A model generated the notes under the pieces. That model was given only the letters and a program-made list of their open reading frames with translations, was not told the DNA's origin and ran no database searches. A stretch of DNA of 62,332 bases, filler included. It is 9 parts of 9 records of this genome, joined end to end, with 100 filler letters (N's around TTAATTAATTAA, not from the genome) between each part and the next. Parts side by side here need not be neighbours in the genome. Positions count along the whole stretch, not along the records: positions 5,202 to 13,024 come from SRR31156797_102714; 8 more parts are not named here. The stretch is one strand, 5' to 3'. Shown in pieces: positions 1 through 62,332 of the stretch. Position numbers and translations under genes: made by a program. Numbering within the stretch: position 1 is the first letter of the stretch; the number at the start of each line of letters is the position of its first letter.

Positions 1-796
1 CCAATACATATATTGCTTGCATGGTCGGCCAGATGTCCAAGACATCCATAAAAAACCTGATGTGGAAGCTCGAAGGCAGTATCCTTCCAACGATTGGCGA
101 GGGGGTTTCAAGAGCCGTCTGGGTCTCGGCGACTTGCACAGGGGTAGCGGCTGCCTGCAATGCAATGTGATACAACGACATAGGCACCATGACCAAAAAT
201 GCGGAAGCCTCTTCGTTCATGGGTTCACCCTGGTCATCGAGAAAACCTGCGATGTTGGTAATACCTTGTGCAATGGCCAGTTGCATCTCAGCCACGGCCG
301 GGGAGGAGGTTGACCCATGGGTAGCCAACGCCAACGCGGAAATGTCCACGCCAATGTCGTTGCTTTGCGTTCCGCTGTCACCTTCGGAATGATCGGTGTC
401 AAAAAAATATTGTCCGTCATAACAAGCGGTGGACTCGCCGTTAACGATTAGGGATGATAACAACTTCGCCCAATGCGCCTGACCTCGGAGCACCATCTCC
501 TGGATACGGGTCTCAATCATGTTGAATTTGTCTCGCCTCATCCAACGGACAGGAAATTCAAGCGTTGCCTCATGCTTTTTGTTTTTGATGGTGAAATCGT
601 ATTCCGGCAGCCCTTTTGCTTTTCTTTGTCCGATCCACTCTTGCATTGCCGGCGGTGCACCAAGCCATGCATATTCTTCGCTTGCCTGGTCGGACACAAA
701 AAAGTTTGCGATTCCATTGACCCAGCCAAGACCAATGTCCTGGGAAAGCATGCGTTTGATATACCCGATTACTGCTCTACTGGTGATTTTTTCCAT
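1..796 (-). CDS. Mu gpT-like major capsid protein, runs off window start; last ~35 codons may be non-capsid sequence
   Basis: Absent from ORF track (no stop before edge). Hand translation from ATG 796 with upstream AAGGAGG: MEKITSRAVIG...SDQASEEYAWLGAPPAMQEWIGQRKAKGL...KNKKHEATLE...CYDGQYFFDTDH, matching Mu-like head subunit motifs. Confidence 0.85.
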   Translation of the reverse strand, partial: MEKITSRAVIGYIKRMLSQDIGLGWVNGIANFFVSDQASEEYAWLGAPPAMQEWIGQRKAKGLPEYDFTIKNKKHEATLEFPVRWMRRDKFNMIETRIQEMVLRGQAHWAKLLSSLIVNGESTACYDGQYFFDTDHSEGDSGTQSNDIGVDISALALATHGSTSSPAVAEMQLAIAQGITNIAGFLDDQGEPMNEEASAFLVMVPMSLYHIALQAAATPVQVAETQTALETPSPIVGRILPSSFHIRFFMDVLDIWPTMQAIYVL

Positions 797-833
797 ACCT
801 CAGGCCTCCTTGTGCCTGTTTCAGTGCCTGTTT

Positions 834-1259
834 TTATGCTTGTAACGCCGCCTGAACGAGGGCCGCGTCAAACTCGACAATCGCGTAGCCTGTTGAAATC
901 CATTGAGCCACGTAACCAATCAATGAATTGCTCGTTGATGTGAGGGTAAACGTATTGTCGTCGGAGGCATAAACCGCCGGACGATCATTTTCGGTAATTG
1001 CAAGGCTGTCGATGGGCAACTTGACATATCCCTTGCTTTTCACGCGAACATTGACATCACCGGCAGATCCACTTGAGTTGTCCGCCTTTTCCTCGGCAAA
1101 ACCAAGAAAAACGTCCCCTGCAACCAAAGGCCTGGCATAGCCGGACGCATTCTCTCCGACGGCAGCACCCTGGTAAATAATGTCGGACGCAATGACCGGA
1201 TATGCCAGCATGTCTCCGATACCGTAATCTCTTACCTCGTTGTCTGACAAAGTCGTCAT
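834..1259 (-). CDS. Capsid cement/head decoration-like protein
   Basis: 141 aa, IIYQGAAVG...FLGFAEEKADNS...VYASDDNTFT; lies directly upstream of the capsid gene. Confidence 0.7.
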   Translation of the reverse strand: MTTLSDNEVRDYGIGDMLAYPVIASDIIYQGAAVGENASGYARPLVAGDVFLGFAEEKADNSSGSAGDVNVRVKSKGYVKLPIDSLAITENDRPAVYASDDNTFTLTSTSNSLIGYVAQWISTGYAIVEFDAALVQAALQA

Positions 1260-1291
1260 CTGCTTTTCTCCTTTTCCATCATAGCGAAGGC

Positions 1292-1582
1292 TTATTCTTT
1301 TTTACTTCTGATTTTAAATTGCGGATCATTCTTGATGTATGCCCAATAGTTTTCGAATTCCAGAAACTCGTCTTGCAGATCCTGGCTTTTCTCGAACCTG
1401 GCCTTTGCCTTTTCTTCGGTCAACTGACCGCTGTCGGAACCAGAGGGTCCGTTGTTGTTCAACGGCTCATCGACCGGTGCCGGAGCATCGTCCGACAATG
1501 CCTCCCTTGCATCGTTTTGCGCTTTCAGGTTTGCGGCGTTGATCGCAATTGCGACATCACCGGATAAAGTTATATTTTTCAT
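1292..1582 (-). pseudogene. Internally deleted head maturation protease/scaffold (N-terminal ~10 aa fused in frame to scaffold C-terminus)
   Basis: Only 96 aa between portal and cement gene; C-terminus DDAPAPV...QDEFLEFENYWAY is scaffold-like; no protease core present. Confidence 0.6.
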
Positions 1583-2097
1583 TCCTTAATCTCCTGAAGA
1601 TCCTCTAGGTGCTCTTCCGTTGTGATCAAGCCGTCCTTACGTCGCCGCTTGATTTCCTTCACCCTCTGACGGTGATTTCGGTCCCACTCGCCGCCGCGTT
1701 CACGGGTGTTTTGTTCGGAAGTTTTCCAACCCCGGTCCTCTGCATATCCGTCAGCCTTGTTTTGTACGTCTTCACGGATATGCCCTCTTGGCTGCCCGAC
1801 CCAGTCGCCGGCGCAGTAGGCCGTCCGGATAGATGGATCGACAAAGAAGCCTGGAGCGGGTAAGATTCCGTTTGCGACGTCTTCGGCTATCAACAGCTCA
1901 TAAGCCGGCTGGCAAATGTTATCGACAAGCGCTGACCGCCGGGCCATAAAATATCGCCACGCTTCCAACAATGCGCCCTGGGCCGCTGTATACGACGATT
2001 GAAAATACTTCGTCATCACCTCGTGGGGGATGTTCAGCGCCATGCCGACTTGGGTATAAAAAGCGTCTGCGAAACCTGCATATTTATCGTTCCACAT
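1579..2097 (-). pseudogene. Lambda-family portal protein, C-terminal third only
   Basis: QVGMALNIPHEVMTKYFQSSYTAAQGALLEAWRYF...CQPAYE...W; about 170 aa versus roughly 500 expected; begins directly at the gpW end. Confidence 0.8.
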
Positions 2098-2299
2098 ATC
2101 GAACGCGAGATCCCGTGCGGCCGGCAAGCTCGCGCCTAGCTTTTGGCATGAGCCTTTCTTCTCTGTCGTATAAAGTGCCAAGGTCTGCCTTTGAATAGCT
2201 CTGACCGTCTGGCATCGAAAACGATTGTGTTCCGCTCTCAATCGCCTCAATAGCAGCTTGTACTGACTCGAGTTGTTCGACGTAGGTTTTAATAGCCAC
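2084..2299 (-). CDS. gpW-like head-tail joining protein
   Basis: 71 aa, EQLESVQAAIEAIESGTQSFS...YSKADLGTLYDRE; position between terminase and portal. Confidence 0.75.
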   Translation of the reverse strand: MAIKTYVEQLESVQAAIEAIESGTQSFSMPDGQSYSKADLGTLYDREERLMPKARRELAGRTGSRVRYVER

Positions 2300-2315
2300 T
2301 CAGCCCCTCCCCCCC

Positions 2316-2365
2316 AAAAAAACAAAAGCCCCTATGTGCGCACCTGTGATGGTGGACATAGGGGC
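2316..2365 (-). terminator. Intrinsic terminator-like hairpin just upstream of gpW
   Basis: 10-bp inverted repeat GCCCCTATGT (2328-2337)/ACATAGGGGC (2356-2365), followed on the minus strand by TTTTGTTTTTT. Confidence 0.55.
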
Positions 2366-2563
2366 CTAATTTCGCTCTCCGGTTTAACTCACGGAGTAAA
2401 ATTTTCCGACCTATGGTAAGAAAACTGTTTGTTATTTATGCAATTAATATGATCCTTGATTTTGTGCAAGCTTTTTCTATTGACAGGTTTTATATAACGC
2501 ATGCCTGCCATTTTTCCATACTTTTATATTGACAATTTTCAACAATTATAGTATGTAAAGTCC

Positions 2564-2845
2564 ATGAATTTCGAATGGGACGAAAACAAGAACCGTATCA
2601 ATATCGAAAAACACGGGCTTTCTTTTTATGATGCCCAGAAAGCCTTTTTGGATCCGAAGAGGATCATATTGGAAGACATGAAACATGGTGGGGATGAGCA
2701 ACGTTTTTTCTGTATCGGAAATGCAGGTGGAGGGATTGCCACGGTTCGCTTCACATATCGTAAAAACAAAATAAGAATTTTTGGCGCTGGTTATTGGAGA
2801 AAGGGGAAAAAATTATATGGACGACAAGGTAAAATACACGGATGA
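2564..2845 (+). CDS. brnT: BrnT family toxin
   Basis: MNFEWDENKNRINIEKHGLSF...EQRFFCIG...RIFGAG. Confidence 0.9.
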   Translation: MNFEWDENKNRINIEKHGLSFYDAQKAFLDPKRIILEDMKHGGDEQRFFCIGNAGGGIATVRFTYRKNKIRIFGAGYWRKGKKLYGRQGKIHG

Positions 2846-3062
2846 ACCGGAAGACGTTGACCTGGATAACGCCAGGATCATAAAAGACTTTTTGCCACCG
2901 CCGGGTGAACTGGTATTAAAGGAAAAAACCATTAAAATCACATTGTCGGTATCAGAAAAGAGTGTCGATTTTTTCAAGCATGAAGCGGGGAAACACGGTG
3001 TAAAATATCAGCAGATGATCAGAAGCCTAATAGATAAGTATGTTGACGCGCATTCGGCATAG
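2817..3062 (+). CDS. BrnA/CopG-like antitoxin
   Basis: Overlaps toxin 3' end; DFLPPPGEL...KITLSVS...VDFFK...YQQMIRSLIDKY ribbon-helix-helix-like C-terminus. Confidence 0.8.
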   Translation: MDDKVKYTDEPEDVDLDNARIIKDFLPPPGELVLKEKTIKITLSVSEKSVDFFKHEAGKHGVKYQQMIRSLIDKYVDAHSA

Positions 3063-3092
3063 GACTACTGAATCATTAGCCTTGGCCGAATG

Positions 3093-3323
3093 TCAGAGTC
3101 CACGACTCCGAACACGCCGTTTTTTGGAAAGCTGCACGGTCTCGGACCGATGAATCTTTACCCCGCCAACTATTCCCCCCTGGTTGAACTGAATCTTGAA
3201 AGACATCTCGCCAGTCCACTTATCTGAGGATACAATTGCAAGCTTTGTTGCGAAACTTTCCACGGCACATCTCTGCGTCTCGTCAAGATTCGACAGCAAT
3301 TTTTCGATGTCATCAAAGCCCAC
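3093..3323 (-). CDS. Small phage hypothetical protein
   Basis: 76 aa, GTG start overlapping the terminase 3' end; WTGEMSFKIQFNQGGI core. Confidence 0.6.
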   Translation of the reverse strand: MGFDDIEKLLSNLDETQRCAVESFATKLAIVSSDKWTGEMSFKIQFNQGGIVGGVKIHRSETVQLSKKRRVRSRGL

Positions 3324-5101
3324 TGTTTCTCACCCTCCGTCCAGGTCGTTGTCTCACAGGATTCACACCATCCGCAATCGCAGTGGCAAGCCGCTCCAAC
3401 CTCAGTTTCAATTTCCCAAATTCGGGCTTTACATATTCGAGGGCACCCAACGCATAAGCCCTGCAGTCAAGGGGTTTGTTGGGACCTTTTTTAACCCATT
3501 GATGGCCGATGACAACGCCTTTTCTCCGTTTGATCTTTTTTTCCTCGTTGGTAAGGTGACGAAAATGGATCTCATCGTAATGATCCGGAAAATGGCACGC
3601 CCCTTCTTCTTTTTGTCTCCCTGCCAGGTTCCCTTGTTGCATAGCATGCCTGTGTTGACACCTTTTGTGGCGTAGATGTTCCGCCGGCGCCTGGGGCCGG
3701 TGAACCGGTATACCTCACTCGCCAGGTATCCGGAATCGATAAACGTACAGGAAATGGGCATGTTCAGTCCATCCTCACGCGTGAATTTCTGCTTTAATTC
3801 CTTGTCCAGATGATCCCATACAGCCGGCTTTTCCGCGTTGCCGTGAATAACGATATACCCCAAAGACCAGGTCTCATTTTCAATCCCATGGCCAACGATT
3901 TCAAGTTCAATCCTCGGATTCGCGCCGCCTTGGACGTCGCCACCTGCAGTAATGACAAGAACTCCTATGGGAATGGTTCCCTCTGCAAGATAATCCTCTC
4001 CACGCTGGCCAAGGTCCGAATGGTTGACCGTTTCTCCTTTTTCCTCGAAGGTTTCTCCCAATAGCGTATTGATAACCGCTTTCAGCGTTGTAATGTTGCC
4101 GCTTTTTGCATCTTTGTTGGCCGCCAGCCACTTTGAAACAAAATAGGACCAAGGCCTTAAATAGCTGTAGGCTGCCCAGATCCGGGCGCCGATACTCCGG
4201 GGCTTTGCAATGGGGTTGCCTTCCGGGTCAATAAAGCGGTCGGTGTCGTCATCATAATAATAGCCGTCCAGGGTTTGCCAGCACCCCGCCCTATCCATTG
4301 CCGGATATTGCCGGTAAAAGATCTCGCATTGGTTGTGCTTGCAGATATACCGGACGGTTTCAGGTTCGCCGTCATCCCAATCAAATTGTGAGAACTCCAA
4401 GCGTTGGCTTTCGCCGCAAAATGGGCAACGGACAAACCGATACAGGATCATATCGGAGTTATCCACGGCCGATTCGATAAGGGACGCGCCCTTGGTCTTT
4501 GGTGTGGATCCACGAATTGACTTAGGGAAAGGGGCCTGGTCAAGGCGGCCGTCGCCAAGCTCAAAGCACGAGCCCTCACCGTCAATGTCCAGGTCAAAGG
4601 CGTCGGTTTCGTCATAAACGGCCACGTCCTTGGTCATGCGCCGGAAGTTCCGGGCCGATTTACCACCCTTGATGTCCAGGGTTGCGCCGTCGAAGACTTT
4701 CTTTTCGACCGTGTTGTATTTGGACTTTGCACCCACTTTGCACTTTAGCCGCCGGCCGAGGACCGGTACATCCCGAAGGATGGTTTCAACTTCGTCGGTG
4801 GTGAAATCTTTGGCATCACCATCTGTCGGCTGCCAGACGGCAACGTTTCGGTTTTTCTGTTCGATCTGGCAGCCGACCGCGGCCAAAAGGCATTTCGTGT
4901 ATCCCACACGCCGCGACTTTTGCCAGTTGAACTCTTCAATGTCATCAGACGTCATCCAATTGAGAGGGCCAATCTGATAGGGGTACGATTTCCACCGCCC
5001 CTCTGTCCCGGATGACTCTGGCGAAAGGTAAAAATACTCATTCGCCCATTGTGCCCCGATCAGGGGAATGCGAACACGAAAGGGTTTAACGCCTATGTGG
5101 A
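3313..5101 (-). pseudogene. Lambda gpA-type terminase large subunit, 5'-truncated by contig end, frameshifted near 3597
   Basis: QKSRRVGYTK Walker A, YDETD, RGSTPK, CPFCG, FIDSGY in ORF 3429..4955 (frame open to 5101); C-terminal CHFP...NKPLDCRAYALGA lies in another frame (3313..3642). Confidence 0.85.
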
Positions 5102-5201
5102 NNNNNNNNNNNNNNNNNNNNNNNNNNNNNNNNNNNNNNNNNNNNTTAATTAATTAANNNNNNNNNNNNNNNNNNNNNNNNNNNNNNNNNNNNNNNNNNN
5201 N
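5102..5201. other. Artificial contig linker (also 13025-13124, 20734-20833, 26226-26325, 31952-32051, 43677-43776, 49756-49855, 56911-57010)
   Basis: N runs flanking TTAATTAATTAA (stops in all six frames); genes are cut at each linker. Confidence 0.99.
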
Positions 5202-5255
5202 TATACGCTGTTACGAAATTATTAACCGTATCGACTCCCAAGGAAAAGAATTACA

Positions 5256-5333
5256 GTGAACACACTCAACGCAGGCAACTTTTACTTTTATTTTAGGTAT
5301 TATTTTAATACCGGTCTGCCTGTGGTGCACTGA
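5256..5333 (+). CDS. Phe/Tyr-rich attenuator leader peptide MNTLNAGNFYFYFRYYFNTGLPVVH
   Basis: GTG start, AAGGA about 11 nt upstream; 4 Phe + 4 Tyr within 9 consecutive codons; lies upstream of the aro/phe/tyr operon. Confidence 0.85.
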   Translation: MNTLNAGNFYFYFRYYFNTGLPVVH

Positions 5334-5403
5334 AAGAGACGATACTAAGCTAAAAAGTGAAAAAGCCGCAGCAGACCAAAGGTCGCTGCGGCTTTTGTGT
5401 TTT
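5270..5403 (+). promoter_or_regulatory. Ribosome-mediated transcription attenuator (protector/antiterminator/terminator)
   Basis: Terminator AAAAGCCGCAGC-A-GACC-AAA-GGTC-GCTGCGGCTTTT-GTGTTTT (5361-5403); 5313-5326 can pair with 5365-5377; 5270-5277 can pair with 5317-5324. Confidence 0.8.
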
Positions 5404-5405
5404 GT

Positions 5406-5446
5406 AAGGGGCTGCGGGGACGTAAAAATCTGCAGCCCTTTTTCCT
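5406..5446 (+). terminator. Second terminator-like hairpin in the aro leader
   Basis: GGGCTGCGG...CTGCAGCCC followed by TTTTTCCTTT, ending just before the AAGGAG RBS (5451-5456). Confidence 0.55.
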
Positions 5447-5462
5447 TTCCAAGGAGAATAAA

Positions 5463-6266
5463 ATGTCAGTCATTGGAAAGAGAATTCGCCTTGAGCGTAT
5501 TATCAACAGAGAGACCGGCAAAACAATTATCGTTCCCATGGATCACGGTACTACCATTGGTCCGGTCAAGGGACTCCTTGACATGAAGGACGCAGTGAGG
5601 AAAGTGGCCCTTGGCGGGGCAAACGCCATTGTGGAGCACAAGGGGCTGGTAGGGGAGGGCCTTCGGGGCCAGGGACCGGATATCGGACTCATTGTCCACC
5701 TTTCAGCTTCCACCTCCCTGTCCACCCGGCCCAATGCCAAAACCCTGGTCTGCACCGTTGAAGAGGCGATAAAACTCGGGGCGGACGCCGTCTCCATCCA
5801 CGTGAATCTCGGCAATGGGGATGAGCCACAGATGCTCAACGATTTCGGGAAAATCAGCCGGGTTGCCGGGGAATGGGGCATGCCGCTCCTGGTGATGATT
5901 TACGTAAGGGGGGAAAAGGTGCCCAATGAGTATGACACCGACGCCATCAAGCATGCCGCCAGGGTTGGCGGCGAAATGGGGGCCGATATTGTCAAGGTCG
6001 CCTACCCCGGTACCCCTGAGGGTTTCCGGGAAGTGGTTGAGGGATGTCCCGTACCCGTGGTTATCGCAGGCGGCGCAAAGATGGATTCGGACAGGGAGAT
6101 TCTCACCATGGTCAGGGAGAGCATCGATGCCGGTGGCGCGGGCATTTCCATTGGGCGAAATGTGTTCCAGCATGATAATCCAAGGAAAATGGTGGAAGCC
6201 ATGGGGGCGATCATCCATGACAACGCATCCATTGACACCGCCCTGAGTATTTTGGGCGATCACTGA
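5463..6266 (+). CDS. 2-amino-3,7-dideoxy-D-threo-hept-6-ulosonate (ADH) synthase, class I aldolase family (aroA')
   Basis: [40 protein letters not shown]; adjacent to DHQ synthase II; RBS AAGGAG. Confidence 0.85.
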
Positions 6267-6294
6267 TCGCCGATGGCTGAATTAGGAGACTGAT

Positions 6295-7287
6295 ATGCGA
6301 AAAATATGGATACGGATTGAGCCTTGGGACAAGGAAATGGTGACCACGGCCCTTGAGTGCGGCGCCTTTGGCGTAATGGTGCCGGAAGGCCATGGGGCTG
6401 AGGTGAGACAGCTTGGTAAAATCGTCATCATGGCCCCTGACGGGGATCTTGTACCGGGGACCGATGTCACGGAGATCCGGATAGAGAGCCAGGAGGACGA
6501 GGAGGCGGTGCTTGCGGCAGCCCACACCGGCACGGTGATCCTGGATACAAGCGACTGGAAGATCATTCCCCTGGAGAACCTCATTGCCAGGGGCGCAAGC
6601 GTGATCTTCAAGGTGGAAACATCCGCCGAGGCAAAGACGGCGTTTCAGATCCTGGAACAGGGGGTTGACCAGATCGTTTTTCAACCGAAAACCCCTGTTG
6701 AGTTGAAGAATTTTTTCTCCGACCTGTCCCTTGAAGGGGAAAGCACTCTTCTGGAAACGGCCGAGATCGTCAGCATCACCCAAGCCGGAATGGGGGACAG
6801 GGTCTGCATCGATACCTGCACCATGATGACCCCCGGACAGGGCATCCTTGCCGGAAACAGCAGCAAGGCGTTGTTCCTGGTCCACAGCGAGAGCCTGGAA
6901 AATCCCTATGTGGCCACCCGGCCGTTCCGGGTGAATGCCGGGCCGGTTCACGCCTATACCCGGGTGCCAGGGGGCAGGACCCGCTACCTGTCCGAACTCG
7001 AAGCCGGGGATCCCATTCTGATCACCGATGCAAACGGCCGGTCCTTTGAAGCGGTCACCGGGCGTCTCAAGATAGAGAAACGTCCCCTGATGCTGGTCAA
7101 GGCACGGGCCCAGGAACAGGAGATTTCCCTCCTGGTGCAGAATGCCGAGACCATCCGCCTGACAACGCCAAAGGGAGAAGCCATTTCCGTGGTGGACCTC
7201 AAGCCGGGGGATACCGTGCTGGTCGCCCTTGAAACCAATGCACGCCATTTCGGCCATAGTATAGAGGAGAGCATTTTAGAACAATGA
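6295..7287 (+). CDS. 3-dehydroquinate synthase II (aroB')
   Basis: DWKIIPLENLIA, GDRVCIDTC, RPFRVNAGPVHAY, QNAETIRL, RHFG. Confidence 0.92.
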   Translation: MRKIWIRIEPWDKEMVTTALECGAFGVMVPEGHGAEVRQLGKIVIMAPDGDLVPGTDVTEIRIESQEDEEAVLAAAHTGTVILDTSDWKIIPLENLIARGASVIFKVETSAEAKTAFQILEQGVDQIVFQPKTPVELKNFFSDLSLEGESTLLETAEIVSITQAGMGDRVCIDTCTMMTPGQGILAGNSSKALFLVHSESLENPYVATRPFRVNAGPVHAYTRVPGGRTRYLSELEAGDPILITDANGRSFEAVTGRLKIEKRPLMLVKARAQEQEISLLVQNAETIRLTTPKGEAISVVDLKPGDTVLVALETNARHFGHSIEESILEQ

Positions 7288-8387
7288 CGAACATGAAAGA
7301 CAACCAACAGCCGGAACAACGGCTTGCCGGGTTCAGGGCCGAGATCGACGACATCGACCGGGAAATCGTCACCCTCATCAACAAGCGGCTCCTCGTGGGC
7401 AAGAAGATCGGAGAGATCAAGGATGAGATCGGGTCGGAAGTCCTTGATCAGCAACGGGAAAACAAGGTCCTGGAACGGCTCGCCCGGATAAACCAGGGGC
7501 CTGTCGAGGATGATGTGCTTCGCTACATCTACAGCGTCATCATGACGGCATCCAGGCAGATCCAGCGCGCTAACCGGATCTCCTATCTCGGACCCGAAGC
7601 CAGCTACAGTCATATTGCCTCCCTGAATCACTTCAGGCATTCGGGACAATTCGTAAACGAGGTAAGCCTCAGGGAAGTGTTTCAACAGGTGGAGAAAAAA
7701 GAGAGCAATTACGGGGTGGTTCCCATTGAAAATTCCATCGAGGGTGCAGTGACCCACACCCTGGACCTTTTCTATGAATTCGACCTCACCATCGTCGCCG
7801 AGCACTACGAACATATTTCCCACGACCTGCTTTCGGCCTCCGGGGACATCGATGCCATCAAAACGGTTTATTCCCACCCCCAGGCCCTTGCCCAGTGCAG
7901 GAACTGGCTTCGGAAAAAACTTCCCGGGGCGGAGATCGTGGAGACCACCTCCACCTCCCAGGCCGCCCGGATCGCAGCCGGTGAAAACCATGCCGGGGCC
8001 ATCGCAAGTTCCAGGGCCGCCCACATCTACAATCTCCAGGTGGTGGAGTCCAAGATCGAAGATCTCTCGGGGAACATCACCCGGTTCCTGGTGATCGGCA
8101 GGGACAAGGTCGAAAAAACAGGCAAGGACAAGACTTCTGTCATGTTCGCCACCTCCCATGTGCCGGGCGCTTTGTTCAAGGTGCTGGAGCCGGTGAACCG
8201 GGCGGGTCTCAACCTTGTCAAGCTGGAATCCAGGCCCACCCGCCACCAGAACTGGAGCTACTATTTCTTCATGGACATCGAAGGCCACATCGAGGACAAA
8301 ATCGTACATGACACCATCGAGGAAATGAAGGCCAACAGCCTTTACCTCAAGCTCCTGGGATCTTATCCCGTGTTCAGTGAACTCTAA
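7284..8387 (+). CDS. pheA: Chorismate mutase/prephenate dehydratase (P-protein)
   Basis: RAEIDDID CM domain; YLGPEASYS, VPIENSIEG, YSHPQAL, TRFLVIG, LESRP. Confidence 0.93.
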   Translation: MTNMKDNQQPEQRLAGFRAEIDDIDREIVTLINKRLLVGKKIGEIKDEIGSEVLDQQRENKVLERLARINQGPVEDDVLRYIYSVIMTASRQIQRANRISYLGPEASYSHIASLNHFRHSGQFVNEVSLREVFQQVEKKESNYGVVPIENSIEGAVTHTLDLFYEFDLTIVAEHYEHISHDLLSASGDIDAIKTVYSHPQALAQCRNWLRKKLPGAEIVETTSTSQAARIAAGENHAGAIASSRAAHIYNLQVVESKIEDLSGNITRFLVIGRDKVEKTGKDKTSVMFATSHVPGALFKVLEPVNRAGLNLVKLESRPTRHQNWSYYFFMDIEGHIEDKIVHDTIEEMKANSLYLKLLGSYPVFSEL

Positions 8388-8405
8388 CCAAGGTTGTGAA
8401 GGTCA

Positions 8406-9221
8406 ATGTTGAATTCAGATACCAGGCTCTACGCACTTTTCGGCGATCCCGTCTCCCACTCCCTGGGGCCGGTGATGCACAATGCCGCATTCGGGGAGAG
8501 GAAGATCAATGCCGTGTACCTGGCGTTCCGGGTGGCGGGGATCGAACAGGCCGTTGACGCCATGCGAAACCTGAAAATCGCCGGCGCCTCCGTCACCATT
8601 CCCCATAAGGAAACGGTGATTCCCTTCCTTGACGAAGTGGATGAACTGGCCCGTGAAATGGGGGCAGTGAACACCATTGTAAACCGTGAAGGGAAACTTG
8701 TCGGATACAACACCGACGCCAGGGGGGCCGTGGATCCACTTGAAAGGGTATGCAACCTTGCCGGAAAGCGGGTGGTGATCATCGGCGCCGGGGGGGCGGC
8801 CAGGGCCGTTGCCTTTGGTGTGAAACAAAAGGGGGCGGCGCTTTTCCTGGTCAACCGGTCTGAAGAGCGGGGCAGGGAGCTTGCCCGGGAGATGGGGGCG
8901 ACCTTTATATATAAGGACGAACTTGAAGGGGTTGATCCCGAAATCATCATCAATGCAACATCCGTTGGCATGGCACCCGGGATCGATGATATTCCCCTGG
9001 ACCCTGGATTTCTCACCAACTCCATGATAGTGATGGATATCGTCTACACCCCGGTGAAAACCAGATTAATTCGGGCTGCAACGGAAAAAGGGTGTGTTGT
9101 CATTGATGGACTGTCCATGTTCGTCAACCAGGGGGCGGCACAGTTTGAGCTGTTCACTGGTACAGAGGCGCCAACGGATACCATGAAAAAATCGTTAATA
9201 AAGGTAATTGAAAATAGATGA
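8406..9221 (+). CDS. aroE: Shikimate dehydrogenase
   Basis: HSLGPVMHN, VTIPHK, GAVNT, YNTD, GAGGAARA, NATSVGM. Confidence 0.93.
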   Translation: MLNSDTRLYALFGDPVSHSLGPVMHNAAFGERKINAVYLAFRVAGIEQAVDAMRNLKIAGASVTIPHKETVIPFLDEVDELAREMGAVNTIVNREGKLVGYNTDARGAVDPLERVCNLAGKRVVIIGAGGAARAVAFGVKQKGAALFLVNRSEERGRELAREMGATFIYKDELEGVDPEIIINATSVGMAPGIDDIPLDPGFLTNSMIVMDIVYTPVKTRLIRAATEKGCVVIDGLSMFVNQGAAQFELFTGTEAPTDTMKKSLIKVIENR

Positions 9222-10477
9222 AACAGATAAAGACACGAAATATTCAACCCTGCTCCGTCACGGTCCCGGGATCGAAAAGCGTTTCCCACAGGATGGTGAT
9301 CTGTGCGGCCCTGGCCAACGGTCAATCCGTTGTGGACAATCTCTTGAAGAGTGAAGATATTGAACTGACCATGGCGGCCCTGGGCCACATGGGGGCTTCC
9401 ATCACTCCAAACGGTGAAAATTCGGTTACCATCACCGGGTTTGACGGCAGGCCCGGTCCCTTTTCAGATCCCATCTACCTTGGGAATTCAGGCACGTCCA
9501 TGCGGCTTCTTGCCGGCATTGCGGCCCTGGGGGAGTCCCCCTATATTCTCACCGGGGACGAGCGAATGACCCAGCGGCCCATGGATGCGCTTCTTGCCTG
9601 CCTCAGAATGGCGGATATCCATGCCGAGTCCGTCAATGGCAACGGCTGCCCCCCGGTTTCCATCAGGGGCGGAAGCAGGCGAGGAGGCCTTGTGACCCTG
9701 GACTGCTCCACCAGCAGCCAGTACCTTTCAGCCATGCTGATGATGGGGGCGGTCCTGAAGAACGGACTGCATATCACCCTGTCCGGTCCCCCGGTGTCGG
9801 CGCCTTATATCGATCTCACCCTGGACATCATGAAGCGCTTCCAGGTGACGGCCCATCGGCTGACCGAGACCCAGTTCCGGGTACCGGGGGGCCAGGCATA
9901 TGTTCCCGGGCATTTTGTCGTGGAACCGGATCTCTCCAATGCCAGCTACTTCTGGGCTGCCGGCGCTGTTTCGGGAAGCCCGGTAAAGGTGACGGGTATC
10001 AGCAGGAACTCCCTCCAGGGGGATCTCGAGTTCGTGGATATCCTCGGGCGCATGGGATGTGAGGTAACTGAGGATGAAGGGGGCATCGCTGTCTCCGGCG
10101 GAGCGCTGACGGCCATCGATGTGGATATGGGACGCTGTCCGGACGTGGTTCCGACCCTGGCCGTGGTGGCGGCCTTTGCAAGGGGCACCACCCGGGTCAC
10201 CAACATCGCCCATTTAAGGGAAAAGGAGTGCGACCGCATCGAGGCGGTGGTCTCCCAGCTCCGGAAGATGGGGATCGAGGCCGACCAGGGGGATGACTGG
10301 CTCACGGTTACGGGCGGTGTGCCTCACGGCGCGTCCATCGAGACATTTAACGACCACAGGATCGCCATGGCCTTTGGCGTGGCCGGCCTGAAGGTAGAGA
10401 ATGTCCTGATTGAAAATGAATCCTGTGTTGGAAAATCCTTTCCAACCTTTTGGGAGGTCTTTGAAACCCTGATATGA
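9218..10477 (+). CDS. aroA: 3-phosphoshikimate 1-carboxyvinyltransferase (EPSP synthase)
   Basis: PGSKSVSHR, GNSGTSMR, SSQYLSA, LREKECDRI, DHRIAMAF, KSFPTF. Confidence 0.95.
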   Translation: MKQIKTRNIQPCSVTVPGSKSVSHRMVICAALANGQSVVDNLLKSEDIELTMAALGHMGASITPNGENSVTITGFDGRPGPFSDPIYLGNSGTSMRLLAGIAALGESPYILTGDERMTQRPMDALLACLRMADIHAESVNGNGCPPVSIRGGSRRGGLVTLDCSTSSQYLSAMLMMGAVLKNGLHITLSGPPVSAPYIDLTLDIMKRFQVTAHRLTETQFRVPGGQAYVPGHFVVEPDLSNASYFWAAGAVSGSPVKVTGISRNSLQGDLEFVDILGRMGCEVTEDEGGIAVSGGALTAIDVDMGRCPDVVPTLAVVAAFARGTTRVTNIAHLREKECDRIEAVVSQLRKMGIEADQGDDWLTVTGGVPHGASIETFNDHRIAMAFGVAGLKVENVLIENESCVGKSFPTFWEVFETLI

Positions 10478-10983
10478 ACGTGATCTTAATAGGATACCGC
10501 TGCACGGGCAAGAGCGAGACCGGCAGAATCCTGGCCGATTCCCTTTCCCTGCCCTTTGTGGATACGGATGATCTCATTGAAAAAACCATGAAGGGGTCCG
10601 TTGCCGATATCGTGGAAAGCAAGGGATGGGAGAGTTTCAGAAAAATTGAGAGCCAGATTTTGAAAGGGCTGTTGAAAACCGACGGCCTGGTGATTGCCAC
10701 GGGCGGCGGCATCGTTCTTGACGAGAAAAACATCGAGGCCATGAAGGCGGGAGGAAACGTGGTGTGGCTCACAGCAGAAATCGACACCATATTGGACAGG
10801 ATGGCAAAGGACCCGAACACCGCCGGGTTAAGGCCCGCCCTGACCAACCATGGCCTTGAGGATGAAGTGAAGGAAACCATGGCCATGCGAAAGCCCCTCT
10901 ATGAAAAGGCTGCCCATATGACGATCGATACCTCAAACCAGGATGCAGCCGAAGTGGCGGCCATTATAAAAAGGAAACTATGA
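10474..10983 (+). CDS. aroK: Shikimate kinase
   Basis: GYRCTGKS, DTD, FRKIE, ATGGG, RP, R.PLY. Confidence 0.9.
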   Translation: MNVILIGYRCTGKSETGRILADSLSLPFVDTDDLIEKTMKGSVADIVESKGWESFRKIESQILKGLLKTDGLVIATGGGIVLDEKNIEAMKAGGNVVWLTAEIDTILDRMAKDPNTAGLRPALTNHGLEDEVKETMAMRKPLYEKAAHMTIDTSNQDAAEVAAIIKRKL

Positions 10984-10986
10984 ACT

Positions 10987-12045
10987 ATGGCAGGTAGCAG
11001 TTTTGGAACGTGTTTCAGGATAACCACCTGGGGAGAGTCCCATGGCAAGGCGATCGGTGTGGTGGTTGACGGGTGTCCTCCCGGAATTCCCCTGGATGAG
11101 GCCATGCTTCAGGCGGCCCTGGACAAACGAAAACCCGGGCAGACCGCCGCAAGCACGGCAAGAAAGGAACCGGATGTTCCGGTGATTCTCTCCGGGGTGT
11201 TTGAGGGCGTCACCACGGGTACGCCCATCATGATCGAGATACAAAACAAGGACGCCGATTCCAGGGCCTATTCGGACATTGCCAGGTTGTTCCGGCCGGG
11301 CCACGGGGATATCACCTATCTTGCCAAGTACGGTGTCCGTGACTGGCGGGGCGGCGGCAGGGCATCGGCCCGGGAGACGGCAGCACGGGTCGCGGCAGGC
11401 GCCGTTGCCCAGGCCGTACTGGATAGCTGCGGCATCGAGATCAGGACCTGCACCCTGGAACTCGGTGGAGTGAAGGCCCGGAAGATCGACTGGAACGAGA
11501 CGGAGAACAACCGGTTCCAGTGCCCTGACAGGGACGTTGTGGCAGAAATGGAAAACAGGGTCAAGGACGTGAAAAAGCAGGGGGATTCCGTGGGCGGCGT
11601 GGTTGAGATCCGGGCGGTCAACGTGCCAGCGGGTCTTGGGGAACCGGTGTTTGACAAACTGGATGCCCGCCTTGCAGGCGCCCTCATGGGAATCGGGGCC
11701 GTCAAGGCGGTGGAGATCGGAGCCGGGTGTGAAGCCGCCCGCATGACAGGATCGGAAAACAATGACCAGATCCTGGAAGACCGGTTTGAGACAAACAACA
11801 GCGGCGGCATTCTTGCCGGTATTTCCAACGGAGATGAGATCATCGCCAGGGTGCACGTAAAGCCCATCCCCTCCATTACAAAGGAACAGAAAACCGTTGA
11901 CGAAAATGGTAAGCAGACAACCCTGTCGACAAAGGGGCGTCACGATGTATCAGCCATTCCCAGAATTAACCCGGTATGCAAGGCCATGGTGGCCATTGTG
12001 CTTGCAGACCTTTTATTACGGCAGAAAGCGGTGTCATGCAGTTAA
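10987..12045 (+). CDS. aroC: Chorismate synthase
   Basis: WGESHG, RPGHGD, GGGRASARETAARVAAG, GGILAGISNG, GRHD. Confidence 0.95.
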   Translation: MAGSSFGTCFRITTWGESHGKAIGVVVDGCPPGIPLDEAMLQAALDKRKPGQTAASTARKEPDVPVILSGVFEGVTTGTPIMIEIQNKDADSRAYSDIARLFRPGHGDITYLAKYGVRDWRGGGRASARETAARVAAGAVAQAVLDSCGIEIRTCTLELGGVKARKIDWNETENNRFQCPDRDVVAEMENRVKDVKKQGDSVGGVVEIRAVNVPAGLGEPVFDKLDARLAGALMGIGAVKAVEIGAGCEAARMTGSENNDQILEDRFETNNSGGILAGISNGDEIIARVHVKPIPSITKEQKTVDENGKQTTLSTKGRHDVSAIPRINPVCKAMVAIVLADLLLRQKAVSCS

Positions 12046-12866
12046 AGACCATAGGAATTATCGGCGGAAAAGGAAGTATGGGGAGATGGTTCGAGGTGTT
12101 TTTTAAAGACCTTGGCCATGGGGTTATGATATCGGATCTGAACACCCCCCTGACAAACGAGGATCTGGCCCTGTCCTGCGATGTCGTGATATTGAGCACG
12201 TCAAAGGATCAGGCCGTGAAGATTGCGGCCGAGGTTGGCCCCCTCATGGGGGAAGAACAGATCTTCATGGATTTTTGCTCCCAGAAGGAGGAGATCGTTT
12301 CGGCCATGACGGAACACTCCAGGGCGGAAGTCGTTGGAACCCATCCAATGTTCGGACCGTTTACCAAAGGGATCGAGGGGCAGAACATCATCCTCTGCCC
12401 CGGCCGGGGGGCGAGGGGGTTTGCCTGGGCAAGCGAAGTTTTCGAATCTGCCGGCGCAACGGTTACGGAGCTTGACGCCCGGGACCACGATCGCCACATG
12501 GCTCTTGTCCAGGGGCTTACCCATCTTGTGACCATCACCATGGCAAGGACCCTTCAGAAGATGGATCTCCATCCCAAGGATGTATTTTCCATCTCAACGC
12601 CCATTTTTCGGCTTAATTCAGATATCATGGGCAGGCTGTTTGCCCAGGACCCGGATCTATACACCACCCTGGTGGGGGAAAACAAGTATGTGAAGGAGGT
12701 GCTGGATCTCTATTGCGAGTCCCTGGAGGAGGGAACCCAAGCCCTTCTCGAGGGGGACCATGGGCAGGGGGTCGATTTCCTTCGGGATATCGGCCGGTTC
12801 GTTGGCAGCTACAAGGAGACGGCCCTTGAACGAAGCAACCGGTTTCTCAATATTATTTTTGAATAA
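12036..12866 (+). CDS. tyrA: Prephenate dehydrogenase
   Basis: GIIGGKGSMG, DFCSQK, GTHPMFGP, HDRHMALVQGLTH. Confidence 0.88.
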   Translation: MQLKTIGIIGGKGSMGRWFEVFFKDLGHGVMISDLNTPLTNEDLALSCDVVILSTSKDQAVKIAAEVGPLMGEEQIFMDFCSQKEEIVSAMTEHSRAEVVGTHPMFGPFTKGIEGQNIILCPGRGARGFAWASEVFESAGATVTELDARDHDRHMALVQGLTHLVTITMARTLQKMDLHPKDVFSISTPIFRLNSDIMGRLFAQDPDLYTTLVGENKYVKEVLDLYCESLEEGTQALLEGDHGQGVDFLRDIGRFVGSYKETALERSNRFLNIIFE

Positions 12867-12919
12867 GGTTATGATTTCAGTTAGGTATGGATTCGTGTTG
12901 TTTATATGAGAAAAAAGGC

Positions 12920-13018
12920 TTGACAAAAGAAAATGATTCAGGTAGGTTGTTCTGGTCTTCGCGAAACACCTCTTGTTCTCGCGGACAATCTTTATTTTTG
13001 TTTTGATCTTTGAAAACT
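12920..13018 (+). promoter_or_regulatory. Sigma70 promoter and boxA, probable rRNA operon leader
   Basis: TTGACA (12920)-17 nt-TAGGTT (12943); TGATCTTTGAAAACT (13004-13018); contig breaks 6 nt later. Confidence 0.65.
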
Positions 13019-13124
13019 GGTTAGNNNNNNNNNNNNNNNNNNNNNNNNNNNNNNNNNNNNNNNNNNNNTTAATTAATTAANNNNNNNNNNNNNNNNNNNN
13101 NNNNNNNNNNNNNNNNNNNNNNNN

Positions 13125-13588
13125 TGAAAACGGCCGGTTCGGGGAGCAACCTCAATATGAGAGTACCGGGAGGTAGGGTACCTGTTGTTGGGAACTTCAA
13201 TCTCGCAGGTTCCGATTCTCCTGTACTCCGTATCGGCCTCCTGCAGCTCGCCTTCACCGTCCTTGCTCAAAGGCCGGTCTACCCTTCCCTGTAATTCTGT
13301 AAACCCCCTGACCACCGCTTCGTATTTCTTACTCACCGCACCGGAGGTAAAAGCTTCTCCCAGAAGGGAAGCTGTCCGGGAATCAAAAGCACAGATAAGA
13401 ATACCGGATGTCGCCTTGTCCAGACGATGAACGGGAGAAGGGGGTGAGCTGAGATTTCGTTTCAAAACATCGACCACCGAATTCCGGTCGCTTGAGAGTT
13501 TCGATCTATGGGTCAGCAGGCCGGGGGGTTTATTGAGAAGGAGTATGAAATCATCCTGAAAAAGGATTTCCAAATCATCATTGTTCAC
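13125..13588 (-). CDS. truC: RluA/TruC family pseudouridine synthase, partial
   Basis: NKPPGLLTH, VHRLDKATSG, YPTSRYS, PRTGR. Confidence 0.75.
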
Positions 13589-13629
13589 CGGCAGATAGTA
13601 ATATGGAAGGATATAATTTGCAATGATTA

Positions 13630-14736
13630 TCAGGCATCCTGCAGTGTGGAAAAGGCGTATATCGTCGTCTGACGATACTCCTCTCCCGGCCGGATCACTG
13701 TGGTTGGAAAGCAGGATTGATTCACCGCGTCGGGATACCCCATGGGTTCAAGGCAGAAAGCGCCCCGCTTCTGATAGACTCGTCCGCCGCGGCCGACCAG
13801 TGAGCCGTCCAGATGCTCGGCAGTGTAAAAGAGCATCCCGGGGTTGGTGGTTTTCAGAGTCATGATCCGGCCCGACTCGGGCTCCCGTATGACGGCCGCT
13901 TTTCGTACCCCTCCATCATCACCGGGAGCAAGTTCCGGATCGATGATAAAGTAGGGAACGTAGCCTGTCACGGGGATCCGCTGAGGGGTGGGATTTTCTA
14001 TATCACGGCCGACAATCTTTGATGTCCGAAAATCATGACCGGTTCCGGCAACAGGCAGGCTGCGACCGGTCATCAGGTAGCCTTCTCCGTTCTCCAGAAC
14101 CCGGGAGGAGTAAACTGTCAGCTCATGCTCTGTAATCGCTCCGTTTCCGGCACCACGGAGATTGAAGTAGGAGTGATGTGTCAAAGAAACGGGGGTGGCT
14201 CTATCGGTCTGAGCCCGAAAATCCACCTTCAGTTCGTTAGTGTCGGTCAGGGTGTATGTAACCCGGACATCCAGACGGCCCGGATATCCTCCCTGACCAT
14301 CAGGGCTGATGTAGGAAAATTCCACAGCCTCTTCTCCGGAAGTATAATTTCCCCCTGCATCTTCCGGAAGGATACGCCCGGTCCAGACCTGTTTATGGAA
14401 TCCGGCGATATCCCCGCCGTGAAGGTGATTCTCACCTTCGTTTTTTTCCAGCTCGAATCCTTCACCATCCAGTTCGAAGAAGGCTCCGGCAATTCGTCCG
14501 GCACAGCGGCCGATGATCACATTAAACTGACTGGGGTCCTTCACATATCCATCGAGACTATCGTAACCGAGGGCGATATCATCGATCCGCCCCCGGAGGC
14601 CGGGAACCGCAAGGGAAGTAAGAATGGCACCGAACTCTGAGACCGCGGCACTCATACCATTCCGATTGGTAATCCGGAAAAGACCAATTTCCCGACCGCC
14701 TTTTAGACGTCCGTGTAGACTCCGTTCAACACTCAC
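13630..14736 (-). CDS. galM: Aldose 1-epimerase (galactose mutarotase family)
   Basis: IGRCAGRI, NHLHGG, GYPG, THHSYFNL, FCLE...PDAVN. Confidence 0.85.
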   Translation of the reverse strand: MSVERSLHGRLKGGREIGLFRITNRNGMSAAVSEFGAILTSLAVPGLRGRIDDIALGYDSLDGYVKDPSQFNVIIGRCAGRIAGAFFELDGEGFELEKNEGENHLHGGDIAGFHKQVWTGRILPEDAGGNYTSGEEAVEFSYISPDGQGGYPGRLDVRVTYTLTDTNELKVDFRAQTDRATPVSLTHHSYFNLRGAGNGAITEHELTVYSSRVLENGEGYLMTGRSLPVAGTGHDFRTSKIVGRDIENPTPQRIPVTGYVPYFIIDPELAPGDDGGVRKAAVIREPESGRIMTLKTTNPGMLFYTAEHLDGSLVGRGGRVYQKRGAFCLEPMGYPDAVNQSCFPTTVIRPGEEYRQTTIYAFSTLQDA

Positions 14737-14746
14737 ATCACGCCTC

Positions 14747-15721
14747 CTAAAGCGGTTCGATCAGAATGGAGAAGGACCATCTGTTTTCTCCGTAGGGAGG
14801 CAGCTCACAAAGACTCCCCTTTGCCGCCGACTCCTCAAAGGAATCACTCAGACAGTTGGACGGTCCCACTGCGATAAGAGTGTCGGGGTCCCCCTCCGGC
14901 CAGACGGCCCGGTCGATCCAGATTCCGCAGTGATCCAGTCCGGGGTCCGCATATTCACAGGTGTATTTCTGACCGGCCTCGGCGCTGAGTACCGCAACCC
15001 TCTTCTCTGCCAAGCCGGTAAGGTAGAGTTTCTCGCCTCCCCGGCCGGAACTCATTCCGCAGTCGGAAAAATCAACAGCCGCTCCTCCGGAGCCTTCAGC
15101 CAGGGGCCATTTGTGCCTGAGGCTGTTATCGTTTATATCCTCATTAAAGGAAAAATCAACGACAAACTCCGCTCCTTCAGGGACTTCAATCCGATCCCCC
15201 TTATGCAGGTTGAAATGGGGCTGCACCGACCATTGATAACGAAAAGGAAATCCACAGCGGTTTTTCAGTCTGTAGAAAAACGAGAGACGGCTTCCATCCC
15301 CCTCGTCGGTCAGAATCAGGGTCCGCTCAAAGAAATAGGGAAACCTGACTCCACCGCAGGCATTGCGAAGAGCAGTCCCCTCTTCACCAGTTGATTTCAC
15401 CGTTACGGTTTTTTGGGGCAGGGTCCATATCTCACCCTTCTCCGGCATGGGTACGCCTTTCCAGGGACCTTCGGGATAAACCCCGCCGGCAATATTGGGA
15501 AAGAGTTCATCGAAGCCCGCACCACTCTTTTCATAGGGAGCAGCGTAGCTACGGTTCCCGGCCCGGCCTTCCTTGAAGAACGCGCAATCATATCCGGTTC
15601 TCAAATTCCGGATAGAAACTATCTCTCCACCGGAATCCGGAAGGATAACAAGGGAGTGGTTTTTACCTTGAAGCTCAACGGCAGGTTGGCCGCCGAAGCT
15701 TGTTTTTCTGTACTCAGCCAT
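14747..15721 (-). CDS. Galactose mutarotase-like fold protein
   Basis: GGEIVS, GFDELFPN, KGEIW, WSVQPHF. Confidence 0.6.
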   Translation of the reverse strand: MAEYRKTSFGGQPAVELQGKNHSLVILPDSGGEIVSIRNLRTGYDCAFFKEGRAGNRSYAAPYEKSGAGFDELFPNIAGGVYPEGPWKGVPMPEKGEIWTLPQKTVTVKSTGEEGTALRNACGGVRFPYFFERTLILTDEGDGSRLSFFYRLKNRCGFPFRYQWSVQPHFNLHKGDRIEVPEGAEFVVDFSFNEDINDNSLRHKWPLAEGSGGAAVDFSDCGMSSGRGGEKLYLTGLAEKRVAVLSAEAGQKYTCEYADPGLDHCGIWIDRAVWPEGDPDTLIAVGPSNCLSDSFEESAAKGSLCELPPYGENRWSFSILIEPL

Positions 15722-15744
15722 AGAATAATCCTGAAGGCAAGCCC

Positions 15745-16938
15745 CTAAAGGGGCTCCCAGCAATTATTGTAAATATCGAAAACGGCGTCGGTATCAAGCT
15801 TAACCAGCTGTCCTACGGTCCCTCCATTCTCACCCGTCATCTCTTCGGCAATGGCCCGAATGTTTTCCGCCGATTCCTTCTCCGCACCGAGGGCTGCAAA
15901 GGTTTCAGGACATCCGACCTTTTTAAGCCATTCAATAAAAAGTTCAACGCCCCTCTCGGCGGCAGCCTTGTCATCAGCCTCATCGACCCCGAATATCATC
16001 CGGCCGAACCGGGCAAACTGGGGTACGGCATCAGGCAGGATTTTTTTCATCCATCGCGGTGTAATTACCCCGAGGGCGGCACCGTGGTGAATGTCATAGT
16101 GGGAAACAATCCCGGGATCAATTCCGTGGCAGACATTGTCCGGTCCGCCCCTGCCGATCTTCGTCAGTCCACCCCAGGTCATAATTGAAATCCAGGAAAG
16201 TTCTCCCCGGGCAAAAAGATCCGAAGGGGCTTTCGCCAGCCGCTCGATCGCCTCCAAGGCCGACAGGATCAGCCCCTCGGAAAAGCGTTTCTGAAAAATA
16301 ATATCTTCAAACCCATTGAAGTAGAATTCAAAAGTATGACTCAGGATATCCATCCCGCCCCAGATCGTCAGATTCATCGGAACAGAAACCATTACCTCCG
16401 GATCCACCAGGGTGATCTTTGCAAACATAACATCGGAGTAACACCAGCTCTTGTGATCCGCCTCCTGATCCTTGATAACCGCCGTATTGTTCAGTTCGGT
16501 ACCGGTGGCAGCCATGGTGGGGATGAGAACAAGATCCAGAGCCTTGTCCATCATCACCTTGTCATCTGTGGGCCAGAGATAGCGGTGGGGATCCATGTCC
16601 GTAAGGGCCGCTCCGGCAATGACCTTGGAACAGTCCAAAGTAGATCCGCCTCCCAGGGCGACAACGAGATCCGCACCATTTTTTTTGCAGATTTCCGCCC
16701 CCTCGATGACCGATGAAATACGGGGGTTGGAGTCGATGTCTCCCATCTGAAAAACCTCGACTCCCGCTTCCTCCAGCTGCTTTTTTATCGTGTCAAAAAG
16801 GCCATTGCCACGAAAAGGCCCCTTGGAGCAGACCAGGAGGGCCTTCCTGTATTTTCCTTTCAGTTCGGCCCCCAGCTCATGCCGTTTACCGTTGCCGAAA
16901 ATGATCTTAACCGGATTATTATATACAAAACTGTCCAT
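15745..16938 (-). CDS. Iron-containing alcohol dehydrogenase (butanol dehydrogenase-like)
   Basis: NPVKIIFG, GGGSTLD, PTMAATGTE, DILSH, HHGAAL. Confidence 0.88.
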   Translation of the reverse strand: MDSFVYNNPVKIIFGNGKRHELGAELKGKYRKALLVCSKGPFRGNGLFDTIKKQLEEAGVEVFQMGDIDSNPRISSVIEGAEICKKNGADLVVALGGGSTLDCSKVIAGAALTDMDPHRYLWPTDDKVMMDKALDLVLIPTMAATGTELNNTAVIKDQEADHKSWCYSDVMFAKITLVDPEVMVSVPMNLTIWGGMDILSHTFEFYFNGFEDIIFQKRFSEGLILSALEAIERLAKAPSDLFARGELSWISIMTWGGLTKIGRGGPDNVCHGIDPGIVSHYDIHHGAALGVITPRWMKKILPDAVPQFARFGRMIFGVDEADDKAAAERGVELFIEWLKKVGCPETFAALGAEKESAENIRAIAEEMTGENGGTVGQLVKLDTDAVFDIYNNCWEPL

Positions 16939-16947
16939 TATTCCCCC

Positions 16948-17781
16948 TTAAACCGCCGGAATCCCGGCGCCCCACTTCTCTTTCACAAAATCCACCGCCG
17001 TCTTAATCCCTGCGGCCCCGGTGAAGCTGGCCTCTTCTATGGTCAGCCATTCCGTATACTCCCTTCCTTTCAGATAGTCGAAAATACCGTCGAACTCAAC
17101 CAGACCAGTGCCGATGACCGAAGGAGTCAGACTGCCGCTGGTGGAAGTATCTGCGATATGAATGACCGAGACCCGATCGTAGACCTCTTTCAAAATGGGA
17201 AGGGGATCATCCCCATAGGCGACAGGATTCGCCGTATCAAACTGGATCCGAACAGGACTCCCTTTCAAACCTTCGGCAATTTCAAGAAAGATATCCGTAG
17301 GATAGTCGAAATCATAGTAATCCCAGACTCCCGGCTTTCCGTGATTTTCAAAAACGAATTGCAGCCCCAGTTCCGCTGCCCGATCTGCGTGACCGAGCAG
17401 ACCGTCCAGAGCCCGTTTTACTCCGTCGGTTCGATTCATTCCAGGATGGGCTTGACCGGAAGTAACCCGGACAACCTGAGTGCCCAGAGCTGACAGCAGT
17501 TCCAGGTCCCGCCGGAACTGCTGTACTTCTTTTTCACGAAGATCTGTGTCCGGCTGGGTAAAATCAGGATATGTGGAAGAACCTCCCACAACGATTCCCT
17601 CTGATTCAATTTCCCCGCGGATTTTCTCCAGTTCAGCGATGCTCTTTTCCCGGAGCATGACAATTGAAATATCGACAGCATCTAGTCCGAGGGTTACACC
17701 CTCCCGGGCCCAATCGACCATGGACATCCGTCCTTCAACAATCTCTTTAAAATAAGAGACCGGCAGTACACTCAGTTTCAT
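16948..17781 (-). CDS. Sugar phosphate isomerase/epimerase (AP endonuclease 2 TIM barrel)
   Basis: FENHGK, FDTAN, HIAD, IGTGLVEF, TIEE. Confidence 0.8.
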   Translation of the reverse strand: MKLSVLPVSYFKEIVEGRMSMVDWAREGVTLGLDAVDISIVMLREKSIAELEKIRGEIESEGIVVGGSSTYPDFTQPDTDLREKEVQQFRRDLELLSALGTQVVRVTSGQAHPGMNRTDGVKRALDGLLGHADRAAELGLQFVFENHGKPGVWDYYDFDYPTDIFLEIAEGLKGSPVRIQFDTANPVAYGDDPLPILKEVYDRVSVIHIADTSTSGSLTPSVIGTGLVEFDGIFDYLKGREYTEWLTIEEASFTGAAGIKTAVDFVKEKWGAGIPAV

Positions 17782-18857
17782 CCTTTATCTCCCGCATCAA
17801 ATCCTTGGTCCGGCGGAAGGAGAATCACTTTCATCAGCCCCTTCTCCGCCCCGTGAAGTCTGTCAAACCACACCTGCCCCTCGCAAAGAGGAGCGGTCTT
17901 TGAAATCAGACTTCCCACATCTATACTCCCCCGGTTGATCATATTCAGACAGGCGGGATACTCCCCGGCCGAAGCACAGCTTGAGTAAATTTGAATCTGT
18001 CTTGTCACCACCGACTGGAGAGGAAATTCCACCTTCGGTGAAACATTCCCCACCAGGGTTACAGACCCGCCCTTGCGCACATTGGCTATCGCATCGTTAA
18101 CCGTCGGCGAGACACCGACACACTCAAATGCCCTGTCTGCACCAAGACCGCCGGTAAGGGCCGCGACCTTCCCCGGAACATCATCGGACAATGGATTCAA
18201 ACTGAGATCGGCACCCAGTTCCTTCGCTTTTTCAAGCTTTGTCTCATCCAGGTCAACGGCAATGATCGTCCCGCAGCCCCGAAGGCGCAGGCTTTGAATC
18301 GTCAAAAGCCCGATAGTTCCGGCTCCGTAAACCATGACTGTATCGTCCAGTTTAAGAGAGGGGGTCATCTCCACCGCATGAAAGGCCACCGACAGTCCCT
18401 CGACCATGGCCGCCTTCTCGAAGGAGAGACCTTCAGGCAGCCGGTAGAGTATCCGTGCCGGGACGGCGATGAACTCGGCCATCGCCCCCTCCTGGTGATA
18501 ATCTCCGCAATCCACACCGGCAACCCGGCGGTTTTCGCAGAGGTTAACCATCCCCTTTCTGCAGTAGAAACACTCGCCGCAATAGATCGTTGAATCAAAG
18601 GTTACAGGCTCACCGATCTCCCATCCCTCGACAGATTCACCTACCGCGGCAATCACACCGGCAGCCTCGTGGCCGATTATCAGCGGAGGGCGCCTCCGGC
18701 CGGAGGAGCCATCGTATCCATGAACATCACTGCCGCAGATTCCGACGGCCTTGACCCGAACCAGAACCTCGTCTTTCCCGGCTTTTGGAATTGTCACATT
18801 CTTATAGGTAAACATTCCGACTTCCGTCAGTACAAGAGCCTTCATTGTTTCAGTCAT
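17778..18857 (-). CDS. Zinc-dependent polyol dehydrogenase (galactitol-1-phosphate/L-iditol dehydrogenase-like)
   Basis: GICGSD, GHEAAG, CGECFYC...C, GAGTIG. Confidence 0.85.
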   Translation of the reverse strand: MTETMKALVLTEVGMFTYKNVTIPKAGKDEVLVRVKAVGICGSDVHGYDGSSGRRRPPLIIGHEAAGVIAAVGESVEGWEIGEPVTFDSTIYCGECFYCRKGMVNLCENRRVAGVDCGDYHQEGAMAEFIAVPARILYRLPEGLSFEKAAMVEGLSVAFHAVEMTPSLKLDDTVMVYGAGTIGLLTIQSLRLRGCGTIIAVDLDETKLEKAKELGADLSLNPLSDDVPGKVAALTGGLGADRAFECVGVSPTVNDAIANVRKGGSVTLVGNVSPKVEFPLQSVVTRQIQIYSSCASAGEYPACLNMINRGSIDVGSLISKTAPLCEGQVWFDRLHGAEKGLMKVILLPPDQGFDAGDKG

Positions 18858-20733
18858 AGCTGCCCCTTTATCATGTTGGCACCCTGATGATAGAGTTCCT
18901 CTTCGAAGAGAGCATCAAGCTCTGCTTTTGCCTTCGCTCCCTCACCCAGGCCGATATACCCGAGACTCTTCAGGTACCGGCAGAGGATTCGGTTGTTCTT
19001 TGTATAATCCACATCGAAGATCAGGAAATCCTGGAGGGAGTAGATGAAAAAAGGAACCTCAACCTCATCATCCTGATGACTTACGCCGAAATCGATCAGT
19101 CTGTTGAAACAGCCCTTTGCCTTTCCGCTCATCCCCAGCTTCTTGAAGGCCAGACCCTGATAGAAAGCCATATCAGGCGGTAGGTCGTTATAGGCCATGG
19201 CGTTCCCCATTTCACTTGCGCCGCCGGCAGCCCGCATATAAGCCTCCCGGGCACCGGCTTCATCCCCGTTGGCCTCCAGAGCCAGACCGATAAAATAATC
19301 GATATTGTTTTCCGGTTGAATCTTCAGTTTTCCCTCACCCAGGTTTTCCGGATAGGTCCGGGCCGATTCCAGCTTCTTCACCGCATCATCATAAAGACCG
19401 GCCGCCGTGTCTTCTTTGGCCATTTCGATAAGGCTGAAGACGTACTGTTCCGAAACCTTTCCCTCACCCCCTTCCCAGGGGTGGAAGCGGTAGGCTGTTA
19501 CCAGCTTGTAAGCCTCTTTACACCGGCCCAGAAGATTATAGAGACCGATTCGTTCAAGGTAGAGATCATCCCGGCGATTCACTACATCCAGATGAGCTTC
19601 CAGGAACGCCAACCGCTCCTCGGGATTCCGGTTTTGAACCTTGTAGTACTGATCCAGCTCCAGAAGAATTCTACCATCTGAAGTATCCAGGGCAAAAGCC
19701 TTTTCCAGATACTCACCGGCCTTTTCGATCGCCCCCTTCTTATTAAAGTAGGCCAGAGCCAGATTCCGCCAGACAGTGGGAAAAGAAGGTGCCAGCTCCC
19801 GCGCCCGTTCCCAGAGATCGATGGCCGTTTCATAGACCCGCATATGGTACCAGTAGCATCCCGCATAGTAGAAAGCGTACGCTCCCTCGGGATTCAATCT
19901 TTGTGCTTCCGCCAGGACCGCAACGGATTCCAGCCTGTTAGGCCAGCAGTAGTCCGTCGGCATTACTTCGGCTTTTCGAAAAGCCGCGGCGGCTCCAGCC
20001 TCATCACCGGTACGGCTCAGGTAATACCCCCGGTAGTAACAGACCATGGGGTAGACCTTTTCAACCCGCTCCTCCAGTGCTTTTAGAAGAGCCACGGCAT
20101 CGTCGAAAAAACCGGCGGCGACGTAGTCAATGGCCAGTTCGATGTAGTTGTGAGGGTCATTGCGCATCTTGTCAAAAAAGAGATCCCCGGCGCCGGACTC
20201 TCCGGTGAGATAGAGTTCGTACATCGCACCGAAATCCAGAACATCCCGCTTAAGAAGTTCCCGGGCGGTTGCCAGAGCTTCTGACTTGCGCCCCAGGCTC
20301 CGCATCAAAACGGATTTCAGATGAACGGCCCGGAGGTTGTCACTATTGTCCAGAAGGGAGGTTGTAATAAACTCCAGGCCCTTCCCGACCTCCCCCTTTG
20401 AGGAGGCCAACTGAGCAAGGGCAAAGTAGGAAGCACCTCGCCACTCGCCATTCCAGGCAGCCTTGTAGAAATCAAGGTAGGCATACTCAGAATCTCCCGC
20501 CATGACCCGGGCCCAGCCGCGGTGATAGAAAACTTCCCCGGCATTGGGATTTTCATTGTAGGTCGTCAGCCGGTCTATCGCCGCGCTGAAATAGGAGACG
20601 GCACTTTCAAAGAGTCCCTTCCGGTATTCCGAAAGCCCCATTGCCGTGTTGCATTTATAATCCCCCGGGTCCCGGACCAGAGCCTCTTTGTAGTACCACT
20701 CCGGGCTGTAGGTAACATGACGATACTGCTCCA
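18854..20733 (-). CDS. TPR-repeat protein (DUF5107-like), 5'-truncated
   Basis: TPR helices, FHPWEGGEGKV, YPENLGEGKL. Confidence 0.75.
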
Positions 20734-20833
20734 NNNNNNNNNNNNNNNNNNNNNNNNNNNNNNNNNNNNNNNNNNNNTTAATTAATTAANNNNNNNNNNN
20801 NNNNNNNNNNNNNNNNNNNNNNNNNNNNNNNNN

Positions 20834-23800
20834 AGGGAATGTTGTGTTCTCCGGGGAAGATCACATGTCGCTTGTGCGGGGCGGGCGTCCCCAAGAAATG
20901 GAACAGGGGCTGTTGCGACGTCTCGCAGGGGAATAGCGAGTCTTCTCTTCCGTTGAGCATGAGGATTGGAATCTTGACCCGAGGGGCGAAGTTGGCAGGG
21001 TCGGAGGCCGGGTGCCTCTGGCAGCCGCAGATACCTCCCAGGAGCAGAATGCCCGTCTTGAAGCGGTCTTCCGGAGCGATCATTACCGGTCCCATCTGAC
21101 CACCCCAGGCCAGTCCGACATAGGCGATGCTCTCGATGTCGATGTCGCTTCGAGTTTCCAGATAGTCGATCGATCGACGCAGATCCTGCGACCTCTGGAT
21201 GTAGAGATTTCTGCTCTGCAGGCCTTCAGGCGGGTACGTGGTCTTCTCCAGACGGCGATCGTAGGTCCCTTTGTAGAAGGGGACAATCACGGCACGTCCG
21301 CTCCGCATGATGCAGACCATCTCATGGGCATAGGCTCTTTCGTCCCAAGGGCTGAATCGTGCGATGCCGCTCGGGTACCACACCACGGCCTGGTACGGAC
21401 GCTTGACGCCTTTGGGCAAATGCAGATAAGCGATAACTCGCTCGGTCGGATACGCGGCATCGAACGTGATCTTCTCGCGCCAGCAGTAGCCGAGATCTTC
21501 GTCGATCAGGTCGATTCGCGCGTTCAGTTCCGTCCGGTCGTATCCATAGGACGTCTCAAGATAGGAGTTGAAGACGCTCTCGGAGACCGGCTCAAAGTTC
21601 GCGAAGTCGCGACATTTGCTCTCGACGGATTCGAAGGCGAGGGGCGGAATGGCCTTCTTGTCGCCGAGGTACTTGACGCAGCGCACGCCGTTAGCGGGGT
21701 CTCTGTCCCAGGGCGAGCGAATGGCCCCGTTGATGAAGGCCGTGTCGTATTCGTTCCAGGTGCCCCCGAGCACACATCTGACGTCCTCGGCCCCCTCGAC
21801 GGCATTGCAGCACCATTCTCTGACGTTGCCCGCCGCGTCGTAGAGTCCGAATCGGCCCATCCCCTGGTGGCGGCCCACGCAGGCCGGGCCGTCGCCGAAA
21901 TTGCTCAGACGGGTGATACGGTAGGGCTCGTCATCGGCGCGGGCCGCATGGGTCCAGTGAAAAACCGTGGGCAAATCCTTGTCTCGGAATCGCGCATAGG
22001 CGGCCGCCTCGTACCAACTGATCCCACCTACGGGACAGTTGCGCTGCCCCTTGGGGTAGGTCCCGTTCTCCCAGGTGGCCGGGCCAGGGCGCCCGGTCTG
22101 GTCTTTATAGGCCTCCATCGCCTCAGACCACGTCAGCACCTGCCCATCCCGAACGAATTCGTGTTCCCACAAGTTGGGGTCTTCGTAACCGCCGCCCTTG
22201 ATGAATGCCCGGAACTGGCGGTTGGTGACCTCGTATTTGTCGATCAGGTAGGCGGGGGCCGAGGGGATTGTCCGATTGCCGTGGAAAAGCAACTTCTGGT
22301 CCAGGTCCGATGGGGGTATCCACACCATGTTGGTTGGGAATGTGCCCACGCGGTGCAGCGCGAAGGCCATCTCCTTGGGGGGAAGACTGGCTCTGTCAAC
22401 ATGAGGCGAAGGCAGGTCGTTGGATCGCACCTCCTCCACGGTCACATACCCGGATTTCTCCAGCTTCCAGCGATATGTTCCGAAAGGGATTCTCGCCTGC
22501 TTGAGAGGGGAACGGCCCAGGTATTTCCATTTCGGCTTGCTCTCGCTGTATTCACTGATGAAGACCTTTGCCTGGGGTGGCTCTGTCGTGACATGGTATT
22601 GCCGTGCCAGATACGACCAGCGGTCGACCAGCAGAGGATCGTCCGGAATATAGCGCTCGGCCTTTTCCGCCAGAAGGTAAGCCGCGAAGTAGGCATCCTC
22701 CTCGATAAGGTTGTTGATCCCGGCCAGGGCGTGCTGCTGAGCCCACTGCGTTATGTAGTGTTTCCAGGCGATGCTCCCGGCCAGGGCCAGTGCCAGAACA
22801 ATGCCCGCGGTCAGGATGGCGGCGACCTTGCGGCGGCGCAGCAGTTTGACGATCCGGTCGACGCTGCCCGCGGGCTTCGCCTTGATGACACAGCCCGCCA
22901 GGTACCGTCTCAGATCTTCTGCCAGCTCGCGGGCGTCGCCATATCGTCGGTCCGGATCTTTCTCAAGGGCCTTGCAGCAGATGGTCTCCAGGTCCACGGG
23001 GATCTGACGTTCCACTTGGCGCGGTCGCAGGGGATCTTTGCCGAGGATCTGTCGTATGACCTGCTCTCTCGCGCTGCCGTCGAACAAGGGGCGCAGGGTC
23101 AGCAGCTCGTAGAGCGTCACTCCGAGAGAGTAGATGTCGGAGCGATGGTCCGGCTCGCCATGATCTCCGGCGATTTGCTCCGGACTCATGTAACGAGGGG
23201 TTCCGACAAACGATCCGGTGAGCGTCATGGCTCGTTCCTGGCAGGTGCGCGCGATCCCGAAATCCAGGAGCACCAGGCGTCCGTCATCGGCCAGAACCAA
23301 ATTGGACGGCTTGACATCGCGGTGGATAATTCCCTCTTCGTGCGCATAGGCCAACGCATCAGCCACTTCGCTGATCAGACGCGCGGCCATATCGAAATAC
23401 TCGCGGTCCGACCGGCAGGTCCGCAGCAGACACAATTGCGCATGCCGACCACCGGTCTCGTCCATCGGCGGCACCTCCTCCTGGCCGCCTGGGTAGGTTG
23501 TGCAACTTGGCGGTGTCTGCCCGGAGGTTGACGCCTTGGCGGCGCGCAGGTCTTCAATGATGCGATCCAGAGGCTCGCCCTCAACCATCTCCATCGCAAA
23601 ATAGCAGATGCCTTGCTCCAGGCCCTCCGCGTAGATGGTGACAATGTTGGGGTGCCGCAGCCGTGCGGCTGCGCGAGCCTCGCGATGAAACCGCTCGATG
23701 GCGGACGCATCGCCAACCAGGCTGGAGGGCAGCACCTTCAGCGCCACGTGACGGTTCAACGAGATCTGCAGGGCCTGGTAGACGACGCCCATCCCTCCGG

Positions 23801-24068
23801 AACCCAGTCGCCGCTCCAGGCGGAAATCGCCCAATAGGAGATTGGGCTCAAGGCCGGTGAGCCACCCCTCGGTTCCGGGGGTCTTCTGTGGAGAATCGTC
23901 CTGCTCAGGTGGCGAACTGGGGAGTTCCTGGCCCATGCGCAGCTGTGCCACGGCCTTGGCACACGAATCACACAGCCGAAGGTGGCGCCGCCAGAACGTG
24001 ATCTGTTCCGGTGAAGCCGACCCCTCAAGCAAAGCCGCCATATCCCGCTGCGACAGACACCCTGTCAT
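20834..24068 (-). CDS. Ser/Thr protein kinase with N-terminal zinc finger, TM helix, FGE-sulfatase domain and C-terminal alpha/beta hydrolase domain; 3'-truncated
   Basis: HLRLCDSC; GSGGMGVVY, VALKVL, HRDVKPSN, DFG, GTPRYMSPEQ; EVTNRQF, GLYDAAGNVREW; GLAWGG...NGRED...GEH. Confidence 0.88.
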
Positions 24069-24386
24069 GGGTTAACATCTCCCAAACACCCCGCCACAAA
24101 AACTCCCACAACAATTATATCGCCTGGGCGGCGCTTCAGCAAGGAATCTGATGGGCGTGTGCACAGGTGCCTGCCCAGGATTGACAGGTTTCATCGATTT
24201 TTCCGGTTCCTCATGCGTCCTACCTTTGTAAGAAGCGGCCAGAGACGACTGGGGCTTGCCTGGCCCCCGCCGCGGCGATATGGTAAGAAAGCGGAGAACG
24301 GGGAGGTCGGCAGTATCTGTCCGGCCTTGCGGCTTGTCTGCGGACGCTGATTCGGACCGAAGCGATTGAGAAGAAGGAGAGCGATT

Positions 24387-26225
24387 ATGAGAGGTTTGAA
24401 AGCGGAATTGTTGTGGATCGCGATGGGATTGGTGTTGATCCCCGGTGGGGCCCTGTGCCTGGGGTCCGAAACGGCTGCAGCGGAGGAGATGCCCCCGGCT
24501 CCCGCGATCGTGGCGCATTTTCACCTCAGTGGTGCGCTGACCGAGTCGCCCATGGTGGATCCCTTTGGTCTTACGGCCGGACAGATGATGTCGCTGACGG
24601 GGCTAGTCGATCGCCTGGAGCAGGCCCGCGACGATGACAAGGTCAGTGCGATCATTCTGACCTTCGACCGCATGTCCTTCGGATTCGGGCAACTGGAGGA
24701 GATTCGGGCCGCGATCGGACGTGTCCAGGAGGCGGGCAAGAAGGTTTACGTACACGCCGAGGGCATGAGAACCTTCAGCTATGCGTTGCTCTGTGCCGGG
24801 GATTATCTCAGTGTCGCGCCGGAATCGGCGCTTTGGCTGACCGGCATCTACGGCGAATCGCTCTATGTGAAGGACCTGCTGAGCAAGATCGGAATCCAGG
24901 GCGATTTCATGCATATGGGTGCCTATAAGTCGGCGGCCGAGATGCTGACCCGGACCGAGCCCAGCGGCCCGGCCGAAGCGAATGTCAACTGGTTGCTCGA
25001 TGGCTATTACGAAACGCTCGTGGCGATGATCGCCCAGTCGCGGGACAAGACGCCCGAGCAGGTGCGCGAGCTCGTCGATGGCGGCCCCTATCTGGCCGAC
25101 GAGGCTCTGGAGAAAGGGCTGATCGACGCGATAGAAACCCGCGGCGCGTTTCTCGCCCGTCTCAAGGAGGATATCGAGGGACCGGCCGCGGTCGACAATC
25201 GGTACGGGCGGAAGCAGGGGCCTCAGATCAATCTGGCCAATCCCCTGGCGTTCTTCTCGATCCTGGGTGAGATGTTCAAGACGCCGCAGCGGTCCCAGAA
25301 GGATGCCGTGGCGGTCGTCTATGTCGAAGGGGCCATCGTCTCGGGCCACAGCCAGCCCAGCCCGTTCGGACAGGCCGGCGGTGCCTACAGTGGTGACATC
25401 CGCAAGGCCCTGGAGACGGCTGCCAAAGATGCGTCGGTCAAGGCGGTGGTCATGCGCGTCGATTCCCCCGGGGGCTCGGCCGAGGCCAGCGAAGTGATCC
25501 TCAACGCCACCCGACAGGTTCAGTCTCGCAAGCCTCTGATTGTCTCGATGGGTGACGTCGCCGGCAGCGGGGGCTACTACATTTCTTGCGGCGCCGATGC
25601 CATCTTCGCCGATACGGCCACCGTTACCGCCTCGATCGGGGTCGTGGGTGGCAAACTGGTCACGGCCGAGATGTGGGACAAGCTGGGCGTCAACTGGGTC
25701 GGGTACAAGCGCGGGGCCAATGCGGATATCTTCAATAGCGAGCGTCCGTTCGACGGCCCGCAACGACAAGTCCTCGAACGCTACATGCAGGACGTCTACG
25801 ATGTCTTCAAGGCCCACGTGGCGAAAGGGCGGGGCGACAAGCTGGCCAAGGACCTCGACGAACTCGCCGGCGGGCGCGTCTTCACGGGCAAACAGGCGCT
25901 GGAGTTGGGTTTGGTCGACCGTCTGGGTGGACTGCACGACGCCGTCGAGTACGCCGCGGGGCAGGTGTCGTTGACCGACTACGAGGTTCGCGTGATCCCC
26001 GAGCCCCAGGACTTCATCACCATGCTCATGGGAGATTATTCCGGCGAAGGCGAAAGGCCGACGGACATCTCCATAGGCAGTGCGACCAGTCTTCTCGCGG
26101 GCCATCCTGCGCTGGCGAATCTCCTTGGTCTCCTGCGTAAGACCGAGCCACAGCGGGCCGGCGCCCTGTATCAGGCGTTGCAGCGCGTCGAGTTGATTCG
26201 CGCTGAAGGAGTGATTATGATGATG
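24387..26225 (+). CDS. sppA: Signal peptide peptidase SppA (two-domain form), 3'-truncated
   Basis: GAYKSAAE, RVDSPGGS, SMGDVAGSGGYY, SIGV, GRVFTG. Confidence 0.9.
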
Positions 26226-26375
26226 NNNNNNNNNNNNNNNNNNNNNNNNNNNNNNNNNNNNNNNNNNNNTTAATTAATTAANNNNNNNNNNNNNNNNNNN
26301 NNNNNNNNNNNNNNNNNNNNNNNNNTTTGGGAACCGCTAATCTAGAATATCAATTGGAGGACTAAAATCCCCCAC

Positions 26376-27926
26376 ATGAAAAATCAGGCAACTCAACTCA
26401 CGCATCAAGCTCTAATAAATTACTACCGGCTGTTAACGGCAGGCTTTATTTTTATAGTCGCATTAGGTTTCAGCGCCTCCGGCGAGGCGACCCCTGTTAA
26501 ACCAAGGAGTAAAGTGCCTGACGCCCTCATAGAACCAGGGCCGGGCAAGGACCGGTTCATACTTGTCGTGGAAAAGGCCGAGCAGAAATTGCACTTATAC
26601 GAATTTAAGAAAGGCAATTACTATCTGCATAACATAATGGACTGCTCCACAGGGGAAAACACCGGCGACAAAATGGTGGAAGGGGATAAAAAGACTCCGG
26701 AAGGTTTTTACATTTTTAATAAAAAAGCCGTTGAATCCGAATTGGCGCCTATTTACGGCGTATTGGCCTATCCGATGGATTACCCCAATTATTGGGACAA
26801 GGTTTCAAATCGAGCCGGCAGCGGCATTTGGATGCATGGGACGAATAAAAAGCTTGCACCCCTGGATTCGAATGGTTGCGTCGAATTGAAGAACATCGAC
26901 ATCATGAATCTGGAAGGGCTTATAGACCTGTACAGGACCCCGATCGTGGTCTATCATAAAATCGCCTACAACAGCACCGAGGAAATGAACAGGGAAGCGG
27001 CCGAGTTGAAATCTTTCATCGAGGCGTGGAGAAGAGCCTGGGAAACAAAGGATTTTAAAGCCTACAAGGCCAAATACGCCAAGGACTTTGTTAGTAATGA
27101 CGGTAAAAGCTACTCCGCCTGGATGGACCATAAAAGCAATCTGAATCATAAATATGAAAAAATTGAAGTCGATATAGCCGATTTGAAAATATATCGGCAC
27201 CGGGATGTAATTGTCGCTTCTTTCGAGCAATACTACAAGGCCAATAATCATTTCACCAGCGATGGGGTAAAAAGGCTTTATATCAGCGATAACGGCGGCT
27301 CATACAGGATTGCGGCCGAAGAATGGCATCCTTTTCCGCCCAGGTCTCCCAGGAAGCTTTTATCCGCGGAAGTCAAGGCCCGGGTAATGGCCGAGGAAAA
27401 AACTGCCCCGGTTGTGGTTGCTTCGGTGAAAAAAACGCCGGCGGTTCAACAGCAAAAACAGCCGGCGCCGGACAAGCCTGTCGCCGCGTCTCCGCCCAAA
27501 CCCGAGAAAAAAGTCGCCAAGAAAGAGGCCAAGCCGGCCGCCCCGAAAATCAACAAGCAGTTGGCTGCAGAATCCGACAATGTCAGGAAGATAGTAAAGC
27601 AGTGGCTTAACGCCTGGCGGGGTATGGACGTTGACAACTACCTGGTTCATTATCATCCGGAGTTCAAATACAAAGGCATGGATTTGAACGGTTACAGGGA
27701 GTACAAGCAGGGGCTTGCCGAAAAATACAATTCAATAACCATAAAAGTTGAAAAGATGGATATCCAGGTTCAGGGAACGAGAGCCATGGTGACATTCGTG
27801 CAGGATTATCGTTCCGATAAATACAGGGATTACGGCCTCAAAACCCTGGTCTTGAAAAAGCACAAAAAAGACTGGCGGATAAAAGAGGAATCCTGGAAAG
27901 ACATGAGCGCGGGAGCAAAACCATAG
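26376..27926 (+). CDS. YkuD L,D-transpeptidase-family protein with two NTF2-like domains (Csd6/Pgp2-like)
   Basis: GDKKTPEG, YPN, GIWMHG...SNGC; two W..AW...YxxxY...WxIxxE repeats separated by a Pro/Lys/Ala linker. Confidence 0.82.
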   Translation: MKNQATQLTHQALINYYRLLTAGFIFIVALGFSASGEATPVKPRSKVPDALIEPGPGKDRFILVVEKAEQKLHLYEFKKGNYYLHNIMDCSTGENTGDKMVEGDKKTPEGFYIFNKKAVESELAPIYGVLAYPMDYPNYWDKVSNRAGSGIWMHGTNKKLAPLDSNGCVELKNIDIMNLEGLIDLYRTPIVVYHKIAYNSTEEMNREAAELKSFIEAWRRAWETKDFKAYKAKYAKDFVSNDGKSYSAWMDHKSNLNHKYEKIEVDIADLKIYRHRDVIVASFEQYYKANNHFTSDGVKRLYISDNGGSYRIAAEEWHPFPPRSPRKLLSAEVKARVMAEEKTAPVVVASVKKTPAVQQQKQPAPDKPVAASPPKPEKKVAKKEAKPAAPKINKQLAAESDNVRKIVKQWLNAWRGMDVDNYLVHYHPEFKYKGMDLNGYREYKQGLAEKYNSITIKVEKMDIQVQGTRAMVTFVQDYRSDKYRDYGLKTLVLKKHKKDWRIKEESWKDMSAGAKP

Positions 27927-27970
27927 CTGCTAAAAGAAAAAAAAGTAAAGAGCCGATCGATATTATTTTC

Positions 27971-28747
27971 ATGAAAAAGGTCGGCAAGGTCCACAGTATG
28001 AAGGTTTCCGGCCGATTTTTCGCGGTCGTGGGGCTTTTTGCCGTTGTTTTTATCGTGGCTTCTGTTTTGGTAATGAACAGTTACCTTAATTTGTATTATG
28101 AGAACAGGGAACTGAAACAAAAACTCAAAATGGCCGCACAGGTCATTAAGGAGCGCAAGTATCAGTCCAACGTACTTTCTCAATACAACCAGCTTGTAAA
28201 TGAATTGAACAAGACCGAACAGGGGGGGGACGCCGGAGACGAACAGACAAAGGACGCTGAGATCAAGGTCGCCCAACCCCTTAAAAAAGACCAACCTGTG
28301 AATGAAGAAAAAAAGGACGAACAGGCAAAGCCGGATGAAAACGCGGGCCGGGAAAAGCCAGAGGCCGTCGGGCCCGAGAATCCTCCGGTCGATGCCGTAA
28401 AATTATCTTTGATAGCTGAAAAAAAAGATTCCTTGCGCTTCCAATATAGTTTGTTGAATGTGGAAGAGGGAAGCAACAAAGCTGTTAATGGGCATATATT
28501 TATTATTATAGATAACGGTCAGGGCGCCGATCCATTAATAGCATCTTATCCTGTAGTTGAATTTGAAAACGGGTTGCCCGCCGATTACAAGAAAGGAACG
28601 CAATTTAGCATTAAGCACGGAAAAACCGTGAAAGGCCGCATTGATAAGGTCAAGTCCCCGGCGGACGTCAAGGATGCCAGGGTGATCGTTTTTTCCGAAG
28701 ACGGAAAATTACTGCTAAATAAATTAATAAGCGCTGAAAATGGCTGA
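27971..28747 (+). CDS. Single-pass membrane protein with coiled coil; true start possibly ATA at 27923
   Basis: TM helix FFAVVGLFAVVFIVASVLV; 3' end overlaps the next gene. Confidence 0.7.
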   Translation: MKKVGKVHSMKVSGRFFAVVGLFAVVFIVASVLVMNSYLNLYYENRELKQKLKMAAQVIKERKYQSNVLSQYNQLVNELNKTEQGGDAGDEQTKDAEIKVAQPLKKDQPVNEEKKDEQAKPDENAGREKPEAVGPENPPVDAVKLSLIAEKKDSLRFQYSLLNVEEGSNKAVNGHIFIIIDNGQGADPLIASYPVVEFENGLPADYKKGTQFSIKHGKTVKGRIDKVKSPADVKDARVIVFSEDGKLLLNKLISAENG

Positions 28748-30263
28748 TACACTTTACGTATGGCCCTGCCGAATTGCCGGGTTGCTCGCGGCCCTGGCCC
28801 TTCTCGTGATATGCCCGACAACTGCACAGGCGCGCAGAGACCATAGTGTTTATTTCCAGGATACCCAGCATGAGCTGAACGTTTACAAGATTTACGGCCG
28901 CAAGGAAGGGCCGACCATGATGATTATCGGCGGCATCCAGGGCGACGAACCCGGCGGATTTCTGTCGGCCGATCTTTACACCGATTTTGCGCTCAAGCAG
29001 GGAAACCTGATAGTTGTGCCCAGGGCGAATTTCTATTCCATTTTACTATACACACGTGCGCCCAACGGCGACATGAACAGAAAATTCGGCGATAAGACCA
29101 AGAGGGATCCTGATTATAAGATAGTGGAAATTCTTAAAAAGCTGATGGCTGAAAGCGATATCCTCCTGAATCTGCACGACGGCTGGGGGTATTATCGTCC
29201 GACCTATGTCAGTAAAATGGCCAATCCAAAGAGATACGGCCAATCCATAATAGCTGATTGCGGGGAATATGTTTCTCCCAGGACCGGTGAAAAAATAAAT
29301 TTAAAGGAAATGGCCGAAAAAGTTATTAAGAATATTAATGAACAGATAGACAACCCCAAATACCATTTCCATTTTATGAACACGCGCACGGCGGAAAAAG
29401 CCTCTCCCTATAAGGAACAACGGAAATCAGCCACGTACTATGCCATGACCAGGCTCGGCATTCCCGCCTTTGGCGTGGAAACTTCCAAGAACCTGCCGAC
29501 CATAGAAATGAAAGTACATCAACATAATCTGGCCATTAACGCTTTCATGGAAATGTTCGGTCTTGTTCCGGAGCAGCCAAGAATTTATCTGGAAAAGCCG
29601 AAGCTTGAATATCTTATTGTTTCTATCAATAACCAGGTGCCTGTTGCTGTCGCCGACGGCCAGGCCCTAATGCTGAACAGAGGCGATTCAATAGAAATAA
29701 TCCATGTAGAATCTAACTATGACCGGGGATTGTCCGTTGATATTTTGGGAATGGGCACCATTAACGACTACAGGCAGCAATTCACCATGAAAAAACCGAC
29801 TTTTATCGTGGCCCAGAAAGACCATATCAAGTTCGGCCGCGTGCCTGTTGTATTGACCGATAAAAAGATCGCAAGCATGGCGTCGGTAAAACCCCGTGAA
29901 TCCAAGCCCGCAGCCGCTGCTGTAGATAAACCCAAAGAATTCAGGGTTAAGTCTTTTATTATAGAAATAGAAGGAAAAAAGCATACTGTTCCGCCCGGGC
30001 AAAAGATCAGGGCAAAAAACGGCGACCGGATAAAGATTGTGGATATTGATACGGAAGGCGTGGAGCCTCCCGGAATTGTGGTTAATTTTAAAGGTTTTGT
30101 CGGCGATAAAGGCGCAAATACCGGAGAAGACCGGGGCTATACGATCAAATCAGATAAAGACCTGCTAAAACGATATTCATTATCGAAAACTGAAAAGATT
30201 TATGACGTCAATGTAGAGCAGGGCAAAAAAGTTCTGGCCAAAATTACCATCCACCTGAAATAG
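28740..30263 (+). CDS. M99/M14-like zinc carboxypeptidase (Csd4/Pgp1-like D,L-carboxypeptidase)
   Basis: IGGIQGDEPGG, VVPRANF, DMNRKF, LNLHDG, YGQSIIAD, ETSKNL. Confidence 0.82.
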   Translation: MADTLYVWPCRIAGLLAALALLVICPTTAQARRDHSVYFQDTQHELNVYKIYGRKEGPTMMIIGGIQGDEPGGFLSADLYTDFALKQGNLIVVPRANFYSILLYTRAPNGDMNRKFGDKTKRDPDYKIVEILKKLMAESDILLNLHDGWGYYRPTYVSKMANPKRYGQSIIADCGEYVSPRTGEKINLKEMAEKVIKNINEQIDNPKYHFHFMNTRTAEKASPYKEQRKSATYYAMTRLGIPAFGVETSKNLPTIEMKVHQHNLAINAFMEMFGLVPEQPRIYLEKPKLEYLIVSINNQVPVAVADGQALMLNRGDSIEIIHVESNYDRGLSVDILGMGTINDYRQQFTMKKPTFIVAQKDHIKFGRVPVVLTDKKIASMASVKPRESKPAAAAVDKPKEFRVKSFIIEIEGKKHTVPPGQKIRAKNGDRIKIVDIDTEGVEPPGIVVNFKGFVGDKGANTGEDRGYTIKSDKDLLKRYSLSKTEKIYDVNVEQGKKVLAKITIHLK

Positions 30264-30278
30264 CCCGGAATAATATAA

Positions 30279-31604
30279 TTGTCTTCAAAAACGGATAAGG
30301 GCGATAGCAAAAAGCCCACAGCCTCCATTCCCACTTTAGGATGTAAAGTTAACCAGTTTGAGTCCGCGGCCATGACCCGGCTGTTAAATGAAGCGGGTTA
30401 CGATATAGTTCCGCCCGGGCGGGCCGCTGATTTAACGGTTATAAACTCTTGTACTGTAACCCATAAGGCGGACCTTGAAGTCAAAGCCCTGATACGGAGG
30501 GCGATTCGATTGAATCCGGACGGCCGTATAGTTGTTACTGGTTGTCTGGCGCAATCGCGACCTGAAGAAATATCGTCATTGCCTGGCGTAGACCTGGTTT
30601 TGGGCAACAATTTCAAGTTCGGGTTGATGGAGTATCTCGGATCTTCAAAGCCGGGCGATGTTCATGTGTCGCCTCCAGGCAGAAACCCGCTGAATGAACG
30701 GTATTTCCCTGAATTTGAAAGAACCAGGTCTTTTTTCCGTATCCAGGATGGTTGCTCCGCTGCCTGTTCTTACTGCGCCATTCCCCGGGCCAGGGGGCCG
30801 AGCCGCAGCCTGCCTCGGGAAATAGTTGAAGAAGGATTCGAATACTATGAGGCCGCCGGTTACGAAGAGATCGTATTGACCGGCATACATCTTGGCGCCT
30901 GGGGGCTTGATTTGAAGCCGCCGTCAGACTTTACATCACTCATAAGATATTTGATCGAACGCGAGTCAGCCATGCGCATACGGCTCAGCTCCATAGAGCC
31001 GAACGAGGTTACTGATGAGCTTGCCCAAATGGCCGGTTTTTCTTCACGACTTTGCCCTTATTTTCATCTGGCCCTGCAAAGTGGTTCGGACAAGATTCTG
31101 TCGGCCATGCGTCGTCCTTATACGACCGGGTTATTCGAAAACCTGGTTCATAAGCTTATCGCCCATGATGAATTCATGTGCATCGGGGCGGACGTTCTGG
31201 TGGGATTCCCGGGAGAAGACGAAGACGCCTTCATGGAGACAAGGGATTTACTGGCCAGGCTTCCCTTGTCGTATTTTCACGTATTCCCGTTTTCAAAAAG
31301 GCCCCGCACACCGGCTTTCCACCTGCCGGATCAGACAACGGAAGAAGAAAAGAAAAAAAGGACGGCGGAACTGAGAAAAATCGGTCAGGAAAAGAGATCC
31401 GCCTTTATTGAAAAGAATCTTGGGCAGGTTCGTCAGACGCTGATTGAAAACACCAAGGACAAGGCTACCGGATTCAGCCGAGGCTTGACCGACAATTACA
31501 TTACCGTGCTGTTGCCGGATTCCGATCCGCCGCCAGCCCGCATTGTTCCGGTCAGGGTGGTCGAACCGGCGGGCGGGGCCAGGGCGATTGGCAAAGCGGT
31601 TTGA
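30279..31604 (+). CDS. mtaB: tRNA t6A37 methylthiotransferase (radical SAM)
   Basis: [41 protein letters not shown]. Confidence 0.9.
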
Positions 31605-31623
31605 AAAGAGGCCGGGGAATATA

Positions 31624-31951
31624 ATGAAGAAGAAACTTTATCTGTCTGAAAATAACGGCGGGCTGGTCTGGGGCGAGCTTATCGCTGGAACTCTGGAGCG
31701 AAGGTACAAAAGGTTTCTGGCCGATGTCCGCTTGAATGACGGCAGCATGGTAACCGCACATTGTCCCAATACGGGCAGCATGAAGGCCTGTTCGGAACCC
31801 GACCGGCCGGTGCTGCTTTCCAGGCATGACGATCCGAAGCGCAAACTGAAATTTACCTGGGAACTGATAGAAATGCCGGAATCCCTGGTGGGCGTGAACA
31901 CGGCCGTGCCCAATAAACTGGTCAAAGCCGCAATACTGGCCGGCAGGATTC
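31624..31951 (+). CDS. sfsA: SfsA family nuclease, partial
   Basis: [28 protein letters not shown]. Confidence 0.9.
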
Positions 31952-32051
31952 NNNNNNNNNNNNNNNNNNNNNNNNNNNNNNNNNNNNNNNNNNNNTTAAT
32001 TAATTAANNNNNNNNNNNNNNNNNNNNNNNNNNNNNNNNNNNNNNNNNNNN

Positions 32052-32453
32052 AATTCGCAGTTCTTCGTTCTCGCGTCGCAACCGCATCGCCTCGATCGCC
32101 CGCTCAACCGCCAAAACCAAGCGATCGGCAGTAAACGGTTTTTCGATGAAGTCGTAAGCGCCATCCTTGATCGCGGCAACGGCAGATTCGATGGAGCCGT
32201 GCCCGCTCATGATGACAACAGGTACGTAGGGATGGTTCTGACGAACGACTTTCAGAATATCCAACCCGTCGAGTTCACTTCCCTGCAACCAGATATCAAG
32301 CAGCATAAGGCTCGGCTGGCGGGATTCGACGCTTAGAAGCGCTCCGGTGCTTTCGCTTGCCTGACGTGTCTGGAAACCCTCGTCTTCGAGGATTCCTGCG
32401 GTCAGCATACGAATATCCGCTTCGTCGTCGACTATCAGAATATCATGGGCCAT
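32052..32453 (-). CDS. ntrX: Response regulator NtrX, partial
   Basis: [30 protein letters not shown]; follows ntrY. Confidence 0.9.
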
Positions 32454-34746
32454 GAACGGCGATATCCGCTAAAGCGTCCTCGGATTTTTGTGCGTCGGTA
32501 TCATCTTTGATGCTTGTCTCGCCATTTTCAATTTCTCCAACCATGGCTGGATTAAAAACCAGTGACACCTTTGCACCGATAGGGTCTCTGTCTTCAAGCA
32601 GCAAATCCCCATTATGGTCTTCCATGATTTTCTTAACGATGGCAAGGCCTAGTCCCGTCCCTTTTCCTCGGGTTGTCACATAGGGTTCAGCCAGGCGTTC
32701 GCGCTGTTCCTTAGGCAAGCCAGCACCGTTGTCCTCGACGACAATGACGGTGCGCGGTTGTTCCGTTTCTCCCAAGGCATCGCTAAGCAAATACAGCCTG
32801 ACCCGGCCAGATTCGCCGTTATCGTCAGCTTGCAAACGGCGTTCGACCGACTCGGCGGCATTCTTCAGCACATTGACCAGCGCCCGGCCGACTTGGCGAC
32901 CGTCGCAATGCATGGGAACCTTATCGTTTGGGAGATCGACTTCGAATGTAACGTCAGGATGGCGCACCTGTTCGAGAAATATCGTTTGACGACATATCTC
33001 GACTAAATTTTCGGCCTTCTTCGACGGTTGCGGCATTCGCGCGAACGAGGAGAAATCATCGACCATGCGGCCAATATCCTCGACCTGGCGGACGATCGTC
33101 TCGGTACAAAGCGCAAAAGTCTCCGGATCGCTGACAACCTCTTTTGCATATTTGCGACGCAAGCGTTCCGCCGACAGTTGAATGGGGGTCAACGGATTCT
33201 TGATTTCATGGGCGATGCGCCGTGCAATGTCGGCCCAGGCGGCGGTACGCTGCGCTGACAAAAGGTCTGTTATGTCGTCAAAGGTAATGACATACCCGAC
33301 AATTTCGCCTTCGACCCGTTCAGCCGCAACCCGCACCAAAAGCGTGCGAACACGGCGCAGTCGGACAAGGCGAACTTCCCGTTGATGCAATCTGCTTGGC
33401 CGAAGCCTCGCTTCTTCCAACAATTCCGAAATTTCCGGGAAAATCTGAGGAAGTGGATCACCAACGGCACTATTGAGATCGGCTTCCAACAGTTCGGATG
33501 CCGACTTGTTCGGCAGCGTTATATTCTGTTCACCATCCAAACCGATGACCCCAGCCGTAATCCCGGCTAGGACCGTCTCGGTGAATTGACGGCGTTCATC
33601 CAACTCTCGGTTGGCCCCGATCAACCCCTGTTGCTGGCTTTCCAGTTGTTCTGCCATACGATTGAAGGCACGGCTAAGATTCCCCATTTCATCAGCGACA
33701 GGACTGGTCACAACACGGGCGCTCAAATCACCTGCGCGGATTTTTTCGGAAGCCGAAATCAAGCGACTGATTGGTCCGGCAAGGTAAGTTGCCAAATTCA
33801 ATCCAATCCAGACAGCAGCCAACAACAGCAACAACGCAACGACAACGAATATCAGAACAAAGCTGATTTGAATGGAATCCCGGTGTTTTTCGAGGAGCCG
33901 GTACTGGGAAACAGCACCCTCGGTTCGCTCGGTTTGCTCGATTACTTCGGGATCAACAAATCGCCCAACCAGCAAATAGGTATCGATAAACCGATCGAGC
34001 TTAAGTAACGCCCGGACGCGGTCGTCTTTCTCGCCAGTGAGAACGACCACCTCTCCTGCCGCTGCTTTCGCGAAAGCATCCGGAGGTATTGTGTCAAATT
34101 CGATGGAAAAATTTAGCCGGGAATGGACAACAACCCTGCCCTCTCCGTCTAAAATGGCCGCCTCCGGCAGAGATCGGAGAGCCGCCTGTGTCGATAGCAC
34201 ATTGGTGAAGCGCTGCTGACTGCGCATAAGTGCCGCAGCATTTCGGTTCAGGTCATTCGCCATTGCCGAAACTTCCGAGACAATACTATGCTTGTGCTCT
34301 TTCAAATAAGCCTCGGCAACGGCTTGTGACGCATCAAGTGCTGTTCGGACTCGATCGCTGAACCAACCTTCCAATCCGAAATTTAGGAACAACCCGGCAA
34401 ATACGGCGACCAAAACCGCCGGGGTCACCGCCACAAGACCGAACAAGACAACCAGTCTTGCATGCAGCCCGGACCCAGCCAATCCACGCCGCCGCTCGGC
34501 CCAAAGTCGCGCTAAGCGCCAAGCGATAATTGCCCCCAGCGGAAGGGCAAACAGAATATCTAGATAAAGCAGAGTAAGAACGGTCCGTGGAGCAATATTT
34601 GGCGCCGTCATTGCCGCCAGGGTCCCCAAACCACACGCGACGGCAACCACCGCCAAACCCAAAGCAAGTCGTTTGGCAACGGATGTCCGACGTCCCCAAA
34701 GCCGCACCGCCGCAACGGCTCGGCGTGGTGTGCGCACCGCGTTCAT
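32443..34746 (-). CDS. ntrY: Sensor kinase NtrY
   Basis: TM helices, [35 protein letters not shown]. Confidence 0.92.
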
Positions 34747-36173
34747 TTTCCTCCCCGAACGACCGGGATATTCAGATCGCGAATTTTTTTGCGCAACGTA
34801 TTGCGGTTCAGTCCCAAAACCCGCGCAGCTTTAATTTGGTTGCCACGCGTTGCCTGCAATGTCAGTGCAATCAAGGGACGTTCCATTTCATGCAGAACAC
34901 GGTCATACAACCCAGGCGTCGGCAACGCATCGCCCAACGCATTAAAATAATTTCTAAGATGGTTCTCGATCGACTGCGACAGCCCGTTTCCTTCGGGTTC
35001 CACCGGAACAGACGCATCCGACAATTCAGCCTCAACAACCTCGACGCCGATCACCTCTTGAGAATATAGGGCGGCCAAACGGCGGATGAGATTTTCCAGT
35101 TCACGCACATTTCCGGGCCACCGATATTGCATGAGCCGATCCATGGCCGTCTGATCTATCACCTTCAGCGGTAATCCTTCAGAAGCCGCTCGTGACAGGA
35201 AATGACGAACCAGTTCAGGAATATCCTCGGTACGCTCGCGCAGCGGCGGTAGGCGCATGGGCGCCACATTCAGCCGGAAGTATAGATCCTCGCGAAATAA
35301 CGCCTGGCGAATGAGTTGTCGTAGATCACGGTGCGTCGCAGCAACTATTCGAACATTCGCCTTCAATGAACGACGTCCGCCAACGGTGGTATATTCCCCT
35401 TCCTGCAAAACACGTAAAAGCCGGGTTTGCGCTTCGGGCGGCATATCGCCGATTTCGTCCAGAAAGAGAGTACCGCCTTCTGCCTGTTCGAAACGGCCGA
35501 CACTTCGTTGGACAGCCCCCGTGAATGCGCCTTTTTCGTACCCGAAAAGCTCGCTTTCAATCAATTCTCGGGGTATCGCCGCCATGTTCAGTGCAACGAA
35601 GGGGCCCTTGCGCCATTTCCCGAAATCATGCAAGGCACGGGCGACCAGTTCCTTACCGGTTCCCGATTCGCCGACGATCATTACCGTCAGGTCCGTATTC
35701 ATGAGCCGGGCCAACGTGCGATATACGTCCTGCATTGCAGGCGACCGCCCGATCATCGGCAATGCTTCTTCGGGAACACCTTCGGGGTCGTTATTGGTAG
35801 TCCGCGGCGTCTCCAGCCCTCGCTTGACCGTGTTGACCATTTCATTCAGGTCGAAGGGTTTCGGCAGATATTCGAAGGCACCACGCTCAGCGGCTTTTAC
35901 CGCCGTCAGAACAGTGCTGTGGGCGCTCATGACGATTATGCGAAGATCCGGCCTGATTTTTCGCATGCGCGGCAATAGGTCGAGTCCGTTTTCGTCGGGC
36001 ATGACAACATCGGTGATTACCAAATCGCCTTCGCCATCGTTTACCCAACGCCAGAGGGTGGCCGCATTTCCCGTAGCCCGCACGTTAAATCCAGCCCGTC
36101 CCAATGCATGGTTTAGGACGGTACGAATTGCCTGATCGTCGTCAGCCACGAGGATAGTCGGGGATGCGTTCAT
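34743..36173 (-). CDS. ntrC: Nitrogen regulation protein NtrC
   Basis: Receiver domain, [15 protein letters not shown]-terminal [23 protein letters not shown]. Confidence 0.95.
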
Positions 36174-37309
36174 ATTGAAACTCCAGGCGCGCTCTCCGAC
36201 GATATTTTAACCATAGGCAACATGACGCGAACGATGGTTCGGCCATTCTCGCTGTTGATCTCAATGGTTCCACCGTGATCGTCGATGATCTTGGCAACCA
36301 ATGCGAGGCCAAGGCCGCTCCCCTTCGGTTTGGTCGTCACGAAGGGATCAAAGATGTGAGACCGCACATCTTCAGGTACGCCGCTGCCGTTATCCTCGAC
36401 CGAGACCAGAAGCGGCAGGTGCTCGCGGGTCTTGCGCCCGGGAAGGGCGAAACGCATTCCTGGACGAAAGGCGGTTCGAATAATGATTTCGCCGCCCTTG
36501 TCCGGAATCGCCTCAACAGCATTTTTCACGAGATTGAGAAACACCTGAACCAGTTGGTCACGATCACCAAGAACTTCAGGCAAGGATGGATCATAGTGTT
36601 CGATAATACGTACATGTCGGCCAAATCCATTCTCGGCAAGCTGCCGGACCCGGCTAAGAACTTCGTGAATGTTCACAGCTTCGCGCCGCAAGGGGCCTTG
36701 ATCCGCGAAGACCTCCATCCGGTCCAGGAGTGCGACGATGCGGTCTACCTCGCCCCTGATCAACTGGGTTAGGGACCGATCGGACACATCCAGCGTCTGT
36801 TCCAACAACTGGGCCGCGCCGCGTATCCCGGAAAGCGGGTTTTTCACTTCGTGAGCTAGCATATGTGCCATCGCAGTAACTGATCGGGCAGCACCTCGAT
36901 GCGATAGCTGTTTGTCGATCTTGTCGGCAATGGAACGCTGCTGAAGGCCGACAACCACATGGCCGGGAGCTTCCATAAGCGGCCGCGCTTGTACGTTAAC
37001 GAGATAGCGGCCCAACTTCGGCGAATTGAGATCAATCCCATATTCGAATACCGCATTTCCATCTTTTCGGGTTTGTTCGATAAGGGCAAAAAGCGGACTG
37101 TCTTCGGGGATTAAATCGGACATCTTCTGACCGTGGAGATGAGACAAGCTTCCGTGAAAGAATTGCTGGCCGGCATAATTGACCCAGACTATTTGATCTT
37201 CCGAATCAACAACCGCAACCGCCAAAGGAAGCGTATTGAGAATGGCCCCGGTATCAACGGCCAAGGTTCCGATATCATGATTTTTCAGGGCGATGACTTT
37301 CTTTCCCAT
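36170..37309 (-). CDS. ntrB: Nitrogen regulation kinase NtrB
   Basis: [33 protein letters not shown]. Confidence 0.93.
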
Positions 37310-37310
37310 G

Positions 37311-38297
37311 TCAGGCGGCCATGCGTTCGATAAGGGGCGTGTATAGATCGGCGATCAGGGTTTGAACCGATGCGTCGTCGGTCGCTTGATTGACTTTTGC
37401 CCTGAATTCCGCGGAACCAGGAAGGCCCTTGCTATACCAACCGAGATGTTTGCGTGCCACACGCCGCCCCGGTTCAGGGCCGTAAAAATCGAGCATGTCC
37501 CGGTAATGCTCCAATAGCGTCGACAATTGTTCACTGGGCGATGGCTCGGGGAGTCTTTCACCCGTTCGGATATAGTGACGAACCTGATTGGGGAACCACG
37601 GCCGTCCATAACTGCCACGCCCGATCATAATTCCGTCCGCCCCTGAATCGGCAAGCATCTTTACGGCATCGTCGATTGTGGTGATATCGCCATTGCCGAT
37701 GACCGGGATGGAAACAGCCTGTTTCACTTCGCCGATAAATTTCCAATCGGAATGGCCGTGATAGAATTGACACCGCGTGCGACCATGAACGGCAACCCAC
37801 TGAATGCCACTATTCTCAGCGATGCGGGCCAATCTCGGTGCGTTGCGGTTTTCTTCATTCCAACCCGTACGCATTTTCAGGGTAACAGGGATATCGACCG
37901 CCTCGACCACAGCATGCAGTATTCTTCCGGCCAAAACTTCATCCCGCATCAAAGCCGAACCAGCGTCTCCCTTGACGACTTTCTTGACCGGACACCCCAT
38001 ATTGATGTCGATCATCGTCGCCCCCCGATCGGCATTGAGCTTGGCTGCTTCCGCCATGATGTCAGGTTCGCACCCGGCGAGTTGCACCGCCATCGGGTAT
38101 TCTTCGGCACAACTCGTCGACATCTTGAGCGTCTTGCGAGCTGCCATAACCATGGCTTTGCTGGCAATCATTTCGGACACAACGAGATCAACGCCGCACC
38201 GTTTGACGAGGCGGCGGAACGGCAAGTCGGTCACCCCGGACATGGGAGCAAGGATCACCGGCTTGTTGAATTCAAGCGGGCCAATATGAATGGTCAT
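37311..38297 (-). CDS. dusB: tRNA-dihydrouridine synthase B (NifR3)
   Basis: [27 protein letters not shown]. Confidence 0.93.
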
Positions 38298-38316
38298 GGC
38301 AACTCAACCGTTAGGG

Positions 38317-38333
38317 TGCCTATTTATTGGGCA
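38317..38333. promoter_or_regulatory. Putative NtrC-type binding site upstream of dusB-ntrBC
   Basis: 17-bp TGCCTATTTATTGGGCA (TGC-N11-GCA, AT-rich core). Confidence 0.55.
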
Positions 38334-38410
38334 TCGACACTCGAATTGCAACAAGAAGGCACGACATTCAGGCAATTAGACAATGCAAGGAATTGAACCT
38401 GCGATCCTGA

Positions 38411-39208
38411 CTATCCAAGTAGCACGTCCGTGACGAACTTTACGCCGGGATATCCGAGCGTCAAAAGCAGGTACGCGATAAGAACAAGGCGCGCCGCAGA
38501 TCGCCCGCGCACCCCACTGATACGATGAGCCAGCAATAAGCCGCCAATTACCACAAAAGCGGCAATTGCCAACACAGTTTTATGTTCAAGCTCAAATAAT
38601 GTCTCCGACTCGGATAACTGAATTGCCATCCCGGTCAATAATCCGATGGCCAGAACGACTTCGGCAAGTCCGAGCAAGCGCAAGACCAGATTTTCACAGT
38701 CCGCCACCGGCGGTAATCGCCGAGTCCATATCAACGCCCTCTTTTCCTTGAGCGCTTTTTCTTGAAGAAAGGCAGCCAATGCCGCGATGGCGGCAACCGT
38801 AACCAAGGCGTAGGTGGCAATGGAAACCAGAATATGCGTATGAACCCAGGCAGTCGCCGCGCCGGTAGCAAAAGGCGCCTGTTCTGGTTGCGGCCAAAGC
38901 GTAGCCAAAACCGCGAGAATAAGAAGATACGGCGCAAATAGCCCAAGCAACCGCCAAGCCCGCGACGAAAATACGGCCACCAGAGAAAACACACCGATGC
39001 TTGCGGCAATTGTGATCCAAAGGGAAGTGGCAAAACCAGCCCGCCACGAACCGCCGGTTTGTGCCAATACCCAGGCCAAGGGCCCTGCGAGCGCAACCGC
39101 CAGAACAAGCCAGAAAACGTGGTCGCGGCCGTTGTCACGCCGCATCCCGACGACACAGGCCGGAACCAGCGAAATCAAGGCCGACAAGCTGAACAACATG
39201 CTCTGCAT
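38411..39208 (-). CDS. Cytochrome c assembly family membrane protein (CcsA/YpjD-like)
   Basis: Multi-TM; HILVS, LQEKALK, LPP, HKTVL, LAY-type C-terminus LGYPGVKFV. Confidence 0.8.
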   Translation of the reverse strand: MQSMLFSLSALISLVPACVVGMRRDNGRDHVFWLVLAVALAGPLAWVLAQTGGSWRAGFATSLWITIAASIGVFSLVAVFSSRAWRLLGLFAPYLLILAVLATLWPQPEQAPFATGAATAWVHTHILVSIATYALVTVAAIAALAAFLQEKALKEKRALIWTRRLPPVADCENLVLRLLGLAEVVLAIGLLTGMAIQLSESETLFELEHKTVLAIAAFVVIGGLLLAHRISGVRGRSAARLVLIAYLLLTLGYPGVKFVTDVLLG

Positions 39209-39357
39209 TCACGTTCCTCTCGCGCCATTTCGGTAAGGGGCCGCGTGGACGACCCACAATCGCGCCGGTCGGGTCGATTGGCAAGCCTCTTGGCAATCAC
39301 CCGTGTCGTGACTAATGTCGCGACCGAAATACCATTGTTGGAATATGCGAAGCTGTT

Positions 39358-40506
39358 GTGATCGGTTGCATTGCCCTTATCGTCGCTGCCGGACGGGGAA
39401 CCCGCTTCGGGTCGGACCTGCCAAAACAATATCAGCGTCTTGCTGGCCGATCAGTATTGCGCCATTCGCTGGAACGTTTTGTCAATCATCCGCAAATTGA
39501 CGGCGTTCGTACCGTCATCCATTCTGGCGATCGGGAACACTACGACAAAGCGGCAGCCGGCCTGGATTTACTTGATCCGGTTGGCGGCGGACAGACTCGT
39601 CAGGATTCGGTCCGAAAAGGACTCGAAAGCTTGGTCGGCCTCAGTCCGAAAACCGTACTAATCCACGATGCCGCCCGTCCTTTTGTTGACGATGCTCTCA
39701 TTAGTCGCGTGATTTCGGCTCTGGACACTCAATCGGGGGCAATTCCCGCAGTTGAGGTGGCCGATACGCTGAAACGCGGCAAGGATGGCTTGATCACGGC
39801 AACGATAGATCGTTCGGGTTTATGGCGGGCGCAAACGCCGCAGGGATTTGTATTCGATGCTATTCTGGAGGCGCATCGAAAACATGCCGGCGACAACCTG
39901 ACCGACGATGCTGCCCTGATGGAAATTGCGGGCCTTGGCGTAACCCTAGTCGACGGCAGCGAGGAAAATACCAAAGTGACGACCGAGCAGGACCTTATGC
40001 GTGCCGAAAACGTTTTGGCCGCCGTGGAATTCCGGACCGGCAGCGGGTTTGATGTGCACCGGTTCGGCGAAGGTGATCGAGTGACAATCTGCGGGGTCCA
40101 TCTCGCTCACAATGCGGGTCTGAGTGGACATTCCGATGCCGATGTCGGCTTGCACGCGTTGACTGACGCGCTATTCGGTGCCATCGCCGACGGAGATATC
40201 GGTAGTCACTTTCCGCCAAGCGATGCGCAGTGGGAAAACGCCGATTCAGCAATTTTCCTCAAGAAAGCGGTCGATAAGATCGCCATCCGTGGCGGGAAAA
40301 TCATTAATGTCGATGTGACCATCATATGCGAACGTCCGAAAATCGGACCGCACCGTGGCGCCATGCAGACACGCCTTGCCGAGATCCTGGACATCGAAAC
40401 AAATCGCATCAGCATCAAGGCAACAACCACCGAACGGCTCGGATTTACGGGACGCGGTGAAGGAATTGCGGCACAAGCTTCGGCAACGATTCGCTTGCCC
40501 GGCTAG
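39358..40506 (+). CDS. ispDF: Bifunctional IspD/IspF
   Basis: AAGRGTRFG, RQDSV, IHDAARP, AQTPQ; GFDVH, HSDADV, KATTTE. Confidence 0.95.
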   Translation: MIGCIALIVAAGRGTRFGSDLPKQYQRLAGRSVLRHSLERFVNHPQIDGVRTVIHSGDREHYDKAAAGLDLLDPVGGGQTRQDSVRKGLESLVGLSPKTVLIHDAARPFVDDALISRVISALDTQSGAIPAVEVADTLKRGKDGLITATIDRSGLWRAQTPQGFVFDAILEAHRKHAGDNLTDDAALMEIAGLGVTLVDGSEENTKVTTEQDLMRAENVLAAVEFRTGSGFDVHRFGEGDRVTICGVHLAHNAGLSGHSDADVGLHALTDALFGAIADGDIGSHFPPSDAQWENADSAIFLKKAVDKIAIRGGKIINVDVTIICERPKIGPHRGAMQTRLAEILDIETNRISIKATTTERLGFTGRGEGIAAQASATIRLPG

Positions 40507-40703
40507 ACCACCCGACACAACTGAACCAGAACAGGCGTTCCGGAATTGGCCCGTATTCGGGATTTCCCGCATACATGCCCGAGCCGAACCGGAATACACT
40601 CGACGCACAACTTCGCGCCTTCGGCCAATCAATGGGCGGCCGAACACGGTTGGGATGCGCCAACCGAATAAGCAACACCATTCAGAGAGTTCGTATCCCT
40701 GCC

Positions 40704-41630
40704 GTGAGCCAGTTTTCGTTTGACCAAGTCGACGTACTCATCGTTGACCAAGACTTATTAAACCTTGAAGGAATCCGCATGATATTGCGGAACAACCGTT
40801 TCGGCCGCGTGCAAACGGGCGGAAATCTCGCCGACATAAAGAAGCGTATCGAACACACCTCACCGGATCTACTGATTGCTAGTGCCGATCTTCCCGACGG
40901 ACAGCTGTCGTCGCTTGTACACGACATCCGTCACCACAGAATCGGAACCGATCCGTTTTTACCCGTGATCGCCGTGGCTGGTATTCCGGACGAAAGCCTG
41001 GTTCGCCGGATTGCCGATTCAGGTGTCGACGACTTGTTAATCAAACCTTTGTCCACGTTGCAGCTTCTCGATCGCGTCGAAACACTTGTGAAACAACGCA
41101 AACCCTTCGTCGTAACCTGCGACTATATCGGTCCCGACCGCCGAAAATCGGATAGCCGGCCAACCACCGTGCCAAAACTCGACGTACCGAATTCGTTGAA
41201 AGTCAAAGCAACGGGCGGCTCCAGTGCAAAACTACATAAAGAAATCCGGGCCATGATCGACGAAATAAACGAACAAAAGCTGGATAGACACGTCAACCAA
41301 ATCAGTTGGCTGGCCGACGCTTTATCAACCGAATTCTCAAGTCACGGGCGATCTATGATTTTTTTTGAACATCTCGATCGCATGACATTTGTCGCCGAGG
41401 ATGCGACGCGGCGCATCGTCGGAACACGGCATTCACATATTTCGGATCTTTGCGATTCCCTGATTTCGGTTGTTGTCCGCATCAAGGATTCGGCCGGCCA
41501 GATATCCGGCGGCCTCGACGCCGTTGAGCGGGACTTGAAACTCCTGCATCCACTCGGTGAAGCCATAAAGGCCGGGTTTACCGTCGGCGTTGAAACAACC
41601 GCCCATAAAATTGCTGACACTGTTAGGTGA
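40704..41630 (+). CDS. Atypical response regulator (receiver plus helical output)
   Basis: VLIVDQD, GVDDLLIKP, RKPFVVTCDYIGPDRR; GTG start inferred. Confidence 0.75.
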   Translation: MSQFSFDQVDVLIVDQDLLNLEGIRMILRNNRFGRVQTGGNLADIKKRIEHTSPDLLIASADLPDGQLSSLVHDIRHHRIGTDPFLPVIAVAGIPDESLVRRIADSGVDDLLIKPLSTLQLLDRVETLVKQRKPFVVTCDYIGPDRRKSDSRPTTVPKLDVPNSLKVKATGGSSAKLHKEIRAMIDEINEQKLDRHVNQISWLADALSTEFSSHGRSMIFFEHLDRMTFVAEDATRRIVGTRHSHISDLCDSLISVVVRIKDSAGQISGGLDAVERDLKLLHPLGEAIKAGFTVGVETTAHKIADTVR

Positions 41631-41652
41631 TAATTTATTTAATATCATTTGG

Positions 41653-41967
41653 TTATAAAGTTTCTTTATCAATCCAATTCAAGAATTCCTTGTGCCCATC
41701 GGTTATAGGGATGGCGATTACACAGGGACAATCGTAGCGATGCATGCGTTTGATTTCCGCCATCGCAGATTCAATCAAATCCTGCCGCGTTTTCAAGATC
41801 AGAACGACCTCATGTTCTTCCTTGATTACTCCTTCCCAACGGTAAATCGCTGTCGTACCCGCATGCACGTTGGCACAGGCTGCCAGTTTTAATTCAACCA
41901 AGGCCCGGCCAATCTCCTTTGCCTCGTCAACGGTTTCGGCGGTTACGTAAAGTAATGTCGCGGCCAT
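41653..41967 (-). CDS. cutA: Divalent cation tolerance protein CutA
   Basis: LAACAN, YRWEG, LKT, HRYDCP. Confidence 0.92.
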   Translation of the reverse strand: MAATLLYVTAETVDEAKEIGRALVELKLAACANVHAGTTAIYRWEGVIKEEHEVVLILKTRQDLIESAMAEIKRMHRYDCPCVIAIPITDGHKEFLNWIDKETL

Positions 41968-42134
41968 GCCCCCACCCCTTCCACAACTGCCGCGCAGGCA
42001 GGCTTAACCTGACGAAAGTCCGTTATCGTTTATCGTACCATATCTGCGTCACCACCCGTGGCGACTTGACCGCAAAGGCTTAAAAAAACTACTTTGGAAC
42101 TGCAAAAAAGAACCGTTTTCCTGGGGATGGGATC

Positions 42135-42419
42135 TTGAGCGCGGAAATCGATAACCCGGCCAATGCTGACACCGGTACAACCGGACGAAAGCTAAAACCA
42201 ACCTCTTCGCAACGCGGATGGTTGCGTCGCGGTCTCGAGCAACCGGGCGGCAAGCTTCCGCTATTTGACCAAACGGGACAGAGAGTCAACGAAAGAACGA
42301 TTCGAAGCTGCATCGAAAAAGGTTGGGCCGAACCCTGGTTCGCCAACCCATTGAAACCGGATTGGCTTGTTTGCAAACTGACCAATTCGGGCCGCGCGCT
42401 ATTCTCATCTGGAAAGTAG
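42135..42419 (+). CDS. Hypothetical protein
   Basis: QPGGKLPLFD...CIEKGWAEPWFANPLKPDWLVCKLT; compact protein-like ORF. Confidence 0.65.
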   Translation: MSAEIDNPANADTGTTGRKLKPTSSQRGWLRRGLEQPGGKLPLFDQTGQRVNERTIRSCIEKGWAEPWFANPLKPDWLVCKLTNSGRALFSSGK

Positions 42420-42481
42420 CCACGCCCTATCCCAGAGGCCGTTTTCGCAGACCGAATGATTTCCTGATCAGGGGAACCTGA

Positions 42482-42835
42482 TTACTTCAAATCGTCAACG
42501 TCGACATAGCCTTTTTCAATGGCCTCGCGAAGAGCCTCAAATGCGTTCTTGGCCTCCTGGAACATTTCCCGCCGGTTTCGCAGTTCGTTGATTTCGGCTT
42601 GGTCCGGTGGATCGCCATCTTCATTAATGCCCATTTTAAAGGCGGCCTCCAGATACCGTGCCCGGAGTCGCCCCACCGCGACGGCAAACGACAGGATTGT
42701 TTCCTTGCTAAGCGAAGGTATCCGTTGGTGAATGATTTCACGGTTGGCAAATCGAATACCTTGCTCGACCTCACCGAGAAATCTTTTTTGCACCATCAGT
42801 TGCTGATACTCGTCCTGCGTCTCTACCATCATCAA
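42482..42835 (-). CDS. Hypothetical protein
   Basis: 117 aa helical ORF with RBS; ends FEALREAIEKGYVDV. Confidence 0.65.
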   Translation of the reverse strand: MMMVETQDEYQQLMVQKRFLGEVEQGIRFANREIIHQRIPSLSKETILSFAVAVGRLRARYLEAAFKMGINEDGDPPDQAEINELRNRREMFQEAKNAFEALREAIEKGYVDVDDLK

Positions 42836-43055
42836 GTCCCTTGAAGTAATTCTTCCACCTGAAAGTCACGATAATACACGCCAAATAAGATCGCCTATCA
42901 ACACAAAACAGGCAATAGCGCTGTGACATTGCTACCTTAGTGACAACGGGAAGAAAAAAATATGATCAGAGAAAATCTCTGGCATTCCTTGCGCTTTGCT
43001 ACCATCAATAAAAGCCTTGCGTGTTTTGGCGCTGCCTTGTTTGAGGTCCGACAAC

Positions 43056-43676
43056 ATGACGGATAGCAACATTGTCATTATTGGAGCCGGCATTTCCGGC
43101 CTATCCGTCGCATGGTTCCTGCACGCTCATGGTGTCGAATTTCGCATCTTCGAGGCGGCGGACCGGGTCGGTGGTGTCATATCCTCCACCAAGAAGAATG
43201 GTTTTTTGGTGGAGCATGGACCGAATACGACACTTCAAAAACCTGGCCGCGAGGAAGATTCTTTTGGCCGCTTATTGGAAGGCACCAGCCTTTCACGCAT
43301 TGTCCGCGAGGCCAATCCGGTTGGCAGAAACCGGTTCATTTTGCGCGACGGCAAGGTCCGTGCCTTGCCTACTTCCCCACCGGCGTTCCTGGCAACGCAA
43401 GCATTCTCATGGGGGGCCAAGGCTCGGCTCTTGATGGAGCCGTTCATCGGGCGTGCCCAAGAGGAGGAAACGGTTGCGCAGTTTGTCGAGCGGCGACTCG
43501 GTCGCGAATTTTTGGATTACGCCGTTGATCCTTTCGTTTCGGGAGTCTATGCGGGCGATACGGTGCGCCTATCCGTTCGTGCGGCCGTCCCCCGAATTTA
43601 CCAACTTGAGGTTCAATATGGTTCGCTGATCCGGGGCGCAATCGCCCTTGGCAAAGCTGCGAAAAACGCCGGAATG
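43056..43676 (+). CDS. HemY-type FAD-dependent (co/proto)porphyrinogen oxidase, partial
   Basis: IIGAGISGL, RVGG, EHGPNT, RRLGRE, PFVSGVYAGD, GSLIRG. Confidence 0.85.
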
Positions 43677-43776
43677 NNNNNNNNNNNNNNNNNNNNNNNN
43701 NNNNNNNNNNNNNNNNNNNNTTAATTAATTAANNNNNNNNNNNNNNNNNNNNNNNNNNNNNNNNNNNNNNNNNNNN

Positions 43777-45854
43777 AGCACGTCGTCGCCGGCCTCGCCA
43801 TACAGTTGATCATTGTCCGCATCGCCGGTTAGGTCGTCATGACCGCCACGACCGTACAAACGATCGTTGCCGTCGTACCCAGCGATGGCGTCGTTCTGTT
43901 CGGTTCCTCTCAAGGTATCGTTGCCGGCCGTTCCCTGCAGGCTATTGGTCAATAGCCGGTCGACGGTCACATCGAAAGACTTCGAGGTGGTTGCGCTATC
44001 GCCGTCCGTTTCGGTGGAAACCGCCGTCACCGAAAGCGTGTGGTCGCCTTTGGCGCCGGCCGGCACCGTCAAGGTCAGCGACGAGAGGTCCTCGGCGGCG
44101 ACGCTCCAGCTTCCTCCACCGTTGTCCGTACCGGCGGACAAAACCGCACCGGCAGGGATACCGTCAATGGTGACGGCAAGCGATTCGGAGCCATCCGTGT
44201 CGGAAAGCAGAGCCGAGATATCGAGAGCGATGGCTTGCGTTTCGGTTCCGGTCACGTTTGTTGCCGATACGATAGGAGCATCGGCAATACCGGAAACGGA
44301 GATGGCAACCGATGCCGTATCGGTTCCGCCCCGCCCATCGGCCACCGAATAGGTGAAACTGTCGGTGCCGCTGAAATCGGCATTCGGAACATAGGCGTAG
44401 GTGCCGTCGGACGCGATGGAGACGGTGCCGTGCAGCGGCGCGCCGCCGGCGGCCAGATCAAATGAAATGCTATCGCCATCGGCATCGGTAGCGGCGAGAG
44501 TGCCGCCGATGACGTTGTCTTCGACACCCGAAACTTCTGAGTTGGCGGCAACCGGATCGGCATTGGACGCGGCACCTGAATTTTGTGTGCCTCCAGCCGT
44601 CAAAGCCCCCTGTTGCCCGGCAGCGGGAACCGTTGGGTTGAAGCCTTGAGAGGATTGCGTTTGCGGAAGCCGCACACCGGGTTCACCATTATTCGGTTGT
44701 GCCTGGATTGGCAGATCGGTGGGGCCGTTCGCCGCCGGGTCGTTCGTTTCGCCGGCATCCGGAGCGGTTTCGTCGTCCGGGCCGAACGGGTCGATTTCAT
44801 CGGCATCACCCGAGGCAAGCTCGATGTCGTCGATATCGACGTCATCCAGGTCGCCGCCGCCGCCCGGAAGGTTTTCATCGTCACCGATGTCACCCAGGTC
44901 GATATCATCGTCGGCATTGCCGCCATCGCCTTGCGGACCTTCTTCGATATCGCCGATATCCTGGCGCTCGGACGGGGTGTCGGGGAAAGCGCGAAACGCC
45001 GTCTCGAAAACACCGGAAATCACTTCCGCCTCGGAGCCGGACAGCGTTGTCGGAGCCGCATCGATTCCGCTCACCGACAGCGCCTGACTGGCAAGACTCA
45101 GCACCTGGGCGCCGACACCGTTCGCGACGACCACCTCGCCGAGAACTCCGTCGCCGGTGCCGATCAATACGACATTGAGCGGCTGGCCGTCGGCAACGTC
45201 GACGCCGACCTGAGAATCACGCAGGGTCAGACTGGCATACGGGGTGTCGACGGTCATCGCATCGGCATTGCCCTGAGCCGCCCGTCCGCTGGCGAAGGTG
45301 AAGGTGCCGCGGCTGACCGAAAGGTGGATCTCGCCTTCTTCCGTCTGCTCGTCGAAAGCGACCTCGTTGACGGTCAGTTCGGCATCGCCGGAAAAAGAAA
45401 ACGCACTGTCATCGACAAGAACGCCGCCGACGGCACCACCGGTCAGCGATTGCAGGACGTCACCCTCGAAAATCGGATCGCCGGCTTCCAACGCAATACT
45501 CGTTCCGTCGGCGCGAAGCACGAACACATCGCCGCGCACCGTGGTGACGGTTCCGACCGGATCGGTGCCCTGTGCCAACTGGATGTCGGCCAGATCCGGG
45601 AGCGCTTCGATGAAATCGGCGGGAACGATCTGGCCGCCGGCCGAGATCACCGTCGGCGGGCTAGCGGTCGAGTAAAAGCCTTCGACGACCGCCTCTTCCC
45701 CTTCGGCATCGACCAAGACGAGATCCTCGCCGAACCTCGAAGCGGTCAGGTCGCCGGTATCCATGTCTTCGGGAAGGACGAACACCTCGGTCGGGCCGGA
45801 TTCTGCCGACGCGGAGGGGGTAGCGCTGCCGCCTTTGATTGGGGTATCAGCCAT
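43777..45854 (-). CDS. Large T1SS-type secreted protein: FecR-like N-terminus, acidic linker, cadherin/Ig-like repeats, RTX Ca-binding repeats; 3'-truncated
   Basis: ATDADGD...YVPNADFSGTDSFTYSVADG; GxxGxD repeats GNDTLRG, GNDRLYGRGGHDDL. Confidence 0.8.
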
Positions 45855-46472
45855 CAGATATAGGCAACCCCGCGTTCAATCGCCCGTTGTCTCCGCACGA
45901 TGGTCGATGCGAATGCCGACGGCCGAGTGGAATTGGAACCACTGAAAAGCCGACGAATCGCTTTCAAACCGAAAACACAAAAATCGTCAAAACGAGATGA
46001 GGATTCGCCATAATGCGTTGCATTTTGCGAATTTAATGGTTCGTTCATTTGATATCGCACTGGTTTCTCGTTGTTTATCAAGTCGTTCCAGGCTCAAATC
46101 GATTTGGTTGCTCTGACTCGCAGCAAACCCCATGCCAGCCTTCGGCAATCCCTGTGGCTGGGCATCAAAAACACGCAAAATCTGGATACGTTCCCTCCGT
46201 ATCGAAGCAAATGTAGCGGAACCGCCTAAAAATTTCCTTAAAAAAATAGAGGACATTTTGGCATTTCGGGAAAAAACGCAGGAACCTTCCCGGCCTATTC
46301 GGCCAGAAGGGAACGAAGGACCCGGCAATTTCGCCCGCAACCAAATATCTGCCGATTGGACACCACGCCGGCGGGCTTTTTTGCGTGATCGTGGGCGCCG
46401 CCGATTGCTTTCCCGGCAAAAAAGCACGTCTTACCGATTGACCGCCGAGACGGAAAGTTCGAAAAAAACGCC

Positions 46473-47936
46473 ATGTATCTCGGCATCGATATCGGAACCT
46501 CGGCCGTAAAATGCCTGCTTGTCGATTCCGACCAGCACGCAATCGCCCAAGCCGAGGCCGCCGTTCTCACCGACCGTCCCCGGCCACTGTGGAGCGAGCA
46601 GGATCCGCAAGATTGGCTGGACGCGGTCGAGCAATCCCTGGCGGCGATCCGGGCCGAACATCCCAAGCCCTATTCGGCCGTCGGCGCCATCGGCCTTTCC
46701 GGACAGATGCACAGCGCCTTGGCGATCGATGCCGACGGCAAACCGATCCGGCCGGCGATTCTTTGGAATGACGGACGGGCGTACAAGGAGTGCAAGGCGC
46801 TGTCCGACGCCCTGCCCGGCCTTGCCCGGGATACCGGCGTTGTCGCCATGCCCGGTTTTTCCGCTCCGAAATTCCTATGGCTGAAGAACCATGAGCCCGA
46901 CAGCTTCGCCAGGATCGCCACCATCCTGATGGCGAAGGACTATGTCCGCCTGTGGCTGACCGGCGAAAAGGCGACCGACATGGCCGATGCCGCCGGCGCC
47001 CTGATGCTGGACGAGGCATCGCGCGATTGGCACGCGAAAATCGTCGACGCCTGCGGCCTCACGGCCGGAAACCTGCCGCGCCTTCTCGAAGGGACCGAGA
47101 AATCCGGCTTCCTGCGCCCCCAAATCGCCCAACGCCTCAGCTTGAATCCATCCGTCGTCGTCGCCGGCGGGGGCGGCGACGCGGCCGTCGGCGCCGTCGG
47201 CATCGGTGCCGTCGATGGCGGCGACGGGTTTATTTCGCTCGGCACGTCGGGCCAGTTCCTGGTCGTCCAGAATACCTATTCGCCGAGCCCGGAAAACCTG
47301 CTGCACACCTTCGCCCACTGCATCCCGGAAAGATGGTATCAGATGGCCGCCATGCTGAACGGCGCCAGCTGCCTTGCCTGGATCGCCGAGACGCTGGGAG
47401 AGGCCGACATCGGCGCGTTGTTGGCACAAGTAGAAATGGATTACGACGGCCCCGGACGGGTGCTGTTCCTGCCCTATCTCGCCGGCGAACGCACGCCCCA
47501 CAACAACCCTTATGCCCGGTCCGTGTTCTTCGGCCTCGATGCCGAGACGTCTCGCCACGATTTGGTGCTGTCGGTCCTCGAAGGCGTCGTCTTCAGCCTC
47601 ATGGATGCGCGCGCTTGCCTGTCGGCGGCCGGCACCGTTTGCAGAAGCCTCGGCATCATCGGCGGCGGCGCGAAAAGCCGCTTCTGGACACGGATGATCG
47701 CGACCGCGCTCGACCTTTCCATCACCCGCTATCGCGGCGCCGAGCTCGGCCCGGCTTTCGGTGCGGCCAGGCTGGCCCGGATCGCCCATACCGGCGAAGC
47801 GGTGGCCGACGTTTGCCGGACACCGGAAGTGCAGGAGGTCATCGAACCCGATCCCGATCTGGTTTCCCGATACCGGGAGCGGCACGCCCGTTTTCGGACG
47901 TTGTACGAAGCCGTGGCGGACGAGTTTCACCCCTGA
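46473..47936 (+). CDS. xylB: Xylulokinase
   Basis: LGIDIGTS, SEQDP, GLSGQMH, ILWNDGR, SLGTSG, PYLAGERTPHN. Confidence 0.92.
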   Translation: MYLGIDIGTSAVKCLLVDSDQHAIAQAEAAVLTDRPRPLWSEQDPQDWLDAVEQSLAAIRAEHPKPYSAVGAIGLSGQMHSALAIDADGKPIRPAILWNDGRAYKECKALSDALPGLARDTGVVAMPGFSAPKFLWLKNHEPDSFARIATILMAKDYVRLWLTGEKATDMADAAGALMLDEASRDWHAKIVDACGLTAGNLPRLLEGTEKSGFLRPQIAQRLSLNPSVVVAGGGGDAAVGAVGIGAVDGGDGFISLGTSGQFLVVQNTYSPSPENLLHTFAHCIPERWYQMAAMLNGASCLAWIAETLGEADIGALLAQVEMDYDGPGRVLFLPYLAGERTPHNNPYARSVFFGLDAETSRHDLVLSVLEGVVFSLMDARACLSAAGTVCRSLGIIGGGAKSRFWTRMIATALDLSITRYRGAELGPAFGAARLARIAHTGEAVADVCRTPEVQEVIEPDPDLVSRYRERHARFRTLYEAVADEFHP

Positions 47937-48052
47937 CCGGCCGGCCTCGGCTTTTGTCAAACAATGACTATGTGCATCCGGCCCGGGAAGCGGGCATAGT
48001 TGGGACAGAAACAACAGGTAACGTTCGGCCTTTCGTTCGGAGGGAGCGGATC

Positions 48053-48532
48053 ATGCGCTGGTTTTTCCGAAAGCTCGACAGCCTGATCGCTGCGGCCTTC
48101 GCCGGCACCTGGGGTGCCGTCGTCTCGCAGTTCCAGGCCTTCGTGCATCAATACCTGCAGCGCCTCGGCGGCCATATCGACGAAGCCAACCGCAACTACG
48201 CGATCGTCCTCGAATCCGACCGCTATCGCGAAATGGACGCCGTCACCCGCGATGTTATCGCCGGCGACGCCCTGGCGCGGGTCAAGGAACTGCAGGGCGC
48301 CTATGACGCCATCGTGCAAGCCGACATCTTCACAAGGCCGTATGAATTCCTGGTCAATGTCGATTCCGTCATCGCCGATCGGACCTTCGAGAATTTCGAG
48401 CCTGCCCTGCCGGTCGATCCGGAAAGCCTGATCTACGCCAGCGTCGGGCTGGTCCTGGGCTTCATCGTCTTCGAAATCATCAAGGCGCCGTTGGCGCTGC
48501 TGTTTCGAAGCAAACGTCGTGGGCAAACGTAA
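48053..48532 (+). CDS. DUF2937-like membrane protein
   Basis: RBS GGAG; SQFQAFVHQYLQRLGGHIDE, C-terminal TM helix. Confidence 0.75.
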   Translation: MRWFFRKLDSLIAAAFAGTWGAVVSQFQAFVHQYLQRLGGHIDEANRNYAIVLESDRYREMDAVTRDVIAGDALARVKELQGAYDAIVQADIFTRPYEFLVNVDSVIADRTFENFEPALPVDPESLIYASVGLVLGFIVFEIIKAPLALLFRSKRRGQT

Positions 48533-48571
48533 GCGTATCGAAAACGCGGACGAAATCGAAGCCCGGCCGGA

Positions 48572-49755
48572 TCATTTGCGCCGCACGAACAAGAAGTCAC
48601 CGCCGTCATGACCGGTTCTTCGAAGGTCGCCGTATTCCGGCGTTTGGTCGGAATTCACCATTACCGGACGCTGGATCAGTGTGAAGAGCCGATGCCCATC
48701 CAGGACGTCGGAATTCTGACGCAACGCCTGAAGAAACGCCTTTGCGAACGCCGAATGTTCGCCTCCGCCACTGTCCGTTACAGGCTCCAATCCACCCGAT
48801 GTCAGGACCGTCCGCGCCTTCTTCCCGACGACGCGTTGCCAATAGTCAGACGAACGCAATGAAACCGCGACTCCGCGTTGGAGCGTCCCGGAGAAACAAC
48901 TATCCGCAACGATCATGACGTGTTTCGCTGAAATCGCCCGAATGGCATCGGTGACCGTCGCATTGGAAACCCAGTTCGTGGGGTTTTCACGGTCCGCGTC
49001 GACCGGAAGCCAGTATCCACGTTCGGCACCTTCATCCAGCACGCCGTGGCCCGCATAGTAGATCAATAAATTGTCGTCGCGGCCCAGTTCGCTCCTCTTT
49101 TTGTTCAACGCCGTCACAATCCCGGCTCTGCTTGCATTCTCAAGCAGCGTGATTTCGAATCCGTACAAGTCCCCAAGAAGTCGGGCGACCGCCCTCGCAT
49201 CGTTCACGGCGGTTTTCAGTCGGGGAAATGCACGATAGTCGTTGTTGCCGATGACGACGGCATGATATCGACCGAAATTGGCTTCTGATTCCGCCCCCCC
49301 ATAGCTTCTCGGCGAATTCGGCCGATCGCCTTTGAGCTCGGTTTTCTCGGAAGCGGCCACCGTGTTCAAGCGATCAAGCAGGCTTTCCGATACATCCCCG
49401 GTAACCGACAGTCCTTCCAACCTCTCAAATGCTTTGATTGCCACCCGGGTTTTGTTTCCGACAACCCCATCCACAGAACCCGCGTCAAAACCAAGTTGGA
49501 TTAGGCGCTTTTGAACCGCCATTGCGATATCCGGGTTAACTGTCTTCGGTTCGGTCAGTGGGGGCGTCGATGGAGGGGCGAAAGAGGAAGCCGGCTTCTT
49601 CATCGGAGAGGGGGCAGTACCGACTTTCGGAACGGAAATCGGGGGAATGATCTCGGCGGTTTGGGCGGTTCCGGTGAGCGGTCGATCTTGCGCGCCCTTC
49701 AGGTAGACGTGAACCTCGGAGACGGATGCAGTATCGCTTGTCGTCCCGGCGATGG
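48572..49755 (-). CDS. Caspase-family (C14) peptidase with peptidoglycan-binding domain, 5'-truncated
   Basis: VQKRLIQLGFDAGSVDGVVGNKTRVAI; VIGNNDY, YYAGHG, VADSCFSG; frame open to contig edge. Confidence 0.85.
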
Positions 49756-49855
49756 NNNNNNNNNNNNNNNNNNNNNNNNNNNNNNNNNNNNNNNNNNNNT
49801 TAATTAATTAANNNNNNNNNNNNNNNNNNNNNNNNNNNNNNNNNNNNNNNNNNNN

Positions 49856-50267
49856 TTTCACACGGGAAGTATTTGATGGTTATACAGCTCCGTTTTACGC
49901 AGATTTTAAAACCAGTGCCGACGGATTTGTCAGGGCCATGTTTCCTGAAAATGCGGATACTGTTTTGGTTAACCAGGTTGCGGAAGATATGTCCTCAGCC
50001 GACAGCCGGATTGCCATGCAGGCTTTCGAGAGCATGTTTGAATTTGGAAATATCATCGAAATTTTGCTTACCGAAATGAAAAAACCGGTGTATGCAGTAA
50101 ACGCCGATTTCTGGCCAACCAACGAGGAATACAACCGGACAATAGTCCCTGGGTTTAGTGTAAAACACATGAACGGCTATGGCCATTTTATCATGCTGGA
50201 AAACCCGGAGTTATTCAACAGACTTTTGCAGGAAACCATTGATGAAATTGTTGAAGACAACAAATAG
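49856..50267 (+). CDS. Alpha/beta hydrolase C-terminal fragment
   Basis: PVYAVNAD...GHFIMLENPELFN. Confidence 0.7.
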
Positions 50268-50459
50268 CATATATTTTGTTTTGCTCTGAGTTTTCGCTTA
50301 TTGACTTTTATCGGGCAAATGCAAGCTTAACCTTAGAGTCGCGAAGTCGCAATGAATAATTAACCCGGAAAACCCTTAAAATTTTCCGGGTTAAATTAAT
50401 CAACAGCTTTATTAACAGTTACCGGGAAAACCCGTATTTTCGTATCACAAAATTTATGA

Positions 50460-52424
50460 GTGATGAAAAATGCGTTCCTGTTTATTTTTGCAGCACTGAT
50501 GGTGGTTAATCTGGATGCACAGCAGAAAGTGACGGATAGCCTCATATCACTGGCAGAAAAAAAATCCGGCATTGAAAAGGCCGACTTGCTGAATGAACTG
50601 GCAGAATTGTTATTGGATTCCAACCCTGACCAAAGTATAATATATGCCGGCGAGGCCCTTAAAATCTGGGAACAGAGAAATGATGCAACAAATGCCTTCT
50701 ATTCGCTTTTGTTCACAAGCAATGCATACGCCAATAAAGGCAATCACGAAAAAGCTTTAGCGGTTTTGGTTGATGCAGGCAAAAAGTATGAAAAGGCCCT
50801 GGCTCCCAAATATGCTGCCCAACTCAATATGCATCTCGGCATGGCGTATAAATCCGTGAACCTTTTTGAGAAAGCACTTCGATATCAGCTGGCCGCTCTT
50901 GAACAATTGTCATCAATCCGAAATAATGATAACGTGGCCGGCGTGAAAATGCTGGAAATGAACATTCAGAAATCCATCGGGGATTTGTTTAACACCCTGG
51001 AAAACTATTCAAAAGCACTTACACATTATGACGATGCACTCGAATTATCCATAGCGATAGGTGATTCTTTGAATACGGCATTTATTTATAACAGCATCGG
51101 AATTGCCCATGAACAGCAAAAAGAGTTTACCCCGGCTATAGAGAATTATTTTAGAGCCATGAGTATCCTTAAAAGCCTCGGTTACGAAAGCGCCATTGGA
51201 AATATAAAAGTAAATATAAGCTTGTTATACTATTTTAAAAAAGAATATCCAAAGGCATTGCAATTTGCTAAAGAGGCACTCCGTATTCTCGAAAAATCGC
51301 CCAACCAGTATGCATTTGCCATAAACCTGAGTACTATCGGAAGGATATACCTGAAAATGGATGAGGCTGATAAGGCCTTCGGTTACATTATGAAAAGCTA
51401 CCAAATGGGGTTGGATAATGATTATACCGACCTGATAACCGACAGCTACGACTTTTTGGGACAATATCACGCACTGAAAGGAAATTACATAGAAGCCTAT
51501 AATTATAATCGCCAGTATGTGCAACACAAGGATTCTATATACAACCTCGAATTGTCTTCACGGATCCATGAGTTACAAACCCGTTACGAAACCGAAAAGA
51601 AAGAACAGGAAATTACACTGCTCACCAAAGATGGTGAGATCAAGGATTTACAGCTCCGACGTCAGGAAGCGTTACTTATCAGCCTTTCCGGAGTTTTTAT
51701 ATTGATTGTTTTTGTAGGTATTTTGTGGTTCAGGAGTAACCGGCAAAAGCAAAGGCTTGAGAAAAGTGAAATGGAGAAGCGTAACCTTGAAACAGAGCAA
51801 AAGCTGCTTCGGGCCCAAATTAACCCGCATTTTATGTTTAATGCGCTCAACTCAGTACAAAGCTACATTTCGGCCAACGACAACCTGAAAGCCATGACCT
51901 ACCTGGCCAAGTTTTCACAGCTGATGCGGAACATCCTGGAAAATTCACGCAAGTCCATGATCAGCCTGGAAGAAGAAATCGAAACCTTGCGATTATACAT
52001 GGAACTCGAAGCCATGCGCTTTAAAAACATGTTTGAGTTTCAGATTTCAGTTTCTGATGATATCATTCCATCCAAAACATATATCCCGCCAATGCTTGTT
52101 CAACCTTTTGTGGAAAATTCCATCAAGCATGGATTTAAGCAGGTAGAGACCGGGAAATTGATTGTTGATTTTAGCACGATTAACGGGGTTATCAAATGCC
52201 ATGTTGAAGACAATGGCATTGGACGGAAAAAAGCACAGGAAACCAAAGTCGGCCAAACATCCACGCACAAATCACTTGGCATGCAGGTAACGCATGAACG
52301 TTTTGAAACACTGAAGAAAGAACGGATGCTGGAAGTTGGCTTCGAAATTGATGACTTAACCGATGCAGGTGGGAGCCCGTGCGGAACCCTGGTAAAACTT
52401 GATCTGCCTTATGAAATTGAATAA
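50460..52424 (+). CDS. TPR-containing LytS-type histidine kinase
   Basis: Signal peptide, TPRs, YETEKKE, TM, AQINPHFMFNALNS, QPFVENSIKHG, DNGIG. Confidence 0.9.
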   Translation: MMKNAFLFIFAALMVVNLDAQQKVTDSLISLAEKKSGIEKADLLNELAELLLDSNPDQSIIYAGEALKIWEQRNDATNAFYSLLFTSNAYANKGNHEKALAVLVDAGKKYEKALAPKYAAQLNMHLGMAYKSVNLFEKALRYQLAALEQLSSIRNNDNVAGVKMLEMNIQKSIGDLFNTLENYSKALTHYDDALELSIAIGDSLNTAFIYNSIGIAHEQQKEFTPAIENYFRAMSILKSLGYESAIGNIKVNISLLYYFKKEYPKALQFAKEALRILEKSPNQYAFAINLSTIGRIYLKMDEADKAFGYIMKSYQMGLDNDYTDLITDSYDFLGQYHALKGNYIEAYNYNRQYVQHKDSIYNLELSSRIHELQTRYETEKKEQEITLLTKDGEIKDLQLRRQEALLISLSGVFILIVFVGILWFRSNRQKQRLEKSEMEKRNLETEQKLLRAQINPHFMFNALNSVQSYISANDNLKAMTYLAKFSQLMRNILENSRKSMISLEEEIETLRLYMELEAMRFKNMFEFQISVSDDIIPSKTYIPPMLVQPFVENSIKHGFKQVETGKLIVDFSTINGVIKCHVEDNGIGRKKAQETKVGQTSTHKSLGMQVTHERFETLKKERMLEVGFEIDDLTDAGGSPCGTLVKLDLPYEIE

Positions 52425-52447
52425 ATCGTAATTTTGTTGAAACCATT

Positions 52448-53194
52448 GTGAACATGATCAGGGCCATAATTATTGATGACGAGTACGATAGCCGGGAAAC
52501 CATTTTCAATATCCTGAAAAATTATTGTGAGCAAATTGATGTTGTGGGCCAGGCTGATGGAGTGAATGCCGGATTAACCCTTGTGAAAAAAGCAAATCCT
52601 GATGTAGTATTTCTGGATATCCAGATGCCGGATGGAACGGGATTTGACCTGCTCGATAAAATCCCCAAAATTGCTTTCCAGGTGATCTTTATAACCGCTT
52701 TTGATCAATACGCCCTGAAAGCCATAAAATTCAGTGCGTTGGATTATATCCTGAAACCAGTTGATCCCCAACAACTCATTGAGGCTGTTAGTAAAATCAG
52801 AACCAATGAGATGGATTTTGAGGATATGAATAAAAAAATCAACATCCTCCTGCGAAACCGGTCCGGATTTAAGCGGATCACCCTGCCCACATCGGATGGA
52901 TTTAAATTTGTGGACATCAAAGATATTGTTCGCTGCGAAGCTGACAGCAATTACACCAACTTCTACCTGAACAGTGGTGAAAAAGCCATGGTAACCCGCA
53001 CCTTAAAAGAATATGAAGAAAGCCTTTCGGGGATGGATTTCATTCGCGTACACCAGTCGCACATGGTCAATTTGAAATATATCGACCGCTATATCAAGGG
53101 TGATGGTGGAACCATTGTGATGATGGACGGTTCGGAGGTGGAGGTTTCACGACGCAGGAAGGAGGAATTCCTTAAATGGATGAGCCTGCAATAA
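52448..53194 (+). CDS. LytTR family response regulator
   Basis: IIDDE, FLDIQMP, DYILKP, EADSNYT, FIRVHQS, VSRRRK. Confidence 0.92.
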   Translation: MNMIRAIIIDDEYDSRETIFNILKNYCEQIDVVGQADGVNAGLTLVKKANPDVVFLDIQMPDGTGFDLLDKIPKIAFQVIFITAFDQYALKAIKFSALDYILKPVDPQQLIEAVSKIRTNEMDFEDMNKKINILLRNRSGFKRITLPTSDGFKFVDIKDIVRCEADSNYTNFYLNSGEKAMVTRTLKEYEESLSGMDFIRVHQSHMVNLKYIDRYIKGDGGTIVMMDGSEVEVSRRRKEEFLKWMSLQ

Positions 53195-53206
53195 ATGGCT
53201 GGAAAA

Positions 53207-54955
53207 TCAATATCCCTTTTGAACTACAAGGGTTTCAGTCAACATTTTATTTGCCGTTAGAACATTTACCAGGTACAGGCCAGGATTGAATTGGTGGGTG
53301 CTGACAATTAATTCGGCTGTTGAGCTTTCAGATTCAAACACAAGTTTTCCCATTGGATTATGGATGCTGATGTATTCTATCGTAGATGAAGCACGAATGG
53401 TAAACCAGTCTCTTGCCGGATTTGGATATATCACTAAACCGATGTTTTTATCAGTTTCATCAATTGAAGTAATATCCAGGGCCATTTTACTTGCAACCTG
53501 GTAGATTTCCCGGGTATCCATGTTTTGGAGAAAAACAACGAATTGGCAGTTTTCCGTGTCGAAATCATCTTCCATAAGAACAGGTGTGTCCCAGGTGAAA
53601 CTGTTTTGATTTAAAAAATCAATAGACTGGCCGTTGGTGGCATCCGGGAAAACTTTTCGAACAACATCATCCTGTTTATCGTTTCCCGGCGAAGGCAGGT
53701 TCGATTCGGTGAGCACCACAAAAGCCGCCAGGTTTCTGTTGCTGTTGCCATGAAGCATCTCAACGGTAGCACTTACATTCAATGTGGTTTCATCAATTTC
53801 TGATAATGCCAGGGAAACGCTGAAATTGGATGGATCGGGCACGCGCTGCTTAATATAAGGTTTGTAGTAGAAGTAGTTGTTGGGAACATAAGCTCCATAG
53901 AGTTCTCTCCAACCATCTACCCAAAGTGTCGGATATCCGCCAATGCGATACCAGGCATCGCGTTCGAGGGCTTCAGGAATTTCAAATTCATCTCCAATAT
54001 GCCAGGAAACCACCGCCAGCGTGTCGGCATATTCATCTTTCAGAAGTTCAAGGCCTTCGGCTGCATTGGAATTTGTGTTGCTCCATGTGCCGGTAAACAA
54101 CTCGGCCATCACCTTTTGGCGGGACTGCTCAGTAAATGTTATCCATTTGGCTTTGAAGTTATCCTCCGGGACTTCGTCACCTTCGAGATAGGCATAAACC
54201 GTGACATTGTACTTGCCTGGTGGCAGGTCCAGCGTATCAAACTGCGCCCATTTTGTTTCTCCCGGAGGTAAATTCCAGAATTGCACAAACGACTCATAAC
54301 CGGTGGTCCACTCGTGCATATACACCCTGAACCGGGCTGAGTCCTGCCCAAGATTAGAAACAATGGCGAAAGGGCGCAGGGATTCTGCGGGCATTACCGA
54401 TTCCATTTCAATTGATTCTACTGCAACATTTGTATGGACGGGATCTCCGGTTAGTTGAATTAGGTAATCTTCCCATTCGCCATAGGAAAAATCAGCGCAG
54501 GGATCCGTTGAGGATGGTACCTCCCAGCATGATCCAACCCTTAGCCGGTATGTTCCCGGCCTTGCATCCATCGGTAATTCAATATCACCTTCGTAAATTT
54601 GCCCCGCCTGCTCCAACTCAAGATCGGTAACGAATTTTTCGTTTGCTGAAAAGAGAGAATCACTATTCAGGTCAATCCATAAACTTACATTCTGATTGTT
54701 ATAATTGCTGCTGAACGAAGCGATATAAGTGCCACCGATTTCCACATTGGCAATCATTTCGGTAAAATCTCCGAAGCCATTGGGGCTGCAACCGCTTGAC
54801 AGGTTTTCGATACCTGCAAACATAAAACTACTGATGCCATCACCAAAAGTGCAATTGGCTGAGGGTGTGCAATAATCTGATCTTTCTGGTTGGGCTGTTA
54901 ATGTGCTTGTAAAAGAAAAAACCAGCACCAATAGCAGCAAAATAATGCGCATCAT
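53207..54955 (-). CDS. T9SS cargo protein with GEVED and Omp28-like domains
   Basis: YC..., WIDLN, YGEWEDY; ELFTGTW...GYPT...FVVFLQ; IYPNP C-terminal sorting domain. Confidence 0.8.
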   Translation of the reverse strand: MMRIILLLLVLVFSFTSTLTAQPERSDYCTPSANCTFGDGISSFMFAGIENLSSGCSPNGFGDFTEMIANVEIGGTYIASFSSNYNNQNVSLWIDLNSDSLFSANEKFVTDLELEQAGQIYEGDIELPMDARPGTYRLRVGSCWEVPSSTDPCADFSYGEWEDYLIQLTGDPVHTNVAVESIEMESVMPAESLRPFAIVSNLGQDSARFRVYMHEWTTGYESFVQFWNLPPGETKWAQFDTLDLPPGKYNVTVYAYLEGDEVPEDNFKAKWITFTEQSRQKVMAELFTGTWSNTNSNAAEGLELLKDEYADTLAVVSWHIGDEFEIPEALERDAWYRIGGYPTLWVDGWRELYGAYVPNNYFYYKPYIKQRVPDPSNFSVSLALSEIDETTLNVSATVEMLHGNSNRNLAAFVVLTESNLPSPGNDKQDDVVRKVFPDATNGQSIDFLNQNSFTWDTPVLMEDDFDTENCQFVVFLQNMDTREIYQVASKMALDITSIDETDKNIGLVIYPNPARDWFTIRASSTIEYISIHNPMGKLVFESESSTAELIVSTHQFNPGLYLVNVLTANKMLTETLVVQKGY

Positions 54956-55127
54956 ATCCGATGATTAAATCAAAAATTTACGGTAAAACTAACTGTTTTA
55001 TTTAACATTTTCTTGTGCCAAACAAGGCTAAGCATTGTAAAAACCTTTCCAGTGATCAGGCACTTAGATTAGCGTATAACATTCTGAAATAGATCCACCT
55101 TTCAAAATGGGTTCGGGATGGTATCAT

Positions 55128-55157
55128 AAAAAACCCGAAGCAAATGCTCCGGGTTTT
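55128..55157 (-). terminator. Intrinsic terminator after BACON protein gene
   Basis: AAAACCCGGAGCA-TT-TGCTTCGGGTTTTTT on the minus strand. Confidence 0.7.
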
Positions 55158-55196
55158 GCCGGCAAAGGGGCTAAGCCGGCCGATGTAATCCTCCGT

Positions 55197-56910
55197 TTAT
55201 TTGAGAATGAGTTTATGAGAAGCGTAGTTAAGGTCATTTTTGATGATCACCGTGTAGGTGCCAGGCCCGAATTGATCCAGATTGATTTGTTGCACATTGC
55301 TGTCCGGCATTGCTTTTTCGAATACCAGCTGGCCATGCATATCCATAATGCTGATGGTTGAGCCCGGCAGGAAGTCTTCGATGAAAATTGTGCCGGACGA
55401 AGGATTCGGATAAATCTGTGTCAGATCAGCAGATGTGATTTCTGTTCCGATACCTGTCTGTTTCAAATTCCGGAATACCGACATGCCGTTGTTGGCAAAT
55501 GTTCCATCCGCATTGGCCAGGTTATAATCCCAGGTAAATTCAATTTCGTTTTGCTCATTTGTTGCAGGATTATACAACCTGAATGAAATCTGCTCACCTT
55601 CTGTGAATCCATCTTTTTCAGTAGTGGTCTGGTCATCACCAAAAAGCTGGATGTAGTTGGTCGTTTCGCTGATCACGGTAATTCCATAACAATATCCCAG
55701 GAGGTCAAAAGCGCCCAGGACACTTCCTGGTTCTATACCATCGATGGCATCCGGATGAATGAATATGCTGTGGCTGGCTGGTGTTTTTTGAGGTTCGGGC
55801 CAGGCCGGGTTTGAATAACCAAATTCCTTCGGACCATTTAAGTTTGAAGCTTTGTCGCATTCAGGAAATGTAATTTCGATTTCACCTTCCGTCAAAATGT
55901 AATAGGCCATGCCGGGTTGCAAAACACCAATAGTATTGATGCCCATTTCGGGCCAGTAGATTCCATAACCGGCAATATCCTTCACCATCACCACATTGTC
56001 CACCATGGCATCAAAAAGCATTTCCAGATCCACATCGCATTCCGATATCACCGGTAACATGCTCCATCCCGCAGGAATGGTCATGGTTTTGGAAGGATAA
56101 GCACTGCCATAGATCGAAAGATATACTGCTGCATCAGTTTTGATTTTATAGGCCGAGAATTGCTCCCACATGCCGATTGTGTTCACATTCTCCGCAGGAT
56201 AATACATGCCTGTTTCACCGATTGCAATTATGAGATCATCTTCAATGCCTGAGAAAACATCCTCAACAAAAGGTGGCAGAGGTAATGCATAGCTCGACAT
56301 TCCCGACCAGCCGGCGGGCAGTGAAATGATATGTTCCACGAAAGGCTGCTGCGTAACCGGTATGATGATTTCGATGGAACCGTCTTCGGTTTCTACCACA
56401 ATCTCCCCCGACCTCACTACTCCGGTGTTGTTCATCATCACCGAAACCTGTACAACCTGGTTGCCTGCGGGTGTATCAAGATTCAGTCCCAGCCAGTCCA
56501 TATTGTCGGTAATGATCCAGGTAGTGTTGGAATACACATTCAGGAAGTTGATGCCGTTGGGTGCCAGGAAGTCGAACGCATCCGGATCAACGGACAGTTC
56601 AGGAATATCTCCATCCTGGGTGACGGTTACCACAACCGCAAGTTTTCCAGTGGTTGAAATTGTGATTTCTCCCACCCGGGTTGAGCCGGTATTGTTTTCA
56701 AGGTATGAAACTTCCAGTACGTCATCGCCGGTTCCATTGGCTGGATTTACACTTAACCAGTCAAGGGTTTCAGAAGCATCCCACGAAGTATTCGATTCGA
56801 TGTCAAACGTTGTGGTACCCGCTGCGAATCCAACATTTTGATTTACTGGTGATATCGTTAAAACAGGATTTGCACCTGATTGTGAGATGGTGGCAATCAT
56901 ATCCGGAACC
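55197..56910 (-). CDS. T9SS cargo protein with BACON repeats, 5'-truncated
   Basis: SNTSW..WL...N.G..R.G.I repeats; IYPNPS C-terminal sorting domain. Confidence 0.8.
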
Positions 56911-57138
56911 NNNNNNNNNNNNNNNNNNNNNNNNNNNNNNNNNNNNNNNNNNNNTTAATTAATTAANNNNNNNNNNNNNNNNNNNNNNNNNNNNNNNNNN
57001 NNNNNNNNNNGCCACGATTTATTACCTTCCATCGGAAGAGCTTGTCAGCGGAAATAAAATTAAAAATTTCAGCCAGCTTCAATCCGGAACACTTGTTTTC
57101 CTTCCCTCATCCTGATTGTGGACCCGACTGTGGATAAG

Positions 57139-58113
57139 ATGAAAATAATAGCCATCACCTGTTCGATTCTGGCGCTGTGCCTCTTACCACAGGAGCATAG
57201 GGCTTTCGGTCTGCAACCCGATGAAACGGAAAAATTTCGAATTGCCCTTGTACAGATGGATTCCGGCCAGGGGAAACGAAAGAATTTGGAGAAGATTAAA
57301 GCGTTTTCCGCAAAGGCCGCTGAAAACCACGCCCGTATCATCTGTTTCCCGGAATTGTCAATTACAGGATATGAGAGAACCCTCCCCATGGCTTTGGCCG
57401 AAACCATTGACGGCGAGTCGGCAAAGACCGTTTCCCGGGTTGCCCGGGAGCATCGGATCGTCATCCTCGCGGGACTTATCGAGAAAAAAAATGACAACCT
57501 GTATATCACCCAGGTTGTTGCCTTTCCCGACGGTCGGATCGGAGCTTATCGAAAAACCCATCTCGGCCGTCGTGAACGAACAGTTTTTGCCGAGGGCAAT
57601 CAACTGCCCGTGTTTTCTACAAAGGGCGCGTCGGGAAAAAGTGTCTGTTTTGCCGTGGGCATTTGTTATGACATGCATTTCCCTGGGATCGCCGCCGTCT
57701 ATTCCTCAAAAGGTGCCCAGATTATCTTCTCACCCCATGCCTCGCCCCTTGGAGGCCGCCGGAGGGTTGAGGTGTGGAACCGTTATCTCGGAGCGAGAGC
57801 CTACGACAATACCCTTTATGTGGCAGCCTGTAACCACCTGGTACGAGAAGAAACAAAGACGTTTGGCTCGGGAATCGGCATATGGGATTACACCACGGCC
57901 AAGCTGATGAAACAGTACGTTGGCGCTGATGAGACCATGATTTTTTACGACATGGACCTTGATGCGCTGACTAAAAATCGCCATGAAAAGGCCAAAACAT
58001 TTTTTTTAAAGGACAGAAGAGAAGATCTGTATTCCCGCAGCCTGGGCACTTCCCCTCCGGCAGAGGGTTTTACGGAAGAGAACAAGAATAAGGTTATTGA
58101 TATAACGGAGTAA
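57139..58113 (+). CDS. Carbon-nitrogen hydrolase (nitrilase family) with apparent signal peptide
   Basis: Triad motifs CFPEL, YRKTHL, GICYD; ARAYDN. Confidence 0.85.
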   Translation: MKIIAITCSILALCLLPQEHRAFGLQPDETEKFRIALVQMDSGQGKRKNLEKIKAFSAKAAENHARIICFPELSITGYERTLPMALAETIDGESAKTVSRVAREHRIVILAGLIEKKNDNLYITQVVAFPDGRIGAYRKTHLGRRERTVFAEGNQLPVFSTKGASGKSVCFAVGICYDMHFPGIAAVYSSKGAQIIFSPHASPLGGRRRVEVWNRYLGARAYDNTLYVAACNHLVREETKTFGSGIGIWDYTTAKLMKQYVGADETMIFYDMDLDALTKNRHEKAKTFFLKDRREDLYSRSLGTSPPAEGFTEENKNKVIDITE

Positions 58114-58361
58114 ACCCCATCGTTGCATAAGCCGGAGGGAGCCATATCCTGCGTTGCCAAGGGAGCGCTACGGCTTCACCCTTGGCGTCTTGGCTCTGGC
58201 TCCCTCCGGCTTTCCCGAAAGGGTGAAAAAATGAGAAAATGATCGTTACGTTCTGGACTGCACTTTTGGTGAAATCCAGATCATAGGGTGAATTCATTCC
58301 TTTTGTTTATCATCTCATATACGCACGATAATTTTCACATTTTTTTATGCAACGATGGGGT
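58114..58361. mobile_element. MITE-like element with 17-bp terminal inverted repeats
   Basis: ACCCCATCGTTGCATAA (58114-58130)/TTATGCAACGATGGGGT (58345-58361); internal nested hairpin; no transposase. Confidence 0.75.
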
Positions 58362-58554
58362 AGATATTCGGCCGGCTCGGTTTCCTCTTCCCCAGGTCCG
58401 TTGGCCCCGCTGATGCAAACACCGCTTGAAACACCACCTTTATTGAAATATTAGGTGTTTACTACAACGCATCGACATGTTATGTGGAAAAAGTTTTGTA
58501 TGTCTATATTTATTATAGCTTCCTATTTTTCTCTGCTTGGAAAAGGAGACGTTA

Positions 58555-58869
58555 ATGATCAACAGGTGTGGAACCACAAAAGAGATGATCGTTCAGGAAA
58601 TCGAAGATGAAGGAACCATCAAGCTCATTGCGATAGACCGTAAAGGACTTTACGTCACCACCATCGATCGCGTGGATAAAAAACTTGCCGATGTCAATCG
58701 ATACGGTGTGCTGAGAGAAAAGACCAATCAGCGATTGATTCAATTGGGAATCGATCCTCACCAGTTGTTCGAGGAGAATAGACATTTAATCCAGACGGAT
58801 GCCGACGGGAAATCAGGCGAGAAAATCTTGAACCCGCTGAAAGCTTCCAAACGTGGGGCGCGGGGATAA
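58555..58869 (+). CDS. Hypothetical protein
   Basis: AAGGAG RBS, 104 aa ORF. Confidence 0.65.
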   Translation: MINRCGTTKEMIVQEIEDEGTIKLIAIDRKGLYVTTIDRVDKKLADVNRYGVLREKTNQRLIQLGIDPHQLFEENRHLIQTDADGKSGEKILNPLKASKRGARG

Positions 58870-58940
58870 AATGCTCTTTCAAAGCAAATTCGGGTGTGTG
58901 TAGGATACGAAAATAGGATTCAAAAAGAGAGGTGGCCATT

Positions 58941-59358
58941 TTGAAAATGGTCATCAGCTGCACAGTTGTTCTTTTCCTCTTCCTCTGCACAGGAATGGTT
59001 GAGGCACAGGCTTTCGAAAAAAGGAAGATGCTATTGCCGCAGTAAAAATGGTTACAATTGGCTGATGCAGGAAAGTATGAGCAGTGCTGGCATGAGGCTG
59101 CAACCGTGTTTAAAATTCAGTTACAATAGAGCAATGGCGTAAAGCAATAAAAGCTGTTAGGGATCCCTGGACGAACTCGTATCCAGACAGATAAATAGTG
59201 CGATATACAAAACTTCAATGCCTGGTGTCCCTGACGGTGAGTATGTTGTTGTCCAGTTTGAAGCCTCCTTCAAAAACAAAGAATCCGGTATAGAAAAGGT
59301 TACACCGATGTTGGATATAAACGGTATCTGGCGTGTCGCTGGATACTATCTCAAGTAG
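58941..59358 (+). pseudogene. DUF4019-like exported protein, frameshifted
   Basis: Intact C-terminus SMPGVPDGEYVVVQFEASFKNK...VTPMLD..WRVAGYYLK; 5' part broken by several frameshifts. Confidence 0.75.
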
Positions 59359-59557
59359 GCCCCCTTCGGTGCTTGGGTAACAAACAGATGGGGGGGCTTC
59401 AAACGCATACCGGATAAATAGATCGGGCACTTTTTTATTAGACCACTGAGAACGAATACCACCTGCAGAGGTCCAGAGCCTCGATGGCTCCATAAGTGGG
59501 CAATTGAACTGCGGGTAAATCCCAGACAAATAAGGATTAACAGCTGATCTCAAGTTG

Positions 59558-60139
59558 CTAACCGCTCACTTTGCAGACCACATGGTTGTTGTTCTCTTCC
59601 ACAATGCTGAATTGCTGAACACGCGATATCTTACTTTTCGTTTCCGAACGGGGTTGATGGCCGTCTTCAATGATGACTCTGCCACTCAGGCGTATCATTC
59701 GTGCAAATTCTCTCAGCAACGTTTCCGGTTCAGAAATCATGTGGAACATATCCAGGGCATAGATAACATCCACGCTTTGGTCTTCAATCTCACATCTGTA
59801 TCCCTTTGCCAGTATGGGTTCTACATTGGGTAATGAATGCTTTTCTACCTTTTTTTTTACCTTCTGAATAGCCAGCGGGTGAATATCGACCGCATAGACC
59901 TTTCCGGAAACTCCCACCGCTTTTGATGCGTTCACCACATACCGTGCAGGGCCGCATCCATAATCCACTGCGATGTCGCCTTTTTTGATTCCCAGGGAGG
60001 CGAAATTTCTGTCAGAATGGTTTCCAAATATATCCATGAGTTTCATGATGAAGCTCATGCCTCGAAAAGCAATATCGGGGAGGTGTTCACGCTCTTTACC
60101 GGATAGCCTGTTCTCGATAGTTTCCTTTAGTGTTGCCAT
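59558..60139 (-). CDS. Class I SAM-dependent methyltransferase
   Basis: VDYGCGP, YAVDIHP, DMFH. Confidence 0.85.
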   Translation of the reverse strand: MATLKETIENRLSGKEREHLPDIAFRGMSFIMKLMDIFGNHSDRNFASLGIKKGDIAVDYGCGPARYVVNASKAVGVSGKVYAVDIHPLAIQKVKKKVEKHSLPNVEPILAKGYRCEIEDQSVDVIYALDMFHMISEPETLLREFARMIRLSGRVIIEDGHQPRSETKSKISRVQQFSIVEENNNHVVCKVSG

Positions 60140-60561
60140 TTGATGTTTGTCCTTTCTGTTTTACAATGCTTTTTTTATGGGAAGTTCACCGCAAAGCATA
60201 CGCCACGAGGCATCGCTAATATTTCGCTGAATTTTTTAACCGGGAGGTGCGCATTGGCAGTAATTGAAGATGAGAAAATCAATAACCCGTGCAATTCAAT
60301 TTCACATCACCTCAATTTTGCACGAGTCGGCTTTCATCTGACTTTTAATGCATGATTCAGATATAAAAAGAAAGCAAATATTTTGTGGCTTGCCAAGAGA
60401 AGCCGCTTCCTTCCCGGGCAGAAAATTCCCTGTTACTGTTAACCTGCCGTAGTCATTGTCTCGATCCGCATCACATTTAAAAAGTGGGTTGACATATGCA
60501 TCTTCACGCTGTAATAAAGAACTCTTTATCATTAGACAATTCTAATATCAAGAGTAAGTTC

Positions 60562-60649
60562 TTACGGCTGCCGGTCGACGTACGACGCGGCGTGAAGTGA
60601 AGGCGCGGGTTGAATTGCAGGGTGCTGCAGTTCAGTCGCGCTTTTTTTT
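60562..60649 (+). promoter_or_regulatory. Structured leader or sRNA ending in an intrinsic terminator upstream of the ATPase
   Basis: Hairpin 60570-60591; long stem 60603-60641 followed by T8. Confidence 0.55.
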
Positions 60650-60700
60650 CGCATACAGTTGGGCGGCACAGAGCCATACGCCGGAGTAGATTGGAGATGT

Positions 60701-61684
60701 ATGAAACCTTCCCGTATTACAAAAACCCTGAAAACACTCACCGATATTCACCAGCCCGTATTCGTTTGGGGGGCGCCCGGCATTGGCAAGAGCCAGGTTG
60801 TCGCCCAGGTGGCCGAACAGCAGCGGTTACCCCTTATAGATGTCAGGGCCGTGCTGCTGGATCCAGTGGATCTAAGGGGCCTTCCTCATATCGATGAGAA
60901 AAATCGGGCCAGTTGGTGTCCACCGGATTTTTTGCCCGGGGAAGGCAAGGGCATTCTCTTTCTCGATGAATTGAATGCCGCGCCCCCGTTGGTACAGGCG
61001 GCCTGCTATCAACTAGTGCTTGATCGACGATTGGGTGAATATCAGCTTCCCGAAGGCTGGAGCATCGTTGCAGCCGGCAACCGGGAGACGGATCGGGCCG
61101 TTACCCACCGCATGCCATCGGCTTTGGCCAACCGTTTCGTTCATCTGAATTTCGATGTGGATGCAAAAGAGTGGCTGGACTGGGCAGAAGAGGAGGGGAT
61201 CGCATCGGAAGTGATTGCCTTTGTTCGCTTCCGGCCGCAATTGCTGCATGCCTTCGATCCCCAAAAAGATGACAAAGCCTTTCCAACGCCCCGTTCATGG
61301 GAATTCGTTTCCCGCATCATGCATCAAAAAAGGCGTTTGGTGCCCGACCTGGAATTCATCGCCGGCGTTGTGGGAGAGGGGGCGGCAGTTGAGTTCTGCG
61401 GCTTTTTGAGGATCTATCACAATCTTCCCGACCCGGAAACCTTGCTTGAAAGCCCCGAAACAGCATTGGTTCCAGAAGATCCGGCCATCCTGTATGCGGT
61501 GTGTGAACTGCTTTCCCAAAAGACAGATCTAACCAATCTGCCGCAGATAATGACCTACGCCAACCGGTTGCCTCCGGAGTTCAGCGTGCTTCTCATTCGT
61601 GATGCGGCAAAGAGTAACAGCGCAATTGTTCAAACATCGGAGTTCAATGAATGGGCCGTAGCCCACGCCGACGTTTTAATCTAA
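60701..61684 (+). CDS. MoxR-like AAA+ ATPase
   Basis: WGAPGIGKS, DLRGLP, FLDELN, AAGNR, ALANRF, FPTPRSW. Confidence 0.9.
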   Translation: MKPSRITKTLKTLTDIHQPVFVWGAPGIGKSQVVAQVAEQQRLPLIDVRAVLLDPVDLRGLPHIDEKNRASWCPPDFLPGEGKGILFLDELNAAPPLVQAACYQLVLDRRLGEYQLPEGWSIVAAGNRETDRAVTHRMPSALANRFVHLNFDVDAKEWLDWAEEEGIASEVIAFVRFRPQLLHAFDPQKDDKAFPTPRSWEFVSRIMHQKRRLVPDLEFIAGVVGEGAAVEFCGFLRIYHNLPDPETLLESPETALVPEDPAILYAVCELLSQKTDLTNLPQIMTYANRLPPEFSVLLIRDAAKSNSAIVQTSEFNEWAVAHADVLI

Positions 61685-61694
61685 GAACGCCTTT

Positions 61695-61782
61695 ATGAGA
61701 ATGGTTTTAGGCTGCGTTATCTGTCGTCGCGGTATAGCGGCATACAGCTTTCTCCCTTAGGCCTTGCCAAAACCATTCTCAT
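61695..61782. repeat. Short palindromic intergenic element
   Basis: 14-bp inverted repeat ATGAGAATGGTTTT/AAAACCATTCTCAT enclosing about 60 nt. Confidence 0.65.
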
Positions 61783-61802
61783 GAAACCTCAAAAAATAAA
61801 AT

Positions 61803-62332
61803 ATGGATAAAGACGCTTACAAAAAAGTGATTCGTGCACGGGCCGGGCTGGTATTGGATCACCCCTTCTTCGGGCACCTGGCATTACAGATGAAGATCGT
61901 GGAGGATAAAAAGTGTGATACATCCTGGTCTGACGGAAAGATGCTGGCGTACAATCCCCAGTACATTTCTGTCCTTTCATCTGAAAAGGTGATGGGCATG
62001 ATGGGCCATGTGGTCATGCATCCGGCCTGCCGCCATCACTTGCGGCGAAATGGGCGCGATCCCGGTTTATGGAACATGGCCTGCGATCATGCCATTAACT
62101 GGATTCTTATAGAGGCCGGGTTGACGCTGCCTGACGGCTATATGGATGATCCAGCGTTTCGAGGAAAGACCGCCGATGAGATATATTCCCGCCTGAAAGA
62201 AGAACGGTCCGGAAAAAAAACCGAATTTTTCACCAATACGAACGAAAAGCGATCCTCGCACGATGGTGATCCCATTGATCTTCCCGATGATGCTGATAAA
62301 TCAGGAAAACAACAAATCCAGATAGAACCAAA
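61803..62332 (+). CDS. DUF2201-like putative metallopeptidase/VWA partner, partial
   Basis: Hand translation: ARAGLVLDHPFFGHL...DGK..YNP...HVVMH...RRNGRDPGLWNMACDHAIN; runs off window. Confidence 0.82.
   Translation, partial: MDKDAYKKVIRARAGLVLDHPFFGHLALQMKIVEDKKCDTSWSDGKMLAYNPQYISVLSSEKVMGMMGHVVMHPACRHHLRRNGRDPGLWNMACDHAINWILIEAGLTLPDGYMDDPAFRGKTADEIYSRLKEERSGKKTEFFTNTNEKRSSHDGDPIDLPDDADKSGKQQIQIEP

Follow-up and report, generated by a model that had tools for sequence, protein, structure and literature searches.

A probable six-segment leader-peptide attenuator with two terminators in series ahead of an ADH-synthase-led aromatic operon

The window, i.e. the whole stretch of DNA that was analyzed, is 62,332 nt long and consists of nine parts joined by N spacers; all coordinates below are those of the window. 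The locus described here lies on contig SRR31156797_102714 (positions 5,202–13,024), which begins at 5202 after the N spacer at 5102–5201, and the leader is 54 nt from the contig start. Eight genes that abut or overlap follow the leader (Table 1); a DHQ dehydratase and an aminotransferase are not among them. The eight genes are presumably spanned by one transcript. In an earlier note on this DNA, this operon, from ADH synthase to tyrA, had been placed under attenuation, and the proposal is well supported by the conservation, the covariation and the matching of codons to target genes presented here.

Table 1. Features of the leader region and of the downstream operon.
Feature	Coordinates	Strand	Remarks
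Probable sigma-70 -10 box	5204..5209	+	Predicted from sequence; -35 box lost at contig start
Shine-Dalgarno of leader ORF	5240..5244	+	AAGGA, 11 nt upstream of GTG
Leader peptide ORF	5256..5333	+	25 aa, GTG start, TGA stop; 77 homologous leaders have 22-33 codons
Segment 1	5270..5280	+	5' arm of protector (probable pause) hairpin 1:2
Regulatory codon run F-Y-F-Y-F-R-Y-Y-F	5280..5306	+	Codons 9-17; Arg where most relatives have Trp
Small hairpin within 1:2 loop	5296..5312	+	Overlaps codon run
Segment 2	5313..5332	+	Partner is segment 1 or 3; 5329-5332 with 5356-5359
Segment 3	5356..5377	+	Partner is 2 (antiterminator) or 4 (terminator 1); inner partner 5356-5359
Segment 4 and first U tail (5393-5403)	5381..5403	+	3' arm of terminator 1, or 5' arm of relay 4:5
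Segment 5	5406..5421	+	Partner is 4 (relay, anti-terminator 2) or 6 (terminator 2)
Segment 6 and second U tail (5439-5448)	5429..5448	+	3' arm of terminator 2
Shine-Dalgarno of first gene	5451..5456	+	
ADH synthase (aroA')	5463..6266	+	TIGR01949, 346.6 bits, over cut-off
3-Dehydroquinate synthase II (aroB')	6295..7287	+	NF002627, over cut-off
Chorismate mutase/prephenate dehydratase (pheA)	7284..8387	+	NF008865, over cut-off; N-terminal chorismate mutase matches
Shikimate dehydrogenase (aroE)	8406..9221	+	TIGR00507, over cut-off
EPSP synthase (aroA)	9218..10477	+	TIGR01356, over cut-off
Shikimate kinase (aroK/L)	10474..10983	+	NF002988, 160.8 bits vs. cut-off of 161
Chorismate synthase (aroC)	10987..12045	+	TIGR00033, over cut-off
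Prephenate dehydrogenase (tyrA)	12036..12866	+	TyrA models, E ~1e-51 to 1e-44, all below cut-offs

The preceding contig, separated from the leader by the spacer, is phage-like at 834–4955: a lambda gpA-type terminase large subunit is encoded at 3429–4955, portal- and capsid-like ORFs were recognized by eye, and a small two-gene toxin-antitoxin-like pair (also by eye) occupies 2564–3062. Elsewhere in the window, a weak match to the two-hairpin covariance model described below (26655–26769, minus strand, E 0.006) is probably an ordinary terminator.

The leader ORF had been read in the earlier note as 25 codons with eight of nine consecutive codons for Phe or Tyr. That reading holds, and all four Phe codons are UUU. 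Out of 5000 dinucleotide shuffles of the 5' region, not one gave seven or eight F/Y codons in nine open codons (shuffle maximum, 6), and across all six frames of the 62-kb window at least seven F/Y in nine codons occur at the leader alone. An artifact of the contig edge was considered and ruled out, because an independent MAG (L001, the closest) carries an identical leader ORF. The sequence of L001 is the same as that of the window from 5204–5209 to the leader, and a -35-like hexamer is located 17 nt further upstream; a strict promoter pattern was matched ahead of only 10 of 77 leaders. The notion that the AGG codon for Arg is a rare-codon brake was rejected, AGG being common in the operon (46 uses).

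Both pairings that the earlier note had drawn ahead of the terminator are present, namely a protector (5270–5277 with 5317–5324; fold z-score, -2.8) and an antiterminator (5313–5326 with 5365–5377; fold z-score, -3.6). The terminator at 5361–5396 was confirmed as a hairpin (fold z-score, -4.5), whereas its U-rich tail is imperfect, having 6 U in 8. The note had likened the whole to E. coli pheL, trpL and thrL, with four segments and one terminator; the kind of attenuation stands, but the count does not, as six segments and two terminators are present. The elements absent from that description are an inner extension of the antiterminator (5329–5332 with 5356–5359), a second hairpin at 5406–5441 (-20.7 kcal/mol, z-score -3.4) with a U tail at 5439–5448, and a helix between segments 4 and 5 (5382–5421, -20.9 kcal/mol), hereafter the relay helix or 4:5. 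The second hairpin follows the first terminator and precedes the ribosome-binding site of the first gene. Segments 3 and 5 are alike, as are 4 and 6, and segment 4 is therefore able to pair with either 3 or 5. Neither full hairpin was called in a simple consensus promoter/terminator scan, which gave 8 matches vs. 6.6 in shuffles.

RNA-derived contigs were taken from four metatranscriptome runs of one study (word shares 0.08–0.19), a kind of material that is unable to show ends, strand or level. The contigs cover the leader, and those from runs X2, X3 and X4 continue across the two hairpins as far as the ADH gene, with DNA carry-over being possible. One contig starts at 5216, although contigs cannot define transcript starts. 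Another, from run X1, ends at 5403, but beside strain indels at 5404–5408; it extends 5 nt beyond 5202.

For comparison with related loci, the closest relative genome (G002, 96% ADH-synthase identity) was used in place of the window's own genome, and the best 80 ADH-synthase loci, mostly labeled Desulfobacterales, were taken from GTDB genomes. An F/Y-rich upstream ORF in orthologous leaders, for which the earlier note had proposed a search, was found at both scales. Among these best 80 loci, 78 have an aromatic-rich leader, typically ca. 180 nt upstream; the 78 include a leader of a different sequence type (L077) and one with a short run (L056), and the two that were not counted are L073, which is truncated but has both hairpins, and L070, which has none. 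In a sample of the phylum of D. magnum, ADH synthase is present in 71 of 251 genomes, and 48 of 70 phylum-wide loci have at least six F/Y/W in nine codons within 500 nt; the aromatic run is missing at the other 22. Among control upstream regions (300 nt), 16 of 648 have such a run.

Several of these loci depart from the common arrangement. L077 (8501–8714), on a contig labeled Candidatus Falkowbacteria, has an ADH synthase that nests among Desulfobacterales sequences, a different F/W/Y leader and no adjacent aro genes, the result of either transfer or misbinning. Second ADH-synthase paralogues occur in Desulfobotulus and Desulfoluna (L082, L083, L164), each with its own single-terminator, Phe-rich leader; no other aro gene follows the paralogue in L164. 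In L058, L060, L080 and L004, insertions of 150–300 nt separate the first gene from the second terminator, that of L080 being a short tandem repeat.

The features expected of a translated leader are retained. Start codons among 77 leaders are ATG (61), GTG (12) and TTG (4), an SD-like 4-mer precedes 56 of the 77, and indels within the codon run are multiples of three. These observations bear on a reading in which the leader is untranslated, a protein or ligand recognizing its conserved RNA and the codon run being a by-product of a U-rich binding site. The run is indeed very U-rich. The size of the indels, the retention of start codons with an SD-like site, and the change of the run to Trp ahead of trpE and to Tyr ahead of tyrS (see below) all count against this reading, and we give it hardly any credence.

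After the removal of six duplicate loci, a set of 129 leaders was compiled for codon content. Their runs contain F in 129 cases, Y in 128 and W in 91, with residue totals of 532 Y, 389 F and 106 W. Codon totals in the leaders are 259 TTT vs. 27 TTC and 303 TAT vs. 53 TAC; UUU and UAU are strongly preferred there, but not in the operon's own genes. The description of a dual Phe/Tyr leader in the earlier note is accordingly right for the window's lineage, but the family at large is Phe/Tyr/Trp. The clade of the window has AGG at the position where most relatives have TGG, and an NGG codon is kept in 16 of 20 leaders that lack Trp; pairing in the small hairpin at 5296–5312 may be the reason that the GG of the Trp codon persists after Trp is lost.

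Tyr is presumably sensed separately from Phe. Alternatively, the mechanism could be the same but the leader effectively a sensor of Phe only, with Tyr codons serving mainly to keep the region U-rich and unstructured. The Phe-Tyr-Phe leader of C. glutamicum aroR, which according to the available text of PMC11802643 reacts to Phe but not to Tyr limitation, is a point in favor of that alternative, as is the dominance of U-ending codons in the leaders. On the other side, Tyr is the commonest residue of the runs and is present in 128 of the 129, a Tyr-only leader with the same module stands ahead of tyrS, and Y10, Y12 and Y15 of the window fall within the modeled sensing region. A Phe-only sensor was consequently deemed improbable, and separate sensing of Tyr is retained in what follows.

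Covariation was evaluated in alignment A1, which holds 76 leaders (L077, L034, L056, L070 and L073 were left out); two-sided changes were compared with shuffle controls that ignore the kinship of the leaders. Counted in this way, the helices of the stop state (1:2, 3:4 and 5:6) are 90.6% paired with 141 two-sided changes vs. 43.6 in shuffles, and those of the read-through state (2:3 with its inner extension, and 4:5) are 88.6% paired with 57 vs. 18.5. The protector, the antiterminator and the terminator, whose covariation the earlier note had suggested as a check, all covary, as do 5:6 and 4:5. All seven core pairs of 1:2 have two-sided changes (86.9% paired), 2:3 alone has 34 such changes vs. 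10.0 in shuffles, and no helix of the family is better kept than 5:6 (96.0% paired, two-sided changes in 7 of 10 pairs). The small hairpin at 5296–5312 is 81.9% paired with weak covariation. For 4:5 alone, 93.6% of positions are paired, compared to 26–47% in slid controls, and 23 two-sided changes were found vs. 8.5; two of five measures for this helix failed to beat shuffles (206/500 and 131/500). One of its column pairs (186–232) is AU in 44 leaders, GC in 13 and GU in 9.

The hairpins of the 129 leaders were assigned to states by one rule, which left 15 leaders unplaced. Two automated hairpin classifiers were set aside; they often took 4:5 as the strongest hairpin. Both hairpins are U-tailed in 71 leaders (tandem), the second alone in 16 (relay), and in 27 the first alone is tailed or there is a single hairpin. 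Among cultured carriers, Desulfonema magnum belongs to the tandem state, and Desulfoluna spongiiphila and Desulforapulum autotrophicum belong to the relay state. On a tree of 155 ADH synthases, constructed with a quick method and with 18 loci labeled by eye, the state with a tail on the second hairpin only requires four changes, three of which are forced by well-supported branches. In such leaders only hairpin 2 can act, and they thus provide the strongest argument for a functional 4:5. Cognate 4:5 duplexes also exceed all shuffled pairings (-15.7 vs. -14.3 kcal/mol, n = 87), and in a second set the values are -10.45 for cognate vs. -8.69 kcal/mol for shuffled (n = 38). In L041, 4:5 is weak (-6.7).

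Hairpin 2 may have arisen as a copy of hairpin 1, in which case the complementarity of 4:5 would be partly automatic. That duplication by itself would yield this complementarity, that 27 of the 129 leaders have one hairpin only, and that in the window 5:6 is favored over 4:5 at equilibrium are all points for a simpler scheme: a plain four-segment attenuator with an independent hairpin 2, be it a leaky constitutive terminator, a stabilizing or processing hairpin, or a neutral duplicate. This scheme is nonetheless considered unlikely, given that the 16 leaders with a U tail on hairpin 2 only have at least three separate origins, that coordinated changes preserve 4:5, which also persists in a family whose stem letters differ, and that an unregulated terminator 15 nt ahead of the first gene would limit the induced level.

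The U tails also speak to a switch at the level of translation or of Rho, in which the hairpins would gate the ribosome-binding site rather than the polymerase. The SD lies ca. 10 nt past the end of hairpin 2 and could pair with the pyrimidine tail of that hairpin, and the first U tail is imperfect, all of which such a switch would accommodate. However, 114 of the 129 leaders keep U tails behind one or both hairpins, and in L004, L058, L060 and L080 the first gene is 200–400 nt past the leader stop, too distant for masking of the SD; a switch of this kind is therefore very improbable.

The preferred reading is a six-segment, ribosome-mediated attenuator with two intrinsic terminators in series, which as a complete model we regard as probable. 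Of its parts, leader-peptide attenuation is very probable, and the relay to the second terminator is likely. Leader translation, ribosome stalling, the kinetic order of folding and termination at each site would be its steps. When charged Phe- and Tyr-tRNA are plentiful, the ribosome would reach the TGA and cover segment 2, and 3:4 (terminator 1) would form; a polymerase that passes terminator 1 would then meet 5:6 (terminator 2), segment 4 being occupied. When Phe- or Tyr-tRNA is scarce, the ribosome would stall in the codon run and block segment 1, leaving segment 2 free, such that 2:3 could form ahead of the synthesis of segment 4. The freed segment 4 would in turn take segment 5 ahead of the synthesis of segment 6. 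With both terminators pre-empted, the eight-gene aro operon would be transcribed. In sum, 1:2 + 3:4 + 5:6 would be the stop state and 2:3 + 4:5 the read-through state. Blocking 5361–5396 alone would leave the conserved terminator at 5406–5448 intact, and helix 4:5 is thus needed as a relay.

Folding calculations were performed with an assumed ribosome footprint of 10 nt beyond the A-site codon. Under that assumption, a stall anywhere from F9 to Y15 gives 2:3 a probability of 0.95 once segment 3 has been made; the value is 0.87 at Y16, a marginal 0.62 at F17, and no more than 0.01 at T19 or later. The geometry proposed in the earlier note, in which a stall on the F/Y run frees segment 2 (5313–5326) to act against the terminator, thereby holds in the folding model with this footprint. 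With 2:3 held, the probability of 4:5 in the window is 1.0 until segment 6 is made, and 80 of the 87 leaders with two hairpins behave likewise (all 16 relay leaders and 64 of the 71 tandem ones). Once segment 6 is present, 4:5 still prevails in only 39 of the 87 (36 of the 71 tandem leaders, 3 of the 16 relay leaders), and in the window it loses (0.05 vs. 0.78). At equilibrium of the full RNA the terminators win, 3:4 + 5:6 having -53.4, 2:3 + 5:6 having -50.8 and 2:3 + 4:5 having -45.5 kcal/mol. Because 4:5 is mostly lost once segment 6 is made, the relay must be kinetic. Classical attenuators, too, depend on folding order. In naked RNA, 2:3 beats 1:2 once segment 3 appears (0.90 vs. 0.05).

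The occurrence of the module elsewhere was surveyed with a covariance model built on the two hairpins, which was applied to five named relatives and to 41 genomes of the class. The model was trained on two-hairpin sequences, and its matches lean towards the 4:5 layout. Of the 41 class genomes, 33 were matched. The 68 matches in total comprise three in D. magnum, five reverse-strand duplicates and 60 distinct sites in 40 genomes, some of the 60 repeating genomes already covered. These sites precede genes for ADH synthase (22), trpE (17), DAHP synthases (13), paaK (5), and trpD, pheA and aroA (one each); 13 of the targets were identified by HMM and the others by N-terminal likeness, with L213 and L257 doubtful. 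A strict pattern search gave only four sites in five genomes, and one of these (L169) is probably due to chance.

The codon run follows the target gene. Trp runs are found ahead of 15 of the 17 trpE genes, trpE is likewise Trp-led in D. magnum and D. spongiiphila, and Phe-rich leaders lie ahead of DAHP synthase and pheA. In the closest relative, a Tyr-only leader with the two-terminator module (L183, G002:C29:63860-63942) precedes tyrS, and a second F/Y/W leader, in which Trp is kept, precedes a canonical DAHP synthase (L170:1384-1556); both routes of entry into the pathway seem to be attenuated in that genome. Other than by ribosome sensing, such agreement between codon run and target gene is difficult to account for. 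At three Phe-led sites with different stem letters, 4:5 is kept (-14.9, -14.9 and -13.8), vs. -7.4 to -8.4 for 4:5 with non-cognate partners. That one leader disarms two serial terminators by a strand-swap relay, as a portable, codon-reprogrammable module across the aromatic regulon of Desulfobacteria, is a generalization toward which we lean slightly. If it is true, the off-state leak rates of the two terminators would multiply, and the codons would be allotted by target: F/Y/W to ADH and DAHP synthases, W to trpE and trpD, Y to tyrS, and F to pheA-type genes. An F/Y run ahead of a paaK-ACT-ABC operon would then mark aryl-acid salvage for Phe/Tyr synthesis.

Further sites deserve mention in their own right. 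The double-hairpin module with Phe/Tyr leaders is found ahead of paaK-led operons at L249, L251, L252, L254 and L261 (operons in L263–L265), which encode a phenylacetate-CoA ligase, an ACT-domain protein and a branched-chain-type ABC transporter; this composition suggests that aryl acids are taken up and activated to make Phe and Tyr, not to be degraded. Class I-beta DAHP synthases are Trp-led at L225, L242, L243, L247, L250, L256 and L258 and Phe-led at L230, L257 and L259, and the two groups may be isoenzymes. In D. magnum, an IS110 transposase splits a Trp leader having two terminators from the DAHP synthase and DHQ synthase genes (L179/L231, G001:C1:3088082-3091300). Leader ORFs rich in Ile, Leu and Val, with a single terminator, lie ahead of ilvD in two Desulfobacterales genomes (L182, L190).

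The understanding of attenuation is unchanged by these results, the mechanism being classical. They add an uncatalogued, phylum-wide leader family that would control archaeal-type (ADH) entry into aromatic biosynthesis in sulfate reducers, in which two terminators under one sensor occur in three natural states (single, tandem and relay only). These states permit a direct test of whether a his-type extra hairpin cuts basal read-through. In addition, the codon run tells which amino acid the downstream gene serves, an aid in annotating DAHP synthase isoenzymes (Trp-led vs. Phe-led) and paaK operons in organisms that are mostly uncultured.

No Rfam family reached its gathering threshold in the window; there were sub-threshold look-alikes only. 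The best of these is the leader of E. coli pheL-pheA (Phe_leader, RF01859; 22.5 bits, E 0.12, compared to a gathering threshold of 55). The two share a Phe-rich leader ORF, a protector, an antiterminator and a terminator. Unlike pheL-pheA, the present leader has a mixed Phe/Tyr/(Trp) run, a second terminator, and the whole common pathway as its target. The leader works like the his attenuator, which alternates between A:B, C:D, E:F and B:C, D:E. The same arrangement is found here, with three hairpins making up the stop state and the two alternative helices the read-through state. Rfam's His_leader had no match in the window; the leader is his-type in layout and not a member of that family. As described in the available text of PMC1183508, Salmonella and E. 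coli hisL has, like the present leader, an additional hairpin that separates the pause hairpin from the terminator, for which a role in lowering basal read-through was proposed. The present family differs from hisL in that the middle hairpin is more often than not followed by a U tail (71/129), making two terminators, and in that aromatic amino acids are sensed.

In a body of full-text literature with few subscription papers, neither this leader peptide nor the two-terminator layout was found described. The work of Lopatovskaya et al. (2010) reportedly covers delta-proteobacteria and may predict some of these leaders. The portions of PMC2965389, PMC9413887 and PMC5314783 that were available contain nothing on the leader family of the window. 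Two regulatory stops are also present in Salmonella mgtCBR (PMC3641672, in part), where two separate ORFs are used, and in the rimP leader, for which the available portion of PMC2965389 mentions no amino-acid leader peptide; unlike both, the present leader has a single ORF that would drive both stops through a strand swap.

Nearer in gene content, a possible pheL ahead of Desulfobacterium autotrophicum pheA was listed by Gurvich et al., whose criterion, in the part of PMC3082878 available, was at least five Phe codons within 200 nt of pheA. The ADH leader of D. autotrophicum has two Phe in its run, and the pheL of that listing is thus probably another locus. The aroR leader of C. glutamicum, ahead of aroF (Neshat et al. 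2014, as summarized in PMC11802643), is a Phe-Tyr-Phe leader that responds to Phe only, as far as the available text of that review goes; like that of the window, it places Phe and Tyr codons ahead of the first enzyme of aromatic biosynthesis, but it has three such codons vs. eight or nine, precedes a canonical DAHP synthase rather than an ADH synthase, and belongs to another phylum. Song et al. (2005) tabulated a putative attenuator of the D. vulgaris aroA'-aroB' supraoperon (PMC1173090, Table 7, from Merino's database), which has the first genes and the phylum in common with the window; the accessible text of that paper contains no occurrence of “leader”, nor a sensing mechanism or a second terminator, unlike the account given here. 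The D. vulgaris gene order recurs at L162 behind a single-terminator F/Y/W leader, and judged through L162 the attenuator tabulated in that source is probably a homologue.

The earlier note had left open whether such a leader was new for this lineage. In the sources as far as they were available, the double-terminator variant seems little described, but precedents for the rest exist (PMC1173090; C. glutamicum aroR, PMC11802643). The family is a variant of the classical mechanism that was partly anticipated in print, both the principle and mixed aromatic leaders being already known.
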